Source of the DNA: a bacterium
GTDB taxonomy: Bacteria; UBA8248
Reading direction: 5' to 3'
NCBI GenBank assembly: GCA_965213625.1
Contig: CBDBZU010000004.1
Location: forward strand, 992,001-1,056,000
Length of the DNA: 64,000 nt
The position numbers were made by a program, and so were the translations under genes. Shown in pieces: positions 1-64,000 of the stretch. Below the pieces are notes generated by a model. The model was given only the letters and a program-made list of their open reading frames with translations. It was not told the origin of the DNA and did not search any database. How positions within the stretch are numbered: position 1 is the stretch's first letter; each line of letters opens with the position of its first letter.

Positions 1-1434
1 CTCGTGAACAACCAGCCGCGCGTCATGGGCGTGAAGGAGATGCTCACCCACTTCCTGCGCTATCGCCGCGAAGTTGTTCTCAGGCGCAGCCGCTTCGAGC
101 TTAAAAAAGCCGAGAACAGGGCGCACATACTCGAGGGTTACCGCATCGCGCTCGATAACATCGAGGAGGTCATTAAACTCATTCGAGCGAGCGAGACGCC
201 CGAGCAGGCGCGCGCGGGCCTTATGCGGAATTTCGGTCTTACCCAGACCCAGGCCCAGGCCATTCTGGAAATGAGGCTCCAGCGCCTCACGGGCCTGGAG
301 CGTGACAAGATAGAGGCCGAGTACGAGGAACTCCAGAAGACCATCGCCTATCTTCGCGAAGTGCTCGTGGACGAGAAGCTGCAGACTTCCATTATCAAGG
401 AGGAGCTTCAGGAGGTCCGGGAGAAATTCGCGGATGAACGACGCACGGAGATCGTGGACGAAACGAGCGAGATATCTCTCGAGGACATGATCGTCGAAGA
501 AGACATGGCGGTCACCATCTCGAATTCCGGCTACATCAAGCGAAACGCCATCACACTGTATCGCTCACAGCGCCGGGGCGGCAAAGGCGTGATGGGAATG
601 GGGACGAAACAAGAGGATTTTGTCGAACAGCTCTTCATCGCCTCCACGCACGATTACATGATGTTCTTCACTTCGCGCGGGCGCTGCCATTGGCTGAAGG
701 TGCACGAGATTCCCCAGGGGGGCCGGGCGGCGCGAGGCAAGGCCATCGTGAACGTGCTTCAGTTGGCGGCTGGCGAGTATGTCTCCGCCGTCATGCCGGT
801 GCGCAAGTTCGAGCCCGATCGCTACATCCTTATGGCGACCAAACAAGGCGTACTCAAGAAAACGCAGCTCACGGCGTTCAGCAACCCGAGGGTTGGCGGC
901 ATCATCGCGCTCAATCTCGATGAGGGCGATGAGCTCATCGGCGTTGGCCAGACCGACGGCAGTCTCAACGTGTTCCTGGGAACGAGAGACGGCAAGGCCA
1001 TCCGCTTTCCCGAAGAGAAGGTTCGCGCCATGGGCCGGAGTGCGCGTGGCGTACGAGGAATTGATTTGGCAAATGATGATTACGTGATTGGAATGGAGGT
1101 CGTCTCGCCGGGAGACATCATTCTCACCGCCACCGAGTTCGGCTACGGTAAACGCAGCCGCGTGGATGATTACCGGCTTACCAACCGTGGTGGCAAGGGC
1201 GTGATCAACCTCAAGGTGACGGAGAAGAACGGGCCGGTAATCGGCATCCGGCGCGTGATCGAAGACGATGAATTCATGCTCATCACCACAGGGGGGCAAC
1301 TCATTCGCTCCCGGGTTCAGGACGTTTCCATCATCGGGCGCACCACGCAGGGCGTTCGCCTCATCGGGGTCAAGGAAGGGGACCGCGTCGCGGCCCTGGC
1401 CCGCATCGAGGAGAACGGAAACGGATCTCCATAA
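1..1434 (+). CDS. gyrA: DNA gyrase subunit A, 5'-truncated by window edge
   Basis: LRYRREVV..AHILEG, QAQAILEMRLQRLTGLE, GyrA-box QRRGGKG and C-terminal beta-pinwheel repeats (GRxARGVRGI). The GyrA-box favours GyrA over ParC. Confidence 0.97.
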   Translation, partial: LVNNQPRVMGVKEMLTHFLRYRREVVLRRSRFELKKAENRAHILEGYRIALDNIEEVIKLIRASETPEQARAGLMRNFGLTQTQAQAILEMRLQRLTGLERDKIEAEYEELQKTIAYLREVLVDEKLQTSIIKEELQEVREKFADERRTEIVDETSEISLEDMIVEEDMAVTISNSGYIKRNAITLYRSQRRGGKGVMGMGTKQEDFVEQLFIASTHDYMMFFTSRGRCHWLKVHEIPQGGRAARGKAIVNVLQLAAGEYVSAVMPVRKFEPDRYILMATKQGVLKKTQLTAFSNPRVGGIIALNLDEGDELIGVGQTDGSLNVFLGTRDGKAIRFPEEKVRAMGRSARGVRGIDLANDDYVIGMEVVSPGDIILTATEFGYGKRSRVDDYRLTNRGGKGVINLKVTEKNGPVIGIRRVIEDDEFMLITTGGQLIRSRVQDVSIIGRTTQGVRLIGVKEGDRVAALARIEENGNGSP

Positions 1435-1448
1435 ACACTGGGTGGGTG

Positions 1449-3062
1449 ATGCGAAAAAAGAATAAACGGGTGGTGTTCCCGTCTCGGCTCTCTGCGTGTT
1501 TCCTCGTACTGGCCTTCTTGAGTTTCGGCTGTGACGGCGTAGAGCCGCCTGTTCAGGAGGCGATAATACCTGAGCGAGAAGCCGTAAAGGCCGCCCCTCT
1601 TCCCGCCCAAACCCTTCAGCGAACACCTGTTCCAGTACCGGCAATTACTCCTCCGCCGGTGAACAAGCCGCTTTCTATTCATGAAGCTGCGCCCTCGCTG
1701 GAATCCGAACCCTCGCCGGTATTCGAGCCGTCCCCACCGAGCCGCGCTGCGATCTTGAGCGACGTAGGAGAAACGGCGTACCGACAAGAAGATTACAAAT
1801 TTGCAGAGAAGAATTTTCGCGAGGCGCTCGTTCACGAGCCGGAGCTTCTCCATGCGCTTACGGGCCTTGGCTGGACCCTGTATGACTCGAATCGTCCCGA
1901 TGAGGCCTTTTTACTTTTTCAGCTTGCGAACGAGCGTTATCCCGAAAGCGGCAGCGCGCAGCGCGGGCTCGCTTACTTGTTTTTTCGCTACGGGCGGATG
2001 AAAGAGGCGAAGGCGCTGCTCGGCTCGCTCGATAAGGCGAGGTGGCCCGAACTTGCCAACATCGAGGATGAACTCAAGGCGCGCGCCATCAAGGGTCTGC
2101 CCGCGCCTCGGCTGCCCACGAAAGACAATAAACAAGAGGAACCCGAAGAATCTCCAACCGTGCCTGAGCCGGAGAAACCATCCACCAAGCACGAACTGCA
2201 AATAAAGGCCGAGCAAGGACGAACGCCGAAACCAGAGACCAAGACCGAAGTCGCGAAACTCACGCCCCCCGAATCTGCGCCAGATGAGCTGAAACCGCCG
2301 CGCCCGCCTGACGAGGACATTGCCCCGCCGCCTCCCGTCCGCAAGCCCTCTCTCGAGGGAATGGTCACCATTCCCGGCGGTCGCTTTATGATGGGTGTTG
2401 AATTCACCAACCCGAATCGCTCGCGCAAAAGAAGGCGTAGCAGGCGCGTGAACCTTAGGACAACAGGTGGACATCCCGTCGAGGTCGCGTCGTTTCGGCT
2501 GGATAAGTTCGAGGTAACGAACGCACTTTACGAGGATTTCGTGCGGGCTACGAACGGGGCCGAGCCTCCATTTTGGCGCAAAATTCACTTCATCGGCCCG
2601 CACCTCCCCGTGGTGGGGATAACGTGGGATGAGGCGCGCGCGTATTGCGCGTGGGCGGGGAAGCGCCTGCCAACGGAGGCCGAATGGGAATACGCCGCAC
2701 AGGGCGCGGGGAAGAAGAGGCGGTATCCATGGGGCAACGCGCAACGCGACAGGAACGCCGTTTTCGGTTTAAGCCCCGACGCGGGAGGCCCCAAAGCCGT
2801 GGGAAGACGTCCCGAGGGCTCCAGCATTCAGGGTGTCGAGGACCTGGCCGGAAACGTCTGGGAGTGGGTAGAGGATGAGTTCAGGGCGAAACCAAAAGAC
2901 GCCCTGCCGCTCAGTCGAAACGGCCGTACGCTGCGAACGCTCAAGGGCGGTTCCTGGGTAAACGGGTGGTGGGCGCTGGCCTCATCGCGCAGAACGGGCG
3001 ATTTGCCAGATCGCCGATTACCCGCATACGGGTTTCGATGCGCGGCGGATGCGCCGAAATGA
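1449..3062 (+). CDS. Putative lipoprotein with TPR region, Pro/Glu-rich linkers and C-terminal FGE-sulfatase (SUMF1/EgtB-like) domain
   Basis: Lipobox-like LSFGC after hydrophobic stretch; TPR-like helices (ALTGLGWTLY, AQRGLAYLF); FGE-domain motifs FRLDKFEVTN, RLPTEAEWEYAA, DLAGNVWEWV, KGGSW, GFRCA. Confidence 0.85.
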   Translation: MRKKNKRVVFPSRLSACFLVLAFLSFGCDGVEPPVQEAIIPEREAVKAAPLPAQTLQRTPVPVPAITPPPVNKPLSIHEAAPSLESEPSPVFEPSPPSRAAILSDVGETAYRQEDYKFAEKNFREALVHEPELLHALTGLGWTLYDSNRPDEAFLLFQLANERYPESGSAQRGLAYLFFRYGRMKEAKALLGSLDKARWPELANIEDELKARAIKGLPAPRLPTKDNKQEEPEESPTVPEPEKPSTKHELQIKAEQGRTPKPETKTEVAKLTPPESAPDELKPPRPPDEDIAPPPPVRKPSLEGMVTIPGGRFMMGVEFTNPNRSRKRRRSRRVNLRTTGGHPVEVASFRLDKFEVTNALYEDFVRATNGAEPPFWRKIHFIGPHLPVVGITWDEARAYCAWAGKRLPTEAEWEYAAQGAGKKRRYPWGNAQRDRNAVFGLSPDAGGPKAVGRRPEGSSIQGVEDLAGNVWEWVEDEFRAKPKDALPLSRNGRTLRTLKGGSWVNGWWALASSRRTGDLPDRRLPAYGFRCAADAPK

Positions 3063-3134
3063 GATATATGGGTATAATCCCCCACACGTTTTAAGCAAAA
3101 CACGAATCTAGGCTCCCCGGAAAAGGAGAGTATT

Positions 3135-3677
3135 ATGCGTTCGAGAAATAAACAGTTTCTATCGGTGTTGATCGCAATGCTCGGGGTGCTCCTTTTGGCG
3201 GTGTGCGCCGAAGCGCAGAGCTTGACACCGCCTCCGCTGACACCGCCTGAAACCCCGCCTGCAGCGCCCGGCGCGGTTCCGGGCCAGCCTCAGACGGCCC
3301 CGGCGCTGGCGCCTCCCGCGCCCGCGATGCCGCAGCAAGCTCCCTTGACGCCGACGGAACCGCAGCGGCCCTTGGACCTCATCGTCACGATAACGCTGGC
3401 CACGGGCAAAGCCGAGACTTTCGCCCGCGAAATCGACCGGCTTGAGATTATCACCGGCGCCGGCGGTGCGGTCGAGATGGTTCATCTGCTTCTCGTTACT
3501 GGAGGGGAGCGCAACACGCACGTCTGGTACAATTATGGGCAGGTCGCCAAGCTGAGCTATCGCTTCGTCACTCACGAGGGGAAGGCGAAAGTGTATGTGC
3601 GCCCGCTGCAGGCCTCGCCGCCGACGAGGGAACTCACAGACAGGCTCGAGCCGCTCAGCCCGCGTGAATTTCGCTAG
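3135..3677 (+). CDS. Hypothetical secreted protein with Pro/Ala-rich N-terminal linker
   Basis: RBS AGGAG, signal peptide ending AEA-Q, Pro-rich stretch, then a small globular domain I do not recognise. Confidence 0.7.
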   Translation: MRSRNKQFLSVLIAMLGVLLLAVCAEAQSLTPPPLTPPETPPAAPGAVPGQPQTAPALAPPAPAMPQQAPLTPTEPQRPLDLIVTITLATGKAETFAREIDRLEIITGAGGAVEMVHLLLVTGGERNTHVWYNYGQVAKLSYRFVTHEGKAKVYVRPLQASPPTRELTDRLEPLSPREFR

Positions 3678-3689
3678 GGTGCTGTACCG

Positions 3690-4589
3690 ATGAACGATAA
3701 AGGCTACGCGAATCCGGGCCTTGCTCTTACGCCCGCGCAGCTAAAAGAGCGAATCGGCGAGCGCAAAAGCGATGACCTCGTCATCATCGATACCCGCCAG
3801 GCGCCTGAGTTTTGCTCGGGCCACATCGAAGGCGCCGCGCATCTGGATCTCTACGGAATTTCGCTCAACGACACCCGCCCGCAAGCGCTGGCCGCCTTCA
3901 CCTGGATGCTCGCCTATCTCATGGAGATACGAGGCGTCGATTACGACAAGACGGTGGTCTTCTATCAGGAGAACTCGGGCTTCCGCTCCGCGAGAGGATT
4001 CTGGTTCTTGGAATATCTCGGCCATGAAGATGTCCACATCCTGGACGGCGGCATCGACGCCTGGAAGGCCGAGGGGCTGCCCGTAACGCGCGAGGCCTGG
4101 CCGATGGCGGGTGGCCCTTATGAGGCGGGTGCCGAAGGCCACAAACGCATCCTGAGAACCTCGTTCGCGAGCCGGCTGAAACCATACAAGGAGGGCCGCA
4201 TCGCTACAGCGGACTACATCCTAAACCAACTGGGCAATTCGGACGTCGCGATTCACGACACGCGCTCGGAAGGCGAGTTTTTCGCCGAAAACGTCCGGGC
4301 TGCGCGTGGTGGCGCGATTCCGGGGTCGGTTCACTTGGAATGGAGCGAGGCCATCGCGAAGGACGGGGCACTCAAGCCCGCCGCCGAACTGGCGGAGCTG
4401 CTGGAACCGAGGGGCCTGACGCCCGACAAGGAAATGGTGCCGCTCTGCCAGGGCGGCTATCGCTCGGCGCACGCCTATCTCATCTACCGACTGCTCGGCT
4501 ACCCGAGGATCAGGAACTATCTCGGCTCCTGGAAGGAGTGGGGCGACAGGGAAGATTTACCCATCGAGGTCCCCAAACGAAGCGCTTAA
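3690..4589 (+). CDS. Double-domain rhodanese sulfurtransferase (SseA/TST family)
   Basis: GHIEGA, RGFWFLEYLGH, ILDGG, DTRS, GAIPGSVH, active-site CQGGYRS, NYLGSWKEWG. Confidence 0.92.
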   Translation: MNDKGYANPGLALTPAQLKERIGERKSDDLVIIDTRQAPEFCSGHIEGAAHLDLYGISLNDTRPQALAAFTWMLAYLMEIRGVDYDKTVVFYQENSGFRSARGFWFLEYLGHEDVHILDGGIDAWKAEGLPVTREAWPMAGGPYEAGAEGHKRILRTSFASRLKPYKEGRIATADYILNQLGNSDVAIHDTRSEGEFFAENVRAARGGAIPGSVHLEWSEAIAKDGALKPAAELAELLEPRGLTPDKEMVPLCQGGYRSAHAYLIYRLLGYPRIRNYLGSWKEWGDREDLPIEVPKRSA

Positions 4590-4614
4590 ACCCCCGGATC
4601 GAACACGGTGTGCC

Positions 4615-5133
4615 TTAGTCGCCCTTCATCATGCGCCAGACAGTTTGCGCGACGATGCCCGCCAATGGCGGGATCCAGAATACAGAGATTACGCGGAAGG
4701 TGAAGAACTCCGTTCCGAGGATGGGGATTTCGTACGCGAACGCGCGCACCGGGCCAATCAGCGCCGCCGAGGTGAGCATTGTTATCATCGGCCCGAAGCC
4801 GGCGCCTCCCTGCATCAGCCCGGCCACGAGCGGATAGAGGACGAAAGGCGCGCCCATGGGGAACATGAATCCCGCCAGCCAGCCAATGACGATGCCGCGC
4901 CAGCCGGAGCGATCGGAGAGCCAGTTCTGCAGTATTTCCTTCGGCAGGACGTCGGCCACAAGCGCACCGATGAACATGCCGATCATGAGCTTGGGAAGAA
5001 TGGTCACGATGAGGCTTCCCGCGCGGCCCGCGGGAGCCCAGGGCAACTCGCCTGATTTCTGGTACGCCAGAAACGCCAGGAGCAGCGCGATGCCCGCGAG
5101 AAAAAGAGAGGTTTTGTCGAATATGCCGGACAT
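4615..5133 (-). CDS. Predicted permease (DUF318/ArsP-like small membrane protein)
   Basis: Multiple TM segments; LPKEILQNWL..SGWRGI..G..PMGAPF..YP..GAGFG..YEIPILG..F..R pattern. Confidence 0.7.
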   Translation of the reverse strand: MSGIFDKTSLFLAGIALLLAFLAYQKSGELPWAPAGRAGSLIVTILPKLMIGMFIGALVADVLPKEILQNWLSDRSGWRGIVIGWLAGFMFPMGAPFVLYPLVAGLMQGGAGFGPMITMLTSAALIGPVRAFAYEIPILGTEFFTFRVISVFWIPPLAGIVAQTVWRMMKGD

Positions 5134-5291
5134 GTTCGTTCCTCATGAAAAGTGAGTCCAAAAGACGCCGGTGGAATCCGCTCGGCAGGAATTGTGAGTA
5201 TAGCCCCAACTAGCGCGCCTAGTGAACCAATCCGGCAGGTTTTGCCAAGAAGGCGAGGGCGTAGCGCTTCATCGGTTTTTGGGAGAGGAAA

Positions 5292-6560
5292 TTGACGGGA
5301 GCGTATCTCACCGATTCCGTGTCCGGTATTGGCGGGCGCCTGCGCGCGAGGCCCGAGGATTTCCGCGTGGAAGAAATTCCGCTCACGCCACCGAGCGGCG
5401 ACGGTGAGCATCTCCACTTGCGGGTGGAGAAGCGGGGCGTCTCCACCATCGAGGCGCTGCGCGTTTTGTGCCGGGCGCTGGAGACTCCCGAGGCGGAGGC
5501 GGGCTATGCGGGCCTGAAAGACGCCAATGCGGTGACGAAGCAGTGGTTTTCATTCAAGACGAAAACACAGATGATTCCGGACGCCGTCTTGAGGCTGGAG
5601 CAAAAGGGGATCCGGGTTCTGGAGGCAGAGCGCTCTCGAACACGGGTGAAACGCGGCGCACTTTCAGGCAATCGTTTCGAGATTTTGGTTCGAGATGTCG
5701 GCCCAGGCGCCGAGGAGAAAGCCCGAAAGATTCTGGACTGCCTCATCGCGAGGGGATTGCCCAATGCTTTCGGCGATCAGAGGTTCGGCGTTCACGGCCA
5801 TACGGCGCAGGTCGGGCTTGCGATCTCGAGGGGAGACTGGCGGGGCGTTCTCGATGCGCTCTTTGGTTCCGCGAGATTCTCCCATGCGCAGGGTGGTGTC
5901 GATGCCCGCCTCCTGGAAGCCGCCCAGAGGTATGAGGCGGGCGAGTTCAGAGATGCGAGGAAACTCTATCCCCCCTCATGGGAGGCGGAAAGGCGTGCGC
6001 TTTCCGGCCTGGAGAAAGGAGCCTCACCTCGGCAGGCGGTGGCTTCGATTCCCCTGAGGGAGCGGGTCCTGTATGGCGGCGCGTTTCAGGCGGCAGTTTT
6101 TAACTTATGTCTTGCAAGAAGACTCGAAGCGCGTGCGCACGATCGAGCCTGGGCGGGCGACGTGATTTTTCATCACGAAACGGGCAAGACCAGGAGGGTA
6201 GGCGCCCCCGAAGCGGTGGAGCTTGCACTCGATCAATTTCAAGTGAGCCCGGCGGGACCGTTGATTGGCCGGAAACTCCTCGAAGCCCGCGGGGAGGCGG
6301 GAAAACTCGAGCGAAGCGTGCTAGACTCCCTCGGCGTTGGAGGCTTGGAAGTTCTCGACGGGTTGGAAAGACTGAAGCTTCATGGCTCCAGGCGACCGTA
6401 TCGTGTACAAATAAAAGAAGTGTGCCTGAGGCTGGAAAATGAAGGCCTGCGCCTCGTCTTCACGCTATCGCCGGGGGCGTATGCGAGCGAGGTATTGCGG
6501 GAGTTGACGAAGAACGATCCGCCGGTGGGCGCCGTCACGCGCATCGGAGGCGAATGCTGA
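5292..6560 (+). CDS. truD: tRNA pseudouridine(13) synthase TruD
   Basis: PEDFRVEE, GYAGLKD..AVTKQW, GNRFEI, PNAFGDQRFG, F.L.PGAYA..VLREL; TTG start with GAGG RBS. Confidence 0.95.
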   Translation: MTGAYLTDSVSGIGGRLRARPEDFRVEEIPLTPPSGDGEHLHLRVEKRGVSTIEALRVLCRALETPEAEAGYAGLKDANAVTKQWFSFKTKTQMIPDAVLRLEQKGIRVLEAERSRTRVKRGALSGNRFEILVRDVGPGAEEKARKILDCLIARGLPNAFGDQRFGVHGHTAQVGLAISRGDWRGVLDALFGSARFSHAQGGVDARLLEAAQRYEAGEFRDARKLYPPSWEAERRALSGLEKGASPRQAVASIPLRERVLYGGAFQAAVFNLCLARRLEARAHDRAWAGDVIFHHETGKTRRVGAPEAVELALDQFQVSPAGPLIGRKLLEARGEAGKLERSVLDSLGVGGLEVLDGLERLKLHGSRRPYRVQIKEVCLRLENEGLRLVFTLSPGAYASEVLRELTKNDPPVGAVTRIGGEC

Positions 6561-6596
6561 GCGGACGCATCCGCTTTGTGGGGGAGGAAGTGAATA

Positions 6597-7499
6597 ATGA
6601 AGGTTTTTCTGACGGGCGGAACTGGATATGTCGGCGGCACCCTGCTTTCACTTCTGTCGCTGGCGGGCCATGAGATCAGGGTGCTTTCACGCGACCCCGA
6701 GCCGGCGAGGCAGCGCCTCGCCTCGGTGAGCGGGGCCTTTCCCGTGCGCGGCGACATAACGGAGTATTCGGTCGATCAACTCGCCGAACTGATGAAGAAA
6801 CAAGACGCCGTGATCCACCTGGTGGGCATCATTATCGAGAAGGGAACGCCCGGCTTCGAGGCCATCCACACGGAAGGCACGCGCCGCATGGTGGCCGCCG
6901 CCGAGCAGGCGGGGGTGAAGCGCTTTGTGCACATGAGCGCGCTGGGCACGAGGGAGAACGCCGTCGCCCGATATCACAAATCCAAATTCGCAGCCGAGCA
7001 GTTCGTTCGCGAGAGTGACCTGGACTGGACGATTTTCAGGCCCTCCATCATCTTCGGCGAGAACGACGAATTCCTGAACACCTTCGCCGGTATCGCGCGC
7101 ATGGCGCCCGCGCTTCCCCTTATTGGTGGAGGCACGGGCAAGCTCCAGCCCATCTGGGTGGAGGACGTGTGCCGCTGCTTTGCGCAATGCCTGGGCATGC
7201 CCGAGACCATCGGACAGACGTACGATATGGGGGGAGGCACGGCCTATCCGGTCAGGGAGATTCTTTCCATACTGTTGAAGGCGATGGGTAAAAAGAGGCT
7301 GCTCGTGCCTCTGCCCATCGCCATCGCTCGCTTACAGGCCAAGCTGTTCAATTTGCTCCCGATGAAGCCCCCCTTCACCGAGGATCAGATAACGATGCTG
7401 GGTGAAGACAACGTGTGCGACCCGGCGCCAATGAAAGAAGCTTTCGGCCTTACACCCAGAACGCTCGAGAATTATCTGGCGGATCATTTCGGCAGGTAG
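6597..7499 (+). CDS. NAD-dependent epimerase/dehydratase, complex I NDUFA9-like family
   Basis: TGGTGYVG Rossmann motif, VIHLVGII.E, MSALG, YHKSK, RPSIIFG, LQPIWVEDV. Confidence 0.9.
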   Translation: MKVFLTGGTGYVGGTLLSLLSLAGHEIRVLSRDPEPARQRLASVSGAFPVRGDITEYSVDQLAELMKKQDAVIHLVGIIIEKGTPGFEAIHTEGTRRMVAAAEQAGVKRFVHMSALGTRENAVARYHKSKFAAEQFVRESDLDWTIFRPSIIFGENDEFLNTFAGIARMAPALPLIGGGTGKLQPIWVEDVCRCFAQCLGMPETIGQTYDMGGGTAYPVREILSILLKAMGKKRLLVPLPIAIARLQAKLFNLLPMKPPFTEDQITMLGEDNVCDPAPMKEAFGLTPRTLENYLADHFGR

Positions 7500-7541
7500 G
7501 TTTCAAGCGACAGATTTTAATAGCGGAGGCGCGCCCGCGCC

Positions 7542-8678
7542 TTACAGCTCGCCTTGTATTCCATGATGTGCGCTTTTTGCCGCGCGCCACGCGGCCCGCT
7601 GGGCGGAGGAGACCGCCAGCGTGCGGAAATCCTCCTCGGACGCCCAAAAGAGGCCGTCCCGATTCGTTGCTGGCGCTTCCTTCTCGAACAATACCGCCAG
7701 ATGCACGACGAACAGAATCTTCCTGTGGGTGAGAGTTCTCGTGATTCTGGCGAGTTCGCGCCCCGGGCGCCAGCCCGGCCCGAGGAGCTTTGCGCACTGC
7801 GCTTTCAGGAGGCGCGGGTCGGCCCTCTCGAGGTGGCCCCCCACCATAAAACCGGGCAACTCCCACATGCCGCCGAAGAGGCCGGTTTTCCCCCTTTGGG
7901 AGAGTAGAACCAGCCCGTCCCGTTCCGCCCGGAACTGGAAGACGGTTACCGGAGCGGGCGGCTTTTTGGCGGTTTTCACCGGCAGGACGTTCTGGGTTTC
8001 GGCTTCGTTTGCTGCGCACTGAACCCGGGCAGGGCATCGCGCGCAATCGGGGTTTTTGGGAAGACAAACTTGAGAACCCAAGTCCATCAACGCCTGGTTG
8101 AAGTCGCCGGGTCTTGCGCGCGAAACCAGGGCTTGCGTTTCCTCGCGGATGGTTTTTTGAGCAGGCGGAGTGTCGACGGGGAGCGAGAGGTTGAGAATTC
8201 TGCTCATAATTCGCAGGACGTTCCCGTCGATGGCCGCGCAGCGCTCCCCGAAGGCGATGCTGGCGATCGCCCCCGCCATGTAAGGGCCGACCCCAGGAAG
8301 AGCCAGCAGCGCATCACGCGTTTGGGGCATCGCGCCATCGCCCATCACCTCCTGCGCGGCGCGGTGGAGATTTCTCGCGCGTCCGTAATAGCCGAGGCCC
8401 TGCCATTCGGCCAGCACGGCGTCGAGAGGCGCGTCTGCCAGAGCGGGGAGTGTGGGAAACCGCCTAATGAAGATCGGGTAGCGGAGGCGGACGGTTTCCG
8501 CGCGGGTCTGCTGGAGCATGGCCTCCGACACCCATATCCGGTAGGGGTCTTTCTCCCCGCGCCAGGGGAGTTCTCTTTTCTCCCGGTCGTACCAGCTCAG
8601 GATGCGCCTTCTGAACCTTCTGCGATCGGAAGGAGTGAGCAGGAGGCTCTTTGGTATATTTTTCATTTTGTTTGACAT
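7542..8678 (-). CDS. mutY: A/G-specific adenine glycosylase MutY
   Basis: RELPWR, WVSEAMLQQT, GLGYYGRARNLH, HhH LPGVGPY, DGNVLR, FNQALMDLG, Fe-S motif CLPKNPDCARCPARVQC. Confidence 0.96.
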   Translation of the reverse strand: MSNKMKNIPKSLLLTPSDRRRFRRRILSWYDREKRELPWRGEKDPYRIWVSEAMLQQTRAETVRLRYPIFIRRFPTLPALADAPLDAVLAEWQGLGYYGRARNLHRAAQEVMGDGAMPQTRDALLALPGVGPYMAGAIASIAFGERCAAIDGNVLRIMSRILNLSLPVDTPPAQKTIREETQALVSRARPGDFNQALMDLGSQVCLPKNPDCARCPARVQCAANEAETQNVLPVKTAKKPPAPVTVFQFRAERDGLVLLSQRGKTGLFGGMWELPGFMVGGHLERADPRLLKAQCAKLLGPGWRPGRELARITRTLTHRKILFVVHLAVLFEKEAPATNRDGLFWASEEDFRTLAVSSAQRAAWRAAKSAHHGIQGEL

Positions 8679-8753
8679 GCGTCGGGCCAGCCGTTATCAA
8701 ATTAAATAGGGTTTCCGAATACGGCGCTCGAAGTTTCGGGGTAATGATAGAAC

Positions 8754-9926
8754 ATGAGCGTGGCGATCAAAAACGGATGGCGTATGCGGTGGGTGGCGGC
8801 GCTGGCGGCATTCATTTGCGTCTGCGCATGGGCTGTGGATTCGGCCCCGGCAGAGAGAATCGTCGTCGGTTCGGCGCTTGATCTCACAGGCCCGGGCGCG
8901 GCTGGAGGCCGGGAAGCCCGTAACGCTCTGTTGCTCGAAATGGCGCGTATCAACCGCAGGGGCGTCGCCGGCGGCCGCATCTTTCTTCTTACCCTCGACA
9001 CCAAGGGAAGCCCCGAGGGGACGACTTTTGCGGTCCGCGAACTCGCTCGAAAGCATAAAGCCGTCGCCGTAATCGGGCCTGTCGAACATTACGCCGCCAT
9101 CGCCGCCGCCAAAGCGGCGCAAGAAGAACGAATACCGCTATTCTCCCTGACCGCGCCTGAGGAAATTCTCGTACCGCCGCGCAAATGGGTATTCTCCACG
9201 GCAAGGCCGGCGCCGCTGCCCGGTCGCTTGATACTTGGCCACATGAAGAGCAGGGGAATCAGGCGCGTGGCGATGCTGGGCTCCTCCCGGGGCTACGGCA
9301 CGGAGGGGCGTGAGCAGATTACCGCGCTCGCGCCCGATTTCGGCGTGTCCATCCTGTTTAACGAATCCTTCAAATCGGGCGAACATAATTTTCTGCCCTT
9401 TCTGAAGCGAGCCTCCCTGCGCGGCGTCGGGGGCTTCGTGCACTGGGCGCGCGGGGGGTCACGCCTGGATCTTGTGCGAGCCCGCGCGGCGCTCGACCTC
9501 AAGATGCCGCTCTACCTCTCCCATGCGTCTCCCGGGATGCTCGGCTCCAAAAGCGGGGGAAAAGCCGCCGAGGGCGTAGTGTTTCCGGCTTCGTGGATCA
9601 TGGTTGCCCACCTTCTTCCCGAGTCGCACTCCGCCAGGATGGCCCTCACGGCGTTTCGGGACGAGTACCTGAAGACCTACAAGAGCGCGCCGGGCGAGAC
9701 GGCCGCCGCCGCCGTCGACGCGCTGCGTATCTTGGCGTGGTCCGCCCGGGGCGTGGGCGCGAACCGGGCGAGAATCCCTGCCGGCGTGGAGGGGGCGCGT
9801 TATTTCACGGGACTGAACGGGACTTATGGCTTTTCCAAAAACGACCACAACGGACTCGACGCCGATTCCCTTGTGCTGGTGCAGGTGCAAAATGGCAAGT
9901 GGGAGTTGGTGAAGGAGGGGAAATAG
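8754..9926 (+). CDS. Branched-chain amino acid-type ABC substrate-binding protein (LivJ/LivK-like), orphan
   Basis: Signal peptide; DLTGPGA..G, IN.RGVAG..I.L.TLDT, AVIGP, GYGTEG, GLNGTYGFS..DH.G. Confidence 0.85.
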   Translation: MSVAIKNGWRMRWVAALAAFICVCAWAVDSAPAERIVVGSALDLTGPGAAGGREARNALLLEMARINRRGVAGGRIFLLTLDTKGSPEGTTFAVRELARKHKAVAVIGPVEHYAAIAAAKAAQEERIPLFSLTAPEEILVPPRKWVFSTARPAPLPGRLILGHMKSRGIRRVAMLGSSRGYGTEGREQITALAPDFGVSILFNESFKSGEHNFLPFLKRASLRGVGGFVHWARGGSRLDLVRARAALDLKMPLYLSHASPGMLGSKSGGKAAEGVVFPASWIMVAHLLPESHSARMALTAFRDEYLKTYKSAPGETAAAAVDALRILAWSARGVGANRARIPAGVEGARYFTGLNGTYGFSKNDHNGLDADSLVLVQVQNGKWELVKEGK

Positions 9927-10016
9927 GTTGCGGCGCGATTAACCGGAGATAACGCAATCGGCGTTGGCAGACTGCCCCCATCCCCTCTTAAGTGTTGATT
10001 TTATAGCCACAAACCC

Positions 10017-10045
10017 TTGACAGAAACCCGTTTGGGGCGTATATA
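10017..10045 (+). promoter_or_regulatory. Sigma70-type promoter of isc operon
   Basis: TTGACA (10017-10022), 17 bp spacer, TATATA (10040-10045), about 115 bp upstream of iscR. Confidence 0.75.
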
Positions 10046-10083
10046 TGCGACTGGATGGGTCGGCGACCATTTGGGTCGCATTT
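10043..10083 (+). promoter_or_regulatory. Two tandem IscR type-1-like operator boxes
   Basis: GAC-N7-GTC dyads at 10049-10061 and 10065-10077 (GCGACCATTTGGGTCGC), the same core spacing as IscR type-1 sites, overlapping the predicted transcription start. Confidence 0.6.
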
Positions 10084-10161
10084 GTTGGGGGAAAGACGCC
10101 GTCAGCTTCCAAATGGTCGGATTTGACCGATAACCCTGTATAATTCAAGGCGGTAAGTGAG

Positions 10162-10587
10162 ATGTTCGCGATTGCAAAGCGTACGGATTACGGCTTGATG
10201 GCTCTATGCTACCTCGCGGAGTGCGAAGAGGATGCGGCCATTACATCGCGCGCCATCGCAGAGAGGTTCCACATTCCCGCCGAACTGCTTGCGAAGACGA
10301 TGCAGCTTCTGGCCAAAAACGGACTCGTGGAGTCGAGAAACGGGCCCAAGGGCGGCTACGTTCTCTCGCGTAGACCGGAGACGGTTTCGGTGGCGGAGGT
10401 CATTCGAGCCATCGAGGGACCCATCGCCATGGCGACGTGCCAGATTGGCGACGCCACGGGTTGTGAACAATACGAGAAATGCACCATTTTTTATCCCATG
10501 GAAAAGATCCAGAGAAAGGTGACCGACGTGCTTGAGGGAATGACCCTTCAGGACATGGTGGGTACGCCGGCAGGAGAGATCAGATGA
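10162..10587 (+). CDS. iscR: Rrf2-family Fe-S cluster regulator (IscR-like)
   Basis: [29 protein letters not shown], three C-terminal Cys; first gene of isc operon. Confidence 0.85.
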
Positions 10588-11804
10588 GCTTGAAGTTCCC
10601 GATATACATGGATTACCAGGCGACGACGCCCATGGACCCGCGGGTTCATGAAGAGATGAATCCCTACTTCGACGAGAAGTTCGGAAACGCTGCGAGCCGC
10701 AACCACAGCTTCGGCTGGGAGGCGGAGAAGGCCGTGGACGACTCCCGGGAGAAACTCGCCGCCGTCATCAATGCGGACCCGCGCGAGATCATCTTCACGA
10801 GCGGGGCCACGGAGTCGGACAACATGGCGCTCAAGGGCGTCGCCGAGATGTACAAGAAAAAGGGCAACCACATCATCACCTCGGCGATCGAGCACAAGGC
10901 CATCATCGATTCCGCCAAGCGCCTGGAGACCTGGGGTTTCGACGTCACCTACATCGAGCCTCCAGAGGACGGCATCACGACGGCCGAGATGGTCGAGGAC
11001 GCCATGCGCGACGACACCATCCTCGTCTCCATCATGGCGGCGAACAACGAGGTCGGCGTGCTGAACCCCATCGCCGAGATCGGCGCGCTGTGCCGGGGCC
11101 GCGGCATCCTCTTCCACACGGACGCCACGCAGGGCTACGGCAAGATTCCCATCGACGTAGAGGAGATGAACATCGACCTCCTCTCGGCCTCCGCGCACAA
11201 GGTCTACGGGCCCAAGGGCGTGGGGTTGATTTATGTGCGCAGGCGCAGGCCGCGTGTGCGTCTTTCGGCCATCATCGACGGCGGCGGCCACGAGCGCGGA
11301 ATGCGATCGGGCACGCTGAACGTTTCGGGCATCGTCGGCTTCGGCAAGGCGGCCGAGTTGTGCATGGAGGAGATGGAGGAAGAGAACATCCGCCTGACGA
11401 ACCTGCGCGACAAGTTCAAGGCCACCATGTTCGAGAGCTTGGAAGATGTGTACGTGAATGGACATGAGACCAATCGCCTCTCTGGCAACCTGAACCTGAG
11501 CTTCCCCTACGTGGAGGGCGAATCGCTCATCATGGGGCTGAGCGACGTGGCCGTATCCTCAGGCTCGGCCTGCACATCGGCGAGTCTCGAGCCGAGCTAC
11601 GTGCTCAAGGCCATGGGCCGGGGCGACGAATTGGCGCATTCATCGATTCGTTATGGCTTCGGGCGCTTCTCCACCGAGGAGGAGATAGACTACGTGGCCG
11701 AGAAGACGACGGACATCGTGAACCGGCTTCGCGAGATGAGCCCGCTCTATGAGATGGTGAAAGAGGGCGTGGACCTCTCCAAGGTGGAATGGCAGTCGCA
11801 TTAA
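10584..11804 (+). CDS. iscS: Cysteine desulfurase IscS
   Basis: [46 protein letters not shown]-terminal MSPLYEM..EW. Confidence 0.97.
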
Positions 11805-11887
11805 AGGAGCGTTAAGCTTATTTTGATTTAGAGCCTGCGGCTCACGGAAACTCAGATTCGCAGTGATTGGAAAAAGGAGAATGAAAA

Positions 11888-12298
11888 ATGGCTTACAGCG
11901 ACAAGGTGGTCGATCATTACAACAACCCGCGCAACGTCGGCTCGCTCGACAAGGCCGACCAGACGGTAGGCACGGGCGTCGTCGGCGCGCCCGAATGCGG
12001 CGACGTGATGAAGCTTCAGATCAAGGTGAACGACGGCGGCCTCATCGAGGATGCGAAGTTCAAGACCTTCGGCTGCGGAAGCGCCATCGCATCGAGTTCC
12101 CTGGCCACCGAGTGGCTCAAGGGCAAGACGGTGGACGAGGCCGAGGAGATCAGGAACACGCAGATCGTCGAGGAGTTGAACCTCCCGCCGGTGAAGATTC
12201 ACTGCTCCGTGCTGGCCGAAGACGCCATCAAGACCGCGCTGAACGATTTTCGCGAGAAAAACGGGATGCCGGTCGTCGAGCGCAAGGGCCACCACTAG
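11888..12298 (+). CDS. iscU: Fe-S scaffold IscU
   Basis: MAYSDKVVDHY.NPRN, APECGD, FKTFGCGSA, LPPVKIHCSVLAEDAI. Confidence 0.98.
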   Translation: MAYSDKVVDHYNNPRNVGSLDKADQTVGTGVVGAPECGDVMKLQIKVNDGGLIEDAKFKTFGCGSAIASSSLATEWLKGKTVDEAEEIRNTQIVEELNLPPVKIHCSVLAEDAIKTALNDFREKNGMPVVERKGHH

Positions 12299-12329
12299 AA
12301 GCGGGCGATTCATCTGCAAGGGGTAGGAT

Positions 12330-12686
12330 ATGGATACCGCCGCGAAAAGACTGAGCATCGAGATAACCGACAAGGCGGTGGAGCACGTGAACCGCTTCAG
12401 GGAGAAAGAAGGGGCGCAAGGTCACGTCCTCCGCGTCGGCGTGAAGGGAGGAGGCTGCTCCGGGCTTTCCTACGTCCTCCAGTTCGAGGGTGAGGAACGC
12501 ATCAATCAGCTCATGGACGAAGTGTTCGAAAAAGACGGCGTCCGGGTGATCGTGGACAAGAAGAGTCTCTTTTTCCTGGCGGGCACCACGCTGGATTTTG
12601 AAGACGGGCTGATGGGCAAGGGGTTTGTGTTCAAAAACCCCAACGCACGCCAGTCCTGTGGTTGCGGGGAAAGCTTTTCCGCGTAA
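12330..12686 (+). CDS. iscA: Fe-S carrier IscA/HesB
   Basis: RVGVKGGGCSGLSY, NPNA..SCGCGESF. Confidence 0.95.
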   Translation: MDTAAKRLSIEITDKAVEHVNRFREKEGAQGHVLRVGVKGGGCSGLSYVLQFEGEERINQLMDEVFEKDGVRVIVDKKSLFFLAGTTLDFEDGLMGKGFVFKNPNARQSCGCGESFSA

Positions 12687-12699
12687 CGCAACCGGGATG

Positions 12700-12747
12700 A
12701 AACGCGCCGCGCCCATACCACTTGGGATAGCGACGCGTTTTTCTTTT
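12700..12747 (+). terminator. Putative intrinsic terminator between iscA and hscB
   Basis: AAACGCG...CGCGTTT imperfect stem followed by TTCTTTT. Confidence 0.45.
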
Positions 12748-12791
12748 GAGTTCATAGCGCCCGGCGGTTCATGCGGGCCTGGAATCGTGAG

Positions 12792-13433
12792 ATGAGCGAA
12801 GCGACGAAAGAAAAGCCTTTTTCCGTTTTCAATGAAGATGGCGAGATTGAAGCCATCCCCGCCGAGGTCGATCATTTTACTTTGCTGGGCGTTCGGCGGA
12901 AATTCAAGGCCGATGCCGATGCGCTCGAGGCCAGATTCTACGAACTGAACCGGAAACTTCACCCTGATTTCTTTATGGATGCGCCCGTCGCGGCGCGGAT
13001 TCGGAGTCTGGACGCGACGGCCCGCATCAACGAGGCGTACCAGACCCTCAAGGATCCGATTGCGCGCGTCGTCTACCTCGTGCAGCTCGAAAGCGGAAAG
13101 CTCGAGGAAAACGAGCGGAGACCCCCGCCCGAGCTGTTCGAGGAGATATTCGAGGCCCAGGAGGCGGCGGCGGAGTTTCAGTGCTGCGCGGACGAAGAGG
13201 AAGCCGAGAACCTGCGCGAACGCTTGAGCGCGGCCATGGGATGTTTTTCCGCACTCAGGGACGGCCAGCGCACGGCGCTCGACAGGCTGGGCGCCGACTG
13301 GGACGAAGCGGTGGAAAATGACGAGCCCGTACCACCTGAAGTCGTCAAAACAATGCGCTCCATCCTCGGACAGAGGAACTACATCGAGAACACCCTCACG
13401 AGCCTCAAGCGCGCCCTGGAGGAGAGCGAATGA
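12792..13433 (+). CDS. hscB: Co-chaperone HscB
   Basis: J-domain DHF.LLG, HPDFF, INEAYQTLKDP..R..Y; position between iscA and hscA. Start uncertain (12771 or 12792). Confidence 0.9.
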   Translation: MSEATKEKPFSVFNEDGEIEAIPAEVDHFTLLGVRRKFKADADALEARFYELNRKLHPDFFMDAPVAARIRSLDATARINEAYQTLKDPIARVVYLVQLESGKLEENERRPPPELFEEIFEAQEAAAEFQCCADEEEAENLRERLSAAMGCFSALRDGQRTALDRLGADWDEAVENDEPVPPEVVKTMRSILGQRNYIENTLTSLKRALEESE

Positions 13434-15265
13434 GCGATATCGTCGGGATCGACCTGGGCACGACGAACAGCCTGGTCGCTTCCGTGTCGGGAGGGGAGCC
13501 TGCGATACTCGCCCCAGAAGGCGAGCGCGGCATCGTTCCTTCCGTGGTCAGTTTTCACTCCGACCGCGTTCTCACCGGCGATGAGGCGCAGGAAGAGCGC
13601 GTCTCCAACAGCCGCAACACCATATTTTCCATCAAGCGATTCATGGGCAGGGGCTATGAGGACGTGAAAGACGAGATGCGTCACCTGCCCTTCGACGCGG
13701 ACCCCGATGAGCGGGAAGTCGTTCATATGCTGGCGCAGGGCCGTTCCTACAGCGCGCCCGAAGTCAGCGCCCTGGTGCTTAGACGACTCAAGTCAAGGGC
13801 CCAGAAAACGCTCGGCAGGCCCGTCCTCAGGGCGGTGGTAACGGTTCCGGCGTATTTCAACGACGCGCAGCGCCAGGCGACGAAAGATGCAGGCAAGCTC
13901 GCGGGCCTGGAAGTGCTCCGCATCATCAACGAACCAACGGCGGCTTCTCTCGCCTATGGCCTTCATGAGCGAAACCGCGGTGTCGTCGCGGTCTACGACC
14001 TGGGTGGGGGTACGTTCGACATCTCGCTGTTGAGGATCAAGGACGGCGTGTTCGAGGTGCTCTCCACCGGCGGAGACACCCACCTGGGCGGAGATGATTT
14101 CGATCGGGCGATCTCTCTCCATATCCAGAAAGGAATTCATGAGCAACATGGCGTGGATTTGAGCGAAACGCCCGAAGCGCTGGCCGAGCTCGCGCTATTG
14201 GCCGAACACGTCAAGAAGACGCTCTCAGACAGCGAATCTACGGAATACATTCTCGAAAACCCCGGCGGCGTCCCGCTCTCTCATAAGGGAAGTCTCACCC
14301 GAGAGGAGATGGAAGCGCTCCTTTGGCCCATTGCCCAGCGCACGTTGGCGCCTTGTAGGCGCGCGCTTGCGGACGCGGACCTCACGCCTGGAGGGGTGGA
14401 TGAAGTCGTTCTGGTGGGTGGGTCCACGCGCATGCCCCTCATCCGCCGCATGGTGGAGGAGTTGTTCGAAAAACGCCCGCATGCGGACCTGGACCCGGAC
14501 GAGGTGGTGGCCCTGGGCGCCGCAGTGCAGGCGGATATCCTGGCAGGCGGCCGAAAGGACATGCTGCTCCTCGACGTGACGCCGCTGTCTTTGGGCATCG
14601 AGACCATGGGCGGCGTCATGGGGTGGATTATTCCGCGGAACACAACCATCCCCACGAGCGCCAGGGAGACCTACACCACCTTCAAGGACAACCAGACGGG
14701 CGTGGACATCCATGTGCTCCAGGGCGAGCGTGAACTGGTGAAGGACAACCGCTCGCTCGCGCATTTCCGCCTGACCGTCGACCCGGCCCCCGCCGGACTC
14801 GCCCGGGTGGAGGTGACGTTTCTGCTCGACGCGAACGGCATCCTGAACGTGACCGCCCGGGACCTCAAGAGCGGCAAGGCGGCCTCGGTGGATGTGCAAC
14901 CCTCTTACGGGCTGACGGACGAGCAGGTAGAACGCATGCTCATCGAATCTTTCGAACACGCCGAGCAGGACATCCGCTCCCGACAGGTTCTGGACGCCAG
15001 AACGGAGGCGGAGACCATCCTCATGGCCACGGTCCGCGCGATGAACGATTATGGAGAGGATGCCGTTTCTCTCGAGGAACGCGCGAAGATTCAGGCAGCC
15101 GTGAGCGCGCTGGAAGAGTCCTGCCGGTGCGAGGATGCAGGCCAGATTCGCGACATGGTCGACGCGCTCAACGAAGTCACAATGCCGCTCGCAGAGCGGA
15201 TGATGGATAATGTTTTGAAATCTGCCTTGGAGAACAAGAGGGTGAGCGAAGCCCTCAACGACTAG
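13430..15265 (+). CDS. hscA: Fe-S assembly Hsp70 chaperone HscA
   Basis: [44 protein letters not shown] motif; isc context. Confidence 0.95.
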
Positions 15266-15303
15266 AAACCGCGGACAACTCGAGCGGAGCGCAGGGGAAG
15301 AAA

Positions 15304-15660
15304 ATGGCGAAACTTTATTTCACGGAAGAGAAGCAGACGATTGACATCCATGTGGGTGAGAACATTCTCGAAGTGGCGCTTGAAAACGGCATCGACCTGG
15401 ATCATGCCTGCGGCGGCGTATGCGCCTGCTCGACGTGCCATGTGAAGATCCGCACCGGTGCGGATTCCTTCAACGAATCGACCGATGACGAGGAAGATCA
15501 ACTCGATGACGCGCGTGACGTAGACCTCGACAGCCGCTTGGCCTGCCAGGCGACTCTGGAGGAGGACACGGACGAGGTCATCGAACTAGAGGTGCCGTTC
15601 TGGAACGTGAATCTCGTGCAGGAAGGCCCGGACGCGGCCCGGGAGCAACACGCTCATTAG
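15304..15660 (+). CDS. fdx: ISC-type [2Fe-2S] ferredoxin
   Basis: HACGGVCACSTCHV, SRLACQ. Confidence 0.95.
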   Translation: MAKLYFTEEKQTIDIHVGENILEVALENGIDLDHACGGVCACSTCHVKIRTGADSFNESTDDEEDQLDDARDVDLDSRLACQATLEEDTDEVIELEVPFWNVNLVQEGPDAAREQHAH

Positions 15661-15685
15661 TAATTTTGTTTCAGGAGAAAAATTG

Positions 15686-15904
15686 GTGGATACGTTTGGC
15701 TGGGAAGACGCCGAGGATATCGGCATCGTGCTGTATGAGAAATTTCCGAAGGTAGACCCGCTCTCCGTCCGTTTCACCGATTTGCACGAGTGGGTATGCG
15801 AGCTGGAGGAGTTCAAAGACGATCCGATGTCCTCGACGGAGGGAAAGCTCGAGGCCATTCAGATGGCGTGGCTCGAAGAATACAAGGATGCGCAGGAAGC
15901 ATAA
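15686..15904 (+). CDS. iscX: Fe-S assembly protein IscX
   Basis: W.DAEDIG..LYEKFP..DP..VRFTDL..W..LEAIQMAW; RBS AGGAG. Confidence 0.93.
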   Translation: MDTFGWEDAEDIGIVLYEKFPKVDPLSVRFTDLHEWVCELEEFKDDPMSSTEGKLEAIQMAWLEEYKDAQEA

Positions 15905-15998
15905 TCATTTTTCCCGTTTATCGAACAAGCGGCGCTGCTTTTCCGGCCGGTGCGCTCAGGCATTAAGTACTTACAAAGAATGATTCGAGGCGAGTGAC

Positions 15999-16808
15999 GT
16001 GAGCGAAGAACAACGTGCGGACGGAAAAATACTGCTCTCCAGGAAAGATGCGGTGGCGACGATCACCTTCAACGCGCCCGAGCGGCTGAACGCTATCGAA
16101 TATGAGATGTGGGTGGAAATCGGCAGTCTCATGCCCGAGCTCGACGCGGACGATTCGGTGCGCGCCGTCGTCTTCAGGGGTGCCGGTGAGCGCGCCTTCT
16201 CCGCCGGTGCGGACATCTTGCGCTTCAAGCAGGAGCGTTATAGTTCCGAGCAAGCCAAACATTTCTCGGAAACAGGTTTTCTGCGCGGCCTCGATGCGGT
16301 CGATGCGTTCTCAAAACCCGTCATCTGCCTCATACGCGGCGCCTGCGTGGGCGGGGGCGTGGAGCTCGCCGCCGCTACGGACCTGCGGGTCGCGGGCGAG
16401 AGTTCGCGTTTCGGGATTCCTGTGGCCAAGCTCGGCCTCGTGGCGGGATATTCCGAGCTCAGGCGATTCGTATATTCCATCGGCCCCGCGCGCACGCTGG
16501 ACATGCTGCTCACCGCCAAACTCTTCACGGCCCGGGAAATGCTCGATGCAGGCTTTCTGGCGCGCGTCGTGCCGGATGAAGAGGTGGAAGCTGCGGCGTA
16601 CGGGATGGCGGAGCGCATCGTTTCCCTGGCGCCACTCGTACACAAATGGCACAAGAGCTTCGTGAAAAAGGTGCTTCTGGACCCGAGCCTCTCTTCTCTC
16701 ACCGAAGAAGAGAAGGCGCGCGAGGTCGCTTGTTTCGATACAGAAGATTTCAGAGAGGGCGTGGAGGCGTTTTTGAACAAGCGTACGCCTGAATTCCGGG
16801 GAAAATAA
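15999..16808 (+). CDS. Enoyl-CoA hydratase/isomerase family protein
   Basis: AFSAGADI, GACVGGG.ELA, FGIPVAKLG, EDFREGVEAFL.KR.P.F.GK. Confidence 0.92.
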   Translation: MSEEQRADGKILLSRKDAVATITFNAPERLNAIEYEMWVEIGSLMPELDADDSVRAVVFRGAGERAFSAGADILRFKQERYSSEQAKHFSETGFLRGLDAVDAFSKPVICLIRGACVGGGVELAAATDLRVAGESSRFGIPVAKLGLVAGYSELRRFVYSIGPARTLDMLLTAKLFTAREMLDAGFLARVVPDEEVEAAAYGMAERIVSLAPLVHKWHKSFVKKVLLDPSLSSLTEEEKAREVACFDTEDFREGVEAFLNKRTPEFRGK

Positions 16809-16813
16809 TACTG

Positions 16814-18016
16814 ATGAGCCGAAAGACGGGAGGGCCGCTCGAGGGCGTACGCGTGCTGGAGGTCTGCCAGGTGATGGCCGGCCCGTTCTGCGGGTGCCTG
16901 CTGGCGGATATGGGTGCGGACGTCATCAAGATCGAAAATCCCGACGGCGGGGACAGCGCGCGCCATCTCGGCCGCTATTTCGACGGCGGCGAAGCGCACG
17001 GCTTCATGAACCTGAATCGCAACAAGCGCAGCATTTCGGTGAACATGAAAACGCCGGAAGGCGTCGCGCTCATGAAAGAACTCGCGAAAAAGGTCGACGT
17101 GTTCGTCGAGAACATACGGCCCGGCATCATGACGAGAATCGGCCTGGGTTATGAGGACTTGAAAGAACTCAATCCCGGTCTCGTCTACGCTTCCATCTCC
17201 GGCTATGGCGACTCCGGCCCTTTCGCGGGCAAGGGCGGGTTCGATCTCGTCTCACAAGGCCTCTCGAGCCTCATGAGCTTCACGGGCGAACCCGGCGGCG
17301 CGCCTGCGAAGATACCCGTTCCGATATGCGACTTGAACGCAGGCATGTACACGGCGCTCTCGATTCTCTCCGCCTACATCCACAAGCAGCGAACCGGCGA
17401 AGGCCAGCGCATCGACATGGCGCTGACCGACGCAGGACTCGGCTACACCTTCTGGCAGGCGTCACAGTTCTTCCCATCGGGCGAGCCGCCGGAACCGCTC
17501 GGCTCCGCACACGAGATGACGGCGCCTTATCAGGCATTTCAGTGCAAAGACGGCTATCTGGCCCTGGGCGCCGCCAACCAGAGAAACTGGGAGCTATTCT
17601 GCGGAACTATCGGGCGGGAAGATCTTCTCGATCGCGAGGAATACGCGACCGACGGCTTGAGGCGCGAGAACTATCTCGCACTCGCGGGTGAGCTGGACGA
17701 GGTGTTCATCGAAAAGTCGCGAGACGAGTGGGTGGCGCTTCTCGATTCAGGCGGAATCCCCTGCGGGCCGATTCTGAACATGGCGGAAACCTTTGCGCAT
17801 CCTCAAGTTCAGGCCAGGGAGATGAGCGTCGAGATGGAACACCCCGCGGCGGGACGGATACGGGTTCTCGGCTTCCCGCCCAAGCTGTCCGAGACGCGCG
17901 TCGGCGTGAGAACGCCCGCGCCCCTGCTGGGTGAGCACACAGACGAGGTGCTGCGTGAGTTCGGAACGAGCGAGGATGAAATAGCAAACCTGCGAGAAGC
18001 GGGCGTCGTGGCCTGA
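16814..18016 (+). CDS. CaiB/BaiF class III CoA-transferase
   Basis: PLEGVRVL, AGPFC..LADMGADVIKIE, NRNKRS, ENIRPG, ISGYG..GP, APLLGEHT. Confidence 0.95.
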   Translation: MSRKTGGPLEGVRVLEVCQVMAGPFCGCLLADMGADVIKIENPDGGDSARHLGRYFDGGEAHGFMNLNRNKRSISVNMKTPEGVALMKELAKKVDVFVENIRPGIMTRIGLGYEDLKELNPGLVYASISGYGDSGPFAGKGGFDLVSQGLSSLMSFTGEPGGAPAKIPVPICDLNAGMYTALSILSAYIHKQRTGEGQRIDMALTDAGLGYTFWQASQFFPSGEPPEPLGSAHEMTAPYQAFQCKDGYLALGAANQRNWELFCGTIGREDLLDREEYATDGLRRENYLALAGELDEVFIEKSRDEWVALLDSGGIPCGPILNMAETFAHPQVQAREMSVEMEHPAAGRIRVLGFPPKLSETRVGVRTPAPLLGEHTDEVLREFGTSEDEIANLREAGVVA

Positions 18017-18020
18017 GCGC

Positions 18021-18734
18021 ATGGCCAAACCGCCGCCGCCCCTCTCCCCCGGCGTCTATCTCGTCGCCACACCGATTGGTAATTTAGAAGACATCACTGA
18101 ACGCGCCCGCCGCGTGCTGGAAGAATGCGACCTCATTGCCTGTGAGGATACGCGCCATACGGGCAGGCTGCTCTCCCGTCTCGGCGTCAAGAAGCCCCTC
18201 GTCAGCTACCATGAGCACAACGAGGCGAGGCGCGCGGGCGAGCTGGCGGAACGCGCGCTGGGCGGCGAGCGCGTCGCCGTGGTGTCGGATGCGGGCACGC
18301 CGGGCGTCTCCGATCCAGCCTACCGGGTGGTGCGCGCCGCGATAGAAGCAGGCGTTCAAGTCGTTCCCGTACCCGGAGCGTCTTCCGTTCTGGCCGCGCT
18401 CACCGCCTCGGGTCTTCCCACCGACAGCTTCGTATTCGAGGGGTTTCTTCCTTCCAAGGGCCGGAAGAGACTTCAAAAGATCGAGGCGCTGCTCGAAGAG
18501 GAGCGCACGGTCGTCGTGTTCGAATCCCCCCACAGAACGCCAAGGCTCGTGAGTGAAATCGCCTCCATCGCCCCCGCACGGCCCCTCGCCCTTGCGCGCG
18601 AGATCACGAAACTCCACGAGGAGATTTTAAGGGATACGGCGCAGGGGCTGGCCGATACGCTGAAAAACAAAAAGATAAAAGGCGAGTGCGTCCTGCTTAT
18701 GGGGCCGAAGCGCATGGAAAAGACGGACGATTGA
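18021..18734 (+). CDS. rsmI: 16S rRNA (cytidine1402-2'-O)-methyltransferase RsmI
   Basis: VATPIGNLEDIT, CEDTRHT, VSDAGTPGVSDP, FEGFLP, FESPHR, REITKLHEE. Confidence 0.97.
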   Translation: MAKPPPPLSPGVYLVATPIGNLEDITERARRVLEECDLIACEDTRHTGRLLSRLGVKKPLVSYHEHNEARRAGELAERALGGERVAVVSDAGTPGVSDPAYRVVRAAIEAGVQVVPVPGASSVLAALTASGLPTDSFVFEGFLPSKGRKRLQKIEALLEEERTVVVFESPHRTPRLVSEIASIAPARPLALAREITKLHEEILRDTAQGLADTLKNKKIKGECVLLMGPKRMEKTDD

Positions 18735-18813
18735 GGGCGGAAGGCAAGCCTGAGTGAATTGTTGTATGATCACTGTTTCCCAATTACTCGCCACGCCTTC
18801 AGGAGGTCACGTC

Positions 18814-19683
18814 ATGACGCGCCCACCTATCGTAAAAATTGCAACGCTCGCCCTCACAATCTCATTCGTCTTCATATCCACCGCGTCCGCTGCAACCAAG
18901 AGCGGCCCGAAGACGACGGTGGAGGGCATCGTCGCGCAAGTCGGAGACATTCCCATAACATTGGAGGCGTTTTACACCTTCATCAACGAGTTGCCGTCCA
19001 ACATGCAGGCGCAGGCGAAGGCGAACAAGGCGGCGTTCCTGGAAGCCCTCATTCAGCGCATGCTCATGCTCCGGCATGCGGATGAAAGTAATTTTCTGGG
19101 TACCGAGCGGGTGAAAATGCAGTTGGCGCGCGCGCGGCGCGAGATTCTCATCGGCGAGGCGCTTCGCAGAATCGAGGAGGGTTCCAGACCCAAGGCGGCC
19201 GAGATTCTCGCGGAGTATGAGCAGAACAAGGTGAAATACACCGAGCACGGGAAAGTCACCGCGTCCCACATCATGGTCTCGTCCGAGAAAGAGGCGAAGG
19301 ATCTGCTGGCGAAGATCGTGAAGGGAGAGGATTTCGCCGAGCTGGCGAAGAAGTACTCCCTGGCGCCCGAGCGCGCGCTCGGCGGAAGCCTGGGGGAGAT
19401 GGAACGGGGTTCCAGCAAAAGGACGGGTCTGCCCGAGATTATCGAGCAGACGGCTTTTTCTCTGGAGGCAGGCGCGCACAGCGGCGTGGTTCGCAGCATC
19501 TACGGCTGGCACGTCGTGAAAACCTCCAAAAAGGAGGGAGGCAAGCAGCTCAGCTTCCTGGACGTGCAGGAGAAGATCACCAAAGAGATGGGCGAGCGCA
19601 ACAGGCAGGAGGCGATGCGCCAGAAGTTTCTGGAACTCACCGAACGCTACGAGGTGAAAAGGTATTTCGAGAATCTCAAATAG
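18814..19683 (+). CDS. PpiC-type peptidyl-prolyl isomerase (PrsA/SurA-like), secreted
   Basis: Signal peptide ending ASA; ASHIMV, FAELAKKYS, GGSLG, AFSL..G..SGVV.S.YGWHVV. Confidence 0.92.
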   Translation: MTRPPIVKIATLALTISFVFISTASAATKSGPKTTVEGIVAQVGDIPITLEAFYTFINELPSNMQAQAKANKAAFLEALIQRMLMLRHADESNFLGTERVKMQLARARREILIGEALRRIEEGSRPKAAEILAEYEQNKVKYTEHGKVTASHIMVSSEKEAKDLLAKIVKGEDFAELAKKYSLAPERALGGSLGEMERGSSKRTGLPEIIEQTAFSLEAGAHSGVVRSIYGWHVVKTSKKEGGKQLSFLDVQEKITKEMGERNRQEAMRQKFLELTERYEVKRYFENLK

Positions 19684-19764
19684 CCATTCCTGCCTTGGTC
19701 CCTGGCTATCTCTTTCATGTGTCCCCGCCGCTGGGGCGGTCTCTAAGAATATGTGGATGAGCAA

Positions 19765-19793
19765 GGAGGGGACGAGAGTCGTCTCGCCCCCTC
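19765..19793. repeat. Palindromic hairpin between convergent genes (REP-like or bidirectional terminator)
   Basis: GGAGGGGACGAGA-GTCG-TCTCGCCCCTCC imperfect inverted repeat. Confidence 0.45.
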
Positions 19794-19798
19794 CCGGT

Positions 19799-20853
19799 CT
19801 AGAAGTTGTAACTGAGCGAGAGGACGGCCTTGGTTCCTTTGGATGCGATGAGATCCACGCCGCCGAGGTTCACCGTGGCGTCTTCGTAGTTCAAGCCGAA
19901 GTTCGCAGATAATCCCCGCGCGATGTCGTATTGGACGCCCAGGGCGGCGGAAGTCTTCTCCTCTCCTTCGACCCGTCCGTAGTGGCCTTCGACGGAGACG
20001 CTCAGGACGCCGAATTTAATGCGTACGCCCGTTGAGACGTACCATTGCTCGAACTCCAGGCCGGGCGATGAGAGGGTTTCATAGCCCGCGCCGAGATCGA
20101 ACAAGGCGCTGCCGTAGATGAATTCGCCCACGCCGCTTACGGCGCTGGTGTCGAACCGCCTCAGCCCGTCAGCTGAAGTGAACGCGCCCTGGGTGTATCG
20201 CGCCGTCAGCCGATAGTCTTGCTCACCGATGGGACGTTGATACATTGTCCCGATGTCGAAGCCCCCCTCCTCATCCACCGCTGCGCTCAGGACCCAGGGC
20301 CCGAGACGAATATGATAGCCACCGCCCGACTTATCGAGTGAACCGAAGACGTCGTCGAAGGAGAGAGAAGACGCTCCCGCCCCGCGCGCCGGGTCTGGTT
20401 GCGAACGAGTTCCGTTACGTTGCCGACCGCCGCCGTGCCCCAGATGCCGCCGATGGAGAAGACGGCGTCGTCCTCGTATTCCTCATCCACGCGAGAGGCG
20501 AAACCCGCGTCGGGGTTGTCTTGTGGGTCGGTGGCGTAGCGCCCCGAATAAGTCAGGCGCACCCGCCAGCGGTTGGATAATTGCGTCTGTGCGCCGAGCT
20601 GAAAACCGCCGTTAAAACTCTCGTCCGTGTCTTCGCTTTCCCGGCGATAAGTCCACACGCCGTCCACCTGGCCTTTCGCAACGAGCGTTACGTCGCCGAT
20701 TTCGGTGGCGAGAGGCGCTTCGAGCAGCGACATGTCATCGTAATTGAGAAAGGCATCCTGCGCCCCGGCGGGTCTGGTCGACCCGATGGCGCAGATAAAA
20801 ATAACCGCCGCCCCGAGAAGGCGAAACCACGCAAATTTATTATGTCTCGCCAT
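19799..20853 (-). pseudogene. Outer-membrane porin-like beta-barrel protein, frameshifted near 20385
   Basis: ORF 20287-20853 has a signal peptide (AGA-Q) and beta-strands. The other frame reads cleanly from about 20385 (RGAGASSLSFDDVFGSLDKSGGGYHIRLGPWVLSAAVDEEGGFD) into ORF 19799-20278, which ends in an OMP beta-signal VLSLSYNF. Confidence 0.75.
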
Positions 20854-20857
20854 GTTC

Positions 20858-22234
20858 TCAAACCTTTTTCGGTAATGTGGAATGAAATGCCTGGCGCGCG
20901 ATGTCTCGCCCTGCCTTCAATGCCTGTGTGTTATCGATTTCCCAATGAACGCCGCCGTAGATGCGGCTCATCCCGTTTTCTTCCGCCATGTGGGTGAGGC
21001 TGCGCCAGTGCCTGGTGACGCCCCTCAGTTGCGGCCACAACACCTGATCGGGCGAGCGGCCCGAGAATGAAACGTCGTCGCGGCCATGAATCAGCGCGAT
21101 CAACTCGGCGGCGGCGCCGCCGAACGTGGAATGTCCCGAAGTGTAGGAGGGAAATTCCGGGGTCGGAATGTAGCTGCGCCAGCCGGCTTGCCGCTTCACG
21201 CGCGGGTCGGGGTTGCCGAATTTGGGCGCGCGCATGCGAATGGCCGTTTCCGGGCGGAGGACGTCGTAATGATATTTGTTGTCCCACGCGCAAATGGAGG
21301 CGTCGCACTGCGTCATGCCGACCAGGGCGAGGGCGCGCGCGAGTTCGATGAAGCCGAGATCGCGATCCTGCAAGATCTGCATGGCGATATAGATCATGTG
21401 CCCGGGCTGGGTGATGCCCCAGGGGCCGTCTTCCCAGAAGAGCGCAATCTCCGCCTCCTCGGGGGTCCGGATGGTGCTGTCCATTCCCCCGATGCGGCGG
21501 ATGCGGTCGAATTCTTCGGCGAACTCGGGGCTGGCCGGATTGTGGAAACCAGAGACGCGAAACTGTGAGCCGCTTTTCATCGTCCAGGGCTTGATCCGTC
21601 CTTGTCCCGGATACAGACCGCGATCGAAAGAGGCGAACGCCGGCCCCGGTTTCGCGCCATAGAACGGGCCGGTGGGGCGCCACCGCAAAGAGTCCTTGCG
21701 CCGCTCGTAGCGGCCCAGATAATAGTTGGTCTCGCTGGGTTCGGCGCCGTCGTTCGTCCGTATCGAGAGCACCTTGTCGGCGGCCGCGCGACCCCACTTT
21801 ACACCGAGGTCTTTCGCCTCACTTCCGGGGAAGCGATTCAAAAACGCCATGCGCTCCAAGAGAAAGGGCTGCTGGAACGCTTCCGCCGCCGCGTGGGCGA
21901 AGGCCACGCCGTAGGCGACTTCCGGGTCCGCACCGCGCGGACCGGACCCGACGCCGAAAGGCTCCTCGTAAGCTTGGAGAATCCCGTTCGCGGCGAGAAA
22001 GCCGGCGGCCAGGGGCAGGCTGCAGCAATATGCCGCCAGGGGCGCGGTGGCCCTTTGGTCGCGCACCTGTTGCAGGGCCTCATCCACCCAGCGAAAGACG
22101 GTGTTCCGGTTTTTGGGTTTGATGATCTGGCTCGTGTAGGAGGTTTTGTTGCCTTGGGGACCGGCGCACCCGGTCGCGAGTAGTGCGGAGGCTGCTGTGG
22201 TGCTCTTCAAAAACTGCCTTCTCGTGTAGTTCAT
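20858..22234 (-). CDS. Vanadium-dependent haloperoxidase (PAP2 superfamily), Tat-exported lipoprotein
   Basis: Tat motif TRRQFLK plus lipobox LATGC; vanadate/phosphate-binding motifs KYHYDVLRP, PEFPSYTSGHS, SRIYGGVHW. Confidence 0.88.
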   Translation of the reverse strand: MNYTRRQFLKSTTAASALLATGCAGPQGNKTSYTSQIIKPKNRNTVFRWVDEALQQVRDQRATAPLAAYCCSLPLAAGFLAANGILQAYEEPFGVGSGPRGADPEVAYGVAFAHAAAEAFQQPFLLERMAFLNRFPGSEAKDLGVKWGRAAADKVLSIRTNDGAEPSETNYYLGRYERRKDSLRWRPTGPFYGAKPGPAFASFDRGLYPGQGRIKPWTMKSGSQFRVSGFHNPASPEFAEEFDRIRRIGGMDSTIRTPEEAEIALFWEDGPWGITQPGHMIYIAMQILQDRDLGFIELARALALVGMTQCDASICAWDNKYHYDVLRPETAIRMRAPKFGNPDPRVKRQAGWRSYIPTPEFPSYTSGHSTFGGAAAELIALIHGRDDVSFSGRSPDQVLWPQLRGVTRHWRSLTHMAEENGMSRIYGGVHWEIDNTQALKAGRDIARQAFHSTLPKKV

Positions 22235-22760
22235 TGCTCGGATCCTTTCTATGAATGCAATGAATGAAAACCGTTCCCGGACCCGTTCGACGTGATTCCA
22301 GAGCCAAGAAGTCGCGCCTCGAGCGTAATCGCGCACTTCGCCATCCTCACGCACGCTTCCGGACAGGCGGATAGACGCAATGGCGTCGCGGCGCTCTTGG
22401 GTGGACTTCTTTGTTCTGGAAAAAAGGACGAACAGGTAGGGACTTACCTTTCCGTATTTCCCTTAACTTAACTTTCTATTTCCTGGTACACCAACCTTTC
22501 TTAACTACCCCATGGAACCAAATTTCAAGACGGTACAAAATCCAAAGCCATACGAGTGGAAATAGACAAGACCTTCCAGTTGTTACTCGCAGAATCGCCC
22601 CCTCGCAGGCGATGCAGGAGATGTTGGAAAATCATTTCCTAAGCTGATGGCTCGGGACATATCTCATAGCCCCAAAACCGAGTCAAGCATGAAAGCAGGT
22701 GAACCGTCGTCTTGCCGATTTTTCATGGCGTCCCAAATAGGGGAGGAAATGCGCTCTCTC

Positions 22761-24068
22761 CTACCTCGGTTCCAGGCCGTGTCTACGCATGTATGCCTGC
22801 AGCCAGAGCGCGAGGGCTAACGAGACGAACATGAAGGCGATGATGGTGGCGAAAGGAATGAAGTAGCTCTTCGTGTAGTCGAACATGAAGCCCGCGAATG
22901 GAGCGCCGACGACCCCTCCCAGCCCATAGAAGATCTCCATGAAGCCGATGATGACGCCGTAGGTACGTCCCCCGAAGCAATCCCCCGCCAGGGCGGAATA
23001 GCACGCGCTCATGGCGCCGATGCCGATGCCGTACACGAGCGCGAAGGCGTAGCCCGGCAGAATGCCCCCGCCGAAGTAAGGGATGAGGATGAGGAGCGTG
23101 AGGCCCGCAGCCACTACCACGGCTGCAAGCGCTACCCCGCGCCCGCGCCCGATGAGGTCCCCCACCCATCCACCGCCGATGCTTCCGAACGTTCGGATGA
23201 AGCCGACGGAGCCGAAGATGATCGCGGCAAGGGCGGTGCCGTATCCCACGTCGACGAGATAGAGCTGCAACTGGCTCATGATGGTGTTGTTGTTCAGCCC
23301 GATTGCGAAGACCATCAGCAGGAGGCACCAAAAGCGGATGTCACGCTTCACGACGGAAAAGACCTCCCACACGCCCTTGCCCTCGCCGCCGTGGCCGACG
23401 CCCGCTCTCGCCAGCTCCTCGGGGGTGCGGGGCGGGTCGCCGTCCGGCCCCTGCCCGACGTCTTCGGGCACATCGCGCAGTAGCAGAAATGCAGTTGGCG
23501 CGACGACGCACAGCACGACGAGGCCGTAAATCACGTACGTGTAGCGCCAGCCGACCGAGGCGATGAGCCGCTCGATCAGGGGCGCCAGGAGGAGGATGCC
23601 GATTCCGATGCCCGAGAGTGCGATCCCCGTGGCGCGGCCACGTTTTCTGATGAACCAGCGCGGCATGATGGCGCTGTGCGTGGAGAAACCACTCAGCGAG
23701 AGACCGAAGCCGGCGAAAAGCCCGAAGAGGATGTAAAGATGCCAGAGTGAGGAGACGAAGTAACACGCGATGAACGTGAGGCCCAGTATCACCGAACCCC
23801 ATGGCAGAATGGCGCGCGGGCCTTTTTTCTCCAAAAGCGAGCCGGCAAATGGTGCGCCGATGGCGTAGGTAGCCATGGATAGCGAGAACGCCCCGCTCAG
23901 AAGGCCCCGACTCCAGCCGAACTCCTCGAGCAGGGGAACCTGGAAGATGCCGAAGGAAAACCGCGTGACGACGTGGAACGCCAGCGTGGCGAAAGAGAGC
24001 CAGACGATGAGCCAGCCGTAGTAGAACCTGGGCTTGTTGGCGGGGCTGCTACCTTGGGACCTGGACAT
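22761..24068 (-). CDS. MFS transporter
   Basis: About 12 TM segments, FYYGW, motif A variants GSLLEKKGPR and GWVGDLIGRG, RWF..KRGRATG. Confidence 0.93.
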   Translation of the reverse strand: MSRSQGSSPANKPRFYYGWLIVWLSFATLAFHVVTRFSFGIFQVPLLEEFGWSRGLLSGAFSLSMATYAIGAPFAGSLLEKKGPRAILPWGSVILGLTFIACYFVSSLWHLYILFGLFAGFGLSLSGFSTHSAIMPRWFIRKRGRATGIALSGIGIGILLLAPLIERLIASVGWRYTYVIYGLVVLCVVAPTAFLLLRDVPEDVGQGPDGDPPRTPEELARAGVGHGGEGKGVWEVFSVVKRDIRFWCLLLMVFAIGLNNNTIMSQLQLYLVDVGYGTALAAIIFGSVGFIRTFGSIGGGWVGDLIGRGRGVALAAVVVAAGLTLLILIPYFGGGILPGYAFALVYGIGIGAMSACYSALAGDCFGGRTYGVIIGFMEIFYGLGGVVGAPFAGFMFDYTKSYFIPFATIIAFMFVSLALALWLQAYMRRHGLEPR

Positions 24069-24147
24069 TCGCTTCCTTATTGTTGCGACGAATCACGAAA
24101 TTTGAGGGGAGTATACATCCCGTCCTCGTTCCGGGCGAAGCGATGCA

Positions 24148-25050
24148 TCAATCTTCCCCAAAACACATCGCCGTCTGAAAATGGATGTCTACGGTATCCG
24201 CAGGGTTCTGGGCGTATCCGCCGCCCAGGGTCCCTGCCACGGGAATTCCGTGCGCACGGCATTGTTCGAGGACGTACGCATCGCGCCGTTTCAAGCCTTC
24301 CTTCGATAGCTTGAGCGTTCCGAGTTGATCCCCCGCATAGGGGTCCGCCCCCGCTTGATACATCACCAAGTCGGGCTTGTGCTCATCGAGTATCTTCGGG
24401 ATATGTTTTTCCAGGTGCGGAAGGTATTCATCCTCCGTCGCGAGGTCGTAGAGGCCGATATCCAAATCGCTTCTTTTCTTCTGCGGGTAGATGTTCTCCT
24501 GATGGATAGAGAATGTGAACACCGACTCCTCGCGCCTGAAGATGACGGCGGTGCCGTTTCCCTGGTGCAGGTCGCAATCGATCACGGCGGCTCTTTTGAT
24601 GGCGCCCTCATTGATGAGTACGCGCACGGCGACCGCCAGGTCGTTCACGTAGCAAAACCCTTCGGCCTGATCGGCGAAGGCATGATGGAAGCCGCCCGTG
24701 AGGTTCAGGGCGCGGCCTCTCTGAATCGCCTCGCGCGCGGCGAGAATCGTGCCGCCCGTCGCCAGAAAGCTCGCATCCACGATCTGCTTGCTGATGGGGA
24801 GCTCGCTCGGCGCCGTGCGTGCGGTGTGAACGCTAGAGCGCAGATCCGCCAGATATTCCTGCGTGTGAACGAGGGCCAGCTCCTCATCCGTCGCGGCGCG
24901 GGGCGCCAGAAAAGCGGCATCGGGAAGACCGGCCTCTCTCAGTCTGGCGTGGGTTTTCTGGTATTTTTCGGCTTGCAGGACGTGCTGGCCGATGTAGGCG
25001 TAATAACCTTCGTGAAAGATGAAAACGCAGTGCTCAGGAGGCGCTCTCAT
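24148..25050 (-). CDS. Histone deacetylase family amidohydrolase
   Basis: GGFHHAF..AEGFCYVND, IDCDLHQGNGT, FTFSIH, YQAGADP..GD.LG, GGGY. Confidence 0.95.
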   Translation of the reverse strand: MRAPPEHCVFIFHEGYYAYIGQHVLQAEKYQKTHARLREAGLPDAAFLAPRAATDEELALVHTQEYLADLRSSVHTARTAPSELPISKQIVDASFLATGGTILAAREAIQRGRALNLTGGFHHAFADQAEGFCYVNDLAVAVRVLINEGAIKRAAVIDCDLHQGNGTAVIFRREESVFTFSIHQENIYPQKKRSDLDIGLYDLATEDEYLPHLEKHIPKILDEHKPDLVMYQAGADPYAGDQLGTLKLSKEGLKRRDAYVLEQCRAHGIPVAGTLGGGYAQNPADTVDIHFQTAMCFGED

Positions 25051-25058
25051 CGCGGGGG

Positions 25059-26258
25059 CTAGACGATTCCCTTGTCTCTTAAGCCGGATATGGTCGCGCT
25101 GTCGTAGCCGATTCCTTCGAGCACCTCGTCGGTATGCTTGCCCATGGGAGGCCCCGCCCAGCGGATTGTGCCCGGCGAGCCGTTGAGCCTCGGGATCACG
25201 TTTTGCATCTTGATGGGGCCGAGCTCCTCATCCTCCACGGTGGTGATGGTCTCGCGCGCTTGAACGTGGGGGTCCGCCATGAACTGGGCCACGTCGTAAA
25301 TGGGCCCCAGGGCGCATTCGTGTTTTTCGAAATGAGCAATCGTCTCATCGAGCGTGTGCTCGCTTATCCAGGCCTGGATGGCGCCGTCGAGTTCGCCCAT
25401 GTTCTCCACCCGGCCCGCCTGGGTCACCATCCTGGGGTCGTCGCCGAGATCCTCACGCCCCACGGCGCGCATGACGCGCTTGAAGATGTTCTCCGCACTT
25501 GCGGATATCACGACGTAGCGCCCGTCCTTGCAGCGGTAGGCGTTCCTCGGCGCGGCGAAGGGGATGGCGTTTCCGGTGCGCATCTGGACGTAACCGAGCT
25601 GGTCGTATTCGAGCGGCTGGGGTCCCAGCACCATGGTGATGGGTTCGTAGATGGCGATGTCGATCTCCTGTCCCGGCGCGTCGTGGACGTCCCGGTGGTA
25701 GAGCGCCATCATCACGGCGTAGGTGCCGCACAGCGCGCTGATGCCGTCGGCCAGGGCGAAGGGCGGCAGCGTGGGCGGCCCGTCGGGGAAGCCCGTGATG
25801 TGCGCGAAGCCGCTCATCGCCTCGGCCAGCGTGCCGAAGCCGGGCCTTTGCGCGTAGGGGCCTTTTTGCCCGAAGCCGCTCGTCCGCGCCAAGATGAGCT
25901 TGGGGTTCAAGGCGTGGAGGCTCTCCCAGGAAAAGCCCCATCGCTCCATCGTGCCGGGGCGGAAGTTCTCCACCAAGACGTCGGCGCTCTCGCACAGCTT
26001 GCGGACAATCTCCTGCCCCTCGGGCGAAGAGATGTTGCAAGTGATGGATTTCTTGTTCCGGCTCGCGAGCTTCCACCACAGCGAGACGCCGTCTTTCTGG
26101 GAGGCGAAGTTTCGGAGAGAGTCGCCGCGCGGGTGTTCGATCTTGATCACCTCGGCTCCGAAATCCGCCATGTAGGTGGCTATCCAGGGGCCGGCGAACA
26201 GGGTTCCGATGTCGATGACCCGCACGCCCTCGAGGGGCATTTTTTTTGTTTCGCTCAT
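25059..26258 (-). CDS. CaiB/BaiF class III CoA-transferase
   Basis: PLEGVRVID, AGP, DFGAEVIKIE, RNKKS, VENFRPG, SGFGQ.GP, RPGFGTLAEAMSG. Confidence 0.95.
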   Translation of the reverse strand: MSETKKMPLEGVRVIDIGTLFAGPWIATYMADFGAEVIKIEHPRGDSLRNFASQKDGVSLWWKLASRNKKSITCNISSPEGQEIVRKLCESADVLVENFRPGTMERWGFSWESLHALNPKLILARTSGFGQKGPYAQRPGFGTLAEAMSGFAHITGFPDGPPTLPPFALADGISALCGTYAVMMALYHRDVHDAPGQEIDIAIYEPITMVLGPQPLEYDQLGYVQMRTGNAIPFAAPRNAYRCKDGRYVVISASAENIFKRVMRAVGREDLGDDPRMVTQAGRVENMGELDGAIQAWISEHTLDETIAHFEKHECALGPIYDVAQFMADPHVQARETITTVEDEELGPIKMQNVIPRLNGSPGTIRWAGPPMGKHTDEVLEGIGYDSATISGLRDKGIV

Positions 26259-26467
26259 GGAATCGGCGCATCCTCAGGATTAGGAGCCAATGTATCACGG
26301 CCCCGGATGGGTCACGAAGTACGTTTCGCGGGACGCCCCGATGGTAGCAAAGCGCGGATGCGCCAGCAACGATTCGGGCGGATTCACGCCCCATGCCGAC
26401 TGGCCGTTCGGCGGGAGATCGATTCCAATCGGGCAGGGTTGTCTTCTTTCTTGCAGGGTCCGTATAC

Positions 26468-26486
26468 GGGGTTGTTGAAAATGCCC
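26468..26486 (+). mobile_element. IS1182-type terminal inverted repeat remnant
   Basis: GGGGTTGTTGAAAATGCCC, 17/19 identical to the right end of the IS1182 at 53935-55454. The partner end is only weak (26522-26538). Confidence 0.5.
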
Positions 26487-26559
26487 GACGAGGGAGGGTT
26501 CGACCCCACCGGCGCGGCGGCGAGCTTCACAGAACCCCAGACGCCCAAGAGCCCCTAAC

Positions 26560-26671
26560 CCTCAACCTGAGTAGGCGCGTGAGCGCCGTATCGAAGGATG
26601 GGGGGCGCATCTATCCGGTGGGTGCTGACTTCGCCCTTCGATACGCGGCTTCGCCGCTACTCAGGGTGAGG
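26560..26671. repeat. Inverted repeat pair, each arm with an internal hairpin (MITE/REP-like)
   Basis: CCTCAACCTGAGTAG-gcgcgtgagcgc-CGTATCGAAGG versus reverse complement CCTCACCCTGAGTAG-cggcgaagccg-CGTATCGAAGG. Confidence 0.75.
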
Positions 26672-26858
26672 TGGAGCGGTGGGCTGCGCAGGACGGGGAG
26701 GAGAGGGCGAGGGGAGTGTTTTCGAGCCAAGGGACATGAGGCTCGCTGACGCGAAACTTTCTTTTTGCATGGACTTATCTCTCCCATGTTGGGATAATCC
26801 AGATTCCTGAAACGGCCCTTTTTTGCTTTTCGGGTCTTGCCGCATTCGGAGGTTTCGC

Positions 26859-27992
26859 ATGAAGTCTATTTTCATCGCCTTGTTGTTCGCGTTGTTGTTT
26901 CTGGCCCCCGCGCACCTGGGTGCGCCTTCACGCACGCCCGAAGGCATGGGCATGGTGATTCAAGAAGCCGAGGCGAGGCGCTTCGGCGGATTCCGCTCCT
27001 TCGGGTTCCGCGGCTCGCGCGGGTTCGGCAGCTTCGGGCGCAGGGGCTTCTCCAGGCGCTCGTTCGGATCGCGTCCCCGCGCCCGCGGTTTTACGCGAAG
27101 ACCGTTCCAGAGGCGCTCGTTCCTGGGTGGGGGCTTAGGCTCGGGCCTGTTCGCCGGCATCGGCGGGTTTCTGCTGGGCGGGATGATTGGACGCATGCTC
27201 TTCGGCGGGATGGGCGGCATGGGAATGGGAGGCGGATTCGGAATTCTGGAAATTCTCCTTATCGGCGGCATCATCTTCTTCATCTTCCGGATGATGAGAA
27301 ACCGCACCGCCGCCGCTTCCCAGGAGCCGCGCTATTCGGGAGAGCGCTACGCCGAGGCCGACCCCTACGGCGTGGGGGGATATGAGGAGGAGCCGCACGA
27401 CAGGTACGAAGAACCCCGCAGGCAGGAGAGGTCAGGCGGCGTATACCGCGGCCCGGATATCGGTTCGGCCGGCGGTTCGACCCGTTCGGCAAGAGGTTCG
27501 AGCGGTGGCCCGGCCCCCGGGGATCGGGCCACCCACCGTGATTCCGCGAGTGATGCGGCGCTTCGGAAAATGAGCGAGAGCGACGCTTCTTTTTCGGAAC
27601 AAGCCTTCGTCGGCCTGGCGAAGGAGAACTTCATCCGATTCCAGAACGCCTGGACGGCGCGCGATCTGGGTCCCGTCCGTGACCTGATGGACAAGGAGAT
27701 TTACACCGAGGTCGAGCGGGACCTCGAAGGCCTTAAGAGCGAGGGGAAGATCAACAAGCTCGACGACGTGGACATCAAAAGCGCCGAGATTGTCGAGGCC
27801 TGGAACGAAGAGGGTTATGATTTCATCACCTTGCGCTATGAGGCGAGCCTTTGCGATTACGTGGTGGACGAGCGAAGCGGGAATATCGTCGAGGGCAGCC
27901 GTACGGAGCGGGTGAATTTCTCGGAACACTGGACGTGGGTGCGGCCCGAGGGGCCGAACCAGTGGTTCTTATCCGCCATCGAGCAGGCGTGA
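26859..27992 (+). CDS. Tim44/TimA-like domain membrane protein
   Basis: AEARRFGG start, Gly/Arg-rich region, TM GGFLLGGMIGRMLFGG, C-terminal F...AK..F...Q.AW, F.E.WTW.R..W.LSAIEQ. Confidence 0.88.
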   Translation: MKSIFIALLFALLFLAPAHLGAPSRTPEGMGMVIQEAEARRFGGFRSFGFRGSRGFGSFGRRGFSRRSFGSRPRARGFTRRPFQRRSFLGGGLGSGLFAGIGGFLLGGMIGRMLFGGMGGMGMGGGFGILEILLIGGIIFFIFRMMRNRTAAASQEPRYSGERYAEADPYGVGGYEEEPHDRYEEPRRQERSGGVYRGPDIGSAGGSTRSARGSSGGPAPGDRATHRDSASDAALRKMSESDASFSEQAFVGLAKENFIRFQNAWTARDLGPVRDLMDKEIYTEVERDLEGLKSEGKINKLDDVDIKSAEIVEAWNEEGYDFITLRYEASLCDYVVDERSGNIVEGSRTERVNFSEHWTWVRPEGPNQWFLSAIEQA

Positions 27993-28005
27993 TACCTGGA
28001 AAATC

Positions 28006-28371
28006 TTAAGGAGCGGACACCTTGTCCGAATCGGGGGCGGGGACTTCCTCGTCTTCTTCGCCGTAGCGCCTGCCGCCTTCCCAATCCTTGAGCGACCACC
28101 AGAAGTAGATGATGCTGCCCATGATAGCCGTCATGACGAGGGCGAATCCCACCAGAAAATACTGCGGTAGCGCGGAGCGGTAGGCGACGGGCGGAGCGTT
28201 TGCGCCCGGTGCGGCTCCGGTGGTTTGCGCGGGTGGGGCCATTTTCGCCTGGATAATGGCTTGTTCGGCCTGAAATGCCGTGTAGCCCCAGTAGATCATC
28301 CCGCCCACGAGCGCGAGAATGAGGACGGTGCAGACGGGCCATTTGAGGCCGGTTTTTTTCGTCTCGCTCAA
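28006..28371 (-). CDS. Hypothetical two-TM membrane protein
   Basis: Two hydrophobic helices; start overlaps the stop of the upstream LLM gene. Confidence 0.65.
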   Translation of the reverse strand: MSETKKTGLKWPVCTVLILALVGGMIYWGYTAFQAEQAIIQAKMAPPAQTTGAAPGANAPPVAYRSALPQYFLVGFALVMTAIMGSIIYFWWSLKDWEGGRRYGEEDEEVPAPDSDKVSAP

Positions 28372-29318
28372 TTTCTCACCTCGGGTATCACCTCTTCCGC
28401 CAGAAGCGCCATCTGGTCCATTTCTTCATCCGCCGGGCCTGCGTGCTTGAAGATGAAGTGCGTTGCGCCCGCCTCCTGGAACTCCGCTATCTGCTCCAGG
28501 CAACGCTCGCGCGGCCCATAGAATAAATACTTTTGGGCGATGCCGTCAAAATCCATGTTGTAGCGTCTGGAGAGATTCTTGATGCCCTCGCGCAGGGCGT
28601 GTTCCGCATCCTCGTGAACATAGATGAACGCATGGTGCGCGGGCGTCCACGCGCCTCCTTCGATATCGAGAGACCTTCCCGCTTCTTCCGCCCATTGCTT
28701 CATGTCTTCCAGTCCCTTGGCGAAGCGGGGCGCGGAGAACATATAGGAGACGTAGCCCTCACACCTGAGCGCCGCTCTTTTACGGGCGGCGTCGCTGCGT
28801 CCCCCGACCCAGATGGGGGGGCCGCCGGGCGTGGACGGGGCCGGCGTCTGGCGCGCGTCCGTAAAACGCCAGAAACGCCCCTCGTGGCTCACCGCTTCGC
28901 CGCTCCAGAGTTTTCGCACGATTTCGATGGACTCATCCGTCCTTGCGCCGCGCTCTTTTACGGGCACGCCGCAAAGCTCGAACTCGGTTTTTCCCTCGCC
29001 CCCTACGCCGACGCCGAAGACGAAGCGTCCCCCACCCGTGAGGTAATCCACAGTGGCGGCGGTCTTGGCGGCGATGGCGGGTCTCCTGAGCGGCAGGAGG
29101 TAGACGCCCACCCCCAGCGTGATGCGGCTGGTGCGCGCCGCGAAGGCGGCCAGCGTTGTGAGGCTCTCGGTGTAATGGCCGTGAAAGGAAATGTGATCGC
29201 CGATCCACAGAGAATCGTAGCCCAGGGCTTCGGCGCTCTCGACGAACGTGTACAATTCATCCGGCGTAAAAATGCGCTCGGGGTGCATGCCGAAGCTGAT
29301 GCCGAATTTCGTTTTCAT
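28368..29318 (-). CDS. LLM-class flavin/F420-dependent oxidoreductase (luciferase-like)
   Basis: AEALGYDSLWIGDH, T.RITLG.GV..LPLR.P, GRFVFGVGVG, PIWVGG.S.AA..RAA. Confidence 0.92.
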   Translation of the reverse strand: MKTKFGISFGMHPERIFTPDELYTFVESAEALGYDSLWIGDHISFHGHYTESLTTLAAFAARTSRITLGVGVYLLPLRRPAIAAKTAATVDYLTGGGRFVFGVGVGGEGKTEFELCGVPVKERGARTDESIEIVRKLWSGEAVSHEGRFWRFTDARQTPAPSTPGGPPIWVGGRSDAARKRAALRCEGYVSYMFSAPRFAKGLEDMKQWAEEAGRSLDIEGGAWTPAHHAFIYVHEDAEHALREGIKNLSRRYNMDFDGIAQKYLFYGPRERCLEQIAEFQEAGATHFIFKHAGPADEEMDQMALLAEEVIPEVRN

Positions 29319-29470
29319 CCCTGGTTTTCCTCGTTCACGATTTTAAATTCCGCCCCTGTGGATAATGTTGAGGAAACTAGAGCACCCGCCCACGGGGGTC
29401 AACTCGCCCGGGCGAAACACCGGAATGTGAGCAGAAACATTCAAATCCATCGCATCGGCCCGATCGTGTT

Positions 29471-29499
29471 TTGACACACCTCTCGGGCGACTTTAATAT
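29471..29499 (+). promoter_or_regulatory. Sigma70-type promoter
   Basis: TTGACA-N17-TAATAT upstream of the DUF1015 gene. Confidence 0.6.
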
Positions 29500-29542
29500 C
29501 CCCTCGCCGCTGTTCTCATCGTTTTCTTGAAAGGGGTATTTC

Positions 29543-30856
29543 GTGGTTCAGGTTCGGGCGTTTCGCGCGCTGAGATATTCGAATATCGCACCGGAAGAAA
29601 TGGGAGATGTCTCCTCCCCGCCTTATGATGTCTTTACCTCCGAGATCAGGCGTTCGTTTTACGAGCGTCACCCGCTGAACATCGTGCGGCTGATTCAGGG
29701 CGAAATCCTGAAGGGTGAGGATGGAGACGCGGGCCGCGTGGGGCGCGCGGTCGATTATCTCAAGAACTGGCGCGCGAACGGGGAGATGACCCTGGACGAT
29801 ACGCCCGCGCTCTATCCCTACCGCCAGCGTTTCGCGCTGCCCGACGGGACGCGTCTGGAGCGGAATGCGTTTTTCGCGGCGGTGAAGCTCGAACCCTACG
29901 GCGCGGGCGAAATCCACCCCCACGAGCAGACCTTCCCCAAGCCCAAGGGTTATCTGTTTGATCTTTGGGGGAGGAGCGGCGCGCATCTCGGGCCGATTTT
30001 CAGCTTTTACGACGAACCCAACGAAACGGCGAACAACGCCTTAAAGAACGCGGAGAAGGGCGCTCCCATCGCTGATTTCGAGGACGACGGCGTGCGCCAC
30101 ACGCTGTGGCGGTGCGATGATCCAGAAGTTATCGCTATCGCGCAGGAATCGCTTCTTGGGAAAGAGGCGTTCATCGCCGACGGCCACCACCGCTATGAGA
30201 CGTCCCTGGACTTGAGAGACGCCGCCCGCGCGAATGGCGCTGCCTTAGGGGGCGAGGCGGACTTCACGCTCATGTGCCTGGCCAACATTGCGGACCCGGG
30301 CATGGTGATTCTGCCCACCTACAGGCTGCTCAAGAAGGTATCCGCCACGACCGAAGAAGCGCTCGCCGCGCTGGCCGGGAAATACGATGTCCTGGAAGAG
30401 ACGGCGCCCGAGGCGGGCGCCTGCGGCCGGGTGGCCGAGCGGCTGTCGGCATTATCCGGAGCGAACGGCGGGGCCAGCGTGTTCTGTCTCTATGACGGCG
30501 GCGCGAACGTCCGCTATCTCATCGGCAGACACGGCGCGGCAGCCGCCTCCGTGGAAGAAGCCGTCGCCGCGCTCGATGTGAGCCGCCTCCATGCGGACAT
30601 CGTGGATGGCGCGTTCCAGGCCTCTCACGAGGAGGGGGATATCGCCTTCACGCCCGATCCGGAGATTGCGTTTTCCTGCGCCAGGAGCGGGGAGTGCGCG
30701 GTGGCCGTTTTGCTGAATCCCACGCCCCTCGAGTCGGTGTGCGAGATCGCCAAGGCGGGCGGGAAGATGCCGCACAAGTCCACCTATTTCTATCCCAAGA
30801 TACGCACCGGCTTGGTTGTTCACGCATACGCTCCCCCGGCAGGGGATACCTCCTGA
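29543..30856 (+). CDS. DUF1015 family protein
   Basis: FRALRY, PPYDV, PHEQT, IADGHHRYET, MPHKSTYFYPK..TGL. Confidence 0.92.
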   Translation: MVQVRAFRALRYSNIAPEEMGDVSSPPYDVFTSEIRRSFYERHPLNIVRLIQGEILKGEDGDAGRVGRAVDYLKNWRANGEMTLDDTPALYPYRQRFALPDGTRLERNAFFAAVKLEPYGAGEIHPHEQTFPKPKGYLFDLWGRSGAHLGPIFSFYDEPNETANNALKNAEKGAPIADFEDDGVRHTLWRCDDPEVIAIAQESLLGKEAFIADGHHRYETSLDLRDAARANGAALGGEADFTLMCLANIADPGMVILPTYRLLKKVSATTEEALAALAGKYDVLEETAPEAGACGRVAERLSALSGANGGASVFCLYDGGANVRYLIGRHGAAAASVEEAVAALDVSRLHADIVDGAFQASHEEGDIAFTPDPEIAFSCARSGECAVAVLLNPTPLESVCEIAKAGGKMPHKSTYFYPKIRTGLVVHAYAPPAGDTS

Positions 30857-30866
30857 CGCTTGCGGT

Positions 30867-31493
30867 ATGAGAATCCAAAACGCGCAATTCATCACAAGCG
30901 CCGCCGATCGTGGAGGCTGGCCGAGGGCGGCGTTGCCCGAGGTCGCCTTTGCAGGCAGGAGCAACGTCGGGAAATCCTCGCTCATCAATTTCCTGACCAA
31001 CCGCAAGAACCTGGCCAAGACGAGCGCTACGCCGGGCAAGACGCAGCTCGTCAATTTTTTTGAAGTGGATGATCGCTTCAATCTCGTGGATTTGCCGGGC
31101 TATGGCTACGCGAAGGTGCCGCTCGTCGAAAGGGCCCGCTGGCGGCCGATGATCGAGACCTATCTCGAGCACCGCGAAACGCTCCAGGGCGTGGTGGTGC
31201 TCATCGATTCGCGCCGCGGAGCGCGGGAGATGGACCTGCACCTGCTCGAATGGCTCGCGGCGGTGAATCTGCCGGCCTGTCTGGCGCTCACGAAGGCGGA
31301 CAAGCTGAAGCAAAACGAGCGCAAAGGCGTTCTGGACGCGCTCGTGAAAACCATGGTCGACGGCGGCGGATTGTACGGTCACTGGTCCGGCCCGATTCTC
31401 TGCAGCGCGAACACGGGGCTCGGCAAGCGGGAGATTCTCGCCCAGATGGCCGAGTGGCTGAGCGAGCCGCCCCGCGACGCGCCCGCCGCATAA
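30867..31493 (+). CDS. engB: Ribosome biogenesis GTPase YihA/YsxC
   Basis: EVAFAGRSNVGKSSLIN, TPGKTQ, VDLPGYGYAK, TKADK. Confidence 0.97.
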   Translation: MRIQNAQFITSAADRGGWPRAALPEVAFAGRSNVGKSSLINFLTNRKNLAKTSATPGKTQLVNFFEVDDRFNLVDLPGYGYAKVPLVERARWRPMIETYLEHRETLQGVVVLIDSRRGAREMDLHLLEWLAAVNLPACLALTKADKLKQNERKGVLDALVKTMVDGGGLYGHWSGPILCSANTGLGKREILAQMAEWLSEPPRDAPAA

Positions 31494-31616
31494 ATTCCGA
31501 AGGGGAGGATTCTCGCAGCATGCGCGCATATCTGCTAGAGTGGGCCATCGACCGCCTGAAAGAGCGTTCCGACAAAAAAACAGCACCTTTGCGCGATACA
31601 TCACCTGAGGACGAGC

Positions 31617-32624
31617 GTGCCGGAAAAGAAAAAAGCGGCTCCGAAAGCAGCCAGGAAGAAAGCGGCGAAGCCAAAACCAAAAGCTGACGTGCGCGGCTGG
31701 GCGCCGGGGGTTCCAAAGGAAAAGCCGAAAGGCAGAACCTATGACGGCCCCTTGAACGTGAACGCGAAACCCAAGCGGGCGGACAGGATTTTCTTCGGCA
31801 CGGGCGGGGTTCCGCATTCGGCCAAGCCGCAGACCCACCCGGCGGCGGTGCGCAGGCTTCACGAGCTGGGCCTGGGCGTCTACGAGATGGAATTCGTCCA
31901 CGGCGTGCGCATCCGCGAGGAGACCTGCGAAGAGGTGATGGCCGCCCAGGCCGAGACGGGCGTTCAGGTCACCGCGCACGGGCCCTATTACGTGAACCTC
32001 TATTCGCTGGAAGAGGAAAAGGTGGCGGCGAGCAGAAAGCGCGTGCTCGACACCGCGCGCGCCCTGGCGAAGTGCGGGGGTGACGGCGCGTGTTTTCACC
32101 CCGGCTTCTACCAGAAACGAGACCCGAAAGAGGTCTACGACTTCATCTGCAACCAGATAGGAGAGCTCGCCGACATTCTGGAGGATGAGGGTTGTCCGGT
32201 GCGTCTCGACCCGGAGACGACGGGTAAGGGCACGCAGTTCGGCTCGCTCGAGGAAATCGCCGATATGGGCGGCGATCTCAAGGGCAAGAACATCGGCTTC
32301 ACGATAGATTTTGCGCACATTCACGCGCGCTCGGCGGGAGCGCACAACACGTATGACGAGTTCGGCGCGCAACTCGAACTCCTCAAGAACAGGATGGGCG
32401 ACGACGTTCTCAAGACCATGCACATCCACCTCTCGGGCATCGCGTATTCTGACAAGGGCGAGGCGCATCATCTCGAACTCGACGAGTCGGACATGAATTA
32501 CAAGGACCTCTTCCGCGCGCTCATCGATTTCGGCGCCGAGGGCCGGGTGGTGTGCGAGAGCCCGGCGCTCGAATACGACGCGCTCATCATGCAGAAAGCA
32601 TACAGAAAGCTGAACGGCGGCTAG
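31617..32624 (+). CDS. Endonuclease IV-like TIM-barrel AP endonuclease with Lys/Ala/Pro-rich N-terminal tail
   Basis: EMEFVHGV, HGPYYVNL, FHPGFY, PETTGK..QFGSLEE, DFAHIHAR, HIHLSGI.Y..KGE..H, CESP. Confidence 0.85.
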   Translation: MPEKKKAAPKAARKKAAKPKPKADVRGWAPGVPKEKPKGRTYDGPLNVNAKPKRADRIFFGTGGVPHSAKPQTHPAAVRRLHELGLGVYEMEFVHGVRIREETCEEVMAAQAETGVQVTAHGPYYVNLYSLEEEKVAASRKRVLDTARALAKCGGDGACFHPGFYQKRDPKEVYDFICNQIGELADILEDEGCPVRLDPETTGKGTQFGSLEEIADMGGDLKGKNIGFTIDFAHIHARSAGAHNTYDEFGAQLELLKNRMGDDVLKTMHIHLSGIAYSDKGEAHHLELDESDMNYKDLFRALIDFGAEGRVVCESPALEYDALIMQKAYRKLNGG

Positions 32625-32677
32625 CCCGCTCGATGAGAATTCCCCACTAAAAACCGGTTCTACGAAGGAGCAAGATA

Positions 32678-34048
32678 ATGACGATTGTGGAACAGATTGC
32701 GGCGTTCGCCGCGAACAGCAGTTTCGATGATCTCTCCGAAGAGATGCGTGGGCAGGTAAAAATGCTCATGGTCGACACCATCGGCTGCGCCATCGGTTCG
32801 CTGGGCGAAGGCCCCATGCGCCACCTGCGCGAGCAGGCGGATGATTTCGGAGGCGCTGCGCACTGCACGCTCATCGGCGGCGGCAAGAGCGCGCCCGACG
32901 CCGCCGCGTTCTACAACACCTCACTCATCCGCTATCTCGATTTCAACGACGGATTCATGGGCAACCTCGCCACCTCGCACCCGAGCGACAACACGGGCGC
33001 CGTGATGGCGGCGGCCGAATACGCCGACGCGAGCGGAGCGGAGTTCATGACGGCGCTTGCGCTCTCGTACGAGGTGCAGTGCCGCCTTTGCGACAGCGCG
33101 CCCTATGAGAAAAGAGGCTTCGACCAGCCCATGGCGGGGGCATACGCCGTGGCGGCGGGAACATCGCGCGCCCTGGGGCTGGATGCCGAGAAGACGGCCA
33201 ATGCGGTCGCGATCAGCGGCGTGCGCCAGAACCCCCTGCTCATCACGCGCACGGGCGAACTCTCCCACTGGAAGGGCTTCGCCTATGCGGCTGGCTGCCA
33301 CAGCGGGGTGCACTCGACGTTTCTGGCCATGCGCGGGGTGACGGGGCCGCTCAAGTTGATAGAAGGCCCTCTGGGTGTTTTCGAGTCCGTGACGGGCGAG
33401 TTCGAGGTCGACTGGTCGGATACTTCTTTGAGCAAGATGCTCGAAATAAGCGTGAAGCGCTACAACGCGGGCCTCCATTCCCAGACGGCCATCGAGGGCG
33501 TCATCGACATGAAACGCGAGCATGGCTTCAGTCCAGAGGATATCGAAGACATCGAGATCGGCATCTATGAGCGCGCCTATTTCATCATGGGCGAGGGCAA
33601 GGCGGGCGCGCGCGAGCACGTGCTGAACAAGGAGACGGCGGACCACAGCCTCCCCTACGTGCTCTCCGCCGCCATCATCGACGAGCAGGTCCTGCCCGCC
33701 CAGTACGAGGAAGCGAGAATCCGCTCGGACGACGTGCAGGCGCTGCTCAAGAAGGTGCGCACCACCAACTCCGATGAGATGACGGCCAGGTATCCCGCGC
33801 AGTCGCCCGTGCTCATCACCATCACGCTCAAGAACGGCGCCGTCCACAAGATGGACAAGCCCACCTGGGAGGGGCATTTCTCCACGCCGATGAGCTGGGC
33901 GACGGTGAACGAGAAGTTCGAGGCGTTGAGCGAAGCGCACACGGACGCCTCCTTGCGCGGTGAGATTGTGGACGCCGTATCGAGGCTCGACTCGATCCGG
34001 ATCAAGGAGCTGGCCGCACTGCTCGAGCGGGTGAACACGCCGAGGTAG
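32678..34048 (+). CDS. MmgE/PrpD family protein
   Basis: AAFYN..LIRYLDFND, HPSDN, GELSHWKG, ETADHSLPY. Confidence 0.92.
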   Translation: MTIVEQIAAFAANSSFDDLSEEMRGQVKMLMVDTIGCAIGSLGEGPMRHLREQADDFGGAAHCTLIGGGKSAPDAAAFYNTSLIRYLDFNDGFMGNLATSHPSDNTGAVMAAAEYADASGAEFMTALALSYEVQCRLCDSAPYEKRGFDQPMAGAYAVAAGTSRALGLDAEKTANAVAISGVRQNPLLITRTGELSHWKGFAYAAGCHSGVHSTFLAMRGVTGPLKLIEGPLGVFESVTGEFEVDWSDTSLSKMLEISVKRYNAGLHSQTAIEGVIDMKREHGFSPEDIEDIEIGIYERAYFIMGEGKAGAREHVLNKETADHSLPYVLSAAIIDEQVLPAQYEEARIRSDDVQALLKKVRTTNSDEMTARYPAQSPVLITITLKNGAVHKMDKPTWEGHFSTPMSWATVNEKFEALSEAHTDASLRGEIVDAVSRLDSIRIKELAALLERVNTPR

Positions 34049-34133
34049 CGCAAAACTCCCACGGGAACGATATTGATAATAACGCGCGCCCAGAAGCCCG
34101 GGCGGCGCACAACGGCTTCAAGGGAGACTCAAG

Positions 34134-34379
34134 ATGTCCGATAAGGAAGTGACGGTCTATTCGTCCACGTTCTGAGCGCCGTGCAAGGCGGTGAAAGAGT
34201 TTCTTTCCCATCATGGCGTGGCGTACACGGAAAAACTCGTCGATCAGGACGAAGCAGCTCTGGAGGAACTCTTCCAGAGAGCGGAGATGCGGGCCACGCC
34301 CGTGATTTTCATCGGCGAGGAGAAGGTGGTCGGCTTCGACAGGGCGAAGCTCCAGGCGCTTTTGGGGCTCGCCGCGTGA
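34134..34379 (+). CDS. Glutaredoxin/NrdH-like selenoprotein (UxxC; Sec at TGA 34173-34175), 81 aa
   Basis: GGGAG RBS and ATG; reads MSDKEVTVYSSTF-U-APCKAVKEFLSHHGV..ATPVIFIG..VVGFD. The UGA sits exactly at the first Cys of the Grx CxxC motif and is followed by a hairpin. Confidence 0.88.
34176..34219 (+). promoter_or_regulatory. Putative bacterial SECIS element
   Basis: Lower stem GCGCCGTG/CATGGCGT, upper stem GAAAGA-GTT-TCTTTC with G first in the loop, about 24 nt after the UGA. Confidence 0.6.
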
Positions 34380-34675
34380 GCGAGAGGCGAAAGACGCTTC
34401 CCTGCCACGGCTGAGGGCAGCGCATACCCGTCCCGTGGGACGCGAAGCCGCGCGACCTCATCGATTGCGGCAACTGAGCGGGGGTCAGGTTTCGCCTGGG
34501 CCGGGCGGAGGGGACGGAGGTGCTCACCGTCGTACAAATGGTCTCATGCCCTGTTTGCGGCGAGCGCATCCCGGTGGATGGGGATACCTCCGCAGGAACA
34601 ATCGTGGAGCACGACGGAAAAAGGCTTTGCCTGGAGAAGGAATTCGGCGCGTTCGTTCTGGAACCTGCGGAATAG
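34376..34675 (+). CDS. Tandem zinc-ribbon-like protein with two in-frame UGA (CxxU twice, plus CxxC), 99 aa
   Basis: GTGA overlap with the Grx stop; MSERRKTLPCHG-U-GQRIPVPWDAKPRDLIDCGN-U-AGVRFRL..VSCPVCGERIPV..EHDGKRLCLEKEFGAFVLEPAE; TGA at 34412 and 34475. The internal repeat aligns U13 with C61. Confidence 0.78.
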
Positions 34676-34701
34676 GGGCTATTGATAAACCCCTTGCGGG
34701 G

Positions 34702-34730
34702 TTGGCACGGGGTGGGGCGGGTGTTAGAAT
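34702..34730 (+). promoter_or_regulatory. Sigma70-type promoter upstream of trxB
   Basis: TTGGCA-N17-TAGAAT with TG extension. Confidence 0.5.
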
Positions 34731-34804
34731 CTGCGCGGTTTTTTGGGCACGATCAATCGGCATCACTTCTTTTCGTCGCCTTTCCTTAGTTCTGGAGATT
34801 CGTA

Positions 34805-35761
34805 GTGGCTGAGCGGGATTTCGACATCATCATCATCGGAGCGGGACCGGCCGGACTGACGGCGGGGCTTTACACGGCGCGCTCGAAGCTGAACGTGGTC
34901 TGCTATGAAAAGCTCGCGCCCGGCGGCGAGATTCTCAACACCGAGCACGTGGAAGACTACCCGGGCTTCGAACTGGTCGGCGGCCAGGAATTGGCGGCCA
35001 AGTTCACCGATCACGCCATGAAATTCGGCCTCAATATAGAGATGGAAGAAGTATCCGAAGTCCGCAAGGACGGGGATGATTTCGTCGTCGTCACCGATAT
35101 GGGCGAGCGCCGCTGCGGCGCCGTGATCTACACGCCCGGCGGTTATCCGAAAAAACTCGGCATTCCGGGCGAGGAGAAATACGCCGGCAAGGGCGTGAGC
35201 TACTGCGCGCTGTGCGACGGCGCGTTCTTCCAGGACGAGGTCATCACCGTAATCGGCGGCGGGAACAGCGCCGTGGAAGAGGGGCAGTTCCTCACGAAGT
35301 TCGGCACGAAGGTCTACATCATCCATCGCCGCGATCAGTTCCGCGCCCATGCGGTGCTGGTGGACAAGATTCGCGAGAACCCGAAAGTGGAGATCATCAC
35401 CGATTTCGTACCCGAAGAAGTGGTGGGCGACGACCGGGAGATGAAGAAGCTTCGCATCAAAAACGTGAAGACGGACGAGACGCAGGAGATCGATGCCACG
35501 GGCCTGTTCGTCTTCATCGGTTTTATTCCGAACACGGATTTGATAAAAGATCACGTAGAAAAAGACGACGCAGGCTTCATCTTGACGGACCAGAACATGG
35601 AGACGAACGTTCCGGGCCTGTTCGTGGCCGGTGATTGCAGAAGCCAGCTGATTCGCCAGATTACCAACGCGTCGGGCGATGCGACGACGGCGGCGGTGGC
35701 GGCCGAGAAATATCTCGAAGCCCAGGAAGAGGCCAAGAAGGCCGCGGCAGCGGCTTCCTAG
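34805..35761 (+). CDS. trxB: Thioredoxin reductase
   Basis: IIGAGPAGLTA, GKGVSYCALCDG, IGGGNSAVEE, HRRDQFRA, FVAGD, QIT.A.GD. Confidence 0.95.
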   Translation: MAERDFDIIIIGAGPAGLTAGLYTARSKLNVVCYEKLAPGGEILNTEHVEDYPGFELVGGQELAAKFTDHAMKFGLNIEMEEVSEVRKDGDDFVVVTDMGERRCGAVIYTPGGYPKKLGIPGEEKYAGKGVSYCALCDGAFFQDEVITVIGGGNSAVEEGQFLTKFGTKVYIIHRRDQFRAHAVLVDKIRENPKVEIITDFVPEEVVGDDREMKKLRIKNVKTDETQEIDATGLFVFIGFIPNTDLIKDHVEKDDAGFILTDQNMETNVPGLFVAGDCRSQLIRQITNASGDATTAAVAAEKYLEAQEEAKKAAAAAS

Positions 35762-35783
35762 AGCACAAGGCGAGGAGAGGGAA

Positions 35784-36332
35784 ATGGGGTTCACCAGGGG
35801 GATTCAGAAGTTCTTTCTCTGGGATATCGTGAAGGGCATGTCCGCCACGCTGCGGCATATGTTCAAGAAGCCCGTCACGCTTCAATACCCGACGGAGCGC
35901 TGGGAGCCGCCCGAGCGTTTTCGCGGATTTCTGGGTCTCACGCGCGATTTCAAGACGGGCGAGGAGCTTTGCATCGGCTGCCTGAACTGCGAGAAGGCCT
36001 GTCCGGTGGACTGCATCACCATCGTCACGGCGGGCAAGGGCCGCGAGATGTACGCCAAGGAATTCTATATCGACTACATGCGGTGCATGTACTGCGGGCT
36101 TTGCACCGAGGCGTGCCCCACGACGCCCAAATCCATCGTTCATACCCATCAGTACGAGACGCCCGGCTATTTCCGGGAAGATCTCGTGTATGAAAAAGAA
36201 CGCCTCTACGACGTCTGGGAAAAAGAGGTGAACTACACCGGCCCCAGGCCCTGGGGCAAGCTGTTCGGCCTCAGGAACGAAGAGGCGGACATGCGGCCTG
36301 AAGCTCCTGCCGAGACGGCGCCCGCCGAATAG
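35784..36332 (+). CDS. nuoI: NADH-quinone oxidoreductase subunit I-like 2[4Fe-4S] protein (orphan)
   Basis: KGM..TLRHMFKKPVTLQYP, RFRG, CIGCLNCEKACP, IDYMRCMYCGLCTEACP. Confidence 0.85.
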   Translation: MGFTRGIQKFFLWDIVKGMSATLRHMFKKPVTLQYPTERWEPPERFRGFLGLTRDFKTGEELCIGCLNCEKACPVDCITIVTAGKGREMYAKEFYIDYMRCMYCGLCTEACPTTPKSIVHTHQYETPGYFREDLVYEKERLYDVWEKEVNYTGPRPWGKLFGLRNEEADMRPEAPAETAPAE

Positions 36333-36357
36333 CGGGTCTCCCTGGCGGAATCCTCTT

Positions 36358-37530
36358 TTGAGTCTTTTCACCGCCGATTTCGACGATATCCGTTCGGGCA
36401 AAGTGACGGACGTCTATTTCGAACGGACCCTCAAGATTCTCGAAGCCAAAGGCATCAGAAAGAACGTGCGCGCGGAATTCGCGGCCAAGTCCCTCCCGGG
36501 CGGCTGGGGCGTGTTCACGGGCCTGGAGGAAATCCTGCGCCTGCTTGAAGGATTCCCCGTAGACGTTCGCGCCGTGCCCGAGGGGACGGTTTTCGGGCCC
36601 GCCCAGCCCGTTCTGGAAATTACGGGGACCTACAACGATTTCTGCAGGCTGGAGACGCCCATCCTGGGGCTGATGTGCCAGGCGAGCGGCGTCGCCACCA
36701 AGGCGGCGCGGTGTCGCATCGCCGCGGAGGGCAGGCAGCTCGTGAGCTTCGGCGCGCGGCGGATGCACCCCGCCATCGCGCCGATGGTCGAGCGCGCGGC
36801 CTACGTGGGCGGCTGCGACGGCGTGGCGCTGGTGAAGGGAGCGGAGCTTCTGGAAATTCCGGCGGCGGGCACGATGCCACACGCGCTGGTGATACTCATG
36901 GGCGGCCTCGTGCCTGCGGCGAAGGCGTTCGATGAGGTCATCGAGCCGGAGGTGGGCCGCGTAGCGCTGGTGGACACGTTCGCGGACGAGAGGTTCGAAA
37001 CCCTGGAGGCGGCGCGCGCGCTGACGGACAGGCTCTGGGCCGTACGGGTGGATACGCCGGCATCAAGGCGTGGGAACCTCTATGAGATTCTCGAGGAAAT
37101 CCGCTGGGAACTCGACCGGGCGGGTTTCCCGAACGTGAAGCTATTCGTGAGCGGGGGATTGAGCGAGGAGAAGATTCTGGAACTGAACCCCGTGGTGGAC
37201 GGCGGCTACGGGGTGGGCACTTCCGTCAGCGCGGCGGCCACTATCGATTTTTCGATGGACATCGTCGAGGTGGACGGCGAGGCTATCGCCAAGCGCGGCA
37301 AGCGCCCCGGCGCGAAGCACCTGCTGCGCTGCCGCGATTGCGGAAAGGAGCGCGTCATCCCCATCGACAAGCCCTACGGGGATTGCGCGTCGTGCGGCGG
37401 CGTAGTGGAGCAACTGCTCGCCGACGTAATGAAAGGCGGCGAGCGGATGGACGCTGCGCCTTCGGCGAAGGAGATCAGAAGCTACGTTTTACGCCAGATC
37501 CACCGGGTGAGCCTGGATTCATCCTCATGA
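36358..37530 (+). CDS. pncB: Nicotinate phosphoribosyltransferase with C-terminal Zn-ribbon
   Basis: TDVYF.RT, ETPILG, SFGARRMHP, GTMPHAL, LVDTF, VRVDTP.SRRG, GYGVGT, CRDC..CASC. Confidence 0.88.
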   Translation: MSLFTADFDDIRSGKVTDVYFERTLKILEAKGIRKNVRAEFAAKSLPGGWGVFTGLEEILRLLEGFPVDVRAVPEGTVFGPAQPVLEITGTYNDFCRLETPILGLMCQASGVATKAARCRIAAEGRQLVSFGARRMHPAIAPMVERAAYVGGCDGVALVKGAELLEIPAAGTMPHALVILMGGLVPAAKAFDEVIEPEVGRVALVDTFADERFETLEAARALTDRLWAVRVDTPASRRGNLYEILEEIRWELDRAGFPNVKLFVSGGLSEEKILELNPVVDGGYGVGTSVSAAATIDFSMDIVEVDGEAIAKRGKRPGAKHLLRCRDCGKERVIPIDKPYGDCASCGGVVEQLLADVMKGGERMDAAPSAKEIRSYVLRQIHRVSLDSSS

Positions 37531-37543
37531 GCGCAGAAAAAGC

Positions 37544-38575
37544 ATGAGTATGGAGCAAACGCAGAAACCGAGCCGCTTTCAGCCTCTAAGAAAATTCCTC
37601 GCACAACACGAGCGCTTCTTGCTTCTCACCCACATCGGACCGGACGGCGACGGCCTCCTCGCGTGCGTCGCGCTGAGCCGCTACCTGAAGTCGATCGGCA
37701 AACACGCCACTGCCGTCACCGAGGACAAGGCGCCCGTATTCGTCGCGCCCTTCGATCCGGAAGGCCTCGTGCGCTCAAGAAAGGATCTCCTCGCACAAGA
37801 GGACTGGGCGGCGCGCTTCGATGCGTGTCTTATCCTCGACACGGGAAAGGCGAGCCGTCTGGGCAGGCTCGAGGAGCCTCTTATGGCCAGCGGACTTCCC
37901 ATGGCCGTCGTGGATCACCACATTAAAGAGGAAGACAACATCGATTGCCCCTCCGTCATCGACGCGCAAGCCGCCGCGGTGGGCGAGATGATCGCGGATT
38001 ACCTGGACGAGGAGGGCTACGCGTTCGACGACCCGCTCATCACCCGCTCTCTCATGGCGGCCCTCGTCTACGACACGGGGCAGTTCCGCTTCACGAACAC
38101 GTCGAAGCGCACGCTGAACTGGGCGGCGCGCCTGGTGGAACTCGGCGCAAGCCCCGGAGAGGCCTACTCGATCTTCTGGGAATCGAACGGCGCGGGATCG
38201 GTGAAGCTGCTGGGCACGCTGATGAGCCGCATGACGCTCGAGTGCGGGGGACGCCTCGCCTGGTTCACCCTGAGCGCACAGGAACTCGACCGCTTCAGGG
38301 TCTCGCGAGACGAGACGGAGGAATATATTTCGGTTCCCCGCTCGATAGAGTCCGTCGAGGTCATCGCCTTTTTGTCCGAACTCGAGAACGGGCGAATCCG
38401 CGTGAGCCTGCGCTCGAAGGGCCGGGTGGAGATTCATGACGTGGCGCGTATGTTCGGCGGCGGCGGCCACGCCTTCGCCGCAGGCGCGCGCATGCGTCCC
38501 CCCCTCGAAGAGGCGGCGAAGCTCATCACCACCGAACTCGCAAAAAAAATCAGAACCTTCCTGGGGCCCGACTAG
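37544..38575 (+). CDS. nrnA: DHH/DHHA1 phosphoesterase (NrnA-like)
   Basis: HIGPDGDG, ILDT, VDHH, DTGQFRF, RVSLRS, GGGGHAFAAG. Confidence 0.9.
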   Translation: MSMEQTQKPSRFQPLRKFLAQHERFLLLTHIGPDGDGLLACVALSRYLKSIGKHATAVTEDKAPVFVAPFDPEGLVRSRKDLLAQEDWAARFDACLILDTGKASRLGRLEEPLMASGLPMAVVDHHIKEEDNIDCPSVIDAQAAAVGEMIADYLDEEGYAFDDPLITRSLMAALVYDTGQFRFTNTSKRTLNWAARLVELGASPGEAYSIFWESNGAGSVKLLGTLMSRMTLECGGRLAWFTLSAQELDRFRVSRDETEEYISVPRSIESVEVIAFLSELENGRIRVSLRSKGRVEIHDVARMFGGGGHAFAAGARMRPPLEEAAKLITTELAKKIRTFLGPD

Positions 38576-38581
38576 CGGCGC

Positions 38582-38959
38582 CTAGACGCCGAACTCCTTG
38601 AACACTTGCAGCGACACGTCCGTCGCGCCTACGGCGTTGGGTGCGCCCGCATAGATTGCGCACACCATGATAATCTCCTGAATTTCTTCTTTCGTCATTC
38701 CGATACGAAGCGCCGCCTTGGCGTGGTACCCGAACTCCCTGTCCCGGCCCAGGGCGCAAAGGACGGAGAGGATGACGGTTTCGCGCATCTTGTCGTCGAT
38801 GCCGTCTCGCGCGTAGAGATCGCCGTACACGGTTTCGGTGACGAACTGCGCGAATGCGGGGCTCGCCTCCGCGAATGCCTGGCGTCTATCTTCACCTTCT
38901 TCACCAAAAATTCTCGCGCGGGTTTTCAGTCCTCTCTCGAGGCGTGTTTCTTCGCTCAT
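38582..38959 (-). CDS. Carboxymuconolactone decarboxylase (CMD) family protein
   Basis: RLERG..TR, YGDLYARDG, RE...LSVLCALG, H.KAALR.G.T.EEI.E..M..AIYAG.P. Confidence 0.88.
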   Translation of the reverse strand: MSEETRLERGLKTRARIFGEEGEDRRQAFAEASPAFAQFVTETVYGDLYARDGIDDKMRETVILSVLCALGRDREFGYHAKAALRIGMTKEEIQEIIMVCAIYAGAPNAVGATDVSLQVFKEFGV

Positions 38960-39119
38960 CAGATCGACCTCCTGTGTCGGGATGGGCGATGCGCCCATCC
39001 GGGATGAATGCGTGCGGGCCTTTCGGGGGCTCGCTGTTGGTTTTGCCGGGAAACTACATGGGGCTTATATTGAATAGCGTATGTAGGAGCGCATTTCCAC
39101 GCCATCAGGGAGATTCGAC

Positions 39120-39371
39120 GTGAAACTGGACGCCGTGAAGTTCGGCCTGGCCGCCGGAATCATCTACGGGGCCATGTTTTTTCTCTACGCCCTTCTGGGC
39201 GCGCTGTTTGGCGTGGGCGGAGAGATGCTGAGGATGATAGGCGATTTCTACCCGGGCGTTTCCCCCACCTACCCGGGCGCGATAATCGGCGCGGCCTGGG
39301 GGTTCGCGATAGGGTTTTTCTTCTTCACGATTCTGGCGTGGATATACAACCGCCTTCTGGGAGAGGGGTAG
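39120..39371 (+). CDS. Small two-TM membrane protein (holin-like/DUF5676-like)
   Basis: FGLAAGI..G, YPG..PT..G.IIG..WGF..G..AWIYN pattern; RBS AGGGAG. Confidence 0.7.
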   Translation: MKLDAVKFGLAAGIIYGAMFFLYALLGALFGVGGEMLRMIGDFYPGVSPTYPGAIIGAAWGFAIGFFFFTILAWIYNRLLGEG

Positions 39372-39384
39372 GCGATTCCTGGCC

Positions 39385-39715
39385 GGGTTGTTGGAAGAGT
39401 CCCGGCTTCGTGATCTGGTGTTTGGAGCCAACGTGGGAGGATAGTCCGTAGGGACAGGTCGCGACCTGTCCCTACATTGTCCCTACATTCTTCTTTTTCG
39501 ACCAAACAAAGGCATCGTCATTCCGGCGAAAACCGTACCGATAGCAGACGGACAGGCCATTGGCCTGTCTGTGGTCCCCGTGTTTTTGTAGGTAGCGCTC
39601 CCTTCTTGGAAGCGCTACATATATGCGGGCCATAACGGGTGATGAAAAAAGCAGGGTCGCATATATGCGACCCCTACGGTGGATTTCCTAGGGAGGAGGG
39701 GTTTTCCAACAACCC
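39385..39715. mobile_element. MITE-like element with 12-bp perfect terminal inverted repeats carrying REP palindromes
   Basis: GGGTTGTTGGAA (39385) and TTCCAACAACCC (39704-39715); internal palindromes at 39448-39475, 39551-39569 and 39654-39677. Confidence 0.7.
39448..39475. repeat. GTAG-family REP, perfect 28-bp palindrome
   Basis: GTAGGGACAGGTCGCGACCTGTCCCTAC; identical copy at 53711-53738. Confidence 0.9.
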
Positions 39716-39716
39716 C

Positions 39717-40169
39717 CTACCCCAGGGACTTGGCGAGGGCTTCCCCCTGCGCGCGCATCTCGGGCGTCATGGACTCGTTGTGGGGCAGGAACGCCATGGC
39801 GACGAAAATGTTCTCGACCCCGTCTCCCTTGGAGAGGTTGCGGTACAGCGGCTGGGGGTAGTAGTCGTTCATGGGCTCCGCGTGGCCGATGCGCTCCTCG
39901 TTTCTCGCGAAGTGATAGGCGACCACCGCCCTCGGGGGGACCCACCGCACGCGCTCCTCGCCCTCCGGGTCCACGTCGCGCACGAAGCCGCCGAAGCCTT
40001 TTGTGAACGAGTCGCCGAACACGAAGTGCGCTATCTGCGCCTCATCGCAGGTGTCCATCTCCGCGAGCTGGATGTAGAGGATTTCGTTCGGCTCATCCAC
40101 TCCGTCCAAAGGCAGTTCGGTTTTCCCGCACGCGGGGCAGATGAAGGTGACGTTTCCGTTTTCAGCCAT
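39717..40169 (-). CDS. Hypothetical protein with N-terminal CPACG motif
   Basis: 150 aa with genome-typical codon usage and AGGA RBS; no family recognised. Confidence 0.65.
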   Translation of the reverse strand: MAENGNVTFICPACGKTELPLDGVDEPNEILYIQLAEMDTCDEAQIAHFVFGDSFTKGFGGFVRDVDPEGEERVRWVPPRAVVAYHFARNEERIGHAEPMNDYYPQPLYRNLSKGDGVENIFVAMAFLPHNESMTPEMRAQGEALAKSLG

Positions 40170-40336
40170 ATCGGTGTTCCTGTTCCGAGGGCCGCCGGAG
40201 GAAGGCTCCGGGACGGCGCGGTGTCATGTTTTTAGAGTGTTCCACCGAAAACGAATCGTGCCAGAGGTCACCCTCCCGCGCAAGTTTGAAAGCGCATTCC
40301 GGCCCGCCGGGGAAAAGGCGCAAGGGCGGCCGGCGC

Positions 40337-41209
40337 TTATCCCCGCGTCCGGGGGTCGAGCGCGTCGCGAAGCCCGTCACCCACGTAGTTGATGCTCAGC
40401 ACGGTGAGCGATATCGCGAGGCCGGGCCAAAGGACGCGCCCGGGGTATTGCTGGAGGTAATCGGTAGAGTCGTAGAGCAGCCTTCCCCATGTGGGGAAAT
40501 CCGGCGGAAAGCCCAGCCCCAGGAAGGAGAGCGCTGATTCGGTGATGATGGCGTCGCCCACGCCCAGGGCTGCGGAGATCATGATGGGCGAGACGACGCC
40601 CGGCAGGATGTGGCGGAAGATGAGTCGCCCCGTGGGCGCACCGAGCGCGCCCGAGGCGAGGACGAACTCGCGTTCTTTCAAGGCGAGTACCTCGCCGCGC
40701 ACGATGCGGGCGGTCTTCATCCAGGAGGTCGCGCCGATGACCGAGGCGATGAGGATGAAGATGCCGGTCTCGGGACCGAAGGCGGCGCGCAAGGCGTCTC
40801 GGAACAGCGCGATGATGACGAGCAGGAGCGGCAGGAGCGGAAGCGCGAGGAACAGATCCGTCAGCCGCATGAGCGGGCCGTCCAGGCGCCTGAAGTAGCC
40901 CGACACCACGCCGATGACCGCACCCAGGGAGAGGGCCAGGCCCATGGCGGCGCCCGCCACCGCGAGCGAGACGCGCCCCCCCGCCAACATGCGCGCCAGG
41001 GTGTCGCGGCCCAGGCGGTCGGCGCCGAGCGGGTGGGCGAGGCTCATGCCCTGGTTGCGCGCCCTAATGTCGATCAAGTGCGCGTCGATGCTCCATAGAT
41101 GCGGGCCGAACAACACGGCGAGCGCTGCGATGAGCAGAATCCCCGCCCCTATCACCGCTCCCCGGTGGGTGCGGAACTGCGCCCACGTCCCGCGCCTAGC
41201 GCTGGTCAT
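40337..41209 (-). CDS. Peptide/nickel ABC transporter permease (DppC-like)
   Basis: HPLGADRLGRD, GGRVSL, ARIVRG, EAA-loop EFV.AS.ALG, ESALSFLGLG, GDGLRDALDP. Confidence 0.95.
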   Translation of the reverse strand: MTSARRGTWAQFRTHRGAVIGAGILLIAALAVLFGPHLWSIDAHLIDIRARNQGMSLAHPLGADRLGRDTLARMLAGGRVSLAVAGAAMGLALSLGAVIGVVSGYFRRLDGPLMRLTDLFLALPLLPLLLVIIALFRDALRAAFGPETGIFILIASVIGATSWMKTARIVRGEVLALKEREFVLASGALGAPTGRLIFRHILPGVVSPIMISAALGVGDAIITESALSFLGLGFPPDFPTWGRLLYDSTDYLQQYPGRVLWPGLAISLTVLSINYVGDGLRDALDPRTRG

Positions 41210-42206
41210 AGCGGATGGTGGGGTCCAGTACCCCGTAGAGGATGTCGGCGACGAGGTTGAACGCTACGATCAGCCCCGCGAAGATGAAGGTGAGCGTCTG
41301 TACGGTCGGCAGGTCTCCCCCCTGGATGGCGACGATGAGCAGCTGCCCCAGCCCGTTCACCTTGAATATCTGCTCGGTGATGATCGCGCCGCCGAACACC
41401 TGCGGCACGCCCAGCGCGATGATTGTGACGACGGGGATCATCGAGTTGCGCAGGACGTGGACGAAGAGAATCCGCCGCTCGTGAAAGCCCTTGCCCCGGG
41501 CGGTGCGCACGTAGTCCTGGCCCAGGTTCTCGAGCATGGAGGCGCGCATGAACCGGCTGATCTGCGCCGCGTTGTAGAGGGCGAGTACGAAGACGGGCAT
41601 GGCCATCTGCCGCGCCTGGACGAGAAAGCTGCTCCAGTCCGTCACGCGGTGCGTGGTGTCGTAGATGGAGGGAAACCAGCCCAAGCCTACGGAGAAGACA
41701 ACAATCAGCAGCACGCCGGTGAAAAAAGTCGGCACCGAGAACCCCACGGTGGAGATGAATGTGCCTATCTGGTCGAACCAGCTGTATTGCCGGTAGGCGG
41801 AGATGATGCCGATGGGTATCGCGATGAGTACGCCGATGACGTAGGAGAGACCCACGACCCACAGGGTCTGCGGCAGGCGCTCGACGATCAGGTCCACGAC
41901 CGGGGAGCGCGTCTGCCAGCTCAGCACGCGGAACCTCTCCGAGTCGCCCGCGCCGAGCAGGGCGTCGATGACGTTCAGCGGCTCGTTGATGAAAAACTGC
42001 TTGCACCACAGCAGGTAGCGGATGTGGATAGGCTGACCCAAGCCTAATGACTCGCGGATGTTCTGGCGCACCTCGGGCGGAATCGTGAGGGGGAGATTCG
42101 CCGTCGGGTCGCTGGGGGCCAGGTCCAACAACAGGAATATGACGAGGCTGATGAAGAGCAGCGTGGGTACGGCGAAGAGCAGCCGCCTGATAGTGTAGGT
42201 TCCCAT
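41196..42206 (-). CDS. Peptide ABC transporter permease (DppB-like)
   Basis: YTIRRLL, ERLPQT, SVPTFF, QDYVRTARGKG, HVLRNS, NLVADILY..LDP.IR. Confidence 0.95.
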   Translation of the reverse strand: MGTYTIRRLLFAVPTLLFISLVIFLLLDLAPSDPTANLPLTIPPEVRQNIRESLGLGQPIHIRYLLWCKQFFINEPLNVIDALLGAGDSERFRVLSWQTRSPVVDLIVERLPQTLWVVGLSYVIGVLIAIPIGIISAYRQYSWFDQIGTFISTVGFSVPTFFTGVLLIVVFSVGLGWFPSIYDTTHRVTDWSSFLVQARQMAMPVFVLALYNAAQISRFMRASMLENLGQDYVRTARGKGFHERRILFVHVLRNSMIPVVTIIALGVPQVFGGAIITEQIFKVNGLGQLLIVAIQGGDLPTVQTLTFIFAGLIVAFNLVADILYGVLDPTIRYDQR

Positions 42207-42250
42207 CGCCCGTTTGCCTCGCTCGGCGAGCCCTTAAGCGGCGCGCGGGT

Positions 42251-43948
42251 CTATTTGACGCGGCGCCAGTCGGCGATGTTCCAAAGCTCCGAATCCCAGG
42301 TGTTCAAAACCACGCCGCCCAGCTTTTTCGAGTGGGCCGATACGCGGCCGCGGTCGACCAGCGGAATGAGCACGTAGGCCTGCATGAGCATGTCGTTCAT
42401 GGCCCTGGCGAGACGCGCCCGCTCTTTGAGTGCGCCCGCGCGCGCCATTTTGGCGATGAGGGCGTCATAAGCCTTGTCGCAGTAACGCGGCACGTTGTTG
42501 CCCTGCCACTGCGTGGCGGGACGCGGGGCCTCCTTGCAAGCCCAGTTCGCCATGTAGGATTCGGGATCCGTGCCGTCGAAATTGTTGGCGTACATTTGTA
42601 CGTCGGCCTGGAATTTCTGGAAGGTGTCGCCGCTCGCCGGGTCGCCGCCGAAGAACACCGAGGCGCTGATGTTGCGGAGTTCGGTCTCGACCCCGATCTT
42701 GGACCACCACTGCTTGATGAGCGCCTGGAAATCCTGGCGCACGGCGTTGGTGGAGGTCTGGTAGAGAATCGAGAGCTTGACGCCGTTCTTCATTCGCACG
42801 CCGCCGGATCCTCGCTTCCAGCCCGCCGCATCGAGCAGCTTGTTCGCGCCGGGGATGTCCTGTTTCAGGCAGGCGTCGTTGGCGGTGGATTTGTAAATGG
42901 CGGGGGCGGGGAGGATGTTGCACGTCGGCCGGCCTGCGGGGCCGTAGCCGATCTCGACGAGCAGCTTTCTGTCGATGGCCATCGAGAGCGCCTTGCGAAC
43001 GCTCGGGTCCGAGAGAAACGGATGCGGGTGCTTGGCGGTGGAGCGCTCCTTGCCGAGTTTGGGAGCCGGGTTCGTGAGGTTCAAGATGATGCGCTCGACG
43101 AGCGTGCCGAACGAGGAGATGACTACCCCCTTGCCCGCCTTTTTCATGTTCGCCAGCACGTCGGGGGCGAGTTGCAGGTTCCAGGCGTAGTCGAACTCGC
43201 CGGTCTCCAATACGGAGCGGGCAGCCGCCGCCGCATCGCCGCCGCCCTTGAAGGTCACCCGCGCGAAGGCCGGCTTGGCCGGGTCGCGGTAGTTGGAGTT
43301 CGCGACGAAGGAGATGACGTCGTTCGGGCGGAACTCGGCCACGGAGAAGGGGCCTGTGCCCAAAGGCTTGAAGTTGGCGTCGGTGCAGCGCGGCGCCTTG
43401 GCGCCCAGGCAGTCGGCGAACTGCGCCGCCTGGATGAGGGGGGCCTGCGCCCCGACGAACGGCCCGTAGGGAAAGGGTTTCGCGATGCCGAAGGTCACGC
43501 GCACGGTGAGCGCGTCCAGGGCTTCCACGTTTTTTACGTCGTTGTATTTCTCGCTCTGGGAGCACCCCCCCTGGGGATGCGTGCAGTATTTCCAGGTGAA
43601 GACCACGTCTTTTGAAGTTACCGGCGTTCCGTCGGCCCACTTGAGGCCGCTCTTGAGCTTCCAGGTGATGGTGCGCAGATCCTTCGAGACGCCGCCGTTT
43701 TCCAGCGTAGGGACCCGTTCGGCGAGCCAGGGCGTCATGTTCCCGTTCTGGTCGTAGCGCGCGAGGGGCTCCAGGACCAGCGATGCGGCCTCTATCTCCT
43801 TGGTGCCGCCCGAGAGGTAGGGGTTCATGGTGGAGGGCGCCTGCCAGTAGATGATGCGCAGATGCCCGTCGGCTCCGCGCGCGGCATGCGCAGGCTGCGC
43901 AGTGAATAAAGTGATGATGGCAACGATGAGTGTGAATATGGTTTTCAC
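42251..43948 (-). CDS. Peptide ABC transporter substrate-binding protein (family 5)
   Basis: Signal peptide ending AHA; LAERVPTLENGG, KWADGTPVT..DV.FTW, GTGPF, VRKALS.AIDR. Confidence 0.95.
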   Translation of the reverse strand: MKTIFTLIVAIITLFTAQPAHAARGADGHLRIIYWQAPSTMNPYLSGGTKEIEAASLVLEPLARYDQNGNMTPWLAERVPTLENGGVSKDLRTITWKLKSGLKWADGTPVTSKDVVFTWKYCTHPQGGCSQSEKYNDVKNVEALDALTVRVTFGIAKPFPYGPFVGAQAPLIQAAQFADCLGAKAPRCTDANFKPLGTGPFSVAEFRPNDVISFVANSNYRDPAKPAFARVTFKGGGDAAAAARSVLETGEFDYAWNLQLAPDVLANMKKAGKGVVISSFGTLVERIILNLTNPAPKLGKERSTAKHPHPFLSDPSVRKALSMAIDRKLLVEIGYGPAGRPTCNILPAPAIYKSTANDACLKQDIPGANKLLDAAGWKRGSGGVRMKNGVKLSILYQTSTNAVRQDFQALIKQWWSKIGVETELRNISASVFFGGDPASGDTFQKFQADVQMYANNFDGTDPESYMANWACKEAPRPATQWQGNNVPRYCDKAYDALIAKMARAGALKERARLARAMNDMLMQAYVLIPLVDRGRVSAHSKKLGGVVLNTWDSELWNIADWRRVK

Positions 43949-44215
43949 TCTTCTGTCCTCGTATTTTGAAGGGTTACGAGTCTGTGGCTCGGGTGCGCGT
44001 GAACGCAGAATATCCTAGAAGGCGGGGCGGGGAATTGCAACAGAAAAATGGCGCTCGGTCTGCAGGGAAAGGGTTTGGCAGGGGCGGTCACGATGTTTGT
44101 ACGTCACGAGCTTTATCCCGCATCGAAATTTACATGCCGCTCCTCACCCATCATTTGCCGTCCATCGTCTATAATAGGAAAGATGAAAACACTATTCGCC
44201 TTGTGAGCGTTCACG

Positions 44216-45031
44216 ATGACACAAGTTCGCAGGAATCGATTTCTTCTCGCCTCTCTCCCCGCGTTCTTTCTGATGGCGGCGTCCATGAGCGTCGCCTGGG
44301 GCGAGGGGCTTCCGAAGCAGATAACGGGACTCGACGGCGCGCCCCTGCTCCTCGTGCCGGCGGGCGAGTTCGTGATGGGTTCCGCGCCCGGCGGCTATAT
44401 CTTCGGGGACAACGAAACGCCGCGCCGCCGGATATTCCTCAAGGCCTTCTATATCGATAAATACGAGGTGACCAACCGGCGCTTCAGGAAACTCTTTGAG
44501 CCTGCGGAGCGCTACGCGGGCTCGTTCGAAGAACCCGAGCAGCCCGTCGTGGGCGTCAACTGGTATCAGGCGCAGGAGTACTGCGCGCGGGTGAACCGGC
44601 GCCTGCCTACCGAGGCGGAGTGGGAGAAGGCGGCGCGCGGGGCGGACGGGCGCATCTACCCGTGGGGGGATGAGCGGGCGACGTGCGCGAAGGCCGTCAT
44701 GGGCGGCGTGATCCCCTCCTGCCGCAAGGGATTCGCCACCTGGCGCGTGGGGAGCAGGCCGCTGGGCGCAAGCCCATACGGCGCGATGGACATGGCGGGA
44801 AACGCCATGGAGTGGGTGGCGGACTGGTACCGGGGGAATTTCTACGCGCGCATGTCTCAAAAGAACCCGGTGGGACCAGGCTCCGGCAGCCTGAAAGTGC
44901 TGCGAGGCGGCTCATGGTTCAACAGCCGAGTTCTGATGCGCTCGGCATTCCGCACCGGCTATGCGCCCCATGAGTCGAACCACGGGGTGGGTTTCCGCTG
45001 CGCGAGACCGGCGGTAACGGGACTGGTTTGA
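44216..45031 (+). CDS. Secreted FGE-sulfatase (SUMF1-like) domain protein
   Basis: Signal peptide; GEFVMGS, FYIDKYEVTN, RLPTEAEWEKAARG, DMAGNAMEWV, RGGSW, GFRCA. Confidence 0.9.
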   Translation: MTQVRRNRFLLASLPAFFLMAASMSVAWGEGLPKQITGLDGAPLLLVPAGEFVMGSAPGGYIFGDNETPRRRIFLKAFYIDKYEVTNRRFRKLFEPAERYAGSFEEPEQPVVGVNWYQAQEYCARVNRRLPTEAEWEKAARGADGRIYPWGDERATCAKAVMGGVIPSCRKGFATWRVGSRPLGASPYGAMDMAGNAMEWVADWYRGNFYARMSQKNPVGPGSGSLKVLRGGSWFNSRVLMRSAFRTGYAPHESNHGVGFRCARPAVTGLV

Positions 45032-45083
45032 CTGGTGGGCGGCCGACCGCTCCGCGTAGCCTGCCGCTCAAGACGGAAAAAGG

Positions 45084-46709
45084 ATGCCTCCCTTGAACTA
45101 CGATCTGAATACGCTGCGCGGGGACGTCTACGGCGGACTCACCTCGACGGTGGTCGCGCTGCCCTTCGCGCTTTCATTCGGCGTGGCCTCGGGCCTGGGC
45201 GCGGCGGCGGGACTTTACGGTGCGATAGCGGTGGGTTTTTTCGCGGCGCTCTTCGGCGGGACGCGGACCGTCATCTCGAGTCCAGCGCCTTCGATGACTG
45301 TCGCCATGGCGGTCATCGTCACCACGCACGCGACGAACCTGGCGGAAGCCATGAGCATCGTCGTTCTGGGCGGTCTGCTGCAAGTGCTCCTGGGAGCGCT
45401 GGGGGCCGGGCGCTTCGTGATCTACACGCCCCATGTGGTCGTCTCGGGCTTCATGTCCGGCATCGGGGTCATCATCCTGGCGATCGAGGCCTTGCCTTTC
45501 CTCGGCGCGCCGCCCGCGCCCGGCGGCTTCATGGGCGCGATACGCGCGCTGCCCGATGCGGTGGCCGGCGCAAACGCGGACGCACTGGGCGTCGCCGCCG
45601 CGGCGCTCGCAGCCTTCGTGTTCTGGCCCCGCCGCTTCTCGAGGTTTCTGCCTCCTCCGCTGATGGCGCTGATCGTCGGCTGGCTTCTGGGCGTCTTGTG
45701 GCTGAACGACGCGCCCACCATCGGGCGGATACCGGCCAGCCTGCCGGGGCTGCAGCCGGGACTCCCCTCCGCTGGTTTTCTAGCGGGGGCATTGCAGCCG
45801 GCCATCGTTCTCGCCCTGCTGGGCTCCATCGACAGCCTGCTCGCCGCACTGGTGGCCGACTCGCTGACCGGCTCGCGCCACAAACCGAACCGCGAGCTTG
45901 TGGGGCAGGGGATAGGGAACATGGCCGCCGGCCTCATCGGCGGACTGCCGGGCGCGGGAGCCACCGTGAGCACGGTGACGAACATTCGCGCAGGGGGACA
46001 GACGCCGGTTTCAGGCGCATTGCGCGCCGTGCTCCTGCTCGTGCTCCTGCTGGGTTTCGGCTCCTACGTCGAGTCGATTCCGCTCGCCGCTCTCGCGGGC
46101 GTTCTGATGAAAGTGGGCTGGGACATCATCGACTGGCGTCTGCTCGTCCGTGTCCGCCACATCAGGCGAGAGCACCTCTTCGTCATGCTGACAACGCTGT
46201 GCCTGACGGTGTTCGTCGATCTGCTGACCGCCGTGGCCATCGGCCTCATCGCCTCAGGCATGGCCCACGCGCGGCATCTCGAGCGCCTGGAGATCGACAA
46301 CGTGGTCTCCGTGCCCATGCTCGACCATATATTCTTCGGTCAGGCGAAAGAGCCGATCGCCGTGAACCCCTATGCGGCGCGCGTCGGCCTGGTGGGGCTC
46401 CGGGGGAGCTTCACCGTCGCCTCCTCCCATGAGTTGGTCGCGGCGATAAGCGCCGACATCAAGGATCACGAGGTCGTCATCTTCGATTTCTCAAGCGCCA
46501 CCTATCTCGACGACAGCTCCGCCATGCTCATCAGGCGGCTCATGGACATCGCCGTACAGGAGAAGACCGGGTTCATCGTGATGGGCCTCACAGGCGACGC
46601 AGCGGACACCCTTCGCGCCTTCGACGTTCTGCGCGACGCGCCGGAGGGTTGCATCGTCAAAAACCTGGAGGAAGCGCGGGAAAGCGCGAAGAAAATCCTC
46701 GGCTTGTAA
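45084..46709 (+). CDS. SulP/SLC26 inorganic anion transporter with STAS domain
   Basis: GD..GGLT..VVALP, GLYGAI, ELVGQGIGN, GAGATV.T..NI, C-terminal STAS D.S....D.S. Confidence 0.93.
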   Translation: MPPLNYDLNTLRGDVYGGLTSTVVALPFALSFGVASGLGAAAGLYGAIAVGFFAALFGGTRTVISSPAPSMTVAMAVIVTTHATNLAEAMSIVVLGGLLQVLLGALGAGRFVIYTPHVVVSGFMSGIGVIILAIEALPFLGAPPAPGGFMGAIRALPDAVAGANADALGVAAAALAAFVFWPRRFSRFLPPPLMALIVGWLLGVLWLNDAPTIGRIPASLPGLQPGLPSAGFLAGALQPAIVLALLGSIDSLLAALVADSLTGSRHKPNRELVGQGIGNMAAGLIGGLPGAGATVSTVTNIRAGGQTPVSGALRAVLLLVLLLGFGSYVESIPLAALAGVLMKVGWDIIDWRLLVRVRHIRREHLFVMLTTLCLTVFVDLLTAVAIGLIASGMAHARHLERLEIDNVVSVPMLDHIFFGQAKEPIAVNPYAARVGLVGLRGSFTVASSHELVAAISADIKDHEVVIFDFSSATYLDDSSAMLIRRLMDIAVQEKTGFIVMGLTGDAADTLRAFDVLRDAPEGCIVKNLEEARESAKKILGL

Positions 46710-46925
46710 GGGTTGTTGAAAAAGCCCTCATGTCGCGATTCTGCGCTTGAAACCAACCAGGAAGGAGGGTCCGTAGGGACAGGCCTCCGTGCCTGTCCGA
46801 GATCTCAGTACCTGACTTGACGAGGGACAACAACAGAGGGCGGGCACAGTCGAACTTCCCGAAGAGGGAAGTCCGACGCCCCTACGAAAACACCGAATTA
46901 CTACTTCTAGCTTTCCCAACACCCC
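46710..46925. mobile_element. MITE-like element with IS1182-type ends, containing REPs
   Basis: GGGTTGTTGAAAAAGCCC immediately after the sulP TAA (17/18 identical to the IS1182 right end); right end GCTTTCCCAACACCCC; internal GTAGGGACAGGC..GCCTGTCC and ..CGCCCCTAC. Confidence 0.65.
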
Positions 46926-47016
46926 CGTCCAGGGGTGAATGCGCGGGAAGTCGGCCGGGGTGGCGCTATATCCTCGTATCATCAGGTGGAGACGGCGTAT
47001 TCTGGCGCCAGGCCGC

Positions 47017-48477
47017 TCAATCCGGATTCAGCGCTTCCCTCCCGAAGCGCTCTATCGTCTCGAGCGTCTCGCGCACGTCGTCCCAGGCCGTGGTGTGGTT
47101 GATGATGCAGAACCTGAGCGCGAACTTCCCCTTGAGGAGCGTGGAGGACACGAACGCCTTGTCGTCCCAGAAGATGCGGGCGAGCATCGTCTTGTTGATC
47201 TCTCCCAGGGCATCCTCGTCAAGCTCTGCGTCCGCCGGGTTGACCCGGAAGCACACGACCCCCAGCGAGACGGGCGTCAACATCTCCAGTACCGGGCTCT
47301 CGCGAACGTATTCCTCGGCCTGTGCGGCCAGCTCCATGCCCTTCGAGACGGCTCGGCGGAACGCGGCCATGCCGAAGGTCTGCACCGACATCCAGACTTT
47401 CAAGGCCCGGAACGAGCGGCTCAACTGCAGGCCGCGGTCCGAGAAGTTCGGGTGGTTCGCGCCCCATATCGTGTCCTGTAAAACATCGTGGCGCACCGCA
47501 AACGCATTTTCGAGCTTGCTCACATCCTTCACGAGCAGGGCGCCCGCCTCGTAGGGCTGGAAGAACCATTTGTGCGCGTCCATACCGATGGAATCGGCGC
47601 GCTCCATGCCGCGCATGAGTTCCTTACCCTGCTCGGTCACGACCGCGAAGCCGCCGTAGGCGGCGTCGACGTGCAGCCAGATGTCTTGCGCCTCGCAGAA
47701 ATCCGCCATCTCTTCGAGCGGGTCGACCGCTCCCGTGCTCACCGCTCCGGCATTGGCGCACACCGCGATGGGATTAAGCCCCGCCGCGCGGTCCTCATTC
47801 ACGGCGCGCACGAGCGAATCCATATCCAGGCGGTAGTCTTCATCGCTCGGAAGAAGGCGTATCCGCTCGGGCTTGACGCCGATGATCCGCGCCGCGCGGA
47901 TGTGCGCGCTGTGGCTCTGGTCGCTCATGTATACGCTCGCGCGATCGGGATGCCCCGCCGCTTCGCGCGCCGTGACGAAGGCGTCCAGGCTCGCCGCCGA
48001 GCCCCCGCTCGTGAAAAGCCCGCCCGCGCTTTCGGGATAGCCGACAAAGCGCCGGAACCAGTCGATGACGACGAGTTCGAGCTGGCTCGGACCGCTCGCG
48101 ACCAGCCAGGTGCATTGGTTGATGGCGTAGCCTGAAGCAATGAAATCGGCCAGTACGCCGGGCCAGGTGGGTGAGGCCGAAACGAACGCGAGGGAACGGG
48201 GATGATCCAGGCGCAACGAATACGGGAGAATGTCGCGCGCGGCGCGCTCCATCACTTCGGCCGCCGGCCTCCCGTCTTCGGGCGGGGTCTCCATGAGCTG
48301 TTTTTCGAGTTCCTGCTGGAAATCTCCGTCCCACGCGCGATGCTCGGACAGCTTCTCGCTTCGCTCCACCAGGAGTTCCGCCGCCCTGCGCGCCAGATCG
48401 AGCATCTCTTCGGGCGCCATTCGGAGGCCATCGCTATCTGAAGCCGATGCTTCTCTTGTTCCCTCATCATTAGTCAT
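47017..48477 (-). CDS. Group II PLP-dependent decarboxylase (aromatic L-amino acid decarboxylase-like)
   Basis: HPRSLAF, FTSGGS, SDQSHS, TGAVDPL, WLHVDAAYGG, PLP-Lys DAHKWFFQPY, QLSRSFRALKVW. Confidence 0.9.
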   Translation of the reverse strand: MTNDEGTREASASDSDGLRMAPEEMLDLARRAAELLVERSEKLSEHRAWDGDFQQELEKQLMETPPEDGRPAAEVMERAARDILPYSLRLDHPRSLAFVSASPTWPGVLADFIASGYAINQCTWLVASGPSQLELVVIDWFRRFVGYPESAGGLFTSGGSAASLDAFVTAREAAGHPDRASVYMSDQSHSAHIRAARIIGVKPERIRLLPSDEDYRLDMDSLVRAVNEDRAAGLNPIAVCANAGAVSTGAVDPLEEMADFCEAQDIWLHVDAAYGGFAVVTEQGKELMRGMERADSIGMDAHKWFFQPYEAGALLVKDVSKLENAFAVRHDVLQDTIWGANHPNFSDRGLQLSRSFRALKVWMSVQTFGMAAFRRAVSKGMELAAQAEEYVRESPVLEMLTPVSLGVVCFRVNPADAELDEDALGEINKTMLARIFWDDKAFVSSTLLKGKFALRFCIINHTTAWDDVRETLETIERFGREALNPD

Positions 48478-48666
48478 CAAGCCTCTCCTCTCGTCTCTAA
48501 ACGCTCTGGAGCGAAAGTTCGTTCAGGGCGCCGGAATCTGACCCCAATTAGCCGTGAGATACCAACGGGTGAGTAATTTTAGCGGAGCGCAGGCGCTAAT
48601 TCTCAACCAGTTATGGGCAGGAGCAACCCTGACGAGAGATTGCCCCTGCGGAATTTCCTTTCTATT

Positions 48667-51600
48667 CTACCAGCGCAACGAGCCGCGAAGCGCCACGCCG
48701 TGAACCGGGTCGGCGTTCACCCGCTCGCGCACGTCACCCTCCAGGCTCATGCTCAGTAGCTCGCCAACCTTGAAGCGTCCGCCGAGACGGTAGGTCCCGT
48801 TTCCGCTATCGGACACCGAAAGGCCGGCGTAGGGCGTCAGCAGACCGCCCCAGGCGTCCAGCCTGTAGCCCACCTCCGCGCGGACGCGGGGGTCCAGGTC
48901 CTCGATTTCCTCTCGCGCCAGACGCGAGGCGTCCTTGAGACCCCACAGGCGCTCTGCGCCGCCTGCGGTCTCACCCACCAAAGGCTGCACGGTGAGGGCG
49001 AGGCCGCGGCCCGCCTTGCCAGGGGCGATGCGGATCATGCCGCCCACGCCCCAGTCGGCCACGTCGCTTTCCTCGTGCGTGATGAGCCCCCGCGCATTCA
49101 CCTCGAGCGTCAGGCCCATGCCGGGATTCGTGAAGCGAAGGCTGCCGCCCACTTCGACGCCCAGCCCCTCGTCCACGTCGCCTCCATCAAGCCTCAGGCC
49201 CGCCTCCACCGAGGGCCGCACCGTGCCGCCGCCTTCCATGGCGACCTCGCGCGATGCCTCGAGCAACACGCGGAGACGGCTCGACTCCGCCGAGATGGCC
49301 TCGAGTCCGTCCTTCGCGTCCGCGTCCATCTGTGTGAGAAGAACGTCCGATTTCACCGCCAAGTCGAAGCCGCCCAGCCTGGTGAGTTCTCCGCGAACAC
49401 CGAACGCGCCCATGCGCATCTCGATGTCGGTTTCATACTCCTGGCCGCTCTCGCTGTCCGTTTCGTCGAGCGTCATCTCGCCCTGGCCCATACCCAGGAT
49501 GCCCCACAACGAGAGCCGCTCGCTCGCCTCGTAGCGAAGATAGGGATGCACGCTGGTTAAGGACGCTTCCAATTCGCTGCGGCCATCGTTCTGGAAGCCG
49601 CCGTCGCCGCTCGAGCGGGAGAGCGCCACGCCCGCGAGGAGCTTGCCCTTCTCGTAGTCCACGCCGAGCATGGCCGTCGTCACGTCGCCCTCGATCGCGT
49701 CGTCGCCACCGCCCTCGAACGAGCTCTGCGCGCCGCGGGCCCAGATCGACCACCTGCTGCCCGCCGCCTCCGCGGCTTCCCTGGTGGAGGCGAGGTGGAA
49801 CGAAGCGCCCGATAGAAGCCCGCTCATCGTCATCTCGCGGTAGGAGCCGGTGGAATCCTCCTCCCCATTTGTCAGCCGGTTCGCTGTTCTCGCGCGCGCG
49901 AGGCCGCGCGTACCGATTCCGTTATGCGTGTGTGAGGCGAAATCGAAGCCTGCGCCTTCTTTCGTCAGATAGCGCTCCGGATCCGCATCCAGTTTCACGG
50001 TCTGGCCGCCGAGGGTCATCTTCGCCCCGCTCGGCGCAGGCGCGTTCAGGCGGCTCGATATCATGTCCACCGCCTGGCTTCCCACCGCGCGGCCGAAGCG
50101 CGCCAGCCAGCCGCTTGTCGCCGCCACGCTCTTCTCTGACACTGCGCCTTCGTCGCCGTAGATGCCCGCGCCCACGATGAACGAGTTGGTTTGCGGAGGG
50201 AATCCGGGGATTTCAATCGTTGTGGTGAGCAGGCGCGCATAGGTCACCTTGGGCACGTCGGCGCTGTCGGTGTCGTCGTCGGGGTTGTCGAAGAAGTACC
50301 GCACGAAGCCGCCCTTATCCCCGCTCTGTTGCGCCACCTCGATGATCTGCGGCAAGATGAGTTCTCCGGTCACTTCGTCTCGCAAGATCTGCGTCGGCGT
50401 CTGGAATTCGAACCTGTCCGGGAACCCTCCGTGAAGGTGCGTGTAACCGGTCGGATCAATCACGAACAAATAGACGGGGCCGTGCCGCCAGGGCGGACGC
50501 CTCAAAATGCTTCTCGCGATTCCGATGGCTCCAGTGGGGTTCTCGTTGAATATCTCGAGCAGGTGGTCTACCGCCCCGTTCACGAATCGCTTGAGCGTTG
50601 CGCGGTCCACAACTTGATCGGCGCTTACTTCCGGGTCGCCCGGGTCAACGGTATCCACCCCGAAATGCGCTTCCTGAAGGTCCACGCCTGCGAGCAGGAT
50701 GTAGGGGATCCTGGTGCCGTACCCGACGGCGTAGCCGCCTCCAGGCAAAGCGCCGCCGTTCGCCTTCGGGAAAGTAGTTTGTCCTGTTGTGAATGCTCTT
50801 GTAGCCACTTGGGTCAAGGCGTCTTCCGTGGCTTTCGGATTAGCCGGGTCGACCGGGATTCCAAGCGCTTGGAGAATGCCCCCATAAACCAGGGGATTGA
50901 GCGGTCTGCCTCCCGTCGACATGTCGTTACCGTTGAAGAACACCCTGCCGTCGAGAGAAACGCTGACGAGGTAAGTGGAGCCGGACTTCCAGGGCCCCTC
51001 GTTCCTGGCGATGCAGCCGGCGTAGCCCAATTCCCCAGGCGTCCTGATGGAGTCGAAATAGTCTCTCCCCGCCTGCGCGAAGTCGCCTACGTCGCCAGAA
51101 CCCGACGCTACATCGTCAGCGGTTACGCTTGGGGATTCGTACATATTTTCGGCAAGGCCCGCCGGACGCGGACAAACTTCTTCCGCCACCGTGCTCGGGT
51201 CCCCGTAGATGCCCGCGCCGACGATGTAGGATACCGGTGGGCTTCCCGGAACGGAGAATGTCAACCGGCGCGCGTAGGTCACCTTCGGCACGTCGGCGCT
51301 GTCGCTGTGGTCGCTGGGATCGTCGAAGTAATACCTGACGAATGCGCCTTCGTCGCCTCCCGCATTCGCCGCCTCGATAATCTGAGGCAAGATGAGTTTA
51401 CCGGTGACTTCGTCTCGCAAGATCTGCGTCGGCGTCTGGAATTCGTACCTGTCCGGGAACCCCGCGTGAAGCAGCGTGTAGCCGCTGTCCTCCATGACGA
51501 AGAGATAGGTGGGGCCGCTTCTCCAGGGCGGATTTCTCAGAATGCTCCTCGCGATTCCGATGGCGCTGTGGGGGTTCTCATCGAATATCTCGAGGAGGTG

Positions 51601-53328
51601 GTCTATCGCCCCGTTCACGAATCGCTTGAGCGTTGCGCGGTCCACTACTTGATCGGCGCTTACGTCCGGATCGCCGGGGTCGGCGATATCCGCCTTGAAG
51701 TGGGCTTCCTGAAGGTCCACGCCAGCGAGCAGGATGTAGGGAATGGTCGTGCCGTACCCCACGGCGTAGCCGCCGATTCCCGGAATTTGGCCGCCGTTCG
51801 CGTTCGGGAAGCTTCCTGTTGTGGCCACATTGGCCAAGGCGGCCCTGATTCCGGCCTCGGTAGTGGCAGTGATTCCCAGCGCGCCGAGGATGGCCCCATA
51901 AACTGCGTCCTGGAGCGGCCTGCCCCCCGTCGACATGTCCTTCCCGTTCAAAATCACCCTGCCGTCGAGCGAGAGGGCGACGATGTAGGTGTCGCCGGCC
52001 TTCCAGGGTCCCTCGTTCCTGATGAGGCAACCGGCGTAGGCCAACTCCTGGGGCGTCGTGATGGAGTTGAAATAGTTTCTCCCCGCCTGCGCGAAGTCGC
52101 CTACGTCGCCAGAACTCGACGCAACATCGCCAGCGGTTACGCTCGGGGATTCGTACATATTTTCGGCAAGGCCCGCCGGACGCGGACAGACGTCCTCCGC
52201 CACCGTGCTCGAGTCGCCGTAGATGCCCGCCCCGAAGATGAGCGGGTATTCGAACGTGGTCCCATCCGCTCTCTGTCCCTCAAAGACGTGCTGGCGCACA
52301 TAGCTCACTTTGAGGGTGTTGAAGTCGTCGTTCGGGTCGTCCGGGTTGTCGAAATAATACTCCACGAAGCCACCGCCGGGGTTGCTTATCGCTGTCCGTA
52401 TGATCTTCGGCAGAATGAGGTCACCCTGTTCACCCGATGGCAGCTGCTCCCTCAGGGTGTTTGTCGGCGTCCGGAACTCGAACCTGTCCGGGAACGCGCC
52501 GTGGAAGATGGTGTAGCCGCTGGGATCCATGATGAAAAGATAGGTGGGACCACTCCTCCAGGGTCCGCTCGGATCCCGCAAGACACTCTTCACCTGCGTG
52601 AAGGCGCTGCGGCCTTCCGTCCGGAAGCGGTCGACGACGTACTGCGTAGCTCCCTCGACGAAGGCTTTCAGCGAGTCGCGATCCATCACCTGGTCGGCCC
52701 GCACATCGGGGGAGCCCTGGTCGATGGTTTCCGTGCCGAGGTGAGATTCCCCGATGTCGAGGCCGGCGACGAGGATGAGCGGGTTACCTCCAGTGCGCTT
52801 GAAGCCGACGGCGTAGCCGCCGATTACCGGAATTTGGCCGCCGTTCGCGTTCGGGAAGCTTCCTGTTGTAGCCACATTGGCCAAAGCGGCACTGATGTCG
52901 GCAGGTGCAGTAGCGGTGATTCCCAGCGCGCGAAGAATCGCTCCGTAAACTCTATTGTTGAGCGGTCTGCCGCTCAACTCCGCCTCGTCCGAGTGGAAGA
53001 ACACCCTGCCATCGATGGATATGGTGACGAGGTAGGTGTCGCCGGACTTCCAGGGTCCCTCCTGCCTAATGACGCAAGCGTTGTGCGACAGTCCCGCCAG
53101 ATTGACGCTCTCCATATATCCTTTCGCCGCCAGGGCGAAATCGCTGATGCTGGCGGCGCCCGCTTCCACCTGCGCCGCCGTGACGCTCGGGGTGGCGAGA
53201 GGATTCGCCGTGACGCCCGCCGGCAGCGGGCAGGCGTCCTGCGCGAAGGCGGCGGGCGCGGCGGAAAAAACGCCAAAAAGCGCCAGGATAAGCGCCGCAA
53301 AAAGTATTCGTCTTGGAAATGTCATCAT
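48667..53328 (-). CDS. Autotransporter with three tandem ~340-aa passenger repeats, each with Cache-like domains
   Basis: Signal peptide AFA-Q; repeats containing YLF.MD..G.T..H, GGFV.Y.F.NP, KV.Y.R, GAGIY; linker WLARFGRAV; C-terminal beta-barrel ending ALRGSLRW. Confidence 0.85.
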   Translation of the reverse strand: MMTFPRRILFAALILALFGVFSAAPAAFAQDACPLPAGVTANPLATPSVTAAQVEAGAASISDFALAAKGYMESVNLAGLSHNACVIRQEGPWKSGDTYLVTISIDGRVFFHSDEAELSGRPLNNRVYGAILRALGITATAPADISAALANVATTGSFPNANGGQIPVIGGYAVGFKRTGGNPLILVAGLDIGESHLGTETIDQGSPDVRADQVMDRDSLKAFVEGATQYVVDRFRTEGRSAFTQVKSVLRDPSGPWRSGPTYLFIMDPSGYTIFHGAFPDRFEFRTPTNTLREQLPSGEQGDLILPKIIRTAISNPGGGFVEYYFDNPDDPNDDFNTLKVSYVRQHVFEGQRADGTTFEYPLIFGAGIYGDSSTVAEDVCPRPAGLAENMYESPSVTAGDVASSSGDVGDFAQAGRNYFNSITTPQELAYAGCLIRNEGPWKAGDTYIVALSLDGRVILNGKDMSTGGRPLQDAVYGAILGALGITATTEAGIRAALANVATTGSFPNANGGQIPGIGGYAVGYGTTIPYILLAGVDLQEAHFKADIADPGDPDVSADQVVDRATLKRFVNGAIDHLLEIFDENPHSAIGIARSILRNPPWRSGPTYLFVMEDSGYTLLHAGFPDRYEFQTPTQILRDEVTGKLILPQIIEAANAGGDEGAFVRYYFDDPSDHSDSADVPKVTYARRLTFSVPGSPPVSYIVGAGIYGDPSTVAEEVCPRPAGLAENMYESPSVTADDVASGSGDVGDFAQAGRDYFDSIRTPGELGYAGCIARNEGPWKSGSTYLVSVSLDGRVFFNGNDMSTGGRPLNPLVYGGILQALGIPVDPANPKATEDALTQVATRAFTTGQTTFPKANGGALPGGGYAVGYGTRIPYILLAGVDLQEAHFGVDTVDPGDPEVSADQVVDRATLKRFVNGAVDHLLEIFNENPTGAIGIARSILRRPPWRHGPVYLFVIDPTGYTHLHGGFPDRFEFQTPTQILRDEVTGELILPQIIEVAQQSGDKGGFVRYFFDNPDDDTDSADVPKVTYARLLTTTIEIPGFPPQTNSFIVGAGIYGDEGAVSEKSVAATSGWLARFGRAVGSQAVDMISSRLNAPAPSGAKMTLGGQTVKLDADPERYLTKEGAGFDFASHTHNGIGTRGLARARTANRLTNGEEDSTGSYREMTMSGLLSGASFHLASTREAAEAAGSRWSIWARGAQSSFEGGGDDAIEGDVTTAMLGVDYEKGKLLAGVALSRSSGDGGFQNDGRSELEASLTSVHPYLRYEASERLSLWGILGMGQGEMTLDETDSESGQEYETDIEMRMGAFGVRGELTRLGGFDLAVKSDVLLTQMDADAKDGLEAISAESSRLRVLLEASREVAMEGGGTVRPSVEAGLRLDGGDVDEGLGVEVGGSLRFTNPGMGLTLEVNARGLITHEESDVADWGVGGMIRIAPGKAGRGLALTVQPLVGETAGGAERLWGLKDASRLAREEIEDLDPRVRAEVGYRLDAWGGLLTPYAGLSVSDSGNGTYRLGGRFKVGELLSMSLEGDVRERVNADPVHGVALRGSLRW
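50150..53240 (-). repeat. Three intragenic tandem repeats of about 1.01-1.04 kb
   Basis: Repeat-initial Cys codons at about 53232, 52188 and 51174; long near-identical DNA stretches (e.g. 51050-51195 vs 52065-52210). Confidence 0.9.
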
Positions 53329-53667
53329 GGACCTCCTGGTGTGTTGGCTTTTCCCTCGTGTAATATCTTCTTTATCCGGTCACATTTCCTCCTTCCTCAG
53401 TCGGAAATGACCCCGTTATTTTCGCCGTCAAGCCTTGTCGCGAAACCGGATCGTTCACTCGCAGCAACGCCCGGCCCCATGGGTGCGTGGGTGCGATGCC
53501 TTCCTTCGTTTACGACAGGGCGAACTTATCGCATAAAAATTGTAAAGAACTGAATATGTTTTTAGATTACGACAAGCCAAGCGCGCGAGGCAAGGATTTT
53601 TTGGAGGCGATGGCGCATATCACGCGATAATGAATGCCCGGGAGGAGCGCTCTAGAGCCTGGCCAGC

Positions 53668-53883
53668 GGGGTTGTTGTAAAAGGCCAACGCGAGAGGGTT
53701 TGCGTTTGTTGTAGGGACAGGTCGCGACCTGTCCCTACGGTTGGCGGCATTCTCTTCTCGTGACCCAAGACGAATTAAGTTTTGTTCGTCATTCCGGCGT
53801 TATTGCCGCTCCTGTTGTAGGGGCCGCATACATGCGGCCCTGCCTTTTCTTCACGATGCGGGTCGCATATATGCGACCCCTAC
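53668..53883. repeat. REP cluster preceded by an IS1182-type end
   Basis: GGGGTTGTTGTAAAAGGCC (53668); palindrome 53711-53738; GTAGGGGCCGCATACATGCGGCCC (53817); GGGTCGCATATATGCGACCCCTAC (53860-53883, also at 39654). Confidence 0.8.
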
Positions 53884-53934
53884 ACGCGTATTGACGTCCC
53901 GACCATGGGGGGAGAGGTTCGGTCTGACCCTCAA

Positions 53935-55454
53935 GGGTCTGTTGAAAAACCCGGTGTTGGAAGCGGGCGTTTTGGCGGCTCACGCGGCGGCGGGGAGGCA
54001 GCCCAATTGGCGCGTGAGGGCGCCATGTGCGCGCAGCCGGCGTCTCCGGGCGGCACAGGCCGTCCAGAGGGCGAATATACGCGCCGCAAAAGCGGCGGCC
54101 AGCCGCTTGAGGTTCACCGCTATCGCCGTCAGGTAGGACTGGATCCGCATGTTCGCAAGGCCCCGGCGCACCGCCCGCCCCAGTCCGTGCCGGCTCTTCG
54201 CCTCGCCGTGGTAGCCCTCCGAGCGCCAACGGTGGCGGCCATAGAGACGCTTCTCCTCCTCCCCCCAGCGCGCATGCCGCCGACGCGCGCGCAACAGCGC
54301 CGGATACGCGTGCGGAATCAACACCGTCCTGCTCGTGCGCGACTTCGACAGACAATCGGGCCTGAGCGCGCAGCCCGCGCAATCCCGCGTCTTCGATACA
54401 TAGGAGCGCCCCCGCTCCGTCGCCTGCCGGGGGCGCAGCGTCTTGCCTCCCGGACACTTCACCACCTCGTTGCGCGCGTCGTAGTGGAACAACTGCAGCG
54501 GAACACGGCTCTGGCTGGGTTCCTTCTTCGCTGGTATCAGCGCTTCCACGCCCCGCCGCTCCAATTCGCCGTAAACCTTCGAGTACGCGTACCCCGAATC
54601 CGCCGTCACCATCTCCGGCGTGCGGCCCGACAACTCGCTTACCGCCTCTATATGGGACGCCATCATCTCACGCTCGTTCCGCGTCCCCTCCGTCACCGAC
54701 ACGTCGAGAACAACACCCCGCTCATCGTCCACCGCCGCGTGCTGCTTGTAGCTCGGCTCGAACCCCGCCCGCGCGCTCTTGCGCGCAAGCCGCGCGTCCG
54801 GGTCCGTCCGGCTCACCGGACCCCCGCCACCGCGGCCTCCTCCCTTCTTCCCGACCTCATCATCGACGGGATTCTCCTGAATCACCTTCTCCGCGTGGTG
54901 CGCCGCCAGGCTCTCCCAGCTCACGTCCGCGCGTATCAACGAGGCGTCCACGTGCACCACTTCCCCCTTCGCCACATTCGCCTCCAGGCAAGCCTGCACC
55001 GTGCGACGGAATATCTCCTTGAACCGTGCCTCCCCCCAGCGCTGACGTATCCGCGTCAGGCTCGAATGATGCGGCAACTCCTCGTGCAGCCCGTACCCGA
55101 TGAACCACCGGATCGCCAGGTGCGCACGCGCCTCGCGAAGCAGGCGACGGTCGTGAACGTAGCCCAGCAACATACCCGCCAGCATCAAGCGGAGCGCCAC
55201 CTCCGGGTCGATCCCCGGACGACCGTTATCCGCGCAATAGCAATCCGCCACCTCCTCCCGTAGCCAGCTCAAATCCAGTACGTGGTCCACGCGCATCAGG
55301 ACGTGATCCTCGGGGATCAGCCGTTCCAGCGAACCGGCCACGAACAAATCCATCTGCTCGCGCCTCTTGCTGCCTATCATCGAGGGAACTCCCATCTCGG
55401 GCGAGATAGTGTCATTACACCCAATCACAATGCCGGGGCTTTTTCAACAGCCCC
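53935..55454 (-). mobile_element. IS1182-family insertion sequence, apparently intact (1520 bp)
   Basis: TIRs GGGTCTGTTGAAAAA and TTTTTCAACAGCCCC; 5-bp direct repeat CTCAA at 53930-53934 and 55455-55459. Confidence 0.9.
53980..55380 (-). CDS. IS1182-family DDE transposase
   Basis: LIPEDH.L, GRPGIDP, RWFIG..L..LPHHSSLT, VDASLI.A, SRTDPDA, ADSGY, CP.GK, R.WRSEG..GEAK..HGL, NLKRL. Confidence 0.93.
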   Translation of the reverse strand: MIGSKRREQMDLFVAGSLERLIPEDHVLMRVDHVLDLSWLREEVADCYCADNGRPGIDPEVALRLMLAGMLLGYVHDRRLLREARAHLAIRWFIGYGLHEELPHHSSLTRIRQRWGEARFKEIFRRTVQACLEANVAKGEVVHVDASLIRADVSWESLAAHHAEKVIQENPVDDEVGKKGGGRGGGGPVSRTDPDARLARKSARAGFEPSYKQHAAVDDERGVVLDVSVTEGTRNEREMMASHIEAVSELSGRTPEMVTADSGYAYSKVYGELERRGVEALIPAKKEPSQSRVPLQLFHYDARNEVVKCPGGKTLRPRQATERGRSYVSKTRDCAGCALRPDCLSKSRTSRTVLIPHAYPALLRARRRHARWGEEEKRLYGRHRWRSEGYHGEAKSRHGLGRAVRRGLANMRIQSYLTAIAVNLKRLAAAFAARIFALWTACAARRRRLRAHGALTRQLGCLPAAA

Positions 55455-55707
55455 CTCAAGAGGGGAGTGATGTCTCTTCCCTTCTCCGTCGGCTCCATAC
55501 GCTAAATCAAGTAACCAGGTCTCTTTCAACGACACCAAGCGCTGCGTCTGCGCAATACGCGTCGAAACCGGGGGCGTCCTCATCCGTAGCCGGGAACGGC
55601 CGGCTTCGCCGTGCGGTTGCCACCCGCGCTTTCTCCACTATAGGATGAGCGCACCAGACAAAAACCGCGCGCCGCTTCATCCGGCGCAACATATTCGGAG
55701 ACAAGAC

Positions 55708-56625
55708 ATGAAAGAAGGCATGAGGCCCGGAGACCGCCTGCCCTATTCGGCCATTATCGACAGAAAGCCGCTCAAACTGCCCGAAGGCGCGCGCCTGGTG
55801 CTCTGGCCGGTACTGGCGCTGGAAGTGTGGGACATCGTGCGGCCCATGGCGCGCATGGTGATACCCCCGCCGCAGGGGGTGCCGATGCTCCCCGATCATC
55901 CCAACTGGAGCTGGCACGAGTACGGCATGCGGGTCGGTATATGGCGCATCAAGCGCATGCTCGACGACTTGGGCGTGCGGCCGACGGTGACGCTGAACGC
56001 CCGCACCTGCCTGGAATATCCGCGCGTCGCAGACGCCTGCCTGGAGGCGGGCTGGGAATTCAACGCCCACTCCTACGAGCAGGTGCCGATGCACAAGCTC
56101 GACGACGAGCGCGAGACGATTGAGCGGTGCATGGGCATTATCGCGGAATTCTGCGGCAAAAGGCCGCGCGGATGGTTCGGTCCGGGGCTGACGCAGACCT
56201 ACCGGACGCTGGATTTTCTCGCAGAAGCCGGGGTCGAATACATCGGCGACTGGGTGCTCGACGACCAGCCGGTGCACGTGAAGACGACGGCAGGCAAATC
56301 GGTCGTGGCGCTGCCCTACAACTACGAGCTCCACGACATCGTGAGCATGGCGATCCAGTACCATGAGTCCCGGGTCTTCCGCGACAGGGCGATTGATTAC
56401 TTCGAGACCGTGTATGCCGAAAGCCACGAATCCACAAAGGTGATGTCGATCGCCATGCATCCATATCTCTCGGGTTCGCCGCACCGGATAAAATACGTGC
56501 GCGAAACCTTCGAGCATATTCTCTCCAAACCGGGGGTGGTGTGCTGGGACGGCGAGCAGATACTCGACTGGTTCCTGACCGAACGCCCGGCGCCGAAACC
56601 CCGGAAGAAGCGCGCCAAGACGTAA
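55708..56625 (+). CDS. Polysaccharide deacetylase family protein (PuuE/allantoinase-like)
   Basis: YSAIIDR..L.LP.GAR, NWSWHEYG.RVG.WR, PRGWFGPGL, DDQP, PY..EL.D, MHPYLSG.PHR. Confidence 0.88.
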   Translation: MKEGMRPGDRLPYSAIIDRKPLKLPEGARLVLWPVLALEVWDIVRPMARMVIPPPQGVPMLPDHPNWSWHEYGMRVGIWRIKRMLDDLGVRPTVTLNARTCLEYPRVADACLEAGWEFNAHSYEQVPMHKLDDERETIERCMGIIAEFCGKRPRGWFGPGLTQTYRTLDFLAEAGVEYIGDWVLDDQPVHVKTTAGKSVVALPYNYELHDIVSMAIQYHESRVFRDRAIDYFETVYAESHESTKVMSIAMHPYLSGSPHRIKYVRETFEHILSKPGVVCWDGEQILDWFLTERPAPKPRKKRAKT

Positions 56626-56670
56626 AAAGGTTTGATAGGGAATGACGAACCAAACTTCACCGCTTCTTCA

Positions 56671-56713
56671 GGACAGGTCGCGACTTCGGACAGGCACAGG
56701 GGCCTGTCACTAC
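56671..56713. repeat. Degenerate GTAG-family REP copies between convergent genes
   Basis: GGACAGGTCGCGAC fragment, and CGGACAGGCACAGGGGCCTGTCACTAC which is nearly the reverse complement of the 46773 REP. Confidence 0.7.
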
Positions 56714-56806
56714 GGTCTCAAGGGCAATAGTTCGGCGCGACTCACATGACGACATCGAAGAAGGTTTTCTGACTGCGAAACGCCGCAGGGCGGAGCCGGG
56801 AAACTG

Positions 56807-57247
56807 CTAGCGTTGATATTTGATGAACGGGGTGAGATTCGCCACGCGGTCATAGAGGACCCGGGCCGTCTCGTTGAAATCCTGCGTGAGCCAGTAAACA
56901 GACGGCGCGCCTCTCTCATCCGCAGCCTCATATACCGCTTCGATGAGGGCGCGGCCGACGCCTTTGCCGCGAAATGCGGGCGCGGTATAGAGGTCCTGGA
57001 GATAGCAGACATCCTCGACCCGCCAGTTGTGGGGGTGAAAAATGTAATGGACCAGGCCTGCCGCCTGCCCGTCGGTGAGCGCGATGAGTCCGTTCTGCTG
57101 CGGGCGGGCCGGGTCCAGAAGGCGGGCGAAGGTCGTCCGGTAGACCTCTTCGGTTACGCTGGACTCGTAGAACTCCAGGTAGGCGGTCCACAGACGGCGC
57201 CAGTCGGATTCGTCTTCGGCGGAGATGGGGCGAATGGTGGGCGTCAT
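56807..57247 (-). CDS. GNAT family N-acetyltransferase
   Basis: W..LW..YL.FY, CYLQDLY, RGKGVGRALI, YWLTQ..N.TAR.LYD. Confidence 0.93.
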   Translation of the reverse strand: MTPTIRPISAEDESDWRRLWTAYLEFYESSVTEEVYRTTFARLLDPARPQQNGLIALTDGQAAGLVHYIFHPHNWRVEDVCYLQDLYTAPAFRGKGVGRALIEAVYEAADERGAPSVYWLTQDFNETARVLYDRVANLTPFIKYQR

Positions 57248-57288
57248 GAAAACCTCTCGTTTTGGTTTGGGCTATACGGCGGCAGGGG

Positions 57289-57316
57289 ATTGTACGTTTC
57301 GGGCGGTGGCAGTCAA
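57289..57316 (-). promoter_or_regulatory. Sigma70-type promoter of GNAT gene
   Basis: TTGACT-N16-TACAAT on the minus strand. Confidence 0.55.
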
Positions 57317-57452
57317 GCGGCTGGAAATTCGCCGGAGCGCCGAAGCGCTTCAGGTGATGCGGGAGCGGCTGCCGCCCTGAAAGCATATTTCCCCGCAACT
57401 GGCGTCATTGGGCATTCGTCGGAACGGGCGATTCGGCTCCGGGCGGAAACCG

Positions 57453-57620
57453 CAATCGCTCCTTCTTCAGCCATGAGGATACTTCCCTCCCGCGGTCGTC
57501 CATTCCTCAGTAGGAATGGAATTCCCTCCCTGGCCGGAATCGACCTCGCTCCTCACTCGCGTCAATCGCTCCCTCACCGGTCGCGTCGAACACTCCTTCA
57601 TCAGTCGCGTTCGATCCCGC
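57453..57620 (-). repeat. Degenerate 22-24 bp tandem repeats rich in GGA(G) on the minus strand; candidate sRNA
   Basis: Units at 57541-57562, 57563-57586 and 57587-57610 each end in TCGCGT and contain CTCC; a related unit lies at 57453; perfect hairpin TCCATTCCT-CAGT-AGGAATGGA at 57499-57520. Confidence 0.55.
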
Positions 57621-57869
57621 ACGAGCAGACAGGAATTTCTGAAAAATTCGATAAAATTAGATAATTTCACGGGGTTTATCGCCTAATAAACGAAAATAAA
57701 TTTGCTCTGGAACAGGCGTAAAAGTAGCGGCGCAGGGGAATTCTGCCATGACCCGTGACCTGCTCGTTAACGGCAAATGCGGGGAGTTACGGGGCCGGAA
57801 TGCGTGTTAATGCGTGCGCGAAACTGCCGGGGTTCCTCCTGAACACATGTAATAACAATAACTTGTGGC

Positions 57870-58292
57870 CTACGAGGGCTCCGGAAGCCGCCAGATGCGA
57901 GGCGAGGCGAGTTCGACGCTGTTCCCCGCCGGGTCCCTGAAGTAGATGGAGCGCCCGCCGCCGGGCCAGTCGACCTCCTTCTCGACCCCCACGCCTTGCT
58001 CGACCAGCCGCTCCCGCCAGGCGGGCAACTCGGCCTCGCGTATGGAGAACGTCACATGCCCCGGCCCCGCAGCACCATGCGACGGCACGCCGAGTTTCAA
58101 GTCGGGCCGGGCGGTCGCTTCGGGGTTAAAGACGAGGAAGACGGCATGCGGCCCGCTGTAAAAGAAAACGTGGCGTCCCGGCGCTTTCTGGAAGGCTTCG
58201 AGGCCTAAAACGGAGCGGTAGAAGGCCTCCGCCGCTTCGAGATCCTCAGCGTAAATGCATGTTTCCAGGACGCCTGCGACATTAAGGCTCAA
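57870..58292 (-). CDS. VOC (glyoxalase/bleomycin resistance) family protein
   Basis: VLETCIY..DL.AA..FY..VLGL, HGA.GPGH..F, SIYFRDPAGNSVEL; TTG start next to the ech stop. Confidence 0.9.
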   Translation of the reverse strand: MSLNVAGVLETCIYAEDLEAAEAFYRSVLGLEAFQKAPGRHVFFYSGPHAVFLVFNPEATARPDLKLGVPSHGAAGPGHVTFSIREAELPAWRERLVEQGVGVEKEVDWPGGGRSIYFRDPAGNSVELASPRIWRLPEPS

Positions 58293-58293
58293 C

Positions 58294-59070
58294 TCATCGG
58301 CCCTTCCATTCGGGCTTTCTCTTCTCCAGGAAGGCGCGCAGGCCCTCCGCCTTGTCCTCTGTTTCGCAGAGCGCGCCCTGGGCGAATTTCTCGAGAGCAA
58401 GGCCCGCCGTCATGCTGCCCTCCATGCCGTAGTGCACCATGGCCTTCATGAACTGGGGTACGAAAGGCGCGTAGGCTGCGAGTTTTTCGGCCATCTTCCT
58501 CACCGTGGGCATGAGCTCCTCCGCCTCGACCAGCCGGGTGATGAGGCCGATCTCGAGCGCGCGTTTTGCGTCGAAGGTCTCCCCCATCAGGAGCATCTCC
58601 ATCGCCCAGGCGCGCCCGATGAGACGGGGCAGACGCTGCGTGGCGCCCCCGCCCGGGATAATGCCGATTTTCCCCTCTGGCGTGGCGAATTTCGAGGCAG
58701 GAGTCGCGATACGCAAATCACAGCCGAGAGCCACCTCCAAACCCCCGCCCATGCAAAAGCCGTTGATGGCCGCGATCGTCGCCTTGGGCGTTCTCTCCAG
58801 GCGCTCCGCCACGCCTTGGACCAGCGGGGTGAGCGCAATGGCGAGGTTTCGGTGTTCGACTTCCTGTAAGTCCGAGCCTGAGGCGAACGCCTTCTCGCCC
58901 GCTCCGGTGATGGCGATAACCCGGACGGCTTCATTATCCGCCGCTTCGGCGATGGCGGCGTGGAGATCGTCCAGCGTGGCCAGGGATATGGCATTATGTC
59001 GATTCGGGCGGTTGATGGTGATGAGGGCGAGGGGCCCTTCGACTTCATATAATAGGTTTTCGTATGGCAT
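58294..59070 (-). CDS. Enoyl-CoA hydratase/isomerase family protein
   Basis: INRP..HNA, KAFASGSD, AAINGFCMGGGLEVALGCD, PEGKIGIIPGGGATQRLPRLIG. Confidence 0.95.
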   Translation of the reverse strand: MPYENLLYEVEGPLALITINRPNRHNAISLATLDDLHAAIAEAADNEAVRVIAITGAGEKAFASGSDLQEVEHRNLAIALTPLVQGVAERLERTPKATIAAINGFCMGGGLEVALGCDLRIATPASKFATPEGKIGIIPGGGATQRLPRLIGRAWAMEMLLMGETFDAKRALEIGLITRLVEAEELMPTVRKMAEKLAAYAPFVPQFMKAMVHYGMEGSMTAGLALEKFAQGALCETEDKAEGLRAFLEKRKPEWKGR

Positions 59071-59135
59071 GGTCGTCCTTTCTCCTAGGTGACTGTGCCG
59101 GTCATTGTATGGCTCTTTTAGCGGGAAGGAAAAGG

Positions 59136-59663
59136 ATGTCTCCGAAAAAGGTGAGGGAGGTTACGACGTGCGCGCCACGGAGATACGGGCGGTATCGCTA
59201 TTTTCTGGAGGTACGGATTGCGGAGGAGCCCACACGAACACTCACCGTTATCCTCAAGAACCCGTCCACAGCGTCTGCGGAGAGGAGCGATCCAACCGTG
59301 GGGAAAGTGGAGGCCTGGGCGCGCAAGAACAAATTCGGGCGGATCCGGTACGTAAACCTGTTCGCGCTTCGCTCTCCTTATCCCGAAGAACTGAACGCAC
59401 ATTCCTACCGGGTGATGGTGGGGAGAGAGAACGATGCCTGGATAAGGAGGAGCCTCAACGGCGCGGACGTGGTGCTGGCCGCCTGGGGGAATCCCAACGG
59501 TGTCGACACCGAGAAATACGAGAGAAGAATCGCCAAGGTCTCGCAGTTGCTCGAAGGAGTCCGAATCCGCGCCCTGGGAACTCCGACCATGCTCGGCTAC
59601 CCTCGGCACGGCCTCATGTGGAACGGGGAGCTTGTATTGCGCGAATGGCCACCCGGTCTTTAA
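59136..59663 (+). CDS. DUF1643 family protein
   Basis: YRY.L, KNPSTA....DPT, VNLFALR..YP..L, VG.END, AAWG, G.PRH.L. Confidence 0.85.
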   Translation: MSPKKVREVTTCAPRRYGRYRYFLEVRIAEEPTRTLTVILKNPSTASAERSDPTVGKVEAWARKNKFGRIRYVNLFALRSPYPEELNAHSYRVMVGRENDAWIRRSLNGADVVLAAWGNPNGVDTEKYERRIAKVSQLLEGVRIRALGTPTMLGYPRHGLMWNGELVLREWPPGL

Positions 59664-60652
59664 TTCTCTCTCACAATCTTGTTTTTCAGGACGCCGATTC
59701 CTTCGATTTCAAGCTCGATTACGTCGCCCGGCTTTATCCATTTATCAAGATCCGCCCCGCAGCCGGTGGCCACGGTGCCCGAGCCGAACATTTCCCCCGG
59801 AACCAGTTCTTCTTCCATCGAGGCGTATTCGATCATCTTGTTCCATGAATAGTAGGCGTCGCCCGCGTTACCCCGGCTCCACTCCTCGCCGTTGACGCGG
59901 GCGATCATCACTGCGTCGGTGGGGTCGAACTCATCCGCCGTAACGACACACGGACCGATCGCCGTGCCGAAATCCTTGCCCTTGTGGGGTCCCAGCCAGT
60001 TTTTCATCTCATTGATCTGGATGTCGCGCGCGCTGAAATCATTCAGCACACTGAAGCCGAAAACGTGATCCATGGCGTTTTCCTGTGTGATGTCCTTGCC
60101 GCGCTTTCCGATGAACATGGCGAGTTCGAGTTCATAGTCGAGTTTTTTGGTGTAGTGCGGCCATTTGAGTTCGTCATCCGGGCCGATGATGGTCAAACGG
60201 TTTCCCTTGTAGCAAGAAGGAAGCTCGTACCAGATGGGGTCGATGGTGGTGTTCCGGCGACGCGCGCCCGCTGCCTTGTGTCCCTCGTGGATCAGAAAAT
60301 CGCGAAACGTGACGGGTTGGGGCACCGGAGGGCGCAAACGCGCCTCATCGAGGGAGAAGGCGAGTTGCTCCCCATCCGGTCCGCGTCTCGAAGTGTCGGC
60401 CAGAATAAATTCCTGCGCCGCCCGGGCAGCCTGTAGGGATGGTTCTCCGCCAGCCATCAGTTCGCACATATCCTGAGGAAGCCTGAAGTCCGCGTATTCT
60501 CGAAAGCGCGGTTCTGCGCCTTCTTCCTGGAGGAGCGCAGCGTAGCCGTGGGCGAGGTCCAGGGCGATAGGGCCGTCTGCGCCCTCCACCAGAGCGCCGA
60601 CGCGCGGGACGTTTCCGAGAGGGGTGGCGATTTCGAACGTAACGAATTTCAT
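59660..60652 (-). CDS. Fumarylacetoacetate hydrolase family protein
   Basis: RDF..HE.H, YKGN, LDYELELA, NDFSARDIQ, KGKDF, GSGT..GCG, IEGIG.L.N. Confidence 0.93.
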   Translation of the reverse strand: MKFVTFEIATPLGNVPRVGALVEGADGPIALDLAHGYAALLQEEGAEPRFREYADFRLPQDMCELMAGGEPSLQAARAAQEFILADTSRRGPDGEQLAFSLDEARLRPPVPQPVTFRDFLIHEGHKAAGARRRNTTIDPIWYELPSCYKGNRLTIIGPDDELKWPHYTKKLDYELELAMFIGKRGKDITQENAMDHVFGFSVLNDFSARDIQINEMKNWLGPHKGKDFGTAIGPCVVTADEFDPTDAVMIARVNGEEWSRGNAGDAYYSWNKMIEYASMEEELVPGEMFGSGTVATGCGADLDKWIKPGDVIELEIEGIGVLKNKIVREN

Positions 60653-60802
60653 TGCTGTCTCCATGAATGAGGCAGGTGATACGGGAGTTCCGAGATTGTT
60701 TGGAAAATAGCACAAATCCCCTGGCGTGAGGAGGTGAAGCGTACCGGAGAACGAAGGCCAAATACCCTGAATACTGGAAGTTGTAAAAAATTCCTCCGGG
60801 GC

Positions 60803-60831
60803 TTGACTTCGACCATGGCTGTGGGTAGTTT
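60803..60831 (+). promoter_or_regulatory. Putative sigma70 promoter of atp operon
   Basis: TTGACT-N17-TAGTTT preceded by an A-rich tract. Confidence 0.5.
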
Positions 60832-60975
60832 TAAGCGTTTTTCGGGGCAGGACATCAAGCCATGCCCCTGAAAACCATACGATTTCATACGCCATTCCCC
60901 GACGGTTTTTCGTGGAAGCGCCCGAATCTCCTCGGGATGGGTCTGTGCCCTATAAGGCATGATGCAGAGGAAACG

Positions 60976-61554
60976 ATGGTCCGCCTTTTCCGCTTGAAAC
61001 GATTCGCTCTCGGCCTGACGCCAATTCTAATGCTTCTGGCCGCGCCGTCTATCTCTTGGGCGGCGAGCGCTCCCACGAGCGGCTTCGGCGCTTGGCTCGC
61101 GAGCTTCAACGTGGGAAGCGGCGCCCTCGTCATCAACCCGGTCGTCATCCTGATTCAGTGGACCAACTTCCTGATCCTGTTGGTTGTCCTCAACAAAATA
61201 CTGATTAAACCCCTGTTGAACCACATGGAATCGCGCGATTCGCAGATCACCGGCGATCTCGAGACCGCCGAGCGTGACAGGAGCGAGGCGGCAGGCTACA
61301 TCAGCCAGTACGAGGACGCTCTGGCGGAAATTCAGCGCGAGAATACAGAAGCTCTCATTGCGCTCCAGCAGGAGATGACCGAAACGACTCGTAAGCGACT
61401 CGACGATATTCGCGAGAGAACAGGCCGCGAGATTGAGGAAACGCGTCAGTCCATCGCTGCGCAGGCGAAACAGGCGGCTTCCGAGCTCGAGAGTAGCGCC
61501 AGCCGGCTGGCGGGTGATATCGCCACGAGGCTTGCGGGCCGCAGCATCGCATAG
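60976..61554 (+). CDS. F0F1 ATP synthase subunit b'
   Basis: IQWTNFLILL.VLNKILIKPL...ME.R followed by coiled coil; directly upstream of subunit b. Confidence 0.88.
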   Translation: MVRLFRLKRFALGLTPILMLLAAPSISWAASAPTSGFGAWLASFNVGSGALVINPVVILIQWTNFLILLVVLNKILIKPLLNHMESRDSQITGDLETAERDRSEAAGYISQYEDALAEIQRENTEALIALQQEMTETTRKRLDDIRERTGREIEETRQSIAAQAKQAASELESSASRLAGDIATRLAGRSIA

Positions 61555-61569
61555 AGGATTCGACAAGCC

Positions 61570-62172
61570 GTGCTTTCAGAGAAAAAATTCAGCAGCCTTT
61601 TGGGCCTTCTTGTTCTGGTGGCGGCCCTGCTTTCTTCGGAATGGGTCCTGGCCGCGGAGGCCGGAGCTCACGCCAAGGCGTTCAGCTTCACCGAGGAACT
61701 CTTCAAGATCGTCAACACACTCATCGTCGTGGGCATTCTCTACAAGGTCGCGTATCACCCCATCAGGAACTTCCTCAAGGACAGAAGAGAGGGGATACGC
61801 AAGGCGCTCGAGGAATCCCGGGCGGCCCGCGAAGAGGCGGAAAAAGAGCTTGCCGAGCAACGTTCCAAGGTGGCCGATCTGGAAGCCGAACTCGTGCGCG
61901 TTCGCGAACAGGGTAAGAAAGAGCGCGCCGCGATGCAGGAGAGACTGGAAGAAGAACAGGAGAATCAGGCGCAGCGCCTGCTCGAGCAGACGAGAACGAC
62001 CATCGAGCTCGAGGCTTCCAAGGCGCGCGCGGATCTACAGAATCAGGCGGCGAGTCTGGCGTTGAACCTGGCAGAAGAGATGCTCAAAAAAGAGTTGGGC
62101 GAGGCGGATCAAGAAAGATTCGTCGAAAACTATCTCGCCAAGCTCAATGATAGAAACGGAGGATCGCTGTGA
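61570..62172 (+). CDS. atpF: F0F1 ATP synthase subunit b
   Basis: KIVN.LI..GILYK....PI.NFL..RRE.I followed by coiled coil. Confidence 0.92.
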   Translation: MLSEKKFSSLLGLLVLVAALLSSEWVLAAEAGAHAKAFSFTEELFKIVNTLIVVGILYKVAYHPIRNFLKDRREGIRKALEESRAAREEAEKELAEQRSKVADLEAELVRVREQGKKERAAMQERLEEEQENQAQRLLEQTRTTIELEASKARADLQNQAASLALNLAEEMLKKELGEADQERFVENYLAKLNDRNGGSL

Positions 62173-62711
62173 TTGGTGGCGAGGCGGCGCGCCGCTATGC
62201 GCGTGCGTTGGTGGACATTGCCGAGAGCCGTAGCGTTCTGGATGAAACCGGAGAAGCGCTGTCGGAGATAGCGGGCGAGTTCCAGGGAAATCTGGAGTTG
62301 CGGCGCGTTTTGCTCAATCCACGATTTGCGCGCGCTGAGCGGGTGAAGATACTCGATGAGATTATGGCCGCATCGGGCGCAGACGAGTTGTTGCGCAACT
62401 TCGTGCGTGTGGTGGCCGAGAAAGACCGCATCGGCGAACTCTCCGATATGGCGCACAGTTACCAGCAACTTGCGGATGAGAGACGCGGCCGGGTTCGCGC
62501 ACAAGTGAAGGCGGCTTACGACCTGGATGCAGAGGCCATCGAGGGTCTCCGCGAAAAGCTCTCCGAGATTACGGGCCGTGAGGTACTCATGGGAGTGGAG
62601 ACGGACGAGACACTGATTGGCGGGCTGGTCTGTCGCGTTGGCGGCGTCATTATGGACGGCAGCATCAAGAACCAGCTACGCAATTTAAGGAAAACGTTGA
62701 TTACGAGTTGA
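62169..62711 (+). CDS. atpH: F0F1 ATP synthase subunit delta
   Basis: [17 protein letters not shown]...DGSI..QL. Confidence 0.96.
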
Positions 62712-62749
62712 TACTCCAAGAACAAGTTGAAGGATCAAGGGGGCAATCC

Positions 62750-64000
62750 ATGCAGATTCGCGCCGAAGAAATCAGCCAGATCATTCAGAAACAAATCGAG
62801 GGTTTCGACGCCTCGGTCGAACTCGCCGAGACTGGCAGCGTCATTTCGGTGGGCGACGGCATCGCCCGTATCTATGGTCTCGAGAAGTGCATGGCCGGTG
62901 AGTTGCTGGCCTTCCCCGGTGATTTGTTTGGGATGGCGCTCAACCTCGAAACCGACAACGTCGGCGCCGTGCTCTTAGGTGATGACCGCGCCATCAAGGA
63001 GGGTGACGAGGTCCGGCGCACGGGCCGAATTGTCGAGGTGCCCGTCGGCAAGGCGCTGGCCGGACGCGTCGTGAACGCGCTGGGCCAGCCCATCGACGGA
63101 AAAGGCCCCATCGAGACCGATGATACCCAAAACCTTGAGGTTATCGCCCCCGGCGTGGTGGAGCGCCAGCCCGTGAAAGAACCTTTGCAGACGGGCATCA
63201 AGGCGATCGACGGCATGGTGCCGATTGGCCGCGGCCAACGCGAACTCATCATCGGCGACAGGCAGACCGGCAAGACCGCTATCGCGATCGACGCCATCAT
63301 CAACCAGAAGAACACCGACGTGTATTGCATCTACGTCTGCACCGGCCAAAAGCGTTCCACGCTTGCGCAGGTGGTGAGCACGCTTGAGGAATACGGCGCG
63401 ATGGACTACACCGTCGTCGTGGCGGCCACGGCGTCAGACCCGGCGCCCCTGCAGTACATCTCCCCGTATGCAGGGTGCGCTATCGGCGAATATTTCCGCG
63501 ACAACGGCATGCACGCGCTGATCATCTATGACGACCTTTCGAAACAGGCGGCGGCCTATCGCCAGCTTTCTCTCATGCTCAGGCGCCCGCCGGGCCGCGA
63601 GGCCTATCCTGGAGATGTCTTCTACCTGCATTCGCGCCTACTGGAGCGCGCGGCCAAGCTGAACGACGATTTGGGCGGCGGTTCGCTCACGGCCCTGCCC
63701 ATCATCGAGACGCAGGCGGGTGACGTGTCGGCCTATATTCCGACGAACGTGATCTCCATCACCGACGGGCAGATATATCTCGAATCCGCCCTGTTCCACT
63801 CGGGTATCCGGCCTGCCATCAACGTGGGTCTTTCCGTCTCCCGTGTGGGAGGCGCCGCACAGAACAGGGCGATGAAAAAGGTGGCCGGCACCTTGCGCCT
63901 CGATTTGGCGCAGTACCGCGAGATGGCGGCTTTCGCACAGTTCGGCTCCGAGCTCGATGCGGCCACGCAGGCGCAGCTCGCACGGGGTTCTCGCCTGACG
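62750..64000 (+). CDS. atpA: F0F1 ATP synthase subunit alpha, 3'-truncated by window edge
   Basis: Translation [65 protein letters not shown]. Confidence 0.98.

Follow-up and report, generated by a model that had tools for sequence, protein, structure and literature searches.

The window (the whole stretch of DNA analysed, 64,000 nucleotides from a bacterium of the UBA8248 lineage) carries on its + strand a glutaredoxin-like selenoprotein gene (34134..34379; 81 aa, active site F-U-A-P-C), a predicted tandem LysW-like zinc-ribbon selenoprotein gene (34376..34675) and a thioredoxin-disulfide reductase gene (34805..35761; TIGR01292, 362.9 bits against a cut-off of 343.45). The reductase gene is followed by one for a 2x[4Fe-4S] protein. 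The ribbon gene comprises 99 codons, from a GTG at 34376 that overlaps the TGA stop of the glutaredoxin-like gene (GTGA) to a TAG at 34673-34675, and its only in-frame stops are two TGA codons at 34412-34414 (codon 13) and 34475-34477 (codon 34). Each closes a CxxU motif, C10-H-G-U13 and C31-G-N-U34, so that UGA1 (34412..34414, + strand) would encode Sec13, the second ligand of the first knuckle (C-x-x-U), and UGA2 (34475..34477, + strand) would encode Sec34, the second ligand of the second knuckle (C-x-x-U-A-G). The second ribbon domain (34535..34672, + strand), the portion reported alone by gene callers, contains C57-x-x-C60 and His79, with His79 and Asp80 replacing the second knuckle. An internal duplication is supported: BLASTP of residues 5-50 against 51-99 gave an E value of 5e-05 with 8/25 identities, pairing CHG[U]GQRIPV with CPVCGERIPV, and the Pfam model Zn_ribbon_LysW matched the protein in two stretches. 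The frame, its overlapping start, the two CxxU motifs and the duplication are as a sequence-only reading of this DNA had described them.

That reading had also held that standard gene callers would miss the gene. The Table-11 ORF listing gave a 51-aa piece (34520-34675), an upstream piece cut off by the first TGA and nothing else of the ribbon gene, and homologs in public protein sets were present as fragments starting just past UGA1 or UGA2 (e.g. P0022, P0030, P0044 and P0052); the complete gene is thus indeed overlooked by gene callers. The same C-terminal pieces are what would be seen if no selenoprotein were made, the UGAs being stops that leave only the C-terminal 51-63 residues, or the gene being in decay. 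We consider this very improbable, and the homologs speak against it. Full-length homologs were present in 26 of 61 related genomes (weak matches L002, L003, L029 and L030 were left out of all homolog counts) and aligned over 92 columns with no gaps. At site 1, 15 of these have TGA and 11 a Cys codon; at site 2, TGA is found in 10 and a Cys codon in 16. Two TGAs were found in nine homologs, one in seven and none in ten, so that full-length all-Cys forms exist. In the wider Cys-only family (33 sequences) Cys fills both Sec columns without exception. Among metagenome loci covering site 1, TGA was present in 8 of 11, including one relative at only 34% identity; locus L087 of the same scan was rejected, its sequence not reading as a ribbon homolog.

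Coding constraint extends through the UGA-bearing half. Within the genus the median dN/dS was 0.20 for the gene as a whole and 0.27 over codons 3-50, a value that also counts against decay or termination, and all four segments of the gene had a third-position excess. Synonymous divergence was lower in the N-terminal half (dS 0.45 vs 0.81), which is what extra RNA-structure constraint would predict. In one relative the frame is shifted by a +1 insertion at 34381 and is back in register before Cys10 through a -1 deletion at 34393; such paired, frame-restoring indels again run contrary to the stop reading. The TGA codons recur in independent assemblies, nine genomes having TGA at both sites. A separate study supplied a contig spanning 34100-34513; neither UGA codon was among its listed changes, 33 differences not being displayed. 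The earlier proposal of a protein read through both codons is thus upheld by Cys/UGA homologs at both positions, in the genomes and in the metagenome loci, and by conservation before and through both UGAs.

The genome also encodes the decoding machinery on which the proposal depends: selA (505 bits), selB (388 bits), selD (333 bits) and tRNA-Sec (75.9 bits, anticodon tca) were all above their cut-offs, and selD carries an in-frame TGA of its own. A complete Sec machinery is a further point against termination. A search of 22 genomes of the same genus failed to find the ribbon gene in 10, and in G002 a clean deletion of ~255 nt has left its first 13 codons; the gene is dispensable, and its loss in about half of the genus is a point on the side of decay.

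A hairpin follows each UGA. Candidate SECIS 1 (34429..34442, + strand; CGTCC-CGTG-GGACG, 5-bp stem, 4-nt loop) lies 14 nt past UGA1, and candidate SECIS 2 (34491..34509, + strand; TTCGCCTG-GGC-CGGGCGGA, 8-bp stem including G-U pairs, 3-nt loop) lies 13 nt past UGA2. The sequence-only reading had likewise placed a hairpin after each codon, and both are present in the window, but its second one, at 34486-34498, is broken in relative L004 and is overlapped and excluded by the conserved structure at 34491-34509. The stem of SECIS 2 is kept in 10/10 site-2 Sec forms (consensus -16.7 kcal/mol), stems of differing sequence occupy the SECIS 1 position in distant Sec forms, and the hairpin begins 13-15 nt past each UGA in all Sec forms. 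The register of hairpin 1 shifts by 1 nt between lineages. Tested in the window alone, neither hairpin folded better than shuffled sequence (z 0.05 and -1.30). Across homologs, site 1 gave the Sec forms no advantage (mean -10.2 kcal/mol vs -10.6 for Cys forms; 15 and 13 distinct sequences), and site 2 gave -14.2 vs -10.4, with 7 of the 8 Sec sequences coming from one genus. The SECIS-like hairpins are present but do not stand out statistically, which the stop reading would also accommodate, and they are weak evidence. It is because of the homologs, and not the open frame or the hairpins, that the frame goes beyond chance. Taken together, the comparative evidence strongly supports the selenoprotein reading, and 34376-34675 is very probably a real Sec-decoded gene.

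The gene upstream, which had been described simply as a glutaredoxin, is itself a selenoprotein gene. Its in-frame TGA (Sec14; 34173..34175, + strand) is kept as Sec in 32/32 loci, and one TGA lay inside the glutaredoxin-like match in 39 of the 41 genomes having a match; against the NCBIfam YruB-family glutaredoxin-like model the protein scored 78.9 bits, under the 88.55 cut-off. The UxxC Sec-glutaredoxin gene stands directly 5' of the ribbon gene in 32/32 loci, at distances from a 13 nt overlap to 18 nt of spacing, and likewise in L086, the relative at 34% identity. With this fixed arrangement, the ribbon protein is probably an obligate functional partner of the Sec-glutaredoxin. Reading the glutaredoxin stop TGA as a Sec codon that fuses the two genes was rejected: the fusion frame is interrupted by stops in L004 and L005, and other lineages close the glutaredoxin gene with non-TGA stops. 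A contig of a relative (87% alike) from an RNA library spans 34133-34632, taking in the glutaredoxin gene and the larger part of the ribbon gene, with 33 differences not displayed, and is no proof of transcription. By tblastn no second close copy of the thioredoxin reductase was found in the genome; as the only reductase found, it may stand beside the pair through housekeeping synteny and not as part of a dedicated system. The synteny of the Sec-glutaredoxin-reductase pair with the FeS gene persists where the ribbon gene is absent.

The ribbon protein was modelled with AF2 (mean pLDDT 88.1, pTM 0.69) as an all-beta protein. The top Foldseek match of the model was LysW 3vpb_E (TMt 0.82), and the top VIA-align match was LysW 3vpb_F (Z 7.9, rmsd 1.8 over 56/56 residues), the next unrelated match having a Z of 3.3. 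Pfam Zn_ribbon_LysW (PF21344) scored 30.1 bits against a cut-off of 27, and a PDB profile match to S. tokodaii LysW (E 3.9e-05) aligned on ribbon domain 2. Pfam, PDB profile and fold search agree on the LysW-like assignment made earlier, and at the level of sequence and model the protein is confirmed as a tandem LysW-fold zinc ribbon.

The knuckles, of the form C-P-x-[C/U]-G, and the 2x[4Fe-4S] protein gene after the reductase could also suit an iron-binding, rubredoxin-like electron carrier, with Fe on the two Cys and two Sec of domain 1 and electrons shuttled near the thioredoxin reductase and the adjacent 4Fe-4S protein. Knuckles of the C-P-x-C-G type do occur in rubredoxin-type sites. The fold and profile matches, however, are to zinc-bound LysW and not to rubredoxin, no rubredoxin family was among the Pfam matches at E up to 1, and the FeS gene belongs to a conserved synteny that lasts without the ribbon gene; we regard an iron-based carrier as improbable.

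The wider neighbourhood differs between lineages. Genes for MerE, MerT, MerF, a MerR-like or a CopZ-N-terminal-like protein stood in the retrieved flanks of 11 of the 13 ribbon loci that lie outside genus g1, an association found by inspecting ribbon-positive loci in related, non-independent genomes. The MerF neighbour scored 93.4 bits (cut-off 50), and the MerR-like regulators were best against the Hg-type model at 111-143 bits, below its cut-off of 150.85. Mer-like genes were present at 0/11 Sec-glutaredoxin loci lacking the ribbon gene and at 0/13 ribbon loci of genus g1; the source genome had no match to MerT, MerE, MerF, CopZ-N or HgcA, and no MerA above cut-off was found in any of the five genomes tested (5/5). 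A flavoprotein near the G030 cluster was considered as MerA and rejected (301.8 bits vs a cut-off of 454, no C-terminal Cys pair). At L027 and L028, the two most distant genome loci, the neighbours are AhpC/TSA-type redoxins instead. In an excerpt of PMC13188914 a part in Hg/As handling is ascribed to the Sec of proteins predicted as MerT, MerB, HgcA or metal-binding; a literature search combining Nitrospin-, mercury and selenoprotein found nothing.

We propose, at a little under an even chance, that the locus encodes a double-Sec tandem ribbon made together with the Sec-glutaredoxin and engaged in soft-metal hand-off. With both UGAs read as Sec, a 99-residue all-beta protein with two LysW-fold domains would be produced, and the overlapping stop and start would allow its synthesis together with the upstream Sec-glutaredoxin-like protein. 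Domain 1 would present Cys10, Sec13, Cys31 and Sec34 at metal-ligand positions, and may thus hold the Cys2Sec2 metal or redox site suggested by the sequence-only reading; domain 2 would keep Cys57, Cys60 and His79. The Cys2Sec2 site would carry Zn at rest and bind a soft thiophilic ion of the Hg(II) type. The UxxC glutaredoxin-like protein, kept reduced by the adjacent thioredoxin reductase, would be the partner in a selenol/thiol exchange through which the ion is passed on or released. In relatives the ion would arrive via the adjoining MerT/MerE/MerF-like membrane proteins under MerR-like regulation; since these transporters are missing in the source genome, the pair would there act on any metal or oxidant reaching the cytoplasm. 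That the ribbon protein binds soft (Hg-type) metal, or hands it off, as partner to the Sec-glutaredoxin/reductase pair is held tentatively, as a possible function.

A redox relay or zinc redox switch free of metal trafficking could be built from the same parts. The CxxU motifs of domain 1 would cycle between a zinc-bound selenolate/thiolate and a selenenylsulfide state, and the protein would serve as substrate, adaptor or sensor of the Sec-glutaredoxin/reductase pair in oxidative-stress defence. CxxU and UxxC are typical redox motifs in the excerpt of PMC13188914, and the relay would suit a glutaredoxin-reductase core that is conserved and retained without the ribbon gene, the lack of mer-like genes in the source genome and at 13/13 g1 loci, and the redoxins beside L027 and L028. 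We judge it somewhat unlikely: the positions taken by Sec are the ligands of a Cys4 ribbon found unchanged throughout the family, and Mer-type genes with a MerR-like regulator surround 11/13 loci outside g1. The relay and the metal hand-off are not mutually exclusive.

A broader form of the hand-off proposal, which we consider unlikely, is that the ribbon protein and Sec-glutaredoxin constitute a selenium-based, MerA- and MerP-independent module for capture and hand-off of Hg(II)-type ions, kept in the genus for another use after loss of the transporters. The gene pair is found in Nitrospinota, a phylum linked to mercury methylation in the sea, and we know of no mercury system for which the protein-metal chemistry of a Cys2Sec2 site on a LysW fold has been described.

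The locus would add to the known selenoproteins a family that standard annotation reduces to a meaningless C-terminal fragment, in a group (UBA8248 Nitrospinota) placed by an excerpt of PMC13326102 among the most selenoprotein-rich bacteria, with 48-54 genes. Both predicted Sec residues replace invariant zinc-ribbon metal ligands, not catalytic redox Cys, and so the family would offer a natural test case for the effect of selenium-for-sulfur exchange at a structural or transfer metal site. The coexistence of all-Cys, one-Sec and two-Sec natural versions makes comparative biochemistry straightforward, and the fixed pairing with Sec-glutaredoxin, together with the Mer-type neighbours in relatives, yields a testable hypothesis of selenium-dependent soft-metal handling in marine bacteria.

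Of known systems, the LysW/ArgW carriers (PF21344; PDB 3vpb, 3wwl) share the same small zinc-ribbon fold, and the CPxC...H/C ligand pattern of S. tokodaii LysW aligns with ribbon domain 2; the ribbon protein differs in having two ribbons in tandem and predicted Sec at two ligand positions. LysW is its only clear relative by structure and sequence, the point in favour of a LysW/ArgW-type amino-group carrier in an amino-acid pathway, a role already disfavoured and in our view extremely improbable. LysW-family scores fell beneath their cut-offs (NF041070, 44.3 vs 75; TIGR01206, 16.2 vs 53.2; all-Cys homolog L016), and the tandem architecture also argues against it. In LysW/ArgW a conserved acidic C-terminal tail ending in Glu carries the substrate, and the genes adjoin LysX/ArgX-type pathway genes. 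The ribbon C-termini vary past FGAFxLE (LEPAE, LEPI, LEEAG, LVSE and longer tails) with no conserved acidic tail, and no LysX/ArgX-type, lysine or arginine pathway genes were among the neighbours at ribbon loci, where PrpD-like, glutaredoxin-like, reductase, FeS or Mer-like genes were found.

Cys-only tandem LysW-like proteins of ~94-100 aa, annotated as 'hypothetical protein' from uncultured bacteria, share this architecture along with its invariant Cys columns and are the Cys homologs of the ribbon selenoprotein. They have Cys where the ribbon protein has Sec, and their domain 2 usually reads (H/C)-C-G vs H-D-G in this genus; the few labelled members in ESM Atlas clusters belong to Rokuibacteriota or Methylomirabilota. 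The MerP/NmerA HMA metallochaperones and the Sec-containing metal-binding proteins NF041115 (UxxU) and MbdU of mer-like systems are also small and soluble with a paired Cys/Sec motif, and in relatives the ribbon gene too has genes for MerT/MerE/MerF-like transporters and for a MerR-like regulator as neighbours. Their NCBIfam models gave no match at E up to 1. MerP/NmerA have the HMA fold with a GMxCxxC motif; this ferredoxin-like fold contrasts with the zinc ribbon, the HMA family being absent from the Pfam matches of the all-beta ribbon protein, and any likeness of function is putative.

None of the selenoprotein families in NCBIfam or the 2026 review table matched the ribbon protein; NF041197, NF041115 and NF045648 gave no match at E up to 1, with HMMER filters discarding most matches above about 0.1, for the window protein or L016. 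Literature searches linking LysW to selenocysteine found nothing relevant, and no paper among the matches listed combined 'zinc ribbon' with selenocysteine terms. This appears to be a new selenoprotein family, which the supplements of selenoproteome papers may already list. The earlier statement that no characterised family has such an architecture fits these searches but needs qualifying, in that a Sec zinc ribbon, the FmdB family (TIGR02605, UxxU), is already listed as predicted in the excerpt of PMC13188914. On the all-Cys homolog TIGR02605 scored 10.2 bits against a cut-off of 31.3, and it was not among the matches of the window protein at E up to 1, so that the family is a different one. 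FmdB, a small ribbon with two Sec, would be an earlier case of Sec among the ligands of a ribbon, with both Sec in one knuckle (UxxU), whereas the ribbon protein would have one Sec in each (CxxU twice).

The 99-codon frame proposed in the sequence-only reading, from the GTG at 34376 (overlapping the upstream gene's TGA stop) to the TAG at 34673-34675 on the forward strand, was recovered from the window sequence, with TGA 34412 and TGA 34475 as its sole internal stops and with both the C10-H-G-U13 (site 1) and C31-G-N-U34 (site 2) motifs present. The proposed internal duplication also held: BLASTP relates the two halves of this ribbon protein (E 5e-05), pairing CHG[U]GQRIPV with CPVCGERIPV, and the Pfam LysW zinc-ribbon model matched the protein twice (30.1 bits vs cut-off 27). 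As had been claimed, ORF calling missed the gene: the table-11 listing holds only the last 51 aa (34520-34675) plus an upstream fragment ending at the first TGA. The upstream gene (34134-34379, forward strand, ATG start at 34134) encodes a glutaredoxin (Grx)-like selenoprotein with an F-U-A-P-C (U-x-x-C) motif, the in-frame TGA of which lies at 34173-34175, and standard calling returned only a 62-aa piece of it from 34191.

A six-frame search of 61 related genomes for ribbon homologs, reading through stops, yielded 26 full-length homologs (the window's own genome counted) that aligned over 92 columns without gaps. Inside the match, 9 homologs carried two TGAs, 7 carried one and 10 had none; at site 1, 15 homologs have TGA and 11 a Cys codon, and at site 2 these numbers are 10 and 16. 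A metagenome scan gave 13 further loci, some duplicating genome loci, with site 1 as TGA in 8 of the 11 that cover it, including one (L086) at only 34% identity, and site 2 as Cys in all. Profile searching of 1.84 billion representatives recovered 86 proteins at E<=0.001 and 38 at E<=1e-10; full-length members of this wider family were Cys-only and about 94-100 aa long, and many other matches were fragments starting directly past the UGA1 or UGA2 position, because gene callers cut Sec forms there. Both Sec columns were invariant Cys in the wider family (33-sequence alignment). The Cys/UGA homologs the sequence-only reading had suggested seeking were found for both sites. Only 6 near-length proteins were present among 5.8 billion clusters, two with a source name, both 'hypothetical protein'; one record was labelled Nitrospinota, as were loci related to the ribbon locus. 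One database protein (P0034) looks like the C-terminal part (half) of a Grx-like protein running into a ribbon protein from just past the first-knuckle position; it may be a true fusion, or a Sec locus of another lineage that was mis-called.

AlphaFold2 (26-sequence alignment) produced an all-beta model (mean pLDDT 88.1, pTM 0.69), and the expected LysW-like ribbon was returned by Foldseek (3vpb_E, TMt 0.82, though E 0.099), by VIA-align (3vpb_F, Z 7.9, rmsd 1.8 over 56/56 residues; 3wwl_A, Z 5.4; next match Z 3.3) and by a PDB profile search (same LysW, E 3.9e-05, domain 2 aligned with its CPVC...VEHECG). LysW is the sole clear structural relative of the modelled protein. Because structure and profile matches are to LysW, domain 1 was read as a ribbon with four ligands (two C-x-x-[C/U] knuckles); in domain 2 a C-x-x-C is joined by (H/C)-C across the wider family and by H-D within this genus. 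Both UGAs occupy invariant Cys ligand positions of the LysW-fold ribbon.

Median dN/dS within the genus was 0.20 for the whole gene, with 0.27 in codons 3-50 and 0.15 in codons 51-99; the N-terminal half had the lower synonymous divergence (0.45 vs 0.81), and third-position differences exceeded those at first and second positions in all four segments of the ribbon gene, which is real and conserved. The Sec machinery was complete for the components searched in the window's genome: selA (505 bits), adjoining selB (388 bits), selD (333 bits, G000:C4:1518852-1519814) and tRNA-Sec (75.9 bits, SeC/tca by ARAGORN). The selD match contains one in-frame TGA, and the selenophosphate synthetase here is predicted to be itself a Sec protein. 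A thioredoxin-fold match about 14 kb before the window (G000:C4:977810-978097, 35.5 bits, one in-frame TGA) is a possible additional selenoprotein. A contig from a separate study spans 34100-34513 with 10 differences, none at either TGA among the differences listed, and misreading of TGC or TGT as TGA by sequencing error was excluded because many independent assemblies carry the TGAs. We regard it as very probable that the ribbon gene is real and decoded with Sec.

A hairpin follows each UGA, as had been noted. At site 1 a 5-7-bp stem with a 4-nt loop begins 13-15 nt past the UGA in every Sec form; stems vary by lineage (CGUCC/GGACG, CCGUACC/GGUACGG, GAUCCC/GGGAUC), and within the genus one base pair has changed on both strands of the stem, from G-C to A-U. 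The hairpin originally drawn at site 2 (CAGGT-TTC-GCCTG) is broken in one locus (L004) and overlaps the conserved candidate, UUCCGCCUG-GGC-CGGGCGGAA at about 34491-34509, which is kept in 10/10 Sec forms with a consensus energy of -16.7 kcal/mol. In-window folding z-scores of the two hairpins were 0.05 and -1.30. Sec and Cys forms folded equally at site 1 (-10.2 vs -10.6 kcal/mol). At site 2 the Sec forms folded better (-14.2 vs -10.4 kcal/mol), but 7/8 distinct Sec sequences there belong to a single genus. Since the hairpins fall within conserved codons, these data do not separate them from protein constraint; as SECIS evidence they are weak.

The ribbon gene is tied to the Sec-containing Grx. 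A U-x-x-C Grx-like gene lies directly upstream in 32/32 loci (13 nt overlap to 18 nt spacing), its Sec retained in all, and also in the distant L086. Sec-Grx was found in 41/61 genomes vs the ribbon gene in 27/61 (26 full-length), so Grx without ribbon occurs, and the order PrpD-like, Grx, thioredoxin-disulfide reductase (TrxR; 34805-35761, forward strand, in the window) was kept in 10/11 Grx loci without the ribbon gene. In one genome (G002; L060 1323-1501) the ribbon gene survives as its first 13 codons, the first TGA among them; the stretch from there to the gene end, about 255 nt, is cleanly deleted. Because ribbon-less loci keep this order and G002 holds the 13-codon remnant, the ribbon gene is probably ancestral in the genus and repeatedly lost. 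A short hairpin (CCCC-TTGC-GGGG, then TT; window 34690-34706, 15 nt past the ribbon stop) persists in G002 beyond the deleted stretch; lying ahead of TrxR, it may serve as a terminator or a regulatory element. Some same-genus genomes carry an insert of about 1.1 kb between ribbon gene and TrxR (L009:1938-2838, L012:1930-2830, L005:457-1363) with two genes (130 aa and 167 aa) lacking a Pfam match, and in ribbon-less L061 and L062 Grx and TrxR stand about 1.4 kb apart.

The Cys2Sec2 site would bind a soft metal, with the Grx/TrxR pair exchanging with this site or keeping it reduced. A metal role is favoured by the Mer-type neighbourhood of most lineages outside this genus, where such genes occur in fetched flanks at 11/13 ribbon loci: MerE (35-42 bits vs cut-off 22.8), MerT (in some copies interrupted by an in-frame TGA), MerF (93.4 bits vs 50), CopZ-N-terminal-like 2Fe-2S metallochaperones (100.9-112.4 bits vs 100) and MerR-like regulators, for which the Hg-type model was best at 111-143 bits, below its cut-off of 150.85. 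It is also favoured by the published view that MerT-, MerB- and HgcA-like proteins use their Sec in Hg/As handling (PMC13188914). Points against it are the lack of Mer-type genes in the genus (0/13 ribbon loci) and in the window's genome (no match to MerT, MerE, MerF, CopZ-N or HgcA), the AhpC/TSA-type redoxins neighbouring the remaining, most distant loci (L027 and L028), and the housekeeping nature of TrxR, the adjacent copy being the only one in the window's genome, which encodes an ordinary thioredoxin elsewhere. These points accord with the main rival, a purely redox role as a zinc redox switch or selenenylsulfide relay, which is compatible with metal binding. Mer-type genes were also lacking at ribbon-less Grx loci (0/11), and none of the 5 genomes tested has a MerA above cut-off. 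The Mer-type cluster of one genome (G030; L088 3059-4405) encodes a 448-aa class-I flavoprotein disulfide reductase with active site GGTCALRGC, which reaches 301.8 bits with the MerA model (cut-off 454) and lacks the C-terminal Cys pair. MerT-like genes with their own in-frame TGA lie beside the pair at L024 about 1850-2241 (within ...SSAC-U-IGP...), L016 about 2100-2440 and L088 5214-5648. In G030 a MerT-like ORF terminates at ...RVEGMT, exactly where an HMA metal motif would start, and resembles the listed MerT/CopZ fusion selenoprotein NF045683 in a weak match (20.5 bits).

Identity with LysW was rejected, since NF041070 (44.3 bits vs cut-off 75) and TIGR01206 (16.2 vs 53.2) fall below cut-off, the C-terminus is unconserved and nearby genes include no lysine-pathway members. 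No selenoprotein-specific NCBIfam model matched. The earlier statement that no characterised family has this architecture stood in the literature covered: among the entries consulted in Table 1 of a review from 2026 on selenoprotein families in prokaryotes (PMC13188914) there is no LysW-like or tandem-ribbon family, and full-text literature searches found nothing on this family. It is qualified by an FmdB-family zinc ribbon with UxxU in the same table, therefore a predicted precedent for Sec in a ribbon knuckle. The protein is filed as a new selenoprotein family, unusual in having two Sec at structural metal-ligand positions and a probably obligate Sec-Grx partner.
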